Positions 1 through 64,000 of a stretch of 64,000 nucleotides of DNA are shown here, piece after piece. Location: NCBI GenBank assembly GCA_964016885.1, contig OZ024740.1, positions 193,812,001 through 193,876,000 on the forward strand, written 5' to 3'. Numbering within the stretch: position 1 is the stretch's first letter; the number at the start of each line of letters is the position of its first letter. Position numbers and translations under genes: made by a program. The stretch comes from Eledone cirrhosa (Eukaryota). Under the pieces are notes generated by a model that was not told the DNA's origin, did not search any database, and saw only the letters and a list, made by a program, of their open reading frames with translations.

Positions 1-2751
1 TAACTAGTAAACAATTGTCTTCATCATATTATTGGTGAAATTCAGTCAAATATATGTTTCTAAACATTATGCATATATCATGAGTATATACATAACTGAA
101 AAAAGTATTTTAACCTTCAATATTAACGATGATAGGAGGATAGATGGTCGGTATGCGTACGTTTAATTGTGATATTCCTAGAGGTGCAAATGGTTATATA
201 TAAATTTAAGTTAGCCTCTAAAATGTTAAATATGATTATATTTCTAGGTTGATGTTACATATGAGTTCATTAAACGTACTGATTAATTTTCTTCCCGAAT
301 TTGTTTTTTGCATTATATATATATACAAGCAAGAGATTATTAACCGCTTCAAAGATAAAGTAGAATGTGTTACTTTATTAGAACCGAGGAAGTTTGTTCT
401 CCATCGTAGTGCTCGGATCTCTGTTGCAATTCTGGTTCATCATGTGCTGGCATGATTAGACGGTTTGTATTTGTTAGTTTTTGTACTTAGTCTCAGATCC
501 ACCATAGGACCTATAAACTAGTTAGGTTTACTGATTGTAAATGTATGCATGTCTATATTGTCTTCCGTATCATTTCACTATGTAAAACGATATGATGTTT
601 CAACTGTAATTGTCATTTGTGTGGTGGGGTGGGGTAGGGTACATAGGTTTATTAGGGATTACAAATAAAACGTTTTGGACCGAAATACATCAATATAAAT
701 TTGGTATATTCTCATTTATGAATATATCAACGTTATACAATAACAAATCAATTAATAATTGTTTAGCTCTAGCTTCAATGGAAAGAATTCTTTTGATTTG
801 CCTTCGGAGACCTTGGTAATATAATTGCTATCAAAATTAGTTTCACGCGTCTCATTATTTTCAAGCCTGAAGAATAACAAATTTTGCCAAAAGGAAATTT
901 TATATACATTTATAAATGAATAATAATATATGAACAAAGCTTCATAAATAAATAAATGATTATATAGTTTCTTTATTGAGAAACCATCCGATGAGGTTTT
1001 GTACTAAAGACAAAATAATGGTTATAAAATATGAGTTACTCTATTATTCGCAAAGAATAGTATTGCTCTGACTTAGCAACCACACACATACACCCCTCCA
1101 CACACACATATACATATATACTTATATAGAGCGTGAAACTAATAAACCTTTGTTCGTACTGCCTCTCTGTTTTGTTCCCGTTCAATTTTTTACTATATAT
1201 ATATAGATGTAGGTGTGTATGTATATATGTATATGTGTGTTGGTGTGTGTGGCGCTGAAATACATATAAGACAAGTCAATGTTCATTGAAAACCTATAGT
1301 TCTTTGCGTTAACTTTGTTTTGACGTGGTTATCCCAACTTAGATTGTGCTAAAAGAAACTTTTAATGAAAACGATCTTACCCTTTTCTTTTAAGATTAAT
1401 TCACTATTGAAATGTTTTATCTTAACATGAATAGTTATTCATTTAATTGTGGTGAATATAGTCTTTCTTTGGAACCAGAAACAACTATTGTTGGAGTATT
1501 CATTAGAACTATATTTGTTAATATATTATAAGAAATATCTTATAGTTCTAAATGATGATATGTTCTATATGCGTTTGTGAAAGATATTAAAATTGTTGCA
1601 TCAATAACAATATCTATGTGGGTACCCTTGCTGGGTGTCTTAGCGCCTATTTTGCATTTAGTGGTTATTGGCTAAGTACATATCTTTATATTTACAATGT
1701 ATATATATATATATTTGAAAGAGTTTAACAATATTCAATGAGTACATCAAAGAATGAGTTTTACAGTAGATTGAAAGCATTCTACAGGGGATATTTTCCA
1801 GAGTTATTAATATTAAATTCAAATATTAATAAAATAGATGTTCTTGTGCTCAATTAAATTTTATTATACATATTTCAGAGGTACTTGAATCAAGTTCAAT
1901 AGTACGTGCTCGTCAGATAAAATAAAATGATACATGACATACCCTGACATGTTAAATGGTTAAGATTTAATCAATGTAGTGATTAACTTGTGAGGAAACT
2001 CAATATTTATACCTTACAAATGAGAACATGCGAAAACGTAATAGAGTCAATAGAGAGGGTGTGAGTAATAAAAAGATTGCTTTAATGTAACAGTTATAGA
2101 GTTATTAAAGTTTGAAATACTACTGTAGGACTATAGAGGAAGACTATAGATATCTGGAGTTATAATTTTTTTAGTTTTTAGTTTGAGAATACAACTGATA
2201 TATAATTAAAGAGAGAGAGATAAAGGGGAGTAATTTATGCACAAATATTCTTCAGACACATATACATTTGTATAGCCATGGCGGTTAAATTTCAAAATAT
2301 TTAATTTATGTTATTTTAGGGTAATGAATTTTATGTTTTAAAGTTGATAGTAATTTGTTTTATGAATTTTATAAATGTTATAAATGTGTTAAATATCTAA
2401 AATTCAAAGTTTTATGAGATCAAATATAAAAGGATTTACTAGGTCCGCGAAAGAAAAATATATACTGTTCAATATTCATGCAAAGGTAATCTTTAACAAT
2501 ATTACTTGTAACAGTGTCAACATTTTCCATATGTATAGTTTATGAAGTATTTACAGTTATAATTATGAAGGAATTTATTGTTAAATAGTTATAGTGTCGA
2601 AAGTATAACAGTTAAACCAGAGTTTTCAGCTGTAAATATATATATATATGTGCATTGATCTTAATAAGAAGACTATAAATTATTATTTTAATTTTAATTA
2701 TCTATTCGTATATTATATTAGATCATTACATTAGTTCAGCCTTCTAGGGAA

Positions 2752-2975
2752 GAACCGAACTCTAATTATGATTATGTCAATATACAATATAAATATATAT
2801 ATATTTGGACAAGCTATATATAGAGTTATACCGAACTAAAATTATTATTGTGTTATTATACATTATAAACATATTTGCACAAAACTATATACAGAGATAT
2901 ACCGAACTATAATTATGATTATGTTATTATACAATATAAACATATTTGCACCAACTAGATATAGATAGATATACT
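2752..2975. repeat. Short tandem repeat, 3 diverged copies of a ~70-bp unit
   Basis: ACCGAACT.TAATTAT.ATT.TGT.A.TATACA.TATAAA recurs at about 2754, 2830 and 2901. Confidence 0.7.
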
Positions 2976-3421
2976 AAGTATTAATGAGGCAGTATACATT
3001 TAGTAAAGGATAACGATTACAATCCTAGATAATAGAATCATACATGCATAGCTATAAAATACATAGATATATATAAAAATGTAAACGGATGAATGATCCA
3101 CAGTTCAAAATAAGGTTCGTAAAAATTTACAGGTTAGATATCAAAACTATATTTAAAACAGAGATAGAAAAATAAAGGTCTGGATCAAAGTTAATATTAT
3201 CCAAAAAAACATAGGTTATGTATATCAACCTGCCAACATGTTCTTCAACAAATGTCATTCATTCAAACGTTGTTTCCATGATTAGAAGATAAAGTATTAT
3301 TAAAGTTTTATAAGCCATTATGATTTATATTTTCAACAATTGATGATGTACGTCTAAAACCCAGGCCAGGTTGGTTACTGTTTTTTCCTGACCTTATGCG
3401 AGACTTGGAATTTAGACAAAG

Positions 3422-3469
3422 CTTTATAAAGGCAGTTTGAGAATATATTCTCAAACTGCCTTCATAAAG
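3422..3469. repeat. Near-perfect 48-bp palindrome
   Basis: CTTTATAAAGGCAGTTTGAGAAT-AT-ATTCTCAAACTGCCTTCATAAAG, one mismatch. Confidence 0.85.
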
Positions 3470-3968
3470 TGTGTATTTGATGGTAGCTATGATGCTTCCA
3501 TAGGCGGTATGCCGGTTGAGCACTCTATGTTCTTACACAGCAGAGTGTGATATAATATAAAACGAAAGACCAGTAATGCATCTGGACTCAATTTATTGTG
3601 TGTTACAATTGTTTGCGCGGCAGACAGCTCGAGACACAATCATTGTATGGATCTGTCTGATTCTGGAACTGCGGGTTCGTCGGACACTGGCAATAATTCC
3701 GGATCAAATTTTCTCACGGGTGTTAGCGTCAAAAAAGCATCTTCCTTGGTTGTCCTGCTGCTGGCTGTTGATTTTCTAAGTCATCATAAATTCTGGCCAA
3801 TAGTTGCTCTGAGAATGTTCATCAGCTACCCTTCGCCTGACACACTTCATGTTGGGTTTAGTATTTCACATGTCCACACACACACATACACATATACCCA
3901 CACGCATACATACACATATACACATACACACACACACACACGCACACATATATATATATATATATACC

Positions 3969-4003
<35 letters not shown>

Positions 4004-4213
4004 TCAAATACACGCATACATGCACACATCCATATAACTAAAAACATACGAGTACACAGAGACCTACCTACATGCCCGCGTACATCAGCTCTCACACCCA
4101 CACACACTCGCATACACATAAACGCACGCGCACATACCCACACGTGCCCGTATATAGTGGCACAAAGATAGACTCGCTCCCAAACACACAAATATATATA
4201 TATATATATATAT

Positions 4214-4415
4214 ATGTTATATGTACATACACATAAATGTACACACAAACAAACAAGCCTTTTACCCTACAGCAGGTGCACGTACACACACACACACATA
4301 ACCACACATACACACTGGTTCATACACATTCAAAGAATACGCGCCCAATTACCTCAGTGCCCACGTACATCTACAAAGATACATACACGCATATATATAT
4401 ATGTCCGTACTCAAA
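4214..4415 (+). repeat. Dispersed AC-rich repeat, second copy at ~6460-6638
   Basis: Both sites share ATGTACA..CATAAATGTACACACAAACAAACAA...GCGCCCAATTACC...GTGCCCACGTACATCTACAAAGATACATACACGCAT...GTCCGTACTCAAA. Confidence 0.75.
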
Positions 4416-4631
4416 CAGGATATACTCACAGTCATATAAATCTTCACGATGGTCATACAGGGTCATCCATAAAAGGATGCATCTTGTCATACACATGCAC
4501 ACATATTAACAATGTAACCAGATACATACATACACATACATGCATGTATACATACAGACATATAAAGAAATAAATAGGTAAATAGAAAAATAAATAAATG
4601 TATGTATATATATATATACACACATACACAT

Positions 4632-4670
<39 letters not shown>

Positions 4671-4692
4671 TATATATATATATATATTTACA

Positions 4693-4761
<69 letters not shown>

Positions 4762-4868
4762 ACACACATACATACACATCTATAAAAAAAATCCCTACAA
4801 TATACTAAAATATACATATAACGTCATACATTAAAAGACATATATATATATGTATATGTATATGTATA

Positions 4869-5111
4869 TGTAGGAGGTGAGTTTTATTGTAGTACAATAA
4901 AGCAATGCAGATATCGGATAAGAAGCATTCTACAGTTTGTAGGACTGGAGTATACATAATATATAAGATCAAAAGATGGTTAAATGAGTTCCATGTATTT
5001 TATTATGCGCATTTCAAAAACAAATATCATCATGCAATAACATTTGTGTTTTCATCAGATAAAATAGGAAGACATGATATGAAGGTTAAAAACACTTGTG
5101 GATAGTGCAGT
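4869..5111 (-). mobile_element. Short HHR-bearing PLE pLTR-like fragment in (TA)n; same family as 62214-62632
   Basis: Reverse complement aligns along its length with 62390-62632; microsatellite on both sides. Confidence 0.75.
4998..5064 (-). ncRNA. Minimal type-I hammerhead ribozyme
   Basis: Minus strand reads TTTTAT-CTGATGA-AAACACAAATG...TTTGTTTTT-GAAA-TGCGCA-TA-ATAAAA. Stem I is TTTTAT/ATAAAA; loop 3 is the palindrome ATGCGCAT. Confidence 0.8.
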
Positions 5112-5157
5112 ATATGTATATATATATATGCATATACATATATATATGCCTGCATAC

Positions 5158-5201
<44 letters not shown>

Positions 5202-5206
5202 TTATA

Positions 5207-5240
<34 letters not shown>

Positions 5241-5278
5241 CATATATATGTGTGTGTGTGTGTGTATATATACATATA

Positions 5279-5393
<115 letters not shown>

Positions 5394-5396
5394 TTG

Positions 5397-5488
<92 letters not shown>

Positions 5489-5687
5489 CATATTCATTAG
5501 TTAAGCAAAGACAACAACACAAATTTCACAAGGTAGACGTTATATAAAGAAAGTCAACATAGTTTCAGTATATGTGAGGAATAAAGAGTGCAATTTTAAT
5601 TTAATGTAAGGAATAATAATAACAATAATAAGGAGTGTGATTATAATAATAAGCAGTTTATTTATAGTTTAATGTAAGGAATGTTAA

Positions 5688-5872
5688 TAATTGTTTCTAC
5701 TTTTGGCACAAGGCCAGCAATTATCCAGTGCATTACTGGTACTTTATTTTATCGACCCCGTAAGGATGAAAGGCAAAGTTAACCTCGGCAGGATTTGAAC
5801 TCAAACCATAAAGAGGCGTAACTCTTTGCTGCAAAGCATAGCGTCAGACCCTCTACCGATACTGCCAATCCA
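5688..5872 (-). mobile_element. tRNA-derived SINE
   Basis: Reverse complement has A-box-like TGGCAGTATCGG, B-box GAGTTCAAATCC and body TTTGCCTTTCATCCTTACGGGGTCGATAAAATAAAGTACCAGT, shared with copies at 5971, 20682 and 37940. Confidence 0.85.
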
Positions 5873-5970
5873 TGTTAATAATGATCATAATAACGTCCGT
5901 TTACAATTGTTTCGCTACTCAATAAAATGTTTCTGGATCAATTGATTATAGATCATTATTGATCTTGTTC

Positions 5971-6163
5971 AGGGCGGTGGATTGGCGTTTCGGTAGAGGG
6001 TCGGAAGCCGTGCTTTGACGCATAGAGTTACGGCCCTTGCCATTCTGAGTTCAAATCCCGCCGAGGTTAACTTTGCCTTTCATCCTTACGGGGTTGATAA
6101 AATAAAGTACCAGTAATGAACTGGGTTATTGCTGGCCTTGTGCCAAAAGTAGAAACAATTATT
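5971..6163 (+). mobile_element. tRNA-derived SINE
   Basis: GGGCGGTGGATTGGCG...GAGTTCAAATCCCGCCGAGGTTAACTTTGCCTTTCATCCTTACGGGG...AGTAGAAACAATTATT. Confidence 0.85.
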
Positions 6164-6423
6164 GATCTTTTTCAGATGAAGATAAGTAACTTAGGTAAAA
6201 ATTGGAGCGACTCTTCAGAACTTCAAAGGATAATGAAAATATGTATAAATGTTCTATGGAATAATAAATATAAAGTAAGTAAAGTAAATAAAGCTACCTT
6301 CCACTACTTATTGCACATTGAGCACATGCCTTTACGCTTTTGGCTTCTAACACATTCACCAATCTCTCTTCTTCTCGCCTATATCCATCTCTCCCTTTAA
6401 GATCGGTTTACTCTTGAAATGTG

Positions 6424-6456
<33 letters not shown>

Positions 6457-6724
6457 ATACATGTACACATACATAAATGTACACACAAACAAACAATGCC
6501 TTTATCCTACAGTAGGTGCACGTACACACACACTAACAGGATCATACACATCCAAACAAATAAGCGCCCAATTACCCCCGTGCCCACGTACATCTACAAA
6601 GATACATACACGCATACATATATCCGTCCGTACTCAAATTGAGTACCTTACTTACTGTGGTTACCTCCGAATCAACCCGGAATAACTTACCTATAAATAT
6701 ATATATATATATATGTAAGTATGC

Positions 6725-6900
<176 letters not shown>

Positions 6901-7875
6901 ATATATATATATAGCATGCCCCTTGATGCGAGAGTTTACCATAACGTATTGAGGGTCAAATACTTAGCATGAAGTGAACTATTTCGAAGATATATATGAA
7001 AGTAAAATCAATACTTAATAAATAAGAAAACCAATTTAGAGAGACTAATCAATAGTAATTTAATTTGATAAATTTTATTGGTTCTTTGATTTCTTTTATG
7101 AGATAAGTCGTTTAGTAATTTCGATTCAAAGCTTTCTTCATAAAGGAATAATTATTTTATATGGATATCATCAAATTGTGTTGCGTGTCAATATATTTAT
7201 GAAATCGTGTATGAGTACAAAAATGAATATATAGAAGTATGAATTATGAGTATCTTTTTAGAATATTTCCTAAACATTTATTCATGTAAACGTATGTAGT
7301 AATACAGGAGGGGCGTATGTAAAACAGGAATATGTCAAAAAATATGTGGTGTTGATATATACGCGAACACACACACACACATATATATATATATTTATTT
7401 TGTGTTATATATATATACACATTCATGTATATATATATATATATATCGAATGTAGAAAGGTAACACGGGAGTTGATATATATAAAAACAAATAGTAGAAG
7501 GAAAAAAAGGCTGGGTGACCGGTCTACTCTAAGGTCACCCAGCCTTTCAAACCAATCCCAGCCAAACCTTGTATCCACAATTCCAAGAAACCCACATACC
7601 AGTCTGCGGCCACAACAACATTCCATCCCTCGCCCTCTCCTGCTTCTTCTCCTCTCCCCTCCTGAGTCTACCCACTTCAGTCACAACAAAGCCATTAGCA
7701 GAGAAGGATGGACTGACAAAATGACTTTCTTCTCTGAAGGACCACGTACGTGAAAATTAACTTTTCTTCTCCTCTTTATATATATATATAAATATATATA
7801 TAATTATTTTTTTCGTTATTATCTTTGTCTTCACTATTTGTACAAATATGCAACTTAACAATATGCTGCATATCC

Positions 7876-7913
7876 ACAATTGACAATGCATTTAATGCTG
7901 AAACCGGTATTGT
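7876..7913 (+). ncRNA. Candidate minimal HHR with U3-A8 core variant
   Basis: ACAA-TTGACAA-T-GCAT-TTA-ATGC-T-GAAA-CCGG-TA-TTGT. Stems I and II close; loop 3 is the palindrome ACCGGT. Confidence 0.55.
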
Positions 7914-8019
7914 AAATAAATTAATGCGTGCAAATTTCACTAAAAATATTTTTTCAAAGTTTTCTTCAGAAAAAATCTTTTACCCTTCTACTATGTGTTC
8001 CTATATATATATATATATA

Positions 8020-8116
8020 GAAAAAGAGTCAGAAACTCGACGGTTGAGCTCGATCCGTTTACTTCGGATATAGCTGTCGAAACGGCCGGGGCTCAGCCGT
8101 CGAGGTCCTGACTCTC

Positions 8117-8119
<3 letters not shown>
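8020..8119. repeat. Small fold-back in (TA)n carrying an HHR 3' half; family also at 11870-11955, 13563-13700 and 61956-62125
   Basis: Imperfect inverted arms GAGTCAG..CTCGACGG / CCGTCGAG..CTGACTC; right arm reads GAAAC-GGC..GCTCAGCC-GTC. Confidence 0.65.
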
Positions 8120-8169
<50 letters not shown>

Positions 8170-8318
8170 ATACTTTGGGAGGGTCATGTTGCCAATAAGA
8201 AACACACGCACCAGTAACTTTCACTTCAATTTATTATAATACATTTATAATAAATTTATATATTTATAAATTTCTGGTTGGTTGGTTGGTTCCACAACCA
8301 GATAGTTGTTTAAATATT

Positions 8319-8361
8319 GTGATAGTTCTTTCGTCACACACTCTGTGACCTCTTCAGTGAC
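8319..8361 (-). ncRNA. Minimal HHR in PLE-1 3' UTR (slightly decayed)
   Basis: Minus strand reads GTCA-CTGAAGA-G-GTCAC-AGAGTGT-GTGAC-GAAA-GAAC-TA-TCAC, about 200 nt after the ORF stop; one stem I mismatch. Confidence 0.7.
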
Positions 8362-8562
8362 TGGGGATTCCTTTCTTTGTTTCTGTGCCTCTCCTTTGTT
8401 CTGTCCTACGCCATTTTGTTTCTGTGTGTGTGTTGTGTGCTCAGTCTGCGCATGCGCCACATCCGGGTGTCTGTGTGTGTTTATGTTCATTTATTTATTT
8501 GTTTATTTACATGTTACTGGTTGGTTGTTTGTTCTATGTGTGTGTGTGTTTTCATTTTGTCC

Positions 8563-11500
8563 TTAATTGTAAATTGTGATGTTGCTGTTCCACTCATATT
8601 TTCTATTTAATTTTGATTGTAATTCTTTTATGTTTATTGCCTCTGTAATTTGTCTAAACATTGCGTCTTTTCTGTGTGTAGATTCTATTTTTATTTCTAT
8701 GTTCTCTAATTTACCCTTATGTTCTATTTTAGCATGTTGGTAGAGTACAGATGATTCTTTACTGTCTTGAAGGTCTCGCGAGTGTTCATTTATCCGTTCC
8801 ACTACATTACGGGCTGTCTCACCTATGTACACTATATTGGTGTCTCTACATTGTCCTTCAGTACATCTTATGCTATACACTACATTTCTAGTTTTACAGT
8901 TAATATGGGGGCTTATTTTACAGGTTATACATTTCTTATCTATACATGAGGGTCTTTGAAAAGGGTATGTCTTGCTAATAAGTGTTTTTACAGAGGTACC
9001 TGGTCTTTCTACTATCTTAATATTGAGTTTATGTTTATTTAGGGCCCTTCTAAATTTGTAAGCTAATTCACCTCTAGGGGTTGTATCGATGAACATTACA
9101 CTCTGGTATTTATTGCTATCATACCATGAGTTTATTCTATTAGCCTTGTTCCTAGTTCTTTCTATTCTATTCCAAAATTTGCTCCTATACAAGGGACAGG
9201 TCCCATTTATGTCATTATTTACCATTTTTTCCCATTTGGTTCTGGCTCCTCTATACACTCTGATTTTATCTCTCTGGTTGTAACCAGAGAACTGCATACG
9301 GTGGATGAAGTGTTGTATGTGTCTCTCTAGTTCTTCGGGGTTGCACATGCGGGACACGTTTCTCATCACCCGTACCAAATCCGCAATCAGTATGTTGATT
9401 TCGGTATGGTCCCAAACGGCCGAGTTTCGGTGGATCAGATGTTTGGAAATCATGGGTTTGGCATAATGGGAATGGAGGATTTGTTTTTTGTTATTAATGG
9501 TATCTAACCAGAGCTCTGTGTCTAGTACAGGTAATCGATGGTTGGGGTGTTTACTTGGGTAGTCTATAGTAACTCTAATGCTCTGGTGGATGGAGTTAGC
9601 TATTTGCTGGATGCTTTCCATTGTGTTTTTCTCTAGTTCCTGACTGTTCTCTAGTGGGGGTGTCTTAACTACGATGTTTATATCATCAACGTAGCGGGAG
9701 TACATTATCAGGGTTAAGGGGTCTTCTAATTGTTCTTTAAGCTTAAGTTTAAGTCTACCGTCCCATCATACCATGAATAAGTTAGCTATGTCGCCTGCAA
9801 TGCTAACACCAATGGCTGCTCCTTCCTCTTGGGCATATGTTTTTCCATTAAATTTGAACATATGTTCCTTACGGGTTAGTTTTATGCTGGCCCCTACCGC
9901 ATGTGCAATCATTTTCTTCAGTTCATTGTGGTTTTCGGGTGTCCGTATGGCTCTGGTCCACCCGTTCCATCTATCTGTGTGGGTTTTCTTGGCCATTGAG
10001 GTAATGGTAGGTGGTCTGCCTCTTGCTGGTCTTGTAGGGCACATGTTGCTAAGGTCATATGTGTCTAGGTAATTATTACTATAGGTAAGTTTAAGTAGGA
10101 GTCCCAGCTCACTGGTATCAATCCCACGGAACACAACATTGCTCTCACTGATCATTTCTACGCATTTCTCCACAGCAAAATCCACGTCAATAGATGGATA
10201 CAGGGACACAACATCCATACTACCTATTATGCAGGTGGTTAGGTCCCTAGATCGGTTACTCACGCCGATTCTGCTGAGGAGGTCCTCCGTGCTGTCACAT
10301 ACATCTGGGGACATTTCGATGATGGGGCGTATGATCAGGGAGAGGAAGTAGGACAGTAGCAATGTTAGCTCCACAGACTGGCCATGTTGGTGGTCCCGCG
10401 ACAGGGTCACTGCCTGTTTTATGGTCTTTTCGAAGCCCATACAACGCCGGCACGTCATTGTTCCAGGCCTGGAAGTTGTTGGCAGTCCTTTTGTTGGGCT
10501 GCATTATATTCGTCCATATCACCATATGGGCATTGAGGGATTTTTCTCTATCCTCATGTTCCTGTGGTGTTACCTCTCTTGTGTTAGTGATGTGGGGTTG
10601 CATTGGCTGGATGTAGTTTGGCAGGCTGTCAACCGACATTCTGCCAGACTGTTGGAAAGCATGCTATCTCTCCATTACGCGAGCGCTGCATGAGCTTACG
10701 CTAGCCATTTGCAGATTTTTCTCCCAGTTGCTGGGCCTCCATTCTATTATGCTTCTTGCTATACTGTTCTATAATATTTCTAAGTTCGGATCTAGCTATA
10801 CTAAATTGTGCTTCTGTTTGTTCATCGACCTGCGACGGCAATTGCGTGCGTTTGTTAAATGGTAAAGTCGTGGCGTGGACTAGTCGCAGGTCGAACGATT
10901 TATCGGAGGGATTATAAAAACTAGAGTTCCAGGCTGCTGCTTTATGTGTACTAGTGCTATTGTTATTGTTATTGTTAGTTGTGTTGTTTCTATTTCTATT
11001 TCCACCAACAGCCTCATGGTTGTTTCTATGTCTCTCATAATTACTCCTGTCTCTTTCCACTGGCTCATTGTTGTTATCTACCCTATTTTGTGTGTCTGTG
11101 TGTTCGTCTTGGTTATTTTATTTGTCCTTAGTCTCCCTTCTCCTTTTAATCCTATTACTTTCCCTTATTTCTGTGATTTCTGTGCTACTGTCAATACTTG
11201 TTTTCTGTGTCTGTGTGTTTGTTAAGATTGTGGTGGTGGTGAGAGGCATTGAATGTGTGTGTGTTGTTGTTGTTGATGTGTTGTTGTTGTTGATGTGTGT
11301 TGTTGTTGTCTCCGTGTGTGTTATTATTGTTGTGTGTGTTTTTATTGTTGTTTGTGTCTGCGTGTCTGTTGTTGGTGTTTCTGGGTATGTTATTATTGTT
11401 GTTGTTGTTGGTGTGTGTGTTGTTGTTATTGTTGTTTGTGTCTGTGTGTCTGTTGTTGTTGGGATGTGTGTTGTATATGTGTGTGCGTATATTGTTGCTT

Positions 11501-11577
11501 TTGTTTTTGTTTTTGTTTTTGAGGCTCCAGCGTAGTTTTGTAAATGATTTTTCTATATCTGACAGACAACTAATCAT
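8563..11577 (-). pseudogene. PLE reverse transcriptase-GIY-YIG endonuclease, disrupted by stops and frameshifts
   Basis: Collinear motifs across ORF pieces: [11 protein letters not shown]; PALYGLRKDHK..PVCGA; GSMDVVSLYPSI; QEEGAAIG; YSRYVDDI; LPVLD; C-x2-C linker; NVVYSIRC..VYIGETAR..RINEH..E..I..LN. Confidence 0.92.
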
Positions 11578-11681
11578 ATTTACCTTATATACATATACAT
11601 ATTTACATATATATACATACATATATACATATGCATATATATATATATACATATATATATAAATATATATATATATATATG

Positions 11682-11747
<66 letters not shown>

Positions 11748-11787
11748 ATATTAATAGAGAAACTATATTTATAAAACCATATTTATA

Positions 11788-11847
11788 TCATTATACATAT
11801 TTCAAGGGCCACCAAGGCAAACTATGGTGCGCTTCTATCAGATAAAA
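11788..11847 (-). ncRNA. Degenerate HHR-like fold upstream of PLE-1
   Basis: Minus strand reads TTTTAT-CTGATAG-AAGCGCACCA..TGGTGGCCCTT-GAAA-TATGTA-TA-ATGA; core and stem I are imperfect. Confidence 0.4.
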
Positions 11848-11989
11848 TATAATAGGAATATATATATATTCCTATTATCTACTCTACTACCTTAAGTATC
11901 AAGTGACCTGGTGCATTATGGTCTACCTGGTTCCTTACCACACTTTCTTTGTTATATATATATATATTTATATATATATATATATATAT

Positions 11990-12598
11990 ATAAGTATGTA
12001 TACATACATACATATATGTATACAGACGTACAGTAGTATGTATATATATGCATACATGCACACATATATATATATATGCACGTATGGGTTTACCGAACAT
12101 TTATTATAATATTCGGTTTGTTTGTAAACAAACAGCCCGAATTACGCCGTACAGTGTTCGGCAACCATCGTTGCCCTTTTGTTCAACACTGACAAAGGAA
12201 CGATGAAATAGTTTCTAACTTATTAGCTGTCATCAGCACCATATACCTTCCTATCAGTCGATTGAACGTTTGAAAGTATATACTTTTCTTATTCATATTA
12301 ACGGCTGAGCAGCCTAATTTGCATATCGAGTGAGTTAGTCAACCGGGCGTAACGAAAACGATAAATGGAAAAAATTAAATTTCATTTCTCACTCTTAGTA
12401 CGGCTGATAGATAAATATAAGTATGTATACGTACATACATATATATGTATACAGACGTACAGTAGTTTGTATAAATATACATAGACGCACACATATATAT
12501 ATATATGTACGTATGGGTTTGCCGAACATTTATTATAATGTTCGGTTTGTTTGTAAACAAACAACTCGAATTAAGCCGTGCAGTGTTCGGCATCCATC

Positions 12599-12600
<2 letters not shown>
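11990..12600 (+). repeat. Direct repeat of ~180 bp (11990-12170 and 12417-12600), partial third copy at 17646
   Basis: Shared ATAAGTATGTATAC..CAGACGTACAGTAGT..CGTATGGGTTT.CCGAACATTTATTATAAT.TTCGGTTTGTTTGTAAACAAACA..CAGTGTTCGGCA.CCATCGT. Confidence 0.75.
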
Positions 12601-12667
<67 letters not shown>

Positions 12668-12840
12668 AGTAGAAGACCAGCAGTTGCCCTTGCATGCCAG
12701 GCTCCTCCTCCATGCCAGCGATGTTATTCAAGGGAAAACCAGTAGCCGATACAGCTTGACACCAGTGACGTCGTAACTGATTTCTGCAGCTGAGTAAACT
12801 GAATCAACGCGAAATAGAATATCTTGCTCATAAACACATC
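12668..12840 (-). mobile_element. SINE-like fragment (different family)
   Basis: Reverse complement TGTGTTTATGAGCAAGATATTCTATTTCGCGTTGATTCAGTTTACTCAGCTG resembles the segment that follows the B-box in many animal SINEs (recalled similarity, not computed). Confidence 0.45.
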
Positions 12841-13042
12841 TCAACTGTAGTAACAGTAGTAACAGTTTGGTAGAAATATCCAAGAGTAAGAGCATTCAGT
12901 CCATAGGATGAGTTTAGTATAAATGTTACAACAGTGACGTTCTGGACCCCAACTCATTCAGACTGGATTAATAAATACCCGATACGCTCTGTCTGTTTCC
13001 ATACGTTGCTCGTACGCCTCAGTTAAGTGTTGTGCTTACATA

Positions 13043-13162
<120 letters not shown>

Positions 13163-13562
13163 TGAGGCAAAAAGTGAGCATGTTACCAAATAGAGAATAA
13201 TAGGGGTAATGCACTAAGGCAGCACAAGCTTCCTAAATTCTGAAAAAAATGCGTTCGAACCAAATATGTAAAAATACATTTTAACATGTTTGATAGAACG
13301 GTAGCCTAGTTTCAGATATTGTTTTTAGAGCCGATATCAAAGACTAATTACTTTTAAAATAGTTAAGGTCCAAACCTTATTATTGGTTATTTACTAAAAT
13401 AAATAATTTAATAGCGAGTTCGAAATAAGTTATATTTTCAAAAGTCCTATAATAGCCATATGAATCATTTCTCCCTGGTCTATACCTGAGTGACCTTCTC
13501 CTAGAGAGGTGTCTTAATGAAGACTAGGAGTATCTCGCTCTTCAAACAAAAACCTGCGTTCC

Positions 13563-13700
13563 TAGTAGAGTGGGTAATAGAAAAAGAGTCAGGACCCCGA
13601 CGGCTGAGCTCCAGCCTTTTCGACAGCTAGGTCTGAACGCGTTCAGATCTAGCTGTCTAACGGCCAGACCTCAGCTGTCGGGGTCTTGACACTTTTCCTA
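13563..13700. repeat. Fold-back element with spacer-less centre GAACGCGTTC
   Basis: Arms GTCAGGACCCCGACGGCTGAG..CGACAGCTAGGTCTGAAC / GTTCAGATCTAGCTGTC..CTCAGCTGTCGGGGTCTTGAC. The left arm has an extra tail TAGTAGAGTGGGTAATAG shared with 62041-62058. Confidence 0.8.
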
Positions 13701-13864
13701 TATATATATGAGAAAATGAAGGTTTTTTTTTATATTAAAAAAAACAGATTGTCTTACACTAGTGAAAATATAAGGAAAAGTAATCGAAAATGAAACTGGA
13801 GTCGTTTTAAGAATATTTATTTTGTTTCCTTTACCGGTTTCATAATCTTCATACCTTTCAAAAG

Positions 13865-14730
13865 TAGAATTGAGATAAAGGGTTTGTGGTTATTCTGGCA
13901 TCCGGCTGGTGTTCAAATTGTTCTCTTTTTAGCTGTTGGTTGATGATTGTCACGTGAATAAGTACATCAAATTTCGCGCCAGTTCGTGTTTGAGGGTTCT
14001 TTACTGCCATTTTCACAGTCACATGATTTGTCATACAGAGTTTTGTGCAAAAGAAAAAGGTAAAGGTTAAGAAATGGGAGGGGGAGAAATCTTCTGATTC
14101 AGTGAGTATGTCTGATGTGCTGAGATGTCAAAATTCAGACTTTCTTTTGAAATAAATTGAATGTTTGTGTCGATAGTGTGTGAGGTAAGAATAAAAAACA
14201 AAAATATATTTTCGTTATGAGTGTGTATGTGTTTGTGTCTGTCTCTGTGTGTGTAAGGGGAGGTGAGTATAGTTAACATATTATTAACGTGTATATGTTA
14301 ACACCTTAACATGCTAACTATAACCCCCCCCCCCCCCTACACACACAGACACAAACACACACACATACACACTCATAAAAAATATATTTCTATTTTTTAT
14401 TCTTACCTCACACACTATCGACACAAACATTCAATTAATTTCAATAGAAAGTCTGAATTTTGACATCTCAGCACATCAGACACACTCACTGAATCAAAAG
14501 ATTTCTCCCCCTCCCATTTCTTGACGTTTATCTTTTTTTTTGGCACAAAATTCTGTATGACAAATCATGTGACTGTGAAAATGGCAGTAAAGAACTCTCA
14601 AACACAAACTGGCGCGAAATTTGATGTACTTATTCACGTGACAATCATCAACCAACCAAATTACACTTTAAATATAAACAATTTCAACACCAGCCGGATG
14701 CCAGAAAAACGACAAACCCTTCATCTCAAT

Positions 14731-14734
<4 letters not shown>
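13865..14734. repeat. Inverted repeat with ~410-bp arms, bounded by TA tracts
   Basis: 13865-14278 is the reverse complement of ~14310-14734 (e.g. CACGTGAATAAGTACATCAAATTTCGCGCCAGTT / AACTGGCGCGAAATTTGATGTACTTATTCACGTG). The left arm has an unpaired tail at 13710-13864. Confidence 0.9.
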
Positions 14735-14769
<35 letters not shown>

Positions 14770-14933
14770 AATTAGTATATCTACCAACATATGTATACAG
14801 ATGCATACATATGCTAGCAATTATATATGTTTTGTCTTAGTAACTTTGTGGTTCTATGCAAGGGGATGCAGAACAATTATATAAAAGACGTAAATAAGAA
14901 AGTTATGAAAATTGACTTACTTACTAAAATTTC

Positions 14934-15014
14934 ACTCCAACTAATTAGTTTCTGTAAGGGGATAAATATGGTTACGGAGCGTATCCACAGAGAAACCTTA
15001 CGTCATCAAGGAGT
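14934..15014 (-). ncRNA. HHR, array unit L1 (core TTGATGA, C3U)
   Basis: Minus strand reads ACTCC-TTGATGA-C-GTAAGG..CCTTAC-A-GAAAC-TAATTA-GT-T-GGAGT. Confidence 0.7.
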
Positions 15015-15457
15015 GTATTCTCAGCTAAGCTTCCAGGCAATGCGAGGACACTGGGAAGTTATATAAAAATAATTCAGTGGATGGAAAAAAGCGAGCGGGG
15101 ACTAGATTCCAAGACATTTAAAATTCACTGCCTACTTGGTCAAGTTGCAAATTCAAAAGAATCACTCACGTGACACTGAGGTTAATCAGTGCGGAGTGGG
15201 GTGCTATTAAGACAGGGCCTAGCCACTACTATTAATCATAGTAGTAATTTCGGCAAGTTTTGCTCAACAAATAATTTGGAGATTATTATAAAGAATTAGT
15301 ATATCTACCAACATATGCATACAGATGCATACCTATGCTAGCAAATATATATGTTTTGTCTTAGTAACTTTGTGGTTCTATGCAAGGGGATGCAGAACAA
15401 TTATATGAAAGACGTAAATAAGAAAGTTATGAACATTGACTTACTTACTAAAATTTC

Positions 15458-15538
15458 ACTCCAACTAATTAGTTTCTATAAGGGGATAAATATGGTTACG
15501 GAGCGTATCCACAGAGAAACCTTACGTCATCAGGGATT
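15458..15538 (-). ncRNA. HHR, array unit L2
   Basis: CTGATGA core and GAAAC-TAATTA-GTT intact; minor stem changes. Confidence 0.75.
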
Positions 15539-15982
15539 CTATTCTCAGCTAAGCTTCCAGGCAATGCGAGGACACTGGGAACTTATATAAAAATAATTCA
15601 GTGGATGGAAAGAAGCGAGAGGGGACTAGATTCCAAGACATTGAAAAATTCACTGCCTACTAGGTTAAGTGGCAAATTTAAAAGAATCAATCACGTGACA
15701 CTGAGGTTAATCAGTGAGGAGTGGGGTGCTATTAAGACAGGGCCTAGCCAATACTATTAATCATAGTAGTAATTTCGGCAAGTTTTGATCACAAAATAAT
15801 TTGGAGATAATTATAAAGAATTAGTATATCTACCAATATATGTATACAGATGCATACCTATGCTAGCAAATATATATGAGTTGTCTTAGTAACATTTTGG
15901 TTCTATGCAAGGGGATGCAGAACAATTATATGAAAGACGTAAATAAGAAAGTTATGAAAATTGACTTACTTACTAAAATCTC

Positions 15983-16064
15983 ACTCCTAACTAATTAGTT
16001 TCTGTATGGTGATAAATATGGTTACGTAGCGTATCCACAGAGAAACCTTACGTCATCAGGGAGT
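15983..16064 (-). ncRNA. HHR, array unit L3
   Basis: Core intact; one extra nucleotide at the cleavage site and a stem II mismatch. Confidence 0.65.
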
Positions 16065-16374
16065 CTATTCTCAGCTAAGCTTCCAGGCAATGCGAGGACA
16101 CTGGGAACTTATATAAAAATAATTCAGTGGATGAAAAAAAGCGAGCGTGTACTAGATTCCAAGACATTGAAAAATTCACTGCCTACTTGGTCAAGTGGCA
16201 AATTCAAAAGAATCAGTCACGTGACACTGAGGTTAATCAGTGAGGAGTGGGGTGCAATCATAACTTTTTCAATGTCTTGGAATCTAGTCCCCACTCTCTT
16301 TTTTCCATCCACTGAATTATTTTTATATAAGTTCCCAGTATCTTCACATTGCCTCGCAGCTTAGCTGAGAATAG

Positions 16375-16455
16375 ACTTCCTGATGACGTAAGGTTTCTCT
16401 GTGGATACGCTCCGTAACCATATTTATCCCCTTACAGAAACTAATTAGTTGGAGT
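16375..16455 (+). ncRNA. HHR, array unit R1
   Basis: ACTTC-CTGATGA-C-GTAAGG..CCTTAC-A-GAAAC-TAATTA-GT-T-GGAGT; stem I pairs with one G-U. Confidence 0.82.
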
Positions 16456-16899
16456 GAAATTTTAGTAAGTATGTCAATTTTCATAACTTTCTTGTTTACG
16501 TCTTTCATATAATTGTTCTGCATCCCCTTGCATAGAACCAAAAAGTTACTAAGACAAAACATATATATTTGCTAGCATAGATATGCATCTGTATACATAT
16601 GTTGGTAGATATACTAATTCTTTATAATTATCTCCAAATTATTTGTTGAGCAAAACTTGCCGAAATTACTAATATGATTAATAGTAGTGGCTAGGCCCTG
16701 TCTTAATAGCACCCCACTCCTCACCGATTAACCTCAGTGTCACGTGACTGATTCTTTTGAATTTCCCACTTGACCAAGTAGGCAGTGAATTGTTCAATGT
16801 CTTGGAATCTACTCCCCGCTCCATTTTTTCCATCCACTGAATTATTTTTATATAAGTTCCCAGTGTCCTCGCATTGCCTGGAAGCTTAGCTTAGAATAG

Positions 16900-16980
16900 A
16901 CCCCCTGATGACGTAAGGTTTCTCTGTGGATACACTCCGTAACCATATTTATCCCCTTACAGAAACTAATTAGTTGGAGT
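16900..16980 (+). ncRNA. HHR, array unit R2
   Basis: ACCCC-CTGATGA-CGTAAGG..CCTTACA-GAAACTAATTAGTT-GGAGT. Confidence 0.78.
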
Positions 16981-17421
16981 GAAATTTTAGAAAGTAAGTC
17001 AATTTTCATAACTTTCTTATTTACGTCTTTCATATAATTGTTCTGCATCCCCTTGCATAGAACCAAAAAGTTACTAAGACAAAACGTATATATTTGCTAG
17101 CATAGGTATTAATCTGTACATATGTTGGTAGATATATTAATTCTTTATAATTATCTCCAAATTATTTGTTGTGCAAAACTTTCCGAAATTACTACTATGA
17201 TTAATAGTAGTGGCTAGGCCTTGTCTTATAGCACCCCACTCCTCACTGATTAACCTCAGTGTCACGTGACTGATTCTTTTGAATTTGCCACTTCACCAAG
17301 TAGGCAGTGAATTTTTCAATGTCTTGGAATCTAGTCCCCGCTCGCTTTTTTCCATCCACTGAATTATTTTTATATAAGTTCCCAGTGTCCTCGCATTGCC
17401 TGGAAGCTTAGCTGAGAATAG

Positions 17422-17502
17422 ACTCCCTAATGACGTAACGTTTCTCTGTGGATACGGTCCGTAACCATATTTATCCCCTTACAGAAACTAATTAGTTGGA
17501 GT
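17422..17502 (+). ncRNA. HHR, array unit R3, probably inactive (G5A)
   Basis: Core reads CTAATGA; the rest of the fold is largely retained. Confidence 0.6.
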
Positions 17503-17549
17503 GAAATTGTAGTAAGTATGTCAATTTTCTTAACTTTCTTATTTACGTC

Positions 17550-17648
<99 letters not shown>

Positions 17649-17832
17649 TATGTATACGTACATACATATATGTATACAGACATACAGTTATACATATAAG
17701 TATGTAGTATACATATTTATATTTAAGTAACAGCCGGACTAAGAGTGAGAAATGAAATTTCGTTTCATTTTTTCCGTTTACATATATATATATATATATA
17801 CATATATATACACACATATACATATATACATT

Positions 17833-18034
<202 letters not shown>

Positions 18035-18399
18035 CAGAGTGGGATATATATATAGAGAGAGAGAGAGAGAAAGCAACATGGCTTCTACAGGATAAGATCT
18101 GCTTCATTCGAAGTAAATTATCAGGGAAGCCGCTGATGATTTCCTGAAAATGAAACATTTCTAAACCTGTAGAAGCCATCTCTATATTAGATTTCTTGTA
18201 TACACTCTACTAATTGAGGTATTGAATACCTTACTTACTGTATTTACCCCCGATTGAAACCGGGACTCACATATATTTACATATGTATTTGTATATCTAT
18301 ATATACATAGATATGTGTGTAGACGTGTCTGTCTGTGCGTGTACCTATATTACATCGGTGATGATGTCATATAGGTACAGGAATTCGAGTTCGACAGAA

Positions 18400-19210
18400 A
18401 TATTTCTTCGATAATTCTTTTCATCGTCAAAGAGTTACTCAAACATAACTACTCCTCCATTTCCAGTGGAGGACGTATCCTTTTCAACATGCACTTTTCT
18501 GATGACATTTATTTTCTGTTGTGAAGCGGTGAAGCAGATACTCGATGTATGTCCCCGCAGATTGGAGAGTTTCTGGAGCATACGTACTGATGATCAGTCA
18601 CAAACCTCTTATCAAGTATATAGCAACACATTTCATATTCAAAGGAGGAAAACCTGAAGATGTTGATAATGTCAAGTATCTAAGTTCCTTTTTGACGCAT
18701 TTTGCCCACTCACTAAGGGAGATTGACACAAGATTCGGGTGGCTATTTCGCCATGACGAAGGTGAACGACATATGAAAAGACATTTTTATAAGTTTTTCG
18801 ATGTGGTTCAAATTGTACAAGTCTCTTGTGTATACAATCTAACTCTATGTGTGTGATCCCTGGCATATTTCAGCCGACATGAAATGAAGAGTCTACGCGT
18901 TCAACTAAACGTGCTTCAAAAAGATACTACCTGTGCCTTACACAAAACACAAGACAGATTCGCTAGGAGTATATCAACAACTACGTTGACTGGGGAAGAT
19001 CAAAATCTCACCATGTACAGTAACGTATACTGTAACTTCCCTGTCGCAAACTAATGTTCAAAACACTGTTGAAAGACAGCGAAGAAGAAGCAAACAAAGG
19101 CAACCATGGTCTAAAAGCACCAAATACTGGCCAGACCACAGCACTACCACTTTTTTCCGCATGACAGAGAATAGGAACATGTGACCAGTAGAAATGTCTA
19201 GAACAGTGAT
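18400..19210 (+). pseudogene. RTE-clade non-LTR retrotransposon relic (3' part of RT)
   Basis: Hand translation gives ISSGGRILFNMHFSDDI (cf. ISIGGR.I.NLRFADDI), EDVDNVKYLSSFLT..REIDTRFG (cf. EVVDQFKYLGS..EI..RI) and LYVCDPW..ADMK*RVYAF (cf. LYGCETW..RIQAFE). Confidence 0.75.
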
Positions 19211-19745
19211 TCTATTTACTGACTGCACTAAACAGGGGAAATTGTTGCTTACGAATGAACAATAACAAAGACAATTGTTTATAAGAAAAAATTATAGAGC
19301 TGTTTAGTTTTTCATAACATTATTCAGTTATTTCGCTGAAGAAAATGTTTATTTTCAGCAAAAATGAACATTATACATATATACGTAAATAAGACCGTTG
19401 CTGTTCCAATCAGACCAATAAGCACCGAGCAAACAGCCTTCTACTAAACCATCCCATGACCCAGCCTTCAAAGTCGTCCTATCGTATTATATTCAACTTT
19501 CATATTGACTTTCGAATATGAAAGTATTTAAGGAAAGGTATCATTGATAATTAAAATATTTACACTCTCAACTATAACTTAATATAGCTCAATAATTAAA
19601 CTTGATGACGGTAAATTGATGGGATTCCGTGTAGCTTTTACTGTCATTTCAACGTATATATATATTAAGAAGACAATTTCACATTTTTGCTGTTATTTTC
19701 AGCTCTTTGCTGCTATTTATATATTGCGGTGAAATATAAACAAGT

Positions 19746-19776
<31 letters not shown>

Positions 19777-20355
19777 TACACACACAGATGCACACACAGA
19801 TGCACACACAGATACACACAAATACATATACACACAGACAATTCTTATTTGTGAAATATATTCCGAATTTATTAAATCCTAACAGCAATTATATAATTGG
19901 TGTTAAGACTAAATAATTTCTTCCGTTACCAAATTTAGTGATATTTCGTTGCAATTTATATTTTTATTCGTCAATTTTATTAGCTTTTTTTCTGTACATA
20001 TTGATTAAGTTTGATATTAGTAATTCATTTGACTTTGAATATATTTTTCACTGTTAATGAAAGGTGACGTATTTTGTCTGCGTATAAAATCATTAACATT
20101 TAGCGATGTATTTACACCGCCGATAAAAAGAATCATAACACATTTGCCGGTGGCGTAGTTTGCCTAAGGGTAAATATAACAATGATGTATTGGTTCATGA
20201 GGATAATTAGTCACCTAACATTTCCTGCGATGTATTTAGCACGATGTGATTAACTGAGATACATTTAATGGACATTGTTCTGTACGAATGTAATGTTTAC
20301 TTGTTTGATGTTTGTAATTATTATTATTAATCCCGTAACAGCACTGATTAAAAAG

Positions 20356-20546
20356 CAGTCCTGTCAACTCTCCCCGTCGGAAGAGATCTCCCACCCACTT
20401 TGGGGTGCGTGAGAGATGTTTTCTTTGTGAAAATGAGTATAGCTTTTATTATGTAAAATCGACCCATTTTGCCTCATTTCTCCCCTTTGGAAGCACTTTT
20501 ATTCATGGTACTCCCCGTTTGGGTTTTTAGAGGTTGGCAGGTTATG
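20356..20546. mobile_element. Possible old MITE with imperfect TIRs
   Basis: CAGTCCTGTCAACTCTC ... GAGGTTGGCAGGTTATG; no TSD seen. Confidence 0.3.
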
Positions 20547-20680
20547 AACAGGTCTGCGATCAACCGCATTCCATCCCTGAGCATTTCGTATTTTTAGTAG
20601 TATATAAATCTATCATGTTTGATGCTTATTAATGGGAGATTTGATAGGAAGTGACGCTTTTTCGTTATTTTCTGGATGTG

Positions 20681-20903
20681 AGGACGGTGGATTGGCAGTA
20701 TCGGTAGATGGTCGGACGCCATGCTTTGGAGCATAGAGTTATGGCCCTTTATGATCTGAGTTCAAATTCCACCGAGGTTAACTTTGCCTTTCATCCTTAT
20801 GGGGTCGATAAAATAAAGTACCAGTAACGTATTGGGGTCGATTTAATCGACTTTCCCCGCCCCCAAAATTGCTGGTTTTGTGGATATATAAGAAACCATT
20901 ATT
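20681..20903 (+). mobile_element. tRNA-derived SINE, full length
   Basis: GGACGGTGGATTGGCAGTATCGG..GAGTTCAAATTCC..TTTGCCTTTCATCCTTATGGGGTCGATAAAATAAAGTACCAGT..GGGGTCGATTTAATCGACTT..AGAAACCATTATT. Confidence 0.85.
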
Positions 20904-21379
20904 CTCTGGATGTAGTAAATGACAAAGAAATTAACGTAAATGTTTAGCCACATTACCGATAAGAATCCCGGTATTTGAAATTACAAAGGTTTCAAAGTCA
21001 CGATGAAGTATATAATGAAAATTGCATTTCATTTAATCGATATAATAGATATTATCAATTCCATTGCAAATTCAATATAAATAAAACGTCAGAAAAATAT
21101 ATTTTGGGAAAACAATTGAAACAATATCTTAATTTGCAATATTTAGAGTGAATGTATTTTATTGTTATTCCCTTTTTACTTTTTATAGCCTAAGCAAGTA
21201 AAACATCTAATTTTATATCACATGATTGAATATTTCTCAAGGGAAAAATTATTCATTACTATATTTTTACCTGAAATTCTCGAACGTAATTATTATTTAA
21301 TTTATTGGAGGAAATCATTTACTTCACCACTACTATTCCACTCTGTATTTGTGTTACAAATATTAGCTGTTGATATCGG

Positions 21380-21580
21380 TAGGTGGTTTAGGGTGGTTGA
21401 TAGACAGAGAGTTGGATAGCATGTCATTGAGGTATTTGTTTTGGCTCTTTGTATTCCGAGTTCAAATTCCACCATGGTTCACTTTGCCTCACTTCCTTTC
21501 GGGGTCGATAAAATAAGTCAGCAGTCAAGTACTGTGGTTAAGTGAATCAGCTTTGCTCTTTGTTCCTAATTTAAAATCGA
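21380..21580 (+). mobile_element. Degenerate SINE copy
   Basis: GAGTTCAAATTCC..ACTTTGCCT..TCCTTTCGGGGTCGATAAAATAAGTCAGCAGTCAAGTACTG. Confidence 0.65.
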
Positions 21581-21869
21581 TATTGGTAGCTGGTAATTAA
21601 TGTGCTATAGAATACTGATCAACAGAGATATAGTAGGAAAGTGTTTATCTTGAGGTGTATTGTTAGGCCATCCTCATCCTGGGTTTCGATCCTCCTTTCT
21701 CTCACCCATCATGTATTCGACACATTTAAACATAACTTCTCAAAAAAACCTTTTGTTTTGTTATATCATTATATTTTCAGTTGAACGCAATCAAAATACA
21801 CTTATAACAAATTATTATACCAGCAGTTACTGCGTTCTGTGTATATGGAGGATCAACAATTGATATTCT

Positions 21870-23350
21870 ATTCTTGTTAGGAGCTTTCATATCAAGAGAA
21901 GGCATATGAAATTTTAAACTTCGTTACCCTTTTAGTAGCAAATATGTGCGTCCCCTTGTCATCCATTCCGGTTTTGCTCCAAGACTTCATCTATCTATGT
22001 TGATATTACTTTATATATATTGCCAACGTTTTTCAGCTAGTACCTATTTACATGATCTTGGAAACATTCTCTCTATATTGACATCTTTTGCAACTGAGCT
22101 TGCACCATCTCTTTTGTTACTGCAATGTTTTCTTACTTATGTACACCTGTTACTTGTTTTCTGGGCTCATGCATCCACATTTCATTCCGAAAAGCAATCC
22201 TTTCTTCTGAATTTGGTCTTACAACATAGTTTCTTGTGATTTTTAAAATTTCTCAAACAATCATTTTTGGTTGATTTGGTAAAGTCTGTATGAATTGATT
22301 AATTCGTTCTCTTTTATTTTTTTAGTTTCCGAGTCTTTGATTTCATTCCTTGCTTCAACACTTTCATCATTGCATTAATTTCTTTATTTTTCACATGTTA
22401 TTCTCGTTCTAACGCTTCCTTTTTTCCCTTCGATCTGTAACCTTCCATATTTTCATTCACCCAGTTTTCTTAGACCTTTCCTCAAATTTGTAACACTATC
22501 CTGAATCCTTCTTATTCACCTGCTGCCTGGTAGTCCCTTTATGGTTTTGTCATTCCCAACAAATCAGATACTATATGTTCCCCCAGCAATTACTGGGTCG
22601 TTTCTATAATTAATATTTTCTATCTATGACTTCATTAACATGCTCCGTTTTCCCTATAGTTTTCTTTCTATCAGCAGTCCTCAGAGTAATTTCAAGTTCA
22701 TCTGGGTTTTCATGTTTCGTCATCATCATGTGCCACAATTGCATGGAACACCTACCTTATTACAGATGTTATATTCATGTTTTATTCGCTCGTTATCAAC
22801 TCTTAATTTCTTCAGCCACTCTCATTCTTTTCATCCCTTGGGAATATTTTGTTAATTTGATATTGGTCCATCTTTTTATACCATAATTTGGGTTTCTTTA
22901 GTGTGGAGTCTCTGTTTAAGTTCTTCCAGAACTACATTTATGCGCTTATTTTAATCCTGTATTCGTGTTCAAGTTCCTGGTATTTCTCCTTAGGTCTAAG
23001 TTCGCCTAATTTCTTTGTTGTCAAGGATGCTGGTATCTTTCTTTATTTCTTTATCGGCCTCCTCTTTTTCGTTCATTAACTACGTAGACTTGTTTCAACA
23101 TTTTTAGACCCATTTACATTCTTTCCCAGTTCGTTACCCAATAGTTCTACAATATCGTGAATTATACGATTATTCTCATCACTTAATATTTTCCTATTTC
23201 TATTTGACAATATGTCGCAAATATTATCTTGTTTATTATCACGCAATTGGATTTCTTTAGGATTTACAAATTCAACCTTAACATCCTCCACCACATCCCC
23301 TCCTTCATTTGTCCTTCTCTCTTCGTCAATCACCCTATTTTAGCTCTGCT
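21870..23350 (-). pseudogene. R4/Dong-clade non-LTR retrotransposon relic (N-terminal region to start of RT)
   Basis: Minus-strand hand translation gives PEWMTRGRTYLLLK (21930-21971; cf. PEWMTKGRTVLIQK), IRRIQDSVTNLRKGL and NVVLEELKQRL, with many stops. It abuts an (ACT)n tract. Confidence 0.68.
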
Positions 23351-23355
23351 AATTT

Positions 23356-23492
<137 letters not shown>

Positions 23493-25844
23493 TCATTGAT
23501 ACAATATCAGTAAATATGAAATGTAACCGCCAGTCAAAAATGTAAATTGGATAGTCCTATCAAAATTGCGCTTATAAAGAGGACCAACCACCATATTTCA
23601 ACAGTTGACACTGGATTTACACTTGGTTGATCTGGAAAGCAATATTAGGAAGAAAAAGCCGAACGGATGAAAATTTCACTGGGAACATTTGACGTTGAAA
23701 AATCAAATCGCCATCGATGCATATGGCGTAGGAAATACATGAATTGAATCAATTAATATTTTACATCTGTATTACACTGATCTAGGGACAAAAGTCTTAT
23801 CAGTAATGTTATTACATTTTCTCTGCTTATCTTTCACTGTATTTATGATTTGAAAGCATATATCTCTCGCATAAGATTTTATTTTAAAAGTACTTCCTGC
23901 TTTATTTGATATTTTGAAATAATCTTTGATTCCTTTTCACACTGATGATATGTAAAGATCGAATTACATACTAGTTATTCGGATTTTATTATATGTGTTA
24001 TTTTGTGAAAGCTATGTTGTGACACATTTTAAGAGGTTTCTTGAGATTTCAGTCATTCAAAAATGAAAAAAATCCTCCTTATACGGTATGAACGATATTT
24101 GTATGTATATATAATAGTTCTTCTCCGATAAGTGATATGTGGCTATGTACCTTGCACTTAGATAAATTCAACAAATGAATTTCATAGCACCTATGACTGA
24201 ACATTGAAATATTGTTATTCCATTGGCAGAGAGAACTACACAGCTTCAAATCGATTATCTTTCCTGGCGTAGCTTTATTCATTTTCGCAATGGCAAGTTC
24301 GAATCGCACTAATTTGGGGTTGATATTATCATCATATCGAAGAAGAAATAATTTAAGCTACTGGTATCAATAATATTTACATTTGCTGCTAAAGAAAAGG
24401 TGAAGTGTTGACGATATATGATAGTCAATGGCGGATATATGATCGATTAGTTCAGACCGTTTACTACAGTTGTGAGTGTATAAAAAAACTCTGACGTTCA
24501 CGTTCACTGCAAGTTTGTCAGTTGGTCCATCCAAATATTTTACTCAGATATATATATAAATGGAAAGGCAATGGTTAGAATATCAAAAGGAAACTAATGT
24601 GTATTGACATATGCAGTTAAAAACAATATTAGTTGAGGACGAATAGAAATATTTCATTGTCAACTATGCGAGATATTGTTTCGATGAAAAACATTATTTG
24701 TTATGAAGTAATATTGCTTATTTTTCTTTGGTTGAATATAAGTATATGTTTTAATATGCCTCAGTTCATTTTTTTTGTTTTTTTGTTTTGCAATTTTCTC
24801 ACACTTTGATATATTTCCTCATTCATATATAACTTCTTAATTATTGTGTGGGTGGTTTCCTAAGTAAATTTGACGTCAGTGCCAATTTGAGCCCAATATG
24901 AGTTGATATGTCTCTATAGCAACACTAGCGAAATCTTCGACAAGTTGTGTTGATTCTACATGTTCAAGGAAGAACCACCAGCTAAGAGAGAAAGAAGCAA
25001 GATTCTTTTGATGTTTACAAATAATAGATATCAGCTATGAAATTCTTATTTTCTCTAATATTTAAATATACTCTTTTCTTGGTAATATCCGATACAAAAA
25101 CTAGGTAAGTTGGTTCAGTATATTTCTCAGATATAGGTACAGAAATTATTTCAGAATACAGAGAGTTCAGAACCATCTACAACTACGCAGTCAATATAAA
25201 TTTATATATATATAGTTTAGACAACATTTATATTAAGTACATAGTATTTAGATTTTGCATTTGTTGCTAATTCTTAATAATTTTCGTATTTATGTTTGTA
25301 TTTTTAAATATGATACATAATATTTTAAAGTACATACCGAAGGTTCTGCCAATTTTTGGAATCAGTTGAGATAAAATTAAATAGGACTCAAAACAGTGTA
25401 CATATTTTTCACTGATTTATTTATATATTCAAGAATAGCAACCTTTAATTTGGCAAGTTATATTAATGAAGAAATTAAGAATAAAGTGACAAAACAATTT
25501 GTTTATTTCAGGAAAAGATAAAAAAAGCAACAAAGAAATATAAACCTAAAACCAATAATGATGTCTGGTTATTTATATATAGAAAAGTAAACAGTCTGAA
25601 AGGAAAATATTAAGACTATACATAACCTCATTATTTCATAATGATGGCTCATATAACAATTCATTCTGTTAAAATAATTTGTGTGTGAACTAAAATAGAA
25701 TACTGAGAAAAATATCTCTATCGTAAAAAAAGTAATGAAATTATATACTATGATAACTCTTCTTAATGGTTTGGCTGCATAGTTGTCAATAAGACATTGG
25801 ACATATAGATGAATTGTAGGGGTTTTTTTTTCATATCCAGTTTC

Positions 25845-26010
25845 GACGAAGAGTGATGAAGTTGTCCGATCAACGGAACACCCTGCTATTGAAGTGAACG
25901 CATAAGTGATTTAGCATTCCATAGACAAGTGTACCCTAAACGTATCCTCGGGGGAGATTCAACTTGACACATTGTGTAACAATCCTGGCATTTTCAATTA
26001 CATGCACAAT
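25845..26010 (-). mobile_element. Degenerate SINE-like fragment
   Basis: GATCAACGGAACACCCTGCT..GAAGTGAACGCATAAGTG..AGCATTCCATAGACAAGTGTACCCTAAACGT..GGGGAGATTCA resembles a common cephalopod interspersed repeat (recalled, not computed). Confidence 0.4.
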
Positions 26011-26265
26011 CGATCTGATTGTTTTCGAAAAGTGTCATCTCGCCAATTTCGCCCTGAAGTTTTTAATCAGACGAAAACTATGATAAACAAAACTTGCCTA
26101 AAACGCCACGCACTAGGATACTCTATGTAATATGTTTCCAACTGATAGGTATCTATGAATCTCGGAACGATTTCTTCTTTCTGAAATAATATAAGCAGAT
26201 GAATAATAAATCTAAACATTCCACGATTTGAGATTAATCTAACACAATTAACGTTTGTAATTTAT

Positions 26266-26277
26266 TTCTTCTTCTTT

Positions 26278-26324
<47 letters not shown>

Positions 26325-26333
26325 TTCTTCTTC

Positions 26334-26365
<32 letters not shown>

Positions 26366-26387
26366 CTTCTTCTTCTTCTTCTTCTTC
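26266..26387. repeat. (CTT)n microsatellite
   Basis: Direct reading. Confidence 0.97.
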
Positions 26388-27128
26388 GTCCGCTTATTCC
26401 TGAGAATATCGTAGGGTCAAAGTCCTCAAACACTTATACCAGTGGGTTCTGTCAGAAGCAACCGTCTCCAATTGATCCAGCTGGGTTCCCAAGTGAGACC
26501 AGCCAAGCTGATGGATGTTATCCAATCATCTTACCTTAAGTATTTTCTTCATGTCAGGAAATTTTCAACAATTGTCTCATCTATCTATTTATTAATTTCT
26601 AGAAAGTCAGTATTCCGTGTGTCATAATTCTCGACTATCATTGGTTCATAGGTTTCAAACGACTCCGCCCACCTCAACGACGCCAAACTGAAATTAATAT
26701 GCATAATGCCAATGAGGGAGTGAGAGGGGAGAGTGTGAACGCTATATGTGTCAGTGTAGAGACATGTGTGTGATGTGTGTGGAAATAAGAGGTAAACGAA
26801 AGCAATACCTATTAACGTGTATGCATGTGTATGTACGTGCGCGTATGTTTATGTGTGTGTGCGTGCGTGCAGCGTTCCACAGAAAGTAAAAGCTATCAAC
26901 ATGTGTGAGTGTGTGCGTGTGTAAGTTTGCATGCGTGTGCGCGTTTCCATGCGTGTATGTGTGTGTACGTGTGGCGTTCCACAATCGCCACGCAGTTTAT
27001 CTGTCTGTGTGCCTGTCTGTCAGTCTAACATACACAGAGTTGTGAAGGGAGTAAATAGGGACCTCTCTTTACATTAACGGATATCTTTTATATTTATTAT
27101 TGTGTCATTTTTTGACAATTGCTCGAAA

Positions 27129-30100
27129 TGAATACTGATAATAAAAGCAATTCGACTTTATCAAACAGTGAACTACAGCGGCCACAGCGTGAAGCCAGGA
27201 ATGAAGAAACGGGCCGAACAGCGCCATGAACGCCGAACTTCAGGTGCGAAGACGTGCCTCCATGAAGGAAGAGGGGCTGACTGAACAACGCCAACGAAAC
27301 ACTGGAGCCAAGCAACGACGGCGTGCTGCGATTGTTGAAGACGAACTGGCAGAGCATCATCAGCAGATGGCTAGAATTCAGCAGCAACGGCGTGCTGCGA
27401 TGGGTGAAGAGGTGCTGGCTGAACAGCGCCAGCACAATACAGAAGTTCAGAGAATGTGTCGCCAAAGTGCTCCTCATTCCAGTAAAGAGGCTAGAAGGCG
27501 AACGAATGATATTAAAAATGGATCATGGCAACCGTTGCATTTTCAGATTGGTGGACGCGCAGAGTGTCCACATTGTGGAGCATTGCCTTTGAGGCACGAA
27601 AAGACGTGGACCACAATGTGCTGTCATAAAGGAGCAGTTCAACTATAACCCTTGCGAATGCCGGATGATGAGGAGTCACCGGTGTTTAAAATACTAAGTA
27701 TGTGGGGGCATCAAGGAGACCGAGGTAGATATTCGCGGCAAATTAACAATTCCTTAGCTTTAGCATCGTAGAGAGTTAGTGAGATGTTTGAGAGTAGAGC
27801 ATGGCAACCGAACGTAGTCATTCAAGGCCGTTTGTATCATTGTATCGTTAATTTAGAAGTTACTCCAGGAGAGAGGCCTCGTTTCGCTCAAATTTACGTT
27901 AACGATCCAGATTCTAGTGAATCGGAGGAGGATATCAGGATCGGTTGGATGAAGTTGCCGTGAAATATAACTGAACTTGAACGGCAAAGGTTAAGTGATT
28001 TTATCCGTGATTTGCAATCATGGCTTAGACAGTGTAATCCTTATGTTATGGATTTCATGTTGGTGGCTGAACTGCAAAATGTTCAGCAGCAAACATTGGT
28101 GATTAAGGCTGACGCAGTGACAAGGAATTAACACGAACGGCGATATAATGCCCCTGAAGGATTTCGTGAAGTTACTGTGTTGATGGACGATAAGCCTGGA
28201 TCGAGAGATATCGTCCTCAATCGCAGAGATGGTGGTCTCAAGACGATCAATGAATCAAATAGGGCATACGATCCATTGCATTATGTTCTTTTATTCCCAA
28301 AAGGTGAAAATGGATGGAACATGTCTGTTCATTTAGAGGATCATGAGAATCAGCATCAACAGGGAGGTAGCAAGAAACACAATAATTCGATTCGCGACTT
28401 TAACGCGTTCCATTTGAACGAGAGGAATCAACAGAGAAATGCACTATTTGAAGCCAGCAGATTGTTCCAGGAATACTGTTGTATGGCATTCGCAAAGATC
28501 GAAAATCAAAGGCTAAATTATATAGCTACACATCAGCAACATTTCAGAGCTGAATTGTATAATAATATACAGGATGCGATAACAGCCGATGATGCCAATT
28601 ACAAGCAAATTGGTCGACGCATCATTTTGCCATCGTCGTTCATCAGTGGCCCGAGATATATGAGGATTCTCTATCAGGGTGCAATCGCTATTGTCAGAAA
28701 GTTTAGAAAGCCAGATTTGTTTATAACGGTTACATGAAATCCTGAATAGACTGATATTAAGGATGCACTTTTGCCAGGACAACAGCCAAAGGACCATCCT
28801 GATATTGTGGCAAGATTATTCAAAGGATATCTGAAAAAGATAATGGATGATGTGGAAAAAGAAGGAATCTTTGGAGGTATATTTTACATACGTAATTGAA
28901 TTCCAAAAAAGAGGATTTCCCATGCACATTTGCTGATCATTTTACATAGAGATTGCAAATTGAGATGTGCTGAGGATGTCGACAGCATTGTGTGTGCTGA
29001 ACTGCCGGAGAGGAGGCACTATGCAACTTGGTGGCAAAGTCAATGGTGCACAACCAATGCGGAGTGGCATATCGGAAAGCGCTTTGCATGGAAAATGGCC
29101 AATGCAGTAAGCACTTTCCGAAATCTTTTGTCACGAACACTTCCTGGAACGATGGGGATGCTCATCCCTCATACAGAAGACGGTCATCTGCAGATTCTGC
29201 GGTTTTGTCGAAAATGTAAACGGTCGACAGTTTACAAATCAATGGGTTGTGCCATACAAACCATATTTGATTATGAAATATAGTTGTCATATTAATGTGG
29301 AAATTTGTAGCTCAGTGAAAGCTTGCAAATATCTATTCAAATATGTTTACAAAGGTCATGATCGGGCAATGATCAATGTGAGGAATGAGGAAGCGAACCA
29401 AGGAGATGGAGTTGGCAGGTTCCAGGATGTTCGCTCGATTGGATCTAGCGAAGCTTGCTGGAGATTCTTTGATTTTGATCTCAATGAACGCAAACCCAGC
29501 GTTCAGAAACTGACGATTCACTTAGAGAATAGGCAAATGGTCTGTTTTCAGGACACTAGAAGATGTGTCGAAAGAATTGCTAACGCACCACCTCCTAAGT
29601 CGGAATTGACTGAGTGGTTCAAGCATAATAGGGAACATGCTTTGAAACCGGATGAAAGGCAACTCTACTTCGATTTCCCTTCGCACTATACGTGGGATAA
29701 GAAGGGAAAGAAATGGAATGATAGAAAAAAAAGTTGAGATTCATGAATATTGGACGGGTTTGTAATGTCTATCCAGCATCTGGTGATGTGTTTTATCACC
29801 GAATTCTGTTGCATTATGATTTTTCGCTGATTTGAAAACAATCAATGGCGTGGAATATGAAACATACCAGGCTGTGTGTCAGCATCTGGGACACCTTCAG
29901 GATGACGCTGAATGAAATAAGGCCATGGAAGCTGCAGGAACAACACAGATGCCAGCTCAAATAAGGCAGTTGTTTGTCACGATTCTAAGATTCTACAATC
30001 CTTCCGATCCAAGAGAGTTATTTGAACGCCATTGGAGAATTATGGCTGATGATTTTAGGTTTCATCTTCAGGTCGATGTTGAAAATTTGATGAAAGCTAT

Positions 30101-31851
30101 TGTTTTGCTCAATATTGAGTAACTGCTTGAAGTTCATTTGAAATGTTTAACAGATTTCAATTTGCCAATTCCTGATGGAGAAATGCGGCAACGTATCTTA
30201 GCATTGAACATGAGAGTGCAGCTTAGACGGTTGCCACTCGATCGGAGTGAACTATTCCAGTTTTATCCACTGGAATAGTAACGTATTGTCGATGAACGTA
30301 TGCCAATGTTGACTCAATCTCAGAGAGATTGCGTTCTCCACTCGATTTACACTAATGAGCAACTTTGTGCTTTCATAGATGCTCCAGGAGGCACCGGAAA
30401 TACATTCTGTTTCAACACTATGTTATCGGCAGTCAGAGCTCAGAGGAAGATTGCTCTTCCTGTGGCTTCCAGCAAATATCTGTGTGCCATTGGAGCTCGT
30501 CCCAAATAATCAGAGACGTATTGCGTATAAGGCCCGCGAGTTCACTTTTTCCTGTAATGTTACATACACTCAACTCATCCGGACCCAATGGAGCCTTGAA
30601 GCATGAGTGGAAGGTCCTGCCACCACTCAGCAAAGTGGCAGTGAACCCACTGTTCACTTCCACTTTGCTGAGTGGTGGAAGGACCTTCCACTCATGCTTC
30701 AAGGCTCCATTGGGTCCGGATGAGTTGAGTGTATGTAACATTACAGGACAAAGTGAACTCGCGGGCGTTATACGCAATACGTCTCTGATTATTTATGCCG
30801 AGATCTAATGGCACACAGATATTTGCTGGAGGCATTGGACAGAACTTTGAGAGATATCTGCGGTAGTGACCTGCCATTCGGTGGTAAGACTATCGTTCTT
30901 GGTGGCGATTTCAGACATGTGCTACCAATTGTTAGGAATACTCAAAGAGCGCAAATTCTCGATGCATGTCTGAAAAAGTCCCCGTTGTGGTGCCATTTCA
31001 GAGTTTTGCGATTACACGATAATATGCGACTTCGTATGTTCGGGCAAAACGAAGAGGCTGAGACATACGGCCGATGGTTGGTGCAATTGGGAAACGATGA
31101 ATTGCCACACGTTGGTGATAATCAGACTGTAAGAATCCCAGACCATTTGGTCATGCCACTGGACCGCCAAGCATTGATTGACTGGGTATTCCCTAATTTG
31201 AACGCTTTTTGGCAGAATATCTCCTGCATATCGGAACGCGTTATTCTAACTCATACGAATGCAACGGTCGATGAAATAAATTCACAAGTAGCCGGAATGT
31301 TTCCTGGAGAGGAATGATTGACCGTCAGTGCGGATGCAATGGAGCCTAATCAGCAGAACAATATGGATGTTCCGACTGAGTATCTGAATTGACTTCAAAT
31401 ACCCGGATTTCCTCCACATATTTTGAGGTTGAAAAGAGGTATGGCAATTATATTGCTTAGAAATATCAATCATAAAATGGGTCTTTGCAATGGTACCAGA
31501 TTTATTGTTGAGAGATTGATTAACGGAAGAGTTTTAGAAGCTAAACTCCCAGGCAGAGAGGAATCGGTTCTCATTCTGAGGATCATGCTGAGACCAGGTG
31601 AAGATCTGCTGCCATTCATTTGGCAAAGGAGACAGTTTCCCGTCAATTTAGCCTTCTCCATGACTGTCAACAAGGCACAGGGACAGATTTTCAGGCGAGT
31701 CGGTGTCTACTTGAATGATCCAGCATTCAGCCATGGGCAACTGAATGTTGTTGCATCTCGAGTATGCGATCCTGATGGTATTAAATTTGCAATTAATACC
31801 ACTAACAGAGGAACAAACCTGCATATTTTCTGTAATGAAGCTTTAAGCTGA
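27129..31851 (+). pseudogene. Helitron Rep (HUH)-Pif1 helicase pseudogene
   Basis: N-terminal ~22-aa Q/R/E repeats; CPHCGAL..CCHKG zinc finger; AYDPLHYVLLFPKGENGW; ILPSSFISGPRYM; PDLFITVT*NP; EFQKRG.PHAHLL; KYLFKYVYKGHD; DAPGGTG; LGGDFRHVLP; RRQFPVNLAFSMTVNKAQGQ; FSHGQL. Many stops and frameshifts. Confidence 0.95.
30465..30833. repeat. Inverted duplication (~180-bp arms, 5-nt spacer) inside the helicase
   Basis: 30465-30646 is the reverse complement of 30652-30833; centre GTGAAC-CCACT-GTTCAC. Confidence 0.95.
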
Positions 31852-32961
31852 TGTATGCATATCTTTAATGCTATCAATAAGCGACGTAAATGATTCGGAC
31901 ATTGGTGCCCCTTGATCAGTATTGTGAACTTTTACAGAGTTATCATTTATGTTCAATGTTATTTAATGTCGTTATGAGCAATAAAAACAAACAAGTATTG
32001 GTAAAAATTGCTTTAACTGATGTGTTGCGCAATAAATACCAACAAGTATTGGTAGAAATTGCCTTCACTGCTATGAATATTCGACGTAAATGATTCAGAC
32101 ATTGGTGCCCTTTCATCAGTATTGTGAGCTTTGACAGAGTTATCATTTATGTTCAATATCATTTATTGTCGATAATGAGCAATAAAAACCAACAAGTATT
32201 GGTAGAAATTGCCTTCAAATTTATCGCTTCTGATAGCGGTGGTAATAAAACCTCATCATATGCTGGGTCTGGCAAAAGGTTTTGTGCCTATGTCATGGCC
32301 GGCCAGGGCTAGAGTAATATTGAAAAACGATTCTATTTTCGAAGTAGAAGGATCCGGCATTTGGAGTTCAAACCAGGCCACCTCCCCGGGTTGAACTCTG
32401 GGCAACATTGACTGTCTATTGCTCAGTGGCTAAGAGCCTGGAAATTACTGAATAAATTTTTGTGTCATATGATTTATTGTTTTATTATTATATCTGACCA
32501 CATATAGATAAGCTTGTTATCCATATCCATATAAATTTGGCATTTGTATAAACCATTTCAAGTAAATAGGGACCTTTTTTACATTGACGGACATCTTTTA
32601 TATTAATTATCTATATCTATATTTAATATAAAAGATTGGAACTTCCATCATCCTTTTGAGAAACGTGGAACAACCACGTCTATGCAATGATACACGTTTT
32701 ACAGTCAAGCAGAAAATGAACCATCTCCTAGAGGTCACTATTCTAGGGGGAGCACCTAGAATTGTTCATATACTATCCACAAACGGTACAACGAAGAATC
32801 TGCTTTATCTGGAAGATTTTCTTTACTGTTTTTGGTATCACACAGACACCACGGACTCACCTCATACTGTAATCAGACAAACATCCAATACAGTCATGTT
32901 CTCTTTTACCAGTCTTCTCTTATCATCTGTTTACCCGGGCGAAGCTGGGTACGTCAGCTAG

Positions 32962-34314
32962 TTTATTTATTAATTTCAAGAAAGTCAGTATTCCGTGTGT
33001 CACAATTCTCGATTATCATTGGTTCATAGGTTTCAAAAGACTCCGCCCACCTCAACAACGCCAAACTGAAATGAATATGCATAATGCCAATGAGGGAGTG
33101 AGAGGGGAGAGTGTGAACGCTGTGTTCAATAACTATTAACATGTGTGCGTGTGTATGTACGTGCGCGTATGTTTATGTGTGTGTGCGTGCGTGCAGCGTT
33201 CCAAAGAAAGTAAAAACTATCAACATGTGTGAGTGTGTGCGTGTGTAAGTTTGCATGCGTGTGCGTGTTTGCATGCGTGTATGTGTGTGGCGTTCCACAA
33301 TCGCCACGCAGTTTATCTGTCTGTGTGCCTGTCTGTCAGTCTAACATACACAGAGTTGTGAAGGGAGTAAATAGCGACCTTACTTTATTTGACGGACATC
33401 TGTTATATTTATTATTGTGTCATTTTTTATACACTATGTATATGTGTCAGTGTAGAGACATGTGTGTGTATGATGTGTGTGGAAATAAGAGAGGAATGAA
33501 AGCAATAACTATTAACATGTGTGCGTGTGTATGTACGTGCGCGAATGTTTATGTGTGTGTGCGTGCAGCGTTCAACAGAAAGTAAACACTATCAACATGT
33601 GTGAGTGTGTGCGTGTGTAACTTTGCGTGCGTCTGCGCGTTTCCATGCATGTATGTGTGTGGCGTTCCACAATCGCCACGCAGTTTATCTGTCTGTGTGT
33701 CTGCCTGTCAGTCTAACATACACAGAGTTGTGAAGCGAGTAAATAGGTACCTTTCTTTTATATTTATTATTGTGTCATTTTTTGAAAATTGCTCGAAATG
33801 AATACTGATAATAAAAGCAATTCGACTTTATCAAACAGCTGACCACTTATAGATAAGCATGTTATCCATATCCATATTAATTTGGCATTTGTATAAACCA
33901 TTTAAAGTAAATAGAGACCTTTTTTTACATTGACGGTCATGTTGTATATTAATTATCTATATCTATATCTACATATAATATAAAAGATTGCAACTTCCAT
34001 CATCCTTTTGAGAAACCTGGAACAACCACGTCTATGCAATGATACACGTTTTACAGTTAGGCAGAAAATCAACCATCTGCTAGAGGTCACTATTTTAGGT
34101 GGGAGCACCTAGAATTGTTCATATACTATGCACAAACGGTACAACAAAGAATCTGGTATATCTGGAATATTTTTTTTACTGTTCTTTGTTTCACACAGAC
34201 ACCACGGACTCGCCATATACTGTAACCAGACAAACATCCAACACAGTCATGTTCTCTTTTACCTGTCTTCTCTTATCGTCTGTTTACTCGGGCGAAGCTG
34301 GGTACGTCGGCTAG
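32962..34314 (+). mobile_element. Non-autonomous Helitron, internal deletion derivative of the upstream element
   Basis: Same 5' sequence. At ~33839 sequence equivalent to 27166 joins sequence equivalent to ~32494. It ends with the hairpin and CTAG at 34311-34314. Confidence 0.9.
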
Positions 34315-34786
34315 TCTATATATTAATTTCAACAATGTCAGTATTCGGTGTGTCATAATTCTCGATTATCATTGGTTCATAAGTTTCAAACGACTCCGCC
34401 CACCTCAACGTCACCAAACTTAAATTAATATGCATAATGCCAATGAAGGAGTAAGCGGAGAGAGTAAGAAACAGAGAGGCAAAGCGAACGCTGTAACTAT
34501 TACCATGTGTGCGTATGTATATACGTGCGCGTATGTTTATATGTATGTGCGTGCGTGCAGTGTTCCACAGAAAGTAAAACTATCAACATGTGTGGAGTAT
34601 GTGTGTGTGTGTAAGTGCACGGGTGTAAGTATCTGGAAGATTTTTGTTTACTGTTTTTGGTATCACACAGACACCACGGACTCGCCTCATACTGTAACCA
34701 GACAAACATCCAATACAGTCATTTTCTCTTTTACCTATCTTCTCTTATCATCTGTTTACCCGGGCGAAGCAGGGTACGTCAGCTAG
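34315..34786 (+). mobile_element. Shorter non-autonomous Helitron of the same family
   Basis: Starts TCTATATATTAATTTC; ends TACCCGGGCGAAGCAGGGTACGTCAG-CTAG (34783-34786). Confidence 0.88.
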
Positions 34787-35679
34787 TATATATAAAACTG
34801 AGGATGTTTGTCTCTGTGTGTGTGAGTTTGAATCCCTAAATCTCGAGAACCACCCAGCCAACTGTGTTCAAACATTACACATGTAATACTTATGTTTCAG
34901 GGAGTGTTCTGAGCACAACAAATTTCAAATTTCCAATGCCCTAGGGACCACATTAGGCGATTTAGTGATCTCTCTCTATAATTCTTAGTCTTTCTCTTTT
35001 TAGATAGATACATACATATAACGTCGCGCCCTTATAATATCTGTCAGTATGTCTGGCTGTCTGCATTACGTCACTTCCCAGAGGATGTCTTTGATGATTT
35101 TGAATCCCTAAAACGCGAGAAGTACCCAACCGATTTTTTTCAAACTTTACTTGTGTATTACTTATGTTTCAGGGAGTGTTATGCACATAAATTCAACTTG
35201 TTCATACTCTAGGGCCCGCATTAGGTGAAAAACTGCGTTTTTAAAGCTTTTTAGGGGTTTTTGAGGCCTTACGTCAGAGCGATTTCCTTGAAATAGTAAT
35301 TATGTATTAGTCAGTCTCTTCTTCATACCGTGAGCAAAGGAAATCCAACTTTTTTATGGCCTTAAGTGAAAAACTTCATTTTTTCAGTTTTTTAGGGCTT
35401 TTTGGAGGCGTTACGTCTAGCCGATTGTTCCCGAAATTTCAAGGCATATTATGCACATAAAAAAAACATTATTTTCTTGATCCTCTAGGGCCCGCATTAG
35501 GTGAAAACCTCCATTTTTCCTGCTTCATCGAGGAAAATGTTAAAGATTATCCAGCCATCAGAGTATTCAGTTTTTTTTATATATTGTCCAGGCATGCAGT
35601 TTTTCCATGATTAGGTCTGTTGGCGGCCCGCCTTCCAAAATACATTATCCCGTGCAACGCCGGGTAGTACCACTGCTAG
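34787..35679 (+). mobile_element. Non-autonomous Helitron of a second family
   Basis: Starts TATATATAAAACTGAGGATGTTTGTCTCTGTGTG; has internal repeats; ends CCCGTGCAACGCCGGG..CTAG|T (35676-35679). Confidence 0.78.
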
Positions 35680-35866
35680 TTCATTATAAATTTTCAATGA
35701 GATGAAAACCCCAACTTCACTGATATCCAATGATCTATTGACGGGAATTACAAAGGAGAATTGTACACTTTGTTCTGAAAAACATACTAAATTTCTTGCC
35801 GATTGACACACATACAAACATACAAACGCACACACACATACACATACATACACATACACACACATA

Positions 35867-35967
<101 letters not shown>

Positions 35968-37937
35968 TTACGCTAAATTGTTTTCAATCTTATTTAGACT
36001 AACTTTACATTTTAAATCCAAAGTAGAATACCGTTACACAATAGTACCAACAAACTTATCGAAACACACAACCACGTTGGTGTATGTCGATGATAGTTTC
36101 TGTGTACTATTCTAATTGATTGCAGCAAACAAGTTATGAAAATATATTTAGAGCAAATCATTTTCTTACAATCATGTATATATATTTGAGCTTTTATTTC
36201 ACAACTCTTCGTATTAATTATACGGTCAAACCATTAATAAACAAAATATACCTCTTAATAATTACAATTATTACTGGAAAGAATGATTAGACAATATTCT
36301 CATATGTATTCCTATCGATATCATTAGAGGCTTAGAAACAAATTTCATCTTGTATTCAAAATGTTTGATCCCTCAAGAATGAGGGATTGGTCCTGAGATT
36401 TGTTAATTAGTTTGACTGGAAGCTGAAGCCTCTTAAATTCAATGTTTTGACACCACACAAAGAATAATTTTTTAATTGCGAATATGGCGAATTCATACGT
36501 CAGTATTTTTGGACAAAATTTTAAACTAATTTTTAAAATGTTAAATAGTTGTATGTGTCATATATTTCTCAAAGACAATTAATGGAGAAAAAGACGTAAG
36601 CTACAAGTGGTTTAAATTGCACATTAGATCAGATCCATCAAATTGCTTATGTTTCAGATCTTGTATCAGAAATACATAGGCTATTAATTTCTTAGTGAAA
36701 GTGTATCATTCCTAAATGTGATCCCATTACACGACTTATACTATATTTTATCGATGTTACAATGATTTGAAAAGAAGAAATTAGAACGCAGACCTCGGTG
36801 CTGAATGAAATTTATATGGGACAAGGCTGATATATTTTTAGGAAATGGATTAACTTCACTAGGGTTTGGCCTACCAGGAGTTTAATTCTTGCTGCTATCT
36901 ATTCAGAAAATATTGCTTTTATTAAATTTCCCTACAGCACAACGCTAACAATTAAATATTTTTTATCAATGTACAGAGGTATTCTTAACTAATTTATCAA
37001 TAAATCATACCAAAATTACATTACACAACAACATAATTTACAATCCTGAGATTAATTTCAATTTAAACAGTACATTCTTTGTACCCAGAGGTTTTACGAC
37101 AATAGATTTCTTTCTCTTTATCATTGACAGCTTGATTGCTCAGAACTCGCAACACAACAAACTAATCACCAATAATCTGTATGTCATTATAACCCTTCAT
37201 ATTAATGGAAATAATTGTTATATTATCTGAATACACATGGACAATTAATTGTATGAAGGGCAAACGAATAACTCCATTAACAATCGGTATAAGATCTACT
37301 GTCACAATCTCACTTTGGCTAATTTAATGATTGTAATTTTTTTTTTTCATTTTCCAGATAATATATTGTTCCTTTTCCATGTGTTTGTTCATGTCACTGG
37401 AAAATCGATTTTCTGAACATTTAGTTATAATGTTGGGGTTATCCTTTTCATTCATTCTTTAAATGATAATATCTAGGGAATAGTCAGCAGAAATAGTGAA
37501 AACAATTTTCAATTTTCATTTCTCGTCATTCCCTGTAGTGATGCACTTTCCGAAATTAAAATACCATTGCTCGAAGGTACGGACGATTAGACGCTGGAAC
37601 ATAGAACATGTTTTTGCAATATTGAAGAGTCTTTTGATTTAGCCATGTAAAAAGACAATACACATTTACACCCATCCATGTTGCCGTATTAATAGCTAAC
37701 TAACTATACTTGTGTCTTCTACACGAAAAGATATGTTCCAATTTTCTTTCTTGTCTTATTCTCTTCTGTCTGTCTATGACTTCCTCATTCTCATTCAGCT
37801 GAAAGATTATCGCCCAAATAATTAAGAGCATTTTCCTATTATATCAATCGTTAAACTAATATATAATCATAATTTTACTGTATTGCTCTCCCGTGTTGTT
37901 TTTTATTATTGACTTTTCTAATGATTATATTGATATA

Positions 37938-38126
37938 ATAATTGTTTCTACTTTTTGGCACAAGGCAGGAATTACCCAGTACATTACTGGTACTTTATTT
38001 TATCGACCTCTGCATGGATGAAAGGCAAAGTTAATCACGACGGGATTTGAACTCAGATCGTAAAGGGACTTAACTATGCTGGAAAGCATGTCCGACCCTC
38101 TACCGATACTGCCAATTCACCGCCCT
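37938..38126 (-). mobile_element. tRNA-derived SINE
   Basis: Same family as 5688-5872 (ATTGTTTCTACTTTTTGGCACAAGGC..ACTGGTACTTTATTTTATCGACC..GGATTTGAACTC..CACCGCCC). Confidence 0.85.
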
Positions 38127-41100
38127 TTTGATACAATAATGCTGATTTATTGTGGTTAAAATTAAGATTAATATGCAAGTTGCATACACAAAAGAATATA
38201 TGTTTAACTAAAAATTGACATTGCATCGTGAAATCGTCTCATGTATACATTTCTTTTATTCTAGGTTGCAGTTCCATTAGGACGAAATGATTACTATATA
38301 AATAAGCCTACCAATAGACTTGTCGTCTGTGTTTTAGGAGGTTCATGTTTTTGTTGATATAAATCTAAGTATTGCTTACTATTTCATAGGGGAAATAATT
38401 ACGCAAAATAGTAACGCTTACCGGAATAACAGTTTACTTAATGCCTGGAAAGAAGTAACACAATCTGAAATATTAATATGATTATTTTAAGAAATATTTT
38501 CATGTGTAAGTTAATTAAAACAATATATTGTGAAATGAAAAGAGAATTAGGAATATGTCTCTTGAAATGAATTACGTCCGTACTATCTTAAAATCCAACC
38601 GGATTCGCTGGTCGATAATACAAATAAATACATCAACAGAGGTTGAATGAATCTGAAAGCTATACCTATATATTTATGAGAAGATGCCAGCATGAGATCA
38701 ATATTTAATGCAACATTGACGATAGACTCCTACCAAATTCTGACCAGCACAAATATTCAATTAATTATTCAAATATCGCGAGCTGAACCTATTTCAAATG
38801 TTTACAATGAACTCCATAATATCTCATTTTGCCTTGCTTGCGAACATATATGGCATTTACGCCTAATTAAATCGAAAACAATTCTTATGCAACATGCTGA
38901 AATAGTATAATACATATACTTGTCATACACATGTACCGTTACCATCATTCTTCAATAAACGCCCACCCATTGCAGCTTTCAGGTATAATCCCTAAATTGT
39001 ATGTTAAGCCCTGGAGATCAGAGGAATTTCAATCCCCAAGGAGGATTGAAATTCAGAATACATAGTCATGTTATATTTTTAATGAATTAGTACTTTATTT
39101 TACTGAACCGTAAATGATTACAAGCAAAATTATCTTCTGCCAGATTTGCGTTCTAAGCGCAGAGAGCCGGAACACATTTTACACGTTGTTTTATTTGACA
39201 CACTAACAACTCAGACAATATACCTCGTATATAACCTTTAAGAGCTGAATGGGCTTCCACAGCATTATTAGAACATATATTTCCCAAAAAATCAGATCTT
39301 TCATAAAAGAATTGTGTCCTTATTATATCGCAGTCAAAAGGTTTCGTCATAATATTGAAAAGTTAAACCATTGATCACAAGATTTGTAGAGACGTTTGGG
39401 GTAAAAAGGTTAAGTGAAGTAGTGTAATTGAGAATCAAACATGCAACCTAGAATGATTATTTGAAACTTACAATAATTTATGGCATTGAAATAGGGGCTA
39501 AAATGTATATTTGGATAATGCTTACACAGAATTGGCTGACACTATGTTTAGAGAAACACGGTTGGCAATACAAAGGGAATCACCAATGATGTAATCCCTC
39601 TGAAAAAGAAAATCATAGCTAGATTTTAGTGACGTAATCTATTATTATAATATTTCAATAGAGATATCAATAAGTGTGCCAAGGCTATCGGTAATTTTGC
39701 GTGAAATTACGATAAAGATACATAGTTTAATTGTTCTGTTTAGACATTTTGATTTATTTATTCTCTTAACGACAACGAGAATGACGTTAAGTTATAAAAA
39801 GTTTCCTCAAACCTCAACTCAATATCCTTGCACTTAGTTGAAAGAAAATAATATTAGGTTGGTACTTTAAAAAAGAGAAAATATCCTTCGTGAGAAAGTG
39901 AATACTATACACAATATTGTGTTGGGCATTATAGTCTTTAGATTTAGTCTATACTGTGAGATCAAATGACTTTAGTGTCGACTTTTACTTTTATCTTTCC
40001 AGTCTTTCTATCTAGTTCAGAAATAGTGTATCTAGGACTATAATATTGACGTCATATTTTCTTTTATTTATTTTTTGTTAAAAAGGCAGTGTGTATTTCA
40101 AAGATGATTAGACTGCTATGATTAGCAAATCAAGAAACCACGCAGTGTCACTGAGAGGCTCCAATAGATGCGATTATTAGATTGTAGTTTGTGGTGATTA
40201 TACATCATTCCTACTTTGTTTACAATCAGGCCTAGAAGATGCAACAAAATACGTAGTTACATCCAGCATTCAAAAGAGTGGATATGGAATATTGTGTAGG
40301 TGTCATAACTTAGTTAACATCCTCTAATGTGTTTGTAGAAAGTAAATAATCAATATTTATGACTTTTACCTTCCGAAAAACTTTAGAATGTTATAATCCA
40401 TTAGATTATAACATTCTAATTTATGATAGAATATATTAACCTATCTAAGGTGTCATATCAAAGCCTAAGCCTTTCTCTTTGAGCGGGAAAGCACTCCACT
40501 TACGAACAATCGCTGATTCTCTGGAAATCCCAGGTGGGACCAATATTAGAGTGCAGTTCCATACACCTGAGATTGTTGATGATACACACAGCGGCATCCT
40601 CGACCAGTTCAACTGATAGGTGTAAAATCAATCAGAGATGCGCATGTGATTCTGACCATCAGACATACCCTCTTCCTTCTCTAGCTTTTCTTCTCCTACT
40701 AGAATGAATTCTGCTCCTTCCACATGGCTGGCCTTTTGTTTTCTACTTTCGCGCACAATAAATTCATTCCTTAATCCAATTTCCATCCCCAGATTTCTCA
40801 TTAATTCGCACAACGTTGCCCTAGCCCTGACGTGGCAATCTGGATATTCCTCGTGAACATGTGCCCCTCAGTTGTCATCTTACAGGAGTGTGATCTGAAC
40901 GTTAATTTCCACAATTTCTCTAATCTCAGCACACCAGTAAAGACATTAGATCTTCTCTTTTCCCAAAACAAATCTAATAGAAAATATGTACTTTATATTA
41001 GATGTACTTTATATTACAATAGCTTACTCTTACTAAAATAATTATTTGTTGAAGTGTGTTTCAAATGTTAATAATACACTACCACGTTTTATTCGATGAC

Positions 41101-41782
41101 TGGATTGTGTGGGTGATGTGTCAAACACACTGGGTTATAGTTATTTACGTTTTATATTCTTATGTGAAATATGATTTATTGATTTTGCAAAGAATTAGAG
41201 AATCTAAATCGAAACACTTTATTGTTCCACTACTATATTTAATTTAACAACCATCTGCTTCTAGATAAGTTGACAGATCACTCATATTTCTCCGGAGGGT
41301 GGTTGTTTCCCCATATAATTGTATATGATACGTGCAAGTTGTAGAAGTGCGTGTTTCGTTTGGACAATTTGTCCCGTCATCTAAACACCAGTCTCAAAGA
41401 TGTGTCTACGAAATGCTTTTATGGTGAATGGACAACTAAAGTATAGCAGACGTGTACCAATCAATCATGAACTTAATTGGAATTAATACTATTAAGTACA
41501 CCTAATGTTATGTGATGTATTATACGTAGCTCATAATTTTCAGTAACGGATAAATATACAAAGACATAGACTTTAATTGTAAGGTTTAAAACTTCTGACT
41601 AACATTTATCATTACGATTAGGAATGCAAACTATATAGTGTGTTGTAAAAATAACCAAAACGTGTGTTTTCTATTGTAATTCATTATTTCATTGTTATCT
41701 AAGATATATAATATCACAAAACAAACAAAATTTAGTATTTATTGCTTCGAACAATATACGTTGTGTGAATCATATATGTATG

Positions 41783-41814
<32 letters not shown>

Positions 41815-41967
41815 CCAGGGGGTGTAACTACGAGTTACTGCAGGTTCACCCGGGTGAGCACTCGATGTTTAGGTTCACTTCTGTGATAATGTGCAGAGCT
41901 ATACAGAGTGTAATAAATAGAAAGGATAAAAAGGACGATTTATTATTCCTTCATTGCATTTATTGAT

Positions 41968-42054
41968 GGGTGACGCGCGTTTCGCCACTGATCAGCTCAA
42001 GGTTCGATCTATATCGATCCTACCCGACTCAATAATCCGCAGCTTGACGGACCT
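41968..42054 (-). ncRNA. HHR-topology fold with variant core (CCGTCAA), left arm
   Basis: Mirror copy of 49699-49785. Confidence 0.45.
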
Positions 42055-42945
42055 TCCCAAAATGCTATAAGAAAATGAAATACATGCTATGTGATAAAGT
42101 CAGATATTCAAGAGTTTAACAAAATGAGTTGTTTTGATTGGTGGGAAGGGTCAAGGTGATGTACTGGCCTGTAGTGTATTGGGGGTGGGTGTGATGGTGA
42201 GATGTTGGTGACGATGGGTGGATGAGATAGGCTGTGGTTTGGTGGTGGTTGATTGGCCTTGGTGTGTAGAGTATGTGTGGGTGTGGGTGTTATGAAATGG
42301 TGGTTGTTATGGTTGCTCAGTGGGATGGGCTGTGGTATGAGGTTAGTGGGTTGTCAGTAGACGGGTTGGCGTGTGTGTGGGGTGTGGTATTGGTGTCGCT
42401 GTCTATGGTAATGGCGTTTATGGTGGTGTGGCGGATGTATTGGTGGCGTCAAGGTCATTACCTAGATACATAGCTAGTCGCTCATCGTCTGGCAGATGCT
42501 TTGTATATACTTATACGCACACACATATAGGTATATATGTGCACACATATTGTTGTATAAACACACCCGTCACACAACACACACGCACATCCATGCCCAC
42601 ACATATCGACACACGCCCACACACGGCCATATGTATATGTAAACACATGTATGTGCGTGTGTGCGTGCGGACATGAATATGGAAAGTGGGGGAGTATCGT
42701 TGGGGGTGGGGAACGACGGAGATGGGGGAAGGTGAGTGGCAATGTAGAAGGTGTTTTACATACATACGTACACATAGGTATACCCATACATACATATGGG
42801 TATGGGCACCTGGACTCACACTCACGTATACAAAATATACACATACTCACTCACACACACGTATACTCAAACACATACATACACATACATATATATATAC
42901 ACACACACGTACATATATATACATATATATACATATATATATATA

Positions 42946-45664
42946 TGTAGTTACCTACATTCCGCGGGCTCACATACATTCTCTGTGCGGGATTTGGTTC
43001 AGCTCAGCCAATCAGCGCCAGGAGAAGAGGATGTATCCCTACGCGTTCTGAGGGAGAAATAGCCCGCGAAGATTTGATAAATCTCACAGACTTGCAGCTT
43101 GACCATGCTAAGGTAAACACCACTTGTTCTTTTGCTCCGTAAGCACAAACAATATGTAACGACACAACAATTTTACTACGGACCTGGCCAAACGCCTCAG
43201 CCAGTCGACCGTATTTTCTCTTGTAATCTTAATTGATTTATTTTATTTCTCTTGGCATGCCAGCTCAACCTCTGTTAATAAATAATGTAAAAACAAGCTA
43301 AAGTCGTTGTCGATATTCCTATCATATCTTTCTACCAAACTGGTGGTTCCTCGTGGCAACCTTACCAACTCTCTAAATATCAATAACTCTCCGCTAAATT
43401 GGTGACCTTCGACGATTAAGTATGAAAACGCAGCCTATTTGAATTCGCCATTCGTTTTAACGGCAATGTGGAGTGGCTTAACATTTGGAATGTTCGATTC
43501 GGGTAGCTAGACTCACTTAGCGTAAGTCCATAAAATTCATAATATTACATTTGTTGAAGCACGCGGCCTGCATTATATTTCTGTCATAACTTTCATGGTA
43601 ACACTAGTAACTCACGCACACAGACGAACTCAAAAATACAACACAAAAAAAAAGAATTTCTCTGGATATAGAATTTTGCTTTCAACCTTCTGTTGAGGTT
43701 GCAGATGGAGACTTAAAGGTTTTGTTTTCCCGCGTACAGCTTGTCTTCTTCAATTGGCTGCGTCATGCCGCATGACGGCTTCTTCGTCACAGGCACATTT
43801 TTCAATCGGCCATCTTGGATTGTCTCACCAAATAATTTTCATGGAGGGTGATTTTTTTTTATTGTTCAAATTTTCTTTAGAATATTTTTTAAAGAGAAAA
43901 ATTAGCAGTATTTCAAAAACTTTTCGCCACGAGGATATTTCAAAACGGCTACCACCAAGTACCAGCCATCAGCAGCAACACATGGCTAATTATTAACCAA
44001 CACCAGGGAACGACTTGTAACTTTACCGACGCAACCACCATACCTTCTGTCTCGTTACCACAGGGACTCGAGAAATTAAGACATTAGTTTTCTCACCATT
44101 ATGGCGTCAGACGTGGCGGCCATATTGGTGACTCTGCGTTCTTCAACGCTCGACTTATACTCTACAGAAGATTCATTGTGACTTTGCTTTAACAACAACA
44201 ACTCTACTAGCTCCCTAGTAAGAGCGTTCCCAAAGAAAAAAGAAGCGAACTTTTTGTTAAAAGAAAAGAAACAATTCTTTCTTTCTTCCTTTTTTTTCAG
44301 GCATTTATTTTGGACATTTATTTTTTTTAAACTGTATTATATGAAAATTCATTTCTCTCTATCATTGTATATGTGACCGCACGCACACATTTTCTTTGCT
44401 GTATTACATGCCTGCATATATACACACACCACGTTGTTATCTATAGTATGTGATCTTCAAGCGTCGTAATATTCTGCGAGATCCCTTTTCACCTTCTGGA
44501 GGTACCAAAACATGCTATCGACACTTGCAGCTTAGTTCACTGTGCACCGCAACACGAGAATGCTAATTGCAGCTGAACTCAAACAGTTTCGCATCTCTTT
44601 GCACATTCATCGTTCATAACAACCTCTATCTTGTTATCTTACCCAACTCACCGGGAAAAGAACAAATAGAACTGGACTTGTCAGCTTTCCCCCACTTCTG
44701 TGGATTCGCCCGAATAATGGAACTGCAACCCACCTACAGATTCAGCTTGCTTTTTTTCTTATCAAAGCAACCAGCCATTTTTTCCTGGCTCCCTAGCACA
44801 TTCGGCAATACATCTGGGAGGCCAACATTTTCTCGCCTACCCATCATCTTCTTGCCAGCACTGGTAAACTACCATAATAGCATCGTCCACAGCTACTGGT
44901 ACAACACTTACCATTAACATTTAATGCAAGAACAGCAACTTCGCCCATGTCAGACTTTATCTGTTTTCTGTTAGACCTTTGGTGGTCACGTATAAACTAC
45001 GAAACAGCTAGTCATTTGACAGCGGCTCAACACGGCCTGTAGCGCCTCATTTTTTTTCTTGCATGCATCTTTCTGCTCAATTATTTTTTCACTGATGTGC
45101 TCTTTCAGCATTTGTTCTTGCTGATTCAATCATCTGTATCGACTACCGTCTAAACTGTACCTTGTGGGTCCTTGGCTTCATCGTTAACGATTTTCGGCTA
45201 AAAATCTGCTCGGAGTTGATGTAGTGACCTACATTCCGCGGGCTCACATACATTCTCTGTGCGGGATTTGGCTCAGCTCAGCCAATCAGCGCCAGGAGAA
45301 GAGGATGTATCCCTACGCGTTCTGAGGGAGAAATAGCCCGCGAAGATTTGATAAATCTCACAGACTTGCAGCTTGACCATGCTAAGGTAAACACCACTTG
45401 TTCTTTTGCTCCGTAAGCACAAACAATATGTAACGACACAACAATTTTACTACGGACCTGGCCAAACGCCTCAGCCAGTCGACCGTATTTTCTCTTGTAA
45501 TCATAATTGATTTATTTAATTTCTCTTGGCATGCCAGCTCAACCTCTGTTAATAAATAATGTAAAAACAAGCTAAAGTCATTGTCGATATTCCTATCATA
45601 TCTTTCTACCAAACTGGTGGTTCCTCGTGGCAACATTACCACCTCTAAATACTTCTTCACCAAA
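42946..45664 (+). mobile_element. Non-coding LTR retrotransposon (~2.7 kb; LTRs 42946-43398 and 45220-45664)
   Basis: Highly similar ~450-bp direct repeats start TGTAG; a PBS-like sequence follows LTR1; no gag/pol motifs recognised; inserted in (TA)n. Confidence 0.75.
43400..43417 (+). promoter_or_regulatory. Primer-binding site, tRNA-Trp-like
   Basis: TGGTGACCTTCGACGATT versus the complement of the animal tRNA-Trp 3' end, TGGTGACCCCGACGTGATT. Confidence 0.6.
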
Positions 45665-48186
45665 TATATATATATATGTATATATACATAGATATACACA
45701 CACACACACATGTACAGACAACACACAAATATACACGCGCATATACACATACATGCACGCACATGAGCTCACCTACAGATATAGTCAGATTCACCCATAT
45801 ACCTATATGTAGACGTGCACATATACACACATACATACATACATATAGACACACACACATACACATACACATACATATATATATATATACAGATACGTAG
45901 CCACACATACACACATGTATACACCTGCGCTCACATACACACACACACATACAATAACTATGCGTACACGCACGCACACTCATACGTCCGTATGTGTAAG
46001 AGTACTTACACACCGACACACGCTACTGTTGGTTGGGGAGTGGGGATGTGCGTTGTTGGTGTTGGTCAAGTATGGAGATGTGTTTTGTGGTGGTGGTGGT
46101 GGTGGAGTTGTGAGGGACAAAAATATATATACAGGATCGAATACCGGTTAGAAGGTGTTTATGGACGTCCGTCGATGTGTGTTGTGGACATGGTGATGGT
46201 GGTGGTGCTGGGGTGATGTGTTCGACAAGATGATTACATGATCAGGGGTTACGGTGTGTTATAGGGTAAGGCAGACGGGGGGTGGGGGGTTTATAATACA
46301 GTCGATCTGAGAGCGAGGGGGGATATGTGTTGATGATGTTAATGATAATGATTGTTGAGGAATTTGGATGTATCTAGTGGTGGCTGTGGTTGTGTGTACG
46401 TGCGACAGTACAATTACAGGGTCGAATTTAGCGTGGTGTTGTAGGTTAGGGTAGACAGAGGGAACATGGGGGGATGTGGTTGTAGGTGTTTATGGTTGGC
46501 GTATGACGATGTGTGGTGTGGTGTGGTGGCGATGGTGTGATATGATCGACATTGTATTTACAAGGTCCCTTGTCATTGTGGATTGCAAGGTAGAACGTAT
46601 CATAGGATACCGATCTAATACGATTTTGCAACGATGAGGTGTGTATGTTGATGTGAATTTTGGTGGTGGTGATGGTTATGCGTGCGGCATGATTACAAAT
46701 GCGGGCTTAGAAATGGTTACAGGGAGTACAGTACAATAAGTTCATTGAGGTGGGCGATGTTGAGACGGGGTATATGTGGTTATTAATATGGTGTGTCATG
46801 GTTAGTATGATTGTTGGTGTGGGTTATGTATGCGGAATGATATACAAAATACGGGCTTACATATGGTTACATGCAATACAATGAAATAAGATAAAGTAAT
46901 GTAAGATTAGAATTAAAGTTCGTTTAGATGGGCGATGGTGATACGGGGCAGATGTGGTTATTATTATGGTGGGTCATGCTTAGTGCGTGGTTTTCCCGCG
47001 AAAGTTTGTGCAGAAAAGGTGTGCATCCTAGTGTGTCTGCAATTGACAATTATGTCCGACCTATAGTTTATTGCGGAATCGAGTTTAATTATTTCCGTGG
47101 CTTCAGCTAGGCATAATCTGTAGTGGTTTCTGTCACTGGGGATGTATGCCACGCACACACAACCACAGCCACCACTAGATACATCCAAATTCCTCAACAA
47201 TCATTATCATTAACATCATCAACACATATCCCCCCTCGCTCCCAGATCGATTGTATTATAGACCCACCACCCCCCCGTCTGCCTTACCCTATAACACACC
47301 GTAACCTCTGATCATGTAATCATCTTGTCGAACACATCACCAACCAACAATAGCGTGTGTGTCGGTGTGTAAGTATTCTTACACATACGGACGTATGAGT
47401 GTGCGTGCGTGTACGCATAGTTATTGTATGTGTGTGCGTGTATGTGAGTGCAGGTGTATACATGTGTGTATGTGAGGGTACATTTCTGTATATATATATA
47501 TATGTATATGTGTATGCGTATGTGTATGTGTGTGTGTCTATATGTATGTATGTGTGTATATGTGCACGTCTACATATAGGTATATGGGTGAATCTGACTA
47601 TATGTGTAGGTGAGCTCAAGTGCGTGCATGTATGTGTATATGTGCGTGTATAGCTGTGTGTTGTCTGTACATGTGTGTGCGTGTGTGTATATCTATGTAT
47701 ATATACATATATATATAGATATATGGTTCTCTTACTTTCTTTGGTCCCTTCTGTCATGTCAGTTAACACTTTCTCTCTACTGACCTCTTCCTCGCACTTC
47801 CACTCACTCACTCTCTGTTTCTCCCCTTCTCACTTCCCCCCGTTCGCTACGAAAACGATTTTCCTTCGTTCTTACATCGGATTCACTAGCGGAAGGTCTA
47901 ATTCTTACTCGCTCATATATTCACCCAGCTTATACTGACAGAATAACCATTTAGCTTGTGTTTCTTTCTATCTTCGGTTAGCTTTCCCCTGTGTTGTTTA
48001 CTTGTCTCACTCGCTTTACGCGTTTCAATTGTCCTAATAACTTATTTTAGTTATTATCGCACCAACGTGAGGTATATGATTTTTAATGCAATGGAATACC
48101 AATGATCATTGGCAAATCACTAATGAGGGACTCATTTTATAACATGTAATCCATGTGCAACCATGTAGTATTTTTCTCCCCATATT

Positions 48187-48276
<90 letters not shown>

Positions 48277-48279
<3 letters not shown>

Positions 48280-48831
48280 GATAAATCTACCAAGAGTTTA
48301 CGGTAGTGTTCAATCCGTATGAAGAACTCAATGTATTCCGGATATCATGGAAAGAAGAGATGTAATGAAAAATCACTTTCGGTGAAAGATAAACGGTATA
48401 CAGAGTCAAGATAAAATATTAAACAAATAATGAATAAACAATGAAAACAGTTCCTTATATTAAACAAAAAAAGTTCATTATTTAACGATCGTTTCTAGGA
48501 TATATATGTGTTAGAATTGGCATGCATATTCAACAGATCTATGTACAAAATTATACAAAATTATACAAACTATCAAGATTAAATATACATACCAACACAT
48601 ATATACGCCGTCTTCAGAAGATTATTTCTGAAGACGGCGTATATATGTGTTGGTATGTATATTTAATCTTGATAGTTTGTATAATTTTGTATAATTTTGT
48701 ACATAGATCTGTTGAATATGCATGCCAATTCTAACACATATATATCCTAGAAACGATCGTTAAATAATGAACTTTTTTTGTTTAATATAAGGAACTGTTT
48801 TCATTGTTTATTCATTATTTGTTTAATATTT

Positions 48832-48834
<3 letters not shown>
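48277..48834. mobile_element. Fold-back solo pLTR of the PLE-2 family
   Basis: 48277-48619 matches 56345-56679. 48411-48619 is inverted as 48626-48834 around a 6-nt spacer. (TA)n lies on both sides. Confidence 0.92.
48621..48768 (+). ncRNA. HHR with long stem II
   Basis: ATTATTT-CTGAAGA-[~115-nt hairpin]-GAAAC-GATC-GT-T-AAATAAT. Confidence 0.78.
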
Positions 48835-48876
<42 letters not shown>

Positions 48877-49698
48877 GTATGTGTATGTATGTGTTGAGTA
48901 TACGTGTGTGTGAGTGAGTATGTGTATATTTTGTATACGTGAGTTTGAGTCCAGGTGCGCATACCCATATGTATGTATGGGTATACCTATGTGTACGTAT
49001 GTATGTAAAACACCTTCTACATTGCCTCTCACCTTCCCCCCATCTCCGTCGTTCGCCACCCCCAACGATACTCCCCCACTTTCCATATTCGTGTCCGCAC
49101 GCACACACGCACATACATGTGTGCACATATACATATGGCCGTGTGTGGGCGTGGGTCGATATGTGTGGGCATGGATGTGCGTGTGTGTTGTGTGACGGGT
49201 GTGTTTATACAACAATATGTGTGCACATATATACCTATATATGTGTGTGCGTATAAGTATATACAAAGCATCTGCCAGACGATGAACGACTAGCTATGTA
49301 TCTAGGTAATGACCTTGACGCCACCAATACATCCGCCACACAACCACAAACGCCACTACCATAGACAGCGGCACCAATACCACACCCCCACACACACGCC
49401 AACCCGTCTACTGACGACCCACTAGCCTCATACCACAGCCCATCCCACCAAGCAAACATAACCACCACCATATCATGACATCCACACCCACACATACTCT
49501 ACACACCAAGGCCAATCAACCACCACCAAACCACAGCCCATCTCATCCACCTATCGTCACCAACATCCAACCATCACACCCACCCCCAATACACTACAGG
49601 CCAGTACATCACCTTGACCCTTCCCACCAATCAAAACAACTCATTTTGTTAAACTCTTGAATATAGCATGTATTTCATTTTCTCATAGTATTTTAAGA

Positions 49699-49785
49699 GG
49701 GTCCGTCGAGCTGCGGATTATTGAGTCGGGTAGGATCGATATAGATCGAACCTTGAGCTGATCAGTGGCGAAACGCGCGTCACCT
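49699..49785 (+). ncRNA. HHR-topology fold with variant core CCGTCGA
   Basis: GGGT-CCGTCGA-GCTGC.GATTA...TGATC.GTGGC-GAAAC-GCGC-GTC-ACCT; all three stems close in register. Confidence 0.55.
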
Positions 49786-49849
49786 ATCAATAAATGCAAC
49801 GAAGGAATAATCAATCGTCCTTTTTATCCTTTCTCTCTATATATATATA

Positions 49850-50043
<194 letters not shown>

Positions 50044-50064
50044 ATATATATATATATAATATAT

Positions 50065-50095
<31 letters not shown>

Positions 50096-50146
50096 ATATA
50101 TTAAACAAATAATGAATAAACAATTCCTTATATTAAACAAAAAAAG

Positions 50147-50301
50147 TTCATTATTTAACGATCGTTTCTAGGATATATATGTGTTAGAATTGGTATGCAT
50201 ATTCAACAGATCTATGTACAAAATTATACAAAATTATACAAATTATCAAGATTAAATATACATACCAAACACATATATACGCCGTCTTCAGAAATAATGA
50301 A
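50147..50301 (-). ncRNA. HHR in the 3' pLTR of PLE-2
   Basis: Minus strand reads TTCATTATTT-CTGAAGA-[116 nt]-GAAAC-GATC-GT-T-AAATAATGAA; 10-bp stem I and palindrome AACGATCGTT. Confidence 0.82.
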
Positions 50302-51107
50302 GTATATTTATTGATAATAACAACAATTCAAAATTTCAGTTCAAAATTGACCAATGAAAACACAAAGGGTTAAATGCAGTTCGGTGTGTGTATATACATG
50401 TAAAACCCTTACACATATTTTACAAAAATGTATGTATAATTTGTATACGCATACTAAAAGGATGGATGCAAATACAAAATTTCAAGGTTAATGTCTCTGT
50501 AAGCTTACAATGCGCAGATAAGATGCGCATTGATACTTATGAAATCAAGTATATAAATATATTTTTTCATACTCACACATATCAGTACAATCACACATAC
50601 ACGCGCGTATATGCATAAATATACACATAACCACGAACATACAAACACACACACACCCCCACTCACATTTATATATGTGGATATAAAATCATAAGCACAT
50701 GGATATTAATTCACTCACATAAAACACTGGCACACACATTTCTAGATCAAGATACAGAAATTAGGTGGGAGGGGGGGAGGGGTCAGTATTCAATTGTCTG
50801 AGCAGACTGCCTAATATAAATGTATCTATAAATTAAGAAAAATAAAAAAATAAAACAATAAAATATAATAAATATAATATAATATACATACACATACAGA
50901 TATATAGACATACATACATGTACACACACATAGAAATATTTACGCATACACACATACACACATACATATACAGTCATACACACACATACACTTACACGAA
51001 CATACACATACACATATATAAAGATATATATATACACACACACACACACACATACACATATATATAAAAAATAAATAATAAAGATATATACCCATATATA
51101 TATACAT

Positions 51108-51144
<37 letters not shown>

Positions 51145-51223
51145 CATACACATACATCTAAATATACATACACATACATACACACATACATGTACATACA
51201 TATACATACATATACGCACATCG

Positions 51224-51266
<43 letters not shown>

Positions 51267-51542
51267 TAGACATATAGATACATACACACACAACTTACAT
51301 ACACACATATATATATACATGTATATTCATACATAGAATTAGATATATAATCATACATACATATGCACTTACTTATACTCATATATACAAATACATACGC
51401 ATCCATATATGCGTATATACATAAAAAACCCCTACAACCTCACCTAACTCAGACATACAAATAAAAATAATAATAAAAAGGCATATGTATATACATACAC
51501 ACACGCATTAATAGAGATATATATATACACACATACATACAC

Positions 51543-51573
<31 letters not shown>

Positions 51574-51858
51574 TATATATATATATACACACACATACAC
51601 TCATACATATATATATATATATATATATACACATAGATATCCACACACTCATACCACCATAAATACACATACAAACACCCACATATACATATATATACAC
51701 ACGTATATATATATATATATATATACACACACATAAAAAACAGACATGCACATATATATATATATTTTTTTACACTTATATATACACATATTATATACAC
51801 ATACACAACCTCACTTATACACACATACACATAAGTTATATTATAATAATAAAGAATA

Positions 51859-51901
<43 letters not shown>

Positions 51902-51997
51902 CATACATACATACATATACATACATACATATAAACATATACATACATAAATACACACATACGAATAAAGACATATATTCACACATAGACACCTATA

Positions 51998-52058
<61 letters not shown>

Positions 52059-53179
52059 ATATACACAGACACATATACACACTCACATATATATATGTGT
52101 GTGTGTGCACACACACATATATATACACACACACACACAAATACACATAAACACATACATATGCATACATGCACACACACACACATATATCACATAGATA
52201 CGAAGATAAACATATAAATAGAGAGACATACATATATATACAACACACATACACACACATACATACACACGCATATACATATACATATATATATATACAT
52301 ATATATATTTTCCTATATATACATGCATACATATATATACACATATATACACATACATACACATATACGTACACACATTCACATACACATACATATATAA
52401 TGCATATATACACACATATACATACATATACACACTCATATATACACACGCAATCTTACATTCATATTTGCATGCGCATATATGTATTTTTATATTTAGA
52501 TATAAATACCCAAACCTATATAGAAACCTACCTACATATATATTCATACATAGACGCTTACAAATATAGATGATAATAGTATGGGGGAAAGGGGGGGTTT
52601 GGAGAAGGGGATCAAAGTAAATATATGTTTCAAGAAACATAGAATATTTTCCGTATCTTTATCCAATGTATGTTCTCACATATTTTCAGTGTTAGGAAAT
52701 ACGACAAACAAGAACTAAGGCAAAATCTATGCATCTCAAAATAAATAAGTATACCATTAATCATATGTTAACTAAACCAAAGATAGTCAACATATTGATT
52801 TCTAAGGTGTAAATTAGTTAGGTTTATAATATTTGAAGCAGAATTTTGAAGTTAAATAGTAGTAGATTATTAATTACAGTATAACTAAATTAAAGTTAAT
52901 AACGTTATGGTATCAATATTAGGAAATGAATTTAGTAATAGGGAAAAAAAACCCAAATAAAAATAAAATAAAGTATTACATCGGTAGTAGAATATAAATT
53001 ATATGTTAACTAAATTAAAAATTATATATTTATTTCAATAGTATATGTTAATTAGGTATACAATACATAAAGCAGATATTGTATTTCATCAATAGCATAA
53101 TATAATTATATGCAAATAGAAATCAAAATTAATACGCATACATATACATATACATACACATACATATATACATACATAT

Positions 53180-53224
<45 letters not shown>

Positions 53225-53747
53225 TACATACATACACATACACATACACACACACACATACACATACACATATACATATACATATCTTTTTCAAAAAATT
53301 GCATAGAATATATTAACTAGGTATATATCCAAAACACATCCCATTCTATGATTACATGACATTCTGCAATTCATCTGTATAAGGATACTAATTTTAAGCA
53401 AATTAAAATTAAAATTTTTAGGTTGATTAAAACTAAAACCAAATAATAAATAAATTTCTAAAATGTATATTAATTAGGTCTATAATACTAAAAATTATTT
53501 CACTGTCATTGGATACACGATATTATTTTGTTATATTTTATCTGTAAAAGAGTTATAATAAAAGTTTTAAATAAATTAAAATTAATCTATAAATTAAATT
53601 ACTAAGTATATATTAGTAATATTTAAAGGTTTTTCACAATTTATGATTACATAATATTTTATATTTTCATCTGTAATAAAATATTAATTAAATTAAATTT
53701 ATAGGTTAACTAACATTTAAATTAAATTAATTTCTAAAATAATGTTA

Positions 53748-56189
53748 TTAATTAGGTTTATAATATTTAAATGTTTTTTTTAGTTTATGATTACACGATA
53801 TAATTAATTCCTGTCGTTTATTTAATAAGATATCCCTAGACTTCATTATTTCAAATAGTTCTTGGGAACATAATCTACATTCATTTCTATTATTTTGATA
53901 AGGGGTGGCTCTTTTGAGCACACTCCAGGTCAAATCATATTTTATATTCTTATTTTTATAACTATTGATTTTTTCTGCTAGAGATGTTGTATTAGCCAGT
54001 GCGGCATTTTTAAAACTATGCTTGTGGGTATTAAACCTTGTCTTAAAATTGTTAGAGGTAGCTCCTATATATGAGCAAATAGAATCTTTAGTTTTAACAT
54101 TACATTTATAGACTATGTTGTTAACAAGACAATTCCCTTTTAATGGGCAGTTTGCTTTGTTTCTACAGTTACATCCTTTCGTTAATTCTGTATTTGAGGA
54201 GATATTATGGTTAATTTGATGTACTGGTGGTATACTTATGGTTTTCTTACATTTATATGCATTATATGCACTTATATTTTGTTTTATGTTATTTGTTGTA
54301 GAGTATGAGAATTTAACTGTAGACCTATTTAAGATTTGATGGTATTTGTGGTTTGGCGGGAAGTTTTTCTCAAGGATATAAAAAAATTGTTTAGCAATAT
54401 TATCCTTAACTTGTAAATTAAAAGGAGCATTATACCAAGTAACCCGTCTATTACGGTTTCTATGTTGTTTATTATTTTTATTATTTTTATAGGTTGTATC
54501 GTGATTTTTACTAGGAGGATTAATGTTAATGATCTCACCACAACTATTTTTAGTTATATTTGTAGATTTAGGTGTTTTATCTTTTTTATTAGGAGTTTTA
54601 TTATTAATATTTATTATAGTTGTATGATGAGTAGTTTTTTGAGAGTTACTATACTTTATATTAGAAGATTTAGTATTTTGGGGTATAGTGTGGGTGGCAT
54701 TTAGGTGTGTACTTTTCATTTGGTGTTTGTTGGTAATATTATGTTGTATGCTTTCAGTATTTTTAGTAGAAGGTATATACTCTAATCTATTTTTGTGGCC
54801 ACTTCTATCTAGAGCTTCGTTATAGAAGGTCGCATTTTTATCAAATACATCTTGGTTAGAAGAAAGGTTAGAAATTCTAAGTGATATATTATATGCAAGG
54901 TTTTTAAGGATAGATTTAGGGTGATTAGATTGTGAGTGTATGTAATGTAAGTTTTGGTTAGGTTTATGGTAAGGTTGGTAGATACCCGTAGCTAAATCTA
55001 AAGTTATATCTAGGAAATTTACTACTTTACTTGTTTTTTCAAAAGTAATATTAAGATTATAATAGTCTTTAAGGAAAGTTCTAATATGTTTTTTGTTTTT
55101 TTCGATTTCTGAAAGGCTAAGGTTGTTAGAAAGAAGAAGACAGTCATCACGATATAAACCACCTTTGAGGTGGGGAAAAGAGGCATTTATGTTGAAAAGG
55201 AGAAAGAGGCCCACAAGATCAGTAATTTGGGCGGAATCGCTTGAACCCATAGTAATATCAAAAAGATTACTGTATGTGTTTCTGGTCCAGTATTCATTCT
55301 GAAATTCAATAAGTGTTAGTCTAGCATGTGTAATAATGTTAATGTCATCCAAAGTTAAGTTAGATCTATTTTTAGCAAATATCAATGCTTTGTTCAGGAG
55401 TATAGGTGATATAGAAGAATAGTAATTATCTATATCAAATTGTAGGAAAGAAGCAGAAGATTTACACCTAATATTTTTAAACCAGTTAATTACCTGGGAG
55501 GTGTTTTCCCAGAGTAGTAAAATAACGTGTTTTCTTATTTGTGGGATGACTCTATCTAAAATTTTTTTGCTAATTATTCCAATATCTGATTTGGAGGGAC
55601 ATATAAGTCTAATAGAAGGATTTGAGTTAAAGTTAGATTTGTGATCTTTCAGGTTGAAGTGTGGTCTTTTCAATGCCAAAGGTTCAGTTCTATCTTCAAT
55701 GTTTAGTTTTTTTACTATGTTGTGTGTTTTGTTGTTGATGTTGGTGAGTGACACATTATTAGATTTTTTATAATTTTTTCTGAGTTCTTTATATATGAAC
55801 TCGTTATAATGTTCAATATCCATATGATACAAGTTACCAGTTTTGTCCGAGTGGACATGGATTTTTTTAGACTTTTTTAGGTCCAATAGGGTAGAATCAA
55901 GGTCCTTTTGAAAGACGGATTTATACTTTTTAAATTTGAGGTGTTTAATTAAATTAAAAAGGTCTTTCTCGAAGTCTTCAAGTAAAAAGTTGTGTGGTGG
56001 ATTCTTGTAAGTATTGAAATCATACATATATTTCCGATCTGCTTGTTTAGATTTTCTATCGAAGTGGTAGGCTCTCCATCTAACCCTTCTGATAAAATTA
56101 TTAGTTTTCTGAATCATAAGGAGTAAGAAGTCGTCCTTAGAAGGTATTGGTATGTTTTTTAAGGAGGTTCCTAAATATTGTTTTTCCAT
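53748..56189 (-). CDS. Intact PLE polyprotein: reverse transcriptase plus C-terminal GIY-YIG endonuclease (Naiad-like by motif recall)
   Basis: Uninterrupted ORF (first ATG at 56189; track start TTG at 56210) with SLKNIPIP, RRVRWRA, SDKTGN, LKDHK..RLICPSKSDIG, FDIDNYYSSI, TMGSSD, GGLYRDD, FLDITLDL, YHKP..YIH..SNHP, CNC..CPL..C and NIVYKC..YIGAT..FKTRF..H. Confidence 0.95.
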   Translation of the reverse strand: MEKQYLGTSLKNIPIPSKDDFLLLMIQKTNNFIRRVRWRAYHFDRKSKQADRKYMYDFNTYKNPPHNFLLEDFEKDLFNLIKHLKFKKYKSVFQKDLDSTLLDLKKSKKIHVHSDKTGNLYHMDIEHYNEFIYKELRKNYKKSNNVSLTNINNKTHNIVKKLNIEDRTEPLALKRPHFNLKDHKSNFNSNPSIRLICPSKSDIGIISKKILDRVIPQIRKHVILLLWENTSQVINWFKNIRCKSSASFLQFDIDNYYSSISPILLNKALIFAKNRSNLTLDDINIITHARLTLIEFQNEYWTRNTYSNLFDITMGSSDSAQITDLVGLFLLFNINASFPHLKGGLYRDDCLLLSNNLSLSEIEKNKKHIRTFLKDYYNLNITFEKTSKVVNFLDITLDLATGIYQPYHKPNQNLHYIHSQSNHPKSILKNLAYNISLRISNLSSNQDVFDKNATFYNEALDRSGHKNRLEYIPSTKNTESIQHNITNKHQMKSTHLNATHTIPQNTKSSNIKYSNSQKTTHHTTIININNKTPNKKDKTPKSTNITKNSCGEIININPPSKNHDTTYKNNKNNKQHRNRNRRVTWYNAPFNLQVKDNIAKQFFYILEKNFPPNHKYHQILNRSTVKFSYSTTNNIKQNISAYNAYKCKKTISIPPVHQINHNISSNTELTKGCNCRNKANCPLKGNCLVNNIVYKCNVKTKDSICSYIGATSNNFKTRFNTHKHSFKNAALANTTSLAEKINSYKNKNIKYDLTWSVLKRATPYQNNRNECRLCSQELFEIMKSRDILLNKRQELIISCNHKLKKTFKYYKPN

Positions 56190-56532
56190 TGTGATATGGA
56201 TGATGGACAATTGAAAGAGCTCAACTAAATGTATATGGGTTTACAAAATCATACATATATATATGTTTATACATAAATATAAAATTAATACACACATACA
56301 GTACAAAAATACGAATATTTCCGTGAAAATAGGAGCAAAATTATGTAGATAAATCTACCAAGAGTTTACGGTAGTGTCCAATCCGTATGAAGAACTCAAT
56401 GTATTCCGGATATCATGGAAAGAAGAGATGTAATGAAAAACCACTTTCGGTGAAAGATAAACGGTATACAGAGTCAAGATAAAATATTAAACAAATAATG
56501 AATAAACAATTCCTTATATTAAACAAAAAAAG

Positions 56533-56687
56533 TTCATTATTTAACGATCGTTTCTAGGATATATATGTGTTAGAATTGGTATGCATATTCAACAGATCTA
56601 TGTACAAAATTATACAAAATTATACAAATTATCAAGATTAAATATACATACCAAACACATATATACGCCGTCTTCAGAAATAATGAA
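56533..56687 (-). ncRNA. HHR in the upstream pLTR of PLE-2
   Basis: Same sequence as 50147-50301; lies ~350 nt 5' of the ORF start. Confidence 0.82.
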
Positions 56688-57493
56688 GTATATTTATTGA
56701 TAATAACAACAATTCAAAATTTCAGTTCAAAATTGACCAATGAAAACACAAAGGGTTAAATGCAGTTCGGTGTGTGTATATACATGTAAAACCCTTACAC
56801 ATATTTTACAAAAATGTATGTATAATTTGTATACGCATACTAAAAGGATGGATGCAAATACAAAATTTCAAGGTTAATGTCTCTGTAAGCTTACAATGCG
56901 CAGATAAGATGCGCATTGATACTTATGAAATCAAGTATATAAATATATTTTTTCATACTCACACATATCAGTACAATCACACATACACGCGCGTATATGC
57001 ATAAATATACACATAACCACGAACATACAAACACACACACACCCCCACTCACATTTATATATGTGGATATAAAATCATAAGCACATGGATATTAATTCAC
57101 TCACATAAAACACTGGCACACACATTTCTAGATCAAGATACAGAAATTAGGTGGGAGGGGGGGAGGGGTCAGTATTCAATTGTCTGAGCAGACTGCCTAA
57201 TATAAATGTATCTATAAATTAAGAAAAATAAAAAAATAAAACAATAAAATATAATAAATATAATATAATATACATACACATACAGATATATAGACATACA
57301 TACATGTACACACACATAGAAATATTTACGCATACACACATACACACATACATATACAGTCATACACACACATACACTTACACGAACATACACATACACA
57401 TATATAAAGATATATATATACACACACACACACACACATACACATATATATAAAAAATAAATAATAAAGATATATACCCATATATATATACAT

Positions 57494-57530
<37 letters not shown>

Positions 57531-57609
57531 CATACACATACATCTAAATATACATACACATACATACACACATACATGTACATACATATACATACATATA
57601 CGCACATCG

Positions 57610-57650
<41 letters not shown>

Positions 57651-57926
57651 TAGACATATAGATACATACACACACAACTTACATACACACATATATATAT
57701 ACATGTATATTCATACATAGAATTAGATATATAATCATACATACATATGCACTTACTTATACTCATATATACAAATACATACGCATCCATATATGCGTAT
57801 ATACATAAAAAACCCCTACAACCTCACCTAACTCAGACATACAAATAAAAATAATAATAAAAAGGCATATGTATATACATACACACACGCATTAATAGAG
57901 ATATATATATACACACATACATACAC

Positions 57927-57957
<31 letters not shown>

Positions 57958-58242
57958 TATATATATATATACACACACATACACTCATACATATATATAT
58001 ATATATATATATACACATAGATATCCACACACTCATACCACCATAAATACACATACAAACACCCACATATACATATATATACACACGTATATATATATAT
58101 ATATATATACACACACATAAAAAACAGACATGCACATATATATATATATTTTTTTACACTTATATATACACATATTATATACACATACACAACCTCACTT
58201 ATACACACATACACATAAGTTATATTATAATAATAAAGAATA

Positions 58243-58285
<43 letters not shown>

Positions 58286-58381
58286 CATACATACATACAT
58301 ATACATACATACATATAAACATATACATACATAAATACACACATACGAATAAAGACATATATTCACACATAGACACCTATA

Positions 58382-58442
<61 letters not shown>

Positions 58443-59563
58443 ATATACACAGACACATATACACACTCACATATATATATGTGTGTGTGTGCACACACAC
58501 ATATATATACACACACACACACAAATACACATAAACACATACATATGCATACATGCACACACACACACATATATCACATAGATACGAAGATAAACATATA
58601 AATAGAGAGACATACATATATATACAACACACATACACACACATACATACACACGCATATACATATACATATATATATATACATATATATATTTTCCTAT
58701 ATATACATGCATACATATATATACACATATATACACATACATACACATATACGTACACACATTCACATACACATACATATATAATGCATATATACACACA
58801 TATACATACATATACACACTCATATATACACACGCAATCTTACATTCATATTTGCATGCGCATATATGTATTTTTATATTTAGATATAAATACCCAAACC
58901 TATATAGAAACCTACCTACATATATATTCATACATAGACGCTTACAAATATAGATGATAATAGTATGGGGGAAAGGGGGGGTTTGGAGAAGGGGATCAAA
59001 GTAAATATATGTTTCAAGAAACATAGAATATTTTCCGTATCTTTATCCAATGTATGTTCTCACATATTTTCAGTGTTAGGAAATACGACAAACAAGAACT
59101 AAGGCAAAATCTATGCATCTCAAAATAAATAAGTATACCATTAATCATATGTTAACTAAACCAAAGATAGTCAACATATTGATTTCTAAGGTGTAAATTA
59201 GTTAGGTTTATAATATTTGAAGCAGAATTTTGAAGTTAAATAGTAGTAGATTATTAATTACAGTATAACTAAATTAAAGTTAATAACGTTATGGTATCAA
59301 TATTAGGAAATGAATTTAGTAATAGGGAAAAAAAACCCAAATAAAAATAAAATAAAGTATTACATCGGTAGTAGAATATAAATTATATGTTAACTAAATT
59401 AAAAATTATATATTTATTTCAATAGTATATGTTAATTAGGTATACAATACATAAAGCAGATATTGTATTTCATCAATAGCATAATATAATTATATGCAAA
59501 TAGAAATCAAAATTAATACGCATACATATACATATACATACACATACATATATACATACATAT

Positions 59564-59608
<45 letters not shown>

Positions 59609-60131
59609 TACATACATACACATACACATACACACACACACATACACATACACATATACATATACATATCTTTTTCAAAAAATTGCATAGAATATATTAA
59701 CTAGGTATATATCCAAAACACATCCCATTCTATGATTACATGACATTCTGCAATTCATCTGTATAAGGATACTAATTTTAAGCAAATTAAAATTAAAATT
59801 TTTAGGTTGATTAAAACTAAAACCAAATAATAAATAAATTTCTAAAATGTATATTAATTAGGTCTATAATACTAAAAATTATTTCACTGTCATTGGATAC
59901 ACGATATTATTTTGTTATATTTTATCTGTAAAAGAGTTATAATAAAAGGTTTAAATAAATTAAAATTAATCTATAAATTAAATTACTAAGTATATATTAG
60001 TAATATTTAAAGGTTTTTCACAATTTATGATTACATAATATTTTATATTTTCATCTGTAATAAAATATTAATTAAATTAAATTTATAGGTTAACTAACAT
60101 TTAAATTAAATTAATTTCTAAAATAATGTTA

Positions 60132-60950
60132 TTAATTAGGTTTATAATATTTAAATGTTTTTTTTAGTTTATGATTACACGATATAATTAATTCCTGTCG
60201 TTTATTTAATAAGATATCCCTAGACTTCATTATTTCAAATAGTTCTTGGGAACATAATCTACATTCATTTCTATTATTTTGATAAGGGGTGGCTCTTTTG
60301 AGCACACTCCAGGTCAAATCATATTTTATATTCTTATTTTTATAACTATTGATTTTTTCTGCTAGAGATGTTGTATTAGCCAGTGCGGCATTTTTAAAAC
60401 TATGCTTGTGGGTATTAAACCTTGTCTTAAAATTGTTAGAGGTAGCTCCTATATATGAGCAAATAGAATCTTTAGTTTTAACATTACATTTATAGACTAT
60501 GTTGTTAACAAGACAATTCCCTTTTAATGGGCAGTTTGCTTTGTTTCTACAGTTACATCCTTTCGTTAATTCTGTATTTGAGGAGATATTATGGTTAATT
60601 TGATGTACTGGTGGTATACTTATGGTTTTCTTACATTTATATGCATTATATGCACTTATATTTTGTTTTATGTTATTTGTTGTAGAGTATGAGAATTTAA
60701 CTGTAGACCTATTTAAGATTTGATGGTATTTGTGGTTTGGCGGGAAGTTTTTCTCAAGGATATAAAAAAATTTTTTAGCAATATTATCCTTAACTTGTAA
60801 ATTAAAAGGAGCATTATACCAAGTAACCCGTCTATTACGGTTTCTATGTTGTTTATTATTTTTATTATTTTTATAGGTTGTATCGTGATTTTTACTAGGA
60901 GGATTAATGTTAATGATCTCACCACAACTATTTTTAGTTATATTTGTAGA
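60132..60950 (-). pseudogene. 3' portion (linker plus GIY-YIG) of the PLE-2 ORF in the truncated upstream copy
   Basis: Matches 53748-54568; cut off by (TA)n at ~60951. Confidence 0.9.
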
Positions 60951-60954
60951 TTAT

Positions 60955-61547
<593 letters not shown>

Positions 61548-61589
61548 ATCTTCTATACACAATCATACACACCGGTGTATATTTATCTA

Positions 61590-61707
<118 letters not shown>

Positions 61708-61718
61708 CATATATATAC

Positions 61719-61796
<78 letters not shown>

Positions 61797-61816
61797 ACAT
61801 ATATATATATACACAC

Positions 61817-61939
<123 letters not shown>

Positions 61940-61955
61940 ATATATACATATATAA

Positions 61956-62120
61956 AAACGAGTAGGACCCCTAAATGGATTTAGTCCACAATTAGCCGTC
62001 GAAACGGCTTGAGCTCAGCCGTCGGGGTCCTACTCGTTCCTATTACCCACTCTACTACCCTAAGTATTGAGTATTTTGCTGCGTTATGGTCCACCTGGTT
62101 CCTTACCACATTTCCTCCGT

Positions 62121-62125
<5 letters not shown>
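61956..62125 (+). mobile_element. pLTR-like fragment with HHR 3' half and a short inverted 5' arm
   Basis: AACGAGTAGGACCCC ... TAGCCGTC-GAAAC-GGCTTGAGCTCAGCC-GTC-GGGGTCCTACTCGTT; tail shared with 11870-11955. Confidence 0.65.
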
Positions 62126-62171
<46 letters not shown>

Positions 62172-62175
62172 ATAC

Positions 62176-62213
<38 letters not shown>

Positions 62214-62214
<1 letters not shown>

Positions 62215-62628
62215 ATATAAGATCAAAAGATGGTTAAAGGAGTTCCATATATTTTATTATGCGCATTTCAAAAACAAACATCATCAAGCAATAGTATTTG
62301 TGTTTTCATCAGATAAAACAGGAGAACATGATATGAAGGCTAAAAAACACTTGTTGATAGTGCAGTTTTAAATCAACATGTTGATTTAAAACTGCACTAT
62401 CAACAAGTATTTTTTAGCCTTCATATCATGTTCTCCTGTTTTATCTGATGAAAACACAAATATTATTGCTTGATGATGTTTGTTTTTGAAATGCGCATAA
62501 TAAAATATATTGAACTCCTTTAACCATCTTTTGATCTTATATTATGCATACTCCAGTCCCACAAACTATAGAGTGCTTCTTATCCGATATCTGCATTGCT
62601 TTATTGTACTACAATAAAACTCACCTCC

Positions 62629-62632
<4 letters not shown>
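62214..62632. mobile_element. Spacer-less fold-back element with an HHR in each arm and a 3' tail
   Basis: Centre TTTAAATCAACATGTTGATTTAAA. HHRs at plus 62439-62505 (TTTTAT-CTGATGA..GAAA-TGCGCA-TA-ATAAAA) and minus 62252-62318. Unpaired tail 62546-62632. Confidence 0.9.
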
Positions 62633-62703
<71 letters not shown>

Positions 62704-63204
62704 GTATATATATATATATATAAATTACCGAGAATCGGATTTCGGCTAGTGGAAATTAGCGAAAAACAACCTCCGAATTGTGTGGCAAGCGTTCAATATA
62801 TACGAGTGAACTAGAGCAATAAACATAAGTTAAAAGGCCATACACACTGAGACGATGGTTAAACCATTAAACGCAAAGCCGAAAAAGCGAGCAAGCTATT
62901 CGAGTCAAACAAATAATAATATATGATTGAAAAATATGAATGAAAAGGGAGTACCGTTCTAGACAAAACGGAGGTTATATTCGTCAAAGTGACATTATTG
63001 AAAAATTCAAAGGAACACTTTTTTTTAAAAAGGAGTTTTATAATGTATATATTAATGTTTCCGGTTTCCATGTATTGGATTAATCCATCTTATCACATGT
63101 TGAATATTGCAATTAAAAAGAATTAAAAAGAATTAATAATTAAGTGGTGTAGAATGTCTGTTCATCTTTCTGGTTGAGAAGAAGACTGTGCTAAAATCGA
63201 ACCT

Positions 63205-64000
<796 letters not shown>

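Follow-up and report, generated by a model that had tools for sequence, protein, structure and literature searches.

Metazoan non-LTR retrozymes are described as non-coding tandem units of low GC content with one type-I hammerhead ribozyme each, which measure 51-972 bp, occur as dispersed dimers or multimers and as long arrays, and share their host genomes with Penelope-like elements (PLEs) (Cervera and de la Pena 2020, PMC7229834; Li et al. 2026, bioRxiv 10.64898/2026.07.22.740005). In the published examples the copies lie head to tail and expression as circles was shown, whereas in the family described here circles are predicted and the insertions carry the footprint of a PLE: an inverted truncated arm, a tail and a TA target. 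The dependence of retrozymes on PLEs has been argued from co-occurrence and pLTR similarity (Li et al. 2026). PLE insertions themselves contain an inverted, 5'-truncated copy plus a tail of 30-40 nt (Craig et al. 2021, PMC8557442; Arkhipova et al. 2013, PMC3846280); self-priming was proposed for their head-to-head repeats (Arkhipova et al. 2013), and the mechanism of inverted insertion was later called "still undefined" (Craig et al. 2021). The purified protein of the anole Poseidon PLE, predicted to be dimeric, cuts and extends both strands of an AT-rich target in vitro and initiates at two internal positions, which delimit the tail (Frangieh et al. 2024, PMC11167929). The PLE mirror and its one-sided tail are thus already known qualitatively. 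In the literature on PLEs and retrozymes, older subscription PLE reviews aside, we found no statement of strict start-site coupling within an insertion, no exclusion of fold-back by arm lengths and no description of mirrored retrozymes. The present family bears on two questions in print: the origin of PLE head-to-head insertions and whether PLE enzymes move animal retrozymes.

The window, a 64,000-nucleotide stretch of the Eledone cirrhosa genome, contains one palindromic array built of units of ~524 bp, 2.85 in one arm and 2.47 in the other (BLAST E 0), in close agreement with the original prediction of ~2.9 and ~2.5 (Table 1). Six type-I hammerhead motifs were located, exactly one per unit as predicted, with cut-to-cut spacings of 525 and 522 nt; their 3' ends face outward, so the array is head-to-head. 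The (TA)n tracts at both ends and the lack of a credible ORF had also been anticipated: the longest stop-free frame in the array is 121 aa and has no Pfam match. The unit has a GC content of 36%, and there is neither an internal region between repeats nor an LTR organisation. All three features that had made the locus appear retrozyme-like (non-coding sequence, tandem units, one type-I hammerhead in each) were tested and found, and by these features the array belongs to the non-LTR retrozymes, its RNA-level traits being predicted and its insertions being of the PLE type. The length of the unit does not set it apart, contrary to what had been suggested, because 524 nt falls within the range given by Li et al. 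(2026). An ORF with RT and GIY-YIG endonuclease is absent from the array, which fits a non-autonomous PLE and is not an autonomous one.

Table 1. Features of the retrozyme locus; positions are those of the window.
Feature	Position	Strand	Remarks
(TA)n microsatellite, left half of target site	14733-14766		
Left arm, 2.85 tandem units, 1494 nt	14763-16255	minus (ribozyme sense)	outer 3' end = site B; 5'-truncated at unit position ~194-197
"Tail" between sites A and B, 112-115 nt	14763-14879	minus	two conserved hairpins with compensatory changes; outer end on left arm only
Hammerhead motif	14933-15014	minus	core change C3U (at 15009)
Hammerhead motif	15457-15538	minus	intact core, stem I mismatch
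Hammerhead motif	15983-16064	minus	intact core; 1-nt insertion past cut site; stem II mismatch
Head-to-head junction, 9-nt insert	16256-16264		
Right arm, 2.47 tandem units, 1295 nt	16265-17558	plus (ribozyme sense)	5'-truncated at unit position 278; 3' end = site A
Hammerhead motif	16375-16456	plus	core and stems intact; predicted cut after 16450 (GUU triplet)
Hammerhead motif	16900-16981	plus	intact core, one stem I mismatch; predicted cut after 16975
Hammerhead motif	17422-17503	plus	core change G5A (at 17429); stem II mismatch
(TA)n microsatellite, right half of target site	17555-17646		

The palindrome is asymmetric: its arms stop at different fixed sites and turn at unit positions 194 and 278 (unit numbering 1-524 corresponds to window positions 17035-17558). 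The two arms are joined by a 9-nt insert that was probably templated from the element, because a 10-mer overlapping it (16258-16267) is present in each unit, for example at 16481 and 17006. The units are 94-95% identical to one another. Two of the six ribozymes have core changes and three more a stem mismatch or insertion, leaving only the one at 16375-16456 fully intact; consecutive intact cores are found twice (16375 with 16900, and 15457 with 15983), with stem defects in three of these four motifs. The locus is a decayed, ordinary copy of a common repeat.

Several other repeats surround it. Directly to the left (13865-14735) lies another mirrored element with arms ~90% complementary, which resembles the 3' region of a PLE group represented by locus L081; the retrozyme was inserted into the TA tract that ends this element. 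A short many-copy repeat nested in the right TA tract (17646-17782) looks like the end of another TA-targeting family. Further along the window we observed Helitron fragments (28132-31317; matches to Helitron_like_N and PIF1) and a tandem duplication (~50200-56640 and ~56600-60950, offset by ~6.4 kb) that contains an 830-aa open frame on the minus strand (53748-56240) with no Pfam family.

A 22-mer from the 3' half of the ribozyme has 9,169 exact copies in the 3.0-Gb genome (none for the reversed pattern used as a control), and exact ends at one of the two fixed sites, site A, running into TA number 3,329 genome-wide (control, 1). Subfamilies range from 95% down to 71% identity, and TA flanks both ends of nearly all family insertions examined; target-site duplications are unreadable inside (TA)n tracts. 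One related subfamily, ~89% identical to the window unit, forms a pure head-to-tail array of 80.7 kb (G000:C5:84,645,838-84,726,568, covering L255-L263). In it, 145 full units were scored, neighbouring units differ by 5.6% (~5-6%) and the ribozyme core is intact in 77 of the 145. Its end lies at the other fixed site, B, within a (TA)n tract, and an inverted arm was not observed; the array is a retrozyme insertion that has grown into a satellite.

At the gathering score, no Rfam family matched in the window, so the hammerhead call rests on the motif and on covariation. In 160 of 182 distinct dispersed copies the core has the sequence CUGAUGA; stem II position 2 is UA in 131, CG in 31 and AU in 14, and position 5 is GC in 130 and UA in 40, both patterns being compensatory. 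Seven common stem variants were paired in 95% of cases versus 83% with strands reshuffled, a level reached in 9 of 2,000 shuffles. The ribozyme is therefore real as a structure that, judged by this covariation, has been under selection, and self-cleavage is its predicted activity. The core is intact in 86 of 104 dispersed units, and the frequency of core changes (20/1,225, against 2.2% elsewhere) gave no clear signal of purifying selection after insertion. Local folding of the six ribozyme regions in the window was weak (z from -0.1 to -2.6, the hammerhead being the minimum in one of six) and carries no weight as evidence; two natural monomers folded as circles gave z of -2.9 and -4.4 (25 shuffles each).

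The predicted structure shares with PLE-type hammerheads a 5-bp helix I, a 6-bp helix II interrupted by an unpaired nucleotide following A9, the G10.1-C11.1 pair and a short palindromic helix III, and differs from them in an extra A before G12, a long structured loop II and a GUU cleavage triplet (Cervera and de la Pena 2014, PMC4209133). The same source regards the palindromic helix III as suited to dimer folding and records opposite-strand hammerhead pairs 100-700 bp apart. By analogy, the 12-nt palindrome of the present family would fit action as dimers, in line with the original suggestion that its hammerheads could act in pairs. On the other hand, eight of nine predicted dimers of Xenopus retrozymes showed no cleavage in vitro (Li et al. 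2026), which counts against the ribozyme step proposed below. Upstream of the hammerhead we also observed an E-box (17261-17270, unit position 227), whose CACGTG core is present in at least 133 of ~189 copies, and a TATA-like element, TATATAAG (17371-17378, unit position 337), present in 99 of ~189; together they may constitute an internal promoter.

The outer ends of the arms follow a simple rule. An arm stops either at unit position 524 (site A) or at position 110-115 of the next unit (site B), the two sites being 112-115 nt apart. In a sample of 133 loci (55 + 19 chosen by similarity and 59 by position on contig 1), a motif caller identified 60 divergent end pairs, with one end or none called at the other 73 loci: A was paired with B in 59, A with A in none and B with B in one. 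The position-ordered sample, including subfamilies down to 71% identity, contributed 20 of the 59 A/B pairs. The sole B/B pair (L108) proved to be a false motif, as its second end contains no family sequence. An alignment pass over 109 of the 133 loci yielded 80 head-to-head junctions, 64 of them A/B and 15 with one end at neither site; the remaining one, in L216, is an A/A stack lying inside an insertion that has A and B at its outer ends. No divergent A/A counter-example was found among the first 100 listed of the 3,329 exact A-ends, and four divergent B/B candidates among the first 100 listed B-ends all turned out to have A and B outer ends. In L271, exceptionally, an internal 33-nt B stub faces a B arm.

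Between A and B the sequence forms two hairpins, in which 4 of 27 pairs show double changes (28 copies). Two alternative 3' ends with a tail at one end only (59 of 60 pairs), next to a 5'-truncated copy joined head-to-head, are what PLE insertions show, and by these features the A-B stretch is assigned as a PLE tail, although at 112-115 nt it differs from the published 30-40 nt; compared with the insertions described by Craig et al. (2021) and Arkhipova et al. (2013), the present ones also have no ORF, and each of their two arms consists of whole-unit multimers. The mirror at the window locus is the inverted, 5'-truncated copy with tail already familiar from PLEs and is not specific to this locus. 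The same kind of rule holds in an autonomous RT + GIY-YIG family of this genome (three of three mirrored copies, tail of 68-70 nt), and a second, unrelated hammerhead repeat has two fixed ends ~70 nt apart that are paired one-and-one in four of four mirrored copies. Mobilisation by PLEs, which the original prediction had invoked, is thus supported by footprint: the inverted truncated arm, the tail and the TA target all point to it.

Taken together, these observations make it probable, in our judgement, that the window palindrome is a single non-LTR retrozyme insertion written into (TA)n by a borrowed PLE protein that primed on both cut strands, at A and at B of the same RNA. A tandem copy would be transcribed through at least two units, and the hammerheads, probably paired via helix III, would release a monomer of ~524 nt that, by comparison with the retrozyme family, would be circularised. 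A PLE RT-GIY-YIG protein, likely a dimer, would then bind the structured tail and cut (TA)n on both strands, after which one cDNA would start at A and the other at B; the ends are observed, and the enzyme is suggested by the anole work (PMC11167929), from which we likewise assume the dimer and the cutting and extension of both strands. Each cDNA would go round the template over a distance of its own, in many cases exceeding a unit (the lengths are observed), and the two 5'-truncated products would be linked head-to-head through microhomology-mediated end-joining, with a templated insert in some cases. The junctions themselves look like end-joining, because 44 of 80 are overlapping or blunt and 24 carry 1-10 extra bases (the other 12 have more). 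Afterwards the units would decay independently, as in the window, where they are ~5% apart. L1 twin priming also uses two primers from one target break to yield an inverted 5' part joined by microhomology. Its second start is variable and its two parts do not overlap on the RNA, whereas the present insertions have two fixed starts and overlapping arms. Some observations count against the proposed mechanism: the tail is longer than those in print and longer than that of the local autonomous family; there are the L216 stack, the L271 stub and the 15 junctions with one end at neither site; no coding partner came to light in the 63 loci screened for one; and, in the anole PLE in vitro, start-site use did not differ between strands and hammerhead cleavage was not required (PMC11167929). 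That was a bulk assay, which does not address coupling within one event, whereas here the two sites are mutually exclusive partners in each insertion.

The original prediction attributed the mirror to snap-back copying, in which a rolling-circle cDNA folds back, primes itself and copies itself, a route close to the self-priming model of Arkhipova et al. (2013). It would explain why both arms have one haplotype, and arm lengths leave it room at many loci. A fold-back copy of the B arm requires A to be no longer than B minus 115, and one of the A arm requires B to be no longer than A minus 409; by length, 34 of 64 insertions, including the window locus (implied loop, 84 nt), allow a B-arm copy and 9 an A-arm copy, but for 21 both are impossible. 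Among the 34, the implied loop is 30 nt or shorter in only 4. The turn-round points lie within 20 nt of each other, as near-symmetric copying would have it, in 4 of 80 junctions, and the lengths of the two arms show either no relation or a weak negative one (rho -0.24, p 0.05). The pairing of units by mirror position, which had been suggested as a check, gave 174 differences against 177.4 expected in the 20 loci with both kinds of pairs, so mirror units are no closer than others, and the window locus behaves likewise; an apparent contrast in the pooled data (2.3% for mirror versus 3.5% for other pairs) vanished once comparisons were made within loci. Furthermore, copying would have to halt exactly at the other fixed site each time. 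As a general route, snap-back copying is largely refuted, and we consider it improbable as the origin of the window palindrome; the data argue against self-priming in the form proposed in PMC3846280. The other half of the original proposal, a monomeric or circular template of ~524 nt, fared better, with indirect support from arms longer than one unit (78 of 181) and from haplotypes. In 55 loci scored at 13 common variant columns, two units carry the same variant in 83 of 88 comparisons across arms and 78 of 84 along an arm, versus 4,567 of 24,585 (19%) between loci; of 140 locus-columns, 123 are fixed throughout the units, with none in a "some units" state, and ten variants are each restricted to one locus and present in all of its units. 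Because there is one haplotype per insertion, new variants go through a bottleneck of one unit, such as a circle would provide; what single-haplotype insertions show is this monomer bottleneck, not the circle itself. A live rival is priming by a PLE on both DNA strands with an uncleaved linear multimer from a homogenised tandem source as the template, the hammerhead being needed elsewhere or a passenger. A head-to-tail array of 80.7 kb does exist, the anole PLE uses unprocessed RNA in vitro (PMC11167929), and the circle is inferred from DNA. At the window locus, moreover, two one-locus variants are present in three of five units, which fits a heterogeneous multimer; copying one circle in a single pass cannot produce it, and a switch of template or subsequent conversion would be required. 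The 5' ends show no sharp pile-up at the predicted cut (17 observed versus 10 expected at positions 464-484, p 0.03 post hoc), and an excess at unit position 1 was an artefact of short unaligned pieces. But the one long array examined is heterogeneous in sequence and in core integrity and would give mixed daughters, contrary to the fixed columns, and stem II has been kept by compensatory change across subfamilies. We regard this rival as unlikely, though it is the strongest of the alternatives.

Two further readings question the unit and the assembly rather than the copying. The unit might be only the pLTR of an unseen coding PLE, with the copies as its 5'-truncated stumps; the hammerhead type, the tail, the TA target and the inverted copy are all pLTR traits. 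The genome does contain autonomous PLEs alongside the retrozymes (150 scored GIY-YIG matches; RT with GIY-YIG in five of seven long ORFs scanned), and in the 63 loci screened (40 around GIY-YIG matches and 23 further, covering a minority of the GIY-YIG loci) none of the autonomous PLEs has this unit or its tail. Unit matches within these loci are ordinary family copies in TA tracts, and three loci with non-family sequence upstream of the ribozyme (L190, L191 and L226) are truncated copies in duplicated segments, not coding partners. However, units abut head-to-tail without a coding spacer in every multimer seen, none of the 133 family loci has an ORF-linked copy, and the unit retains no coding trace; a unit never multimeric elsewhere, which the original prediction named as its refutation, is not what we found, given up to 145 full units in one array. 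This reading is very improbable. Palindromes in long-read assemblies can be chimeric, and no contig in the three contig sets of one independent sample spans the window junction, although this absence demonstrates nothing. A fold-back chimera or a DNA-level inverted duplication is nevertheless hardly credible: the arms are ~5% different with unit-private changes, the junction is asymmetric and carries an insert, the flanks are not mirrored, the same architecture recurs at 80 places with different junctions, and short-read contigs of the independent sample do join opposite-orientation parts of the family.

For PLE integration at large, we tentatively propose, at somewhat short of even confidence, that it may be an obligately asymmetric two-primer reaction, in which a dimeric RT-endonuclease on the structured tail of one circular RNA would prime with one subunit at A on one DNA strand and with the other at B on the opposite one, both cDNAs rolling round the circle, with the thousands of retrozyme palindromes in this genome as fossil products. 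If so, the family's footprint would be direct evidence that the retrozymes of animals are circles mobilised by enzymes of PLEs, and this reaction would take the place of self-priming in explaining PLE inverted repeats. Being short, non-coding and high in copy number, with fixed starts, strict A/B pairing, independent arm lengths and one haplotype per insertion, the family amounts to a natural experiment that separates the models, and its 524-nt RNA, in which the structured tail is conserved, could readily serve as a minimal template for studying PLEs in vitro.

Other elements of these kinds were observed in the genome. A young autonomous PLE family (L081:2271-7698, at G000:C1:145.87 Mb; also L082, L086, L088, L089 and L092) has a 938-aa open frame with RT and, at its C-terminal end, a GIY-YIG domain, copies 92-97% identical that lie in (TA)n, and pLTRs of ~1 kb; the cysteine motif before its endonuclease suggests a place in the Neptune clade. 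The second hammerhead repeat (L283:10-579, L101:2588-3959, L251:8239-9665, L271:2081-2649 and L091:5938-6157) is tandem and has a GUU triplet and a palindromic helix III; its equal tail length (~70 versus 68-70 nt) suggests that it and the L081 family are possibly an element-partner pair. At L091:1054-2506 and L285:846 there is a third mirrored element with a hammerhead, whose loop II is long and whose helix III is palindromic.
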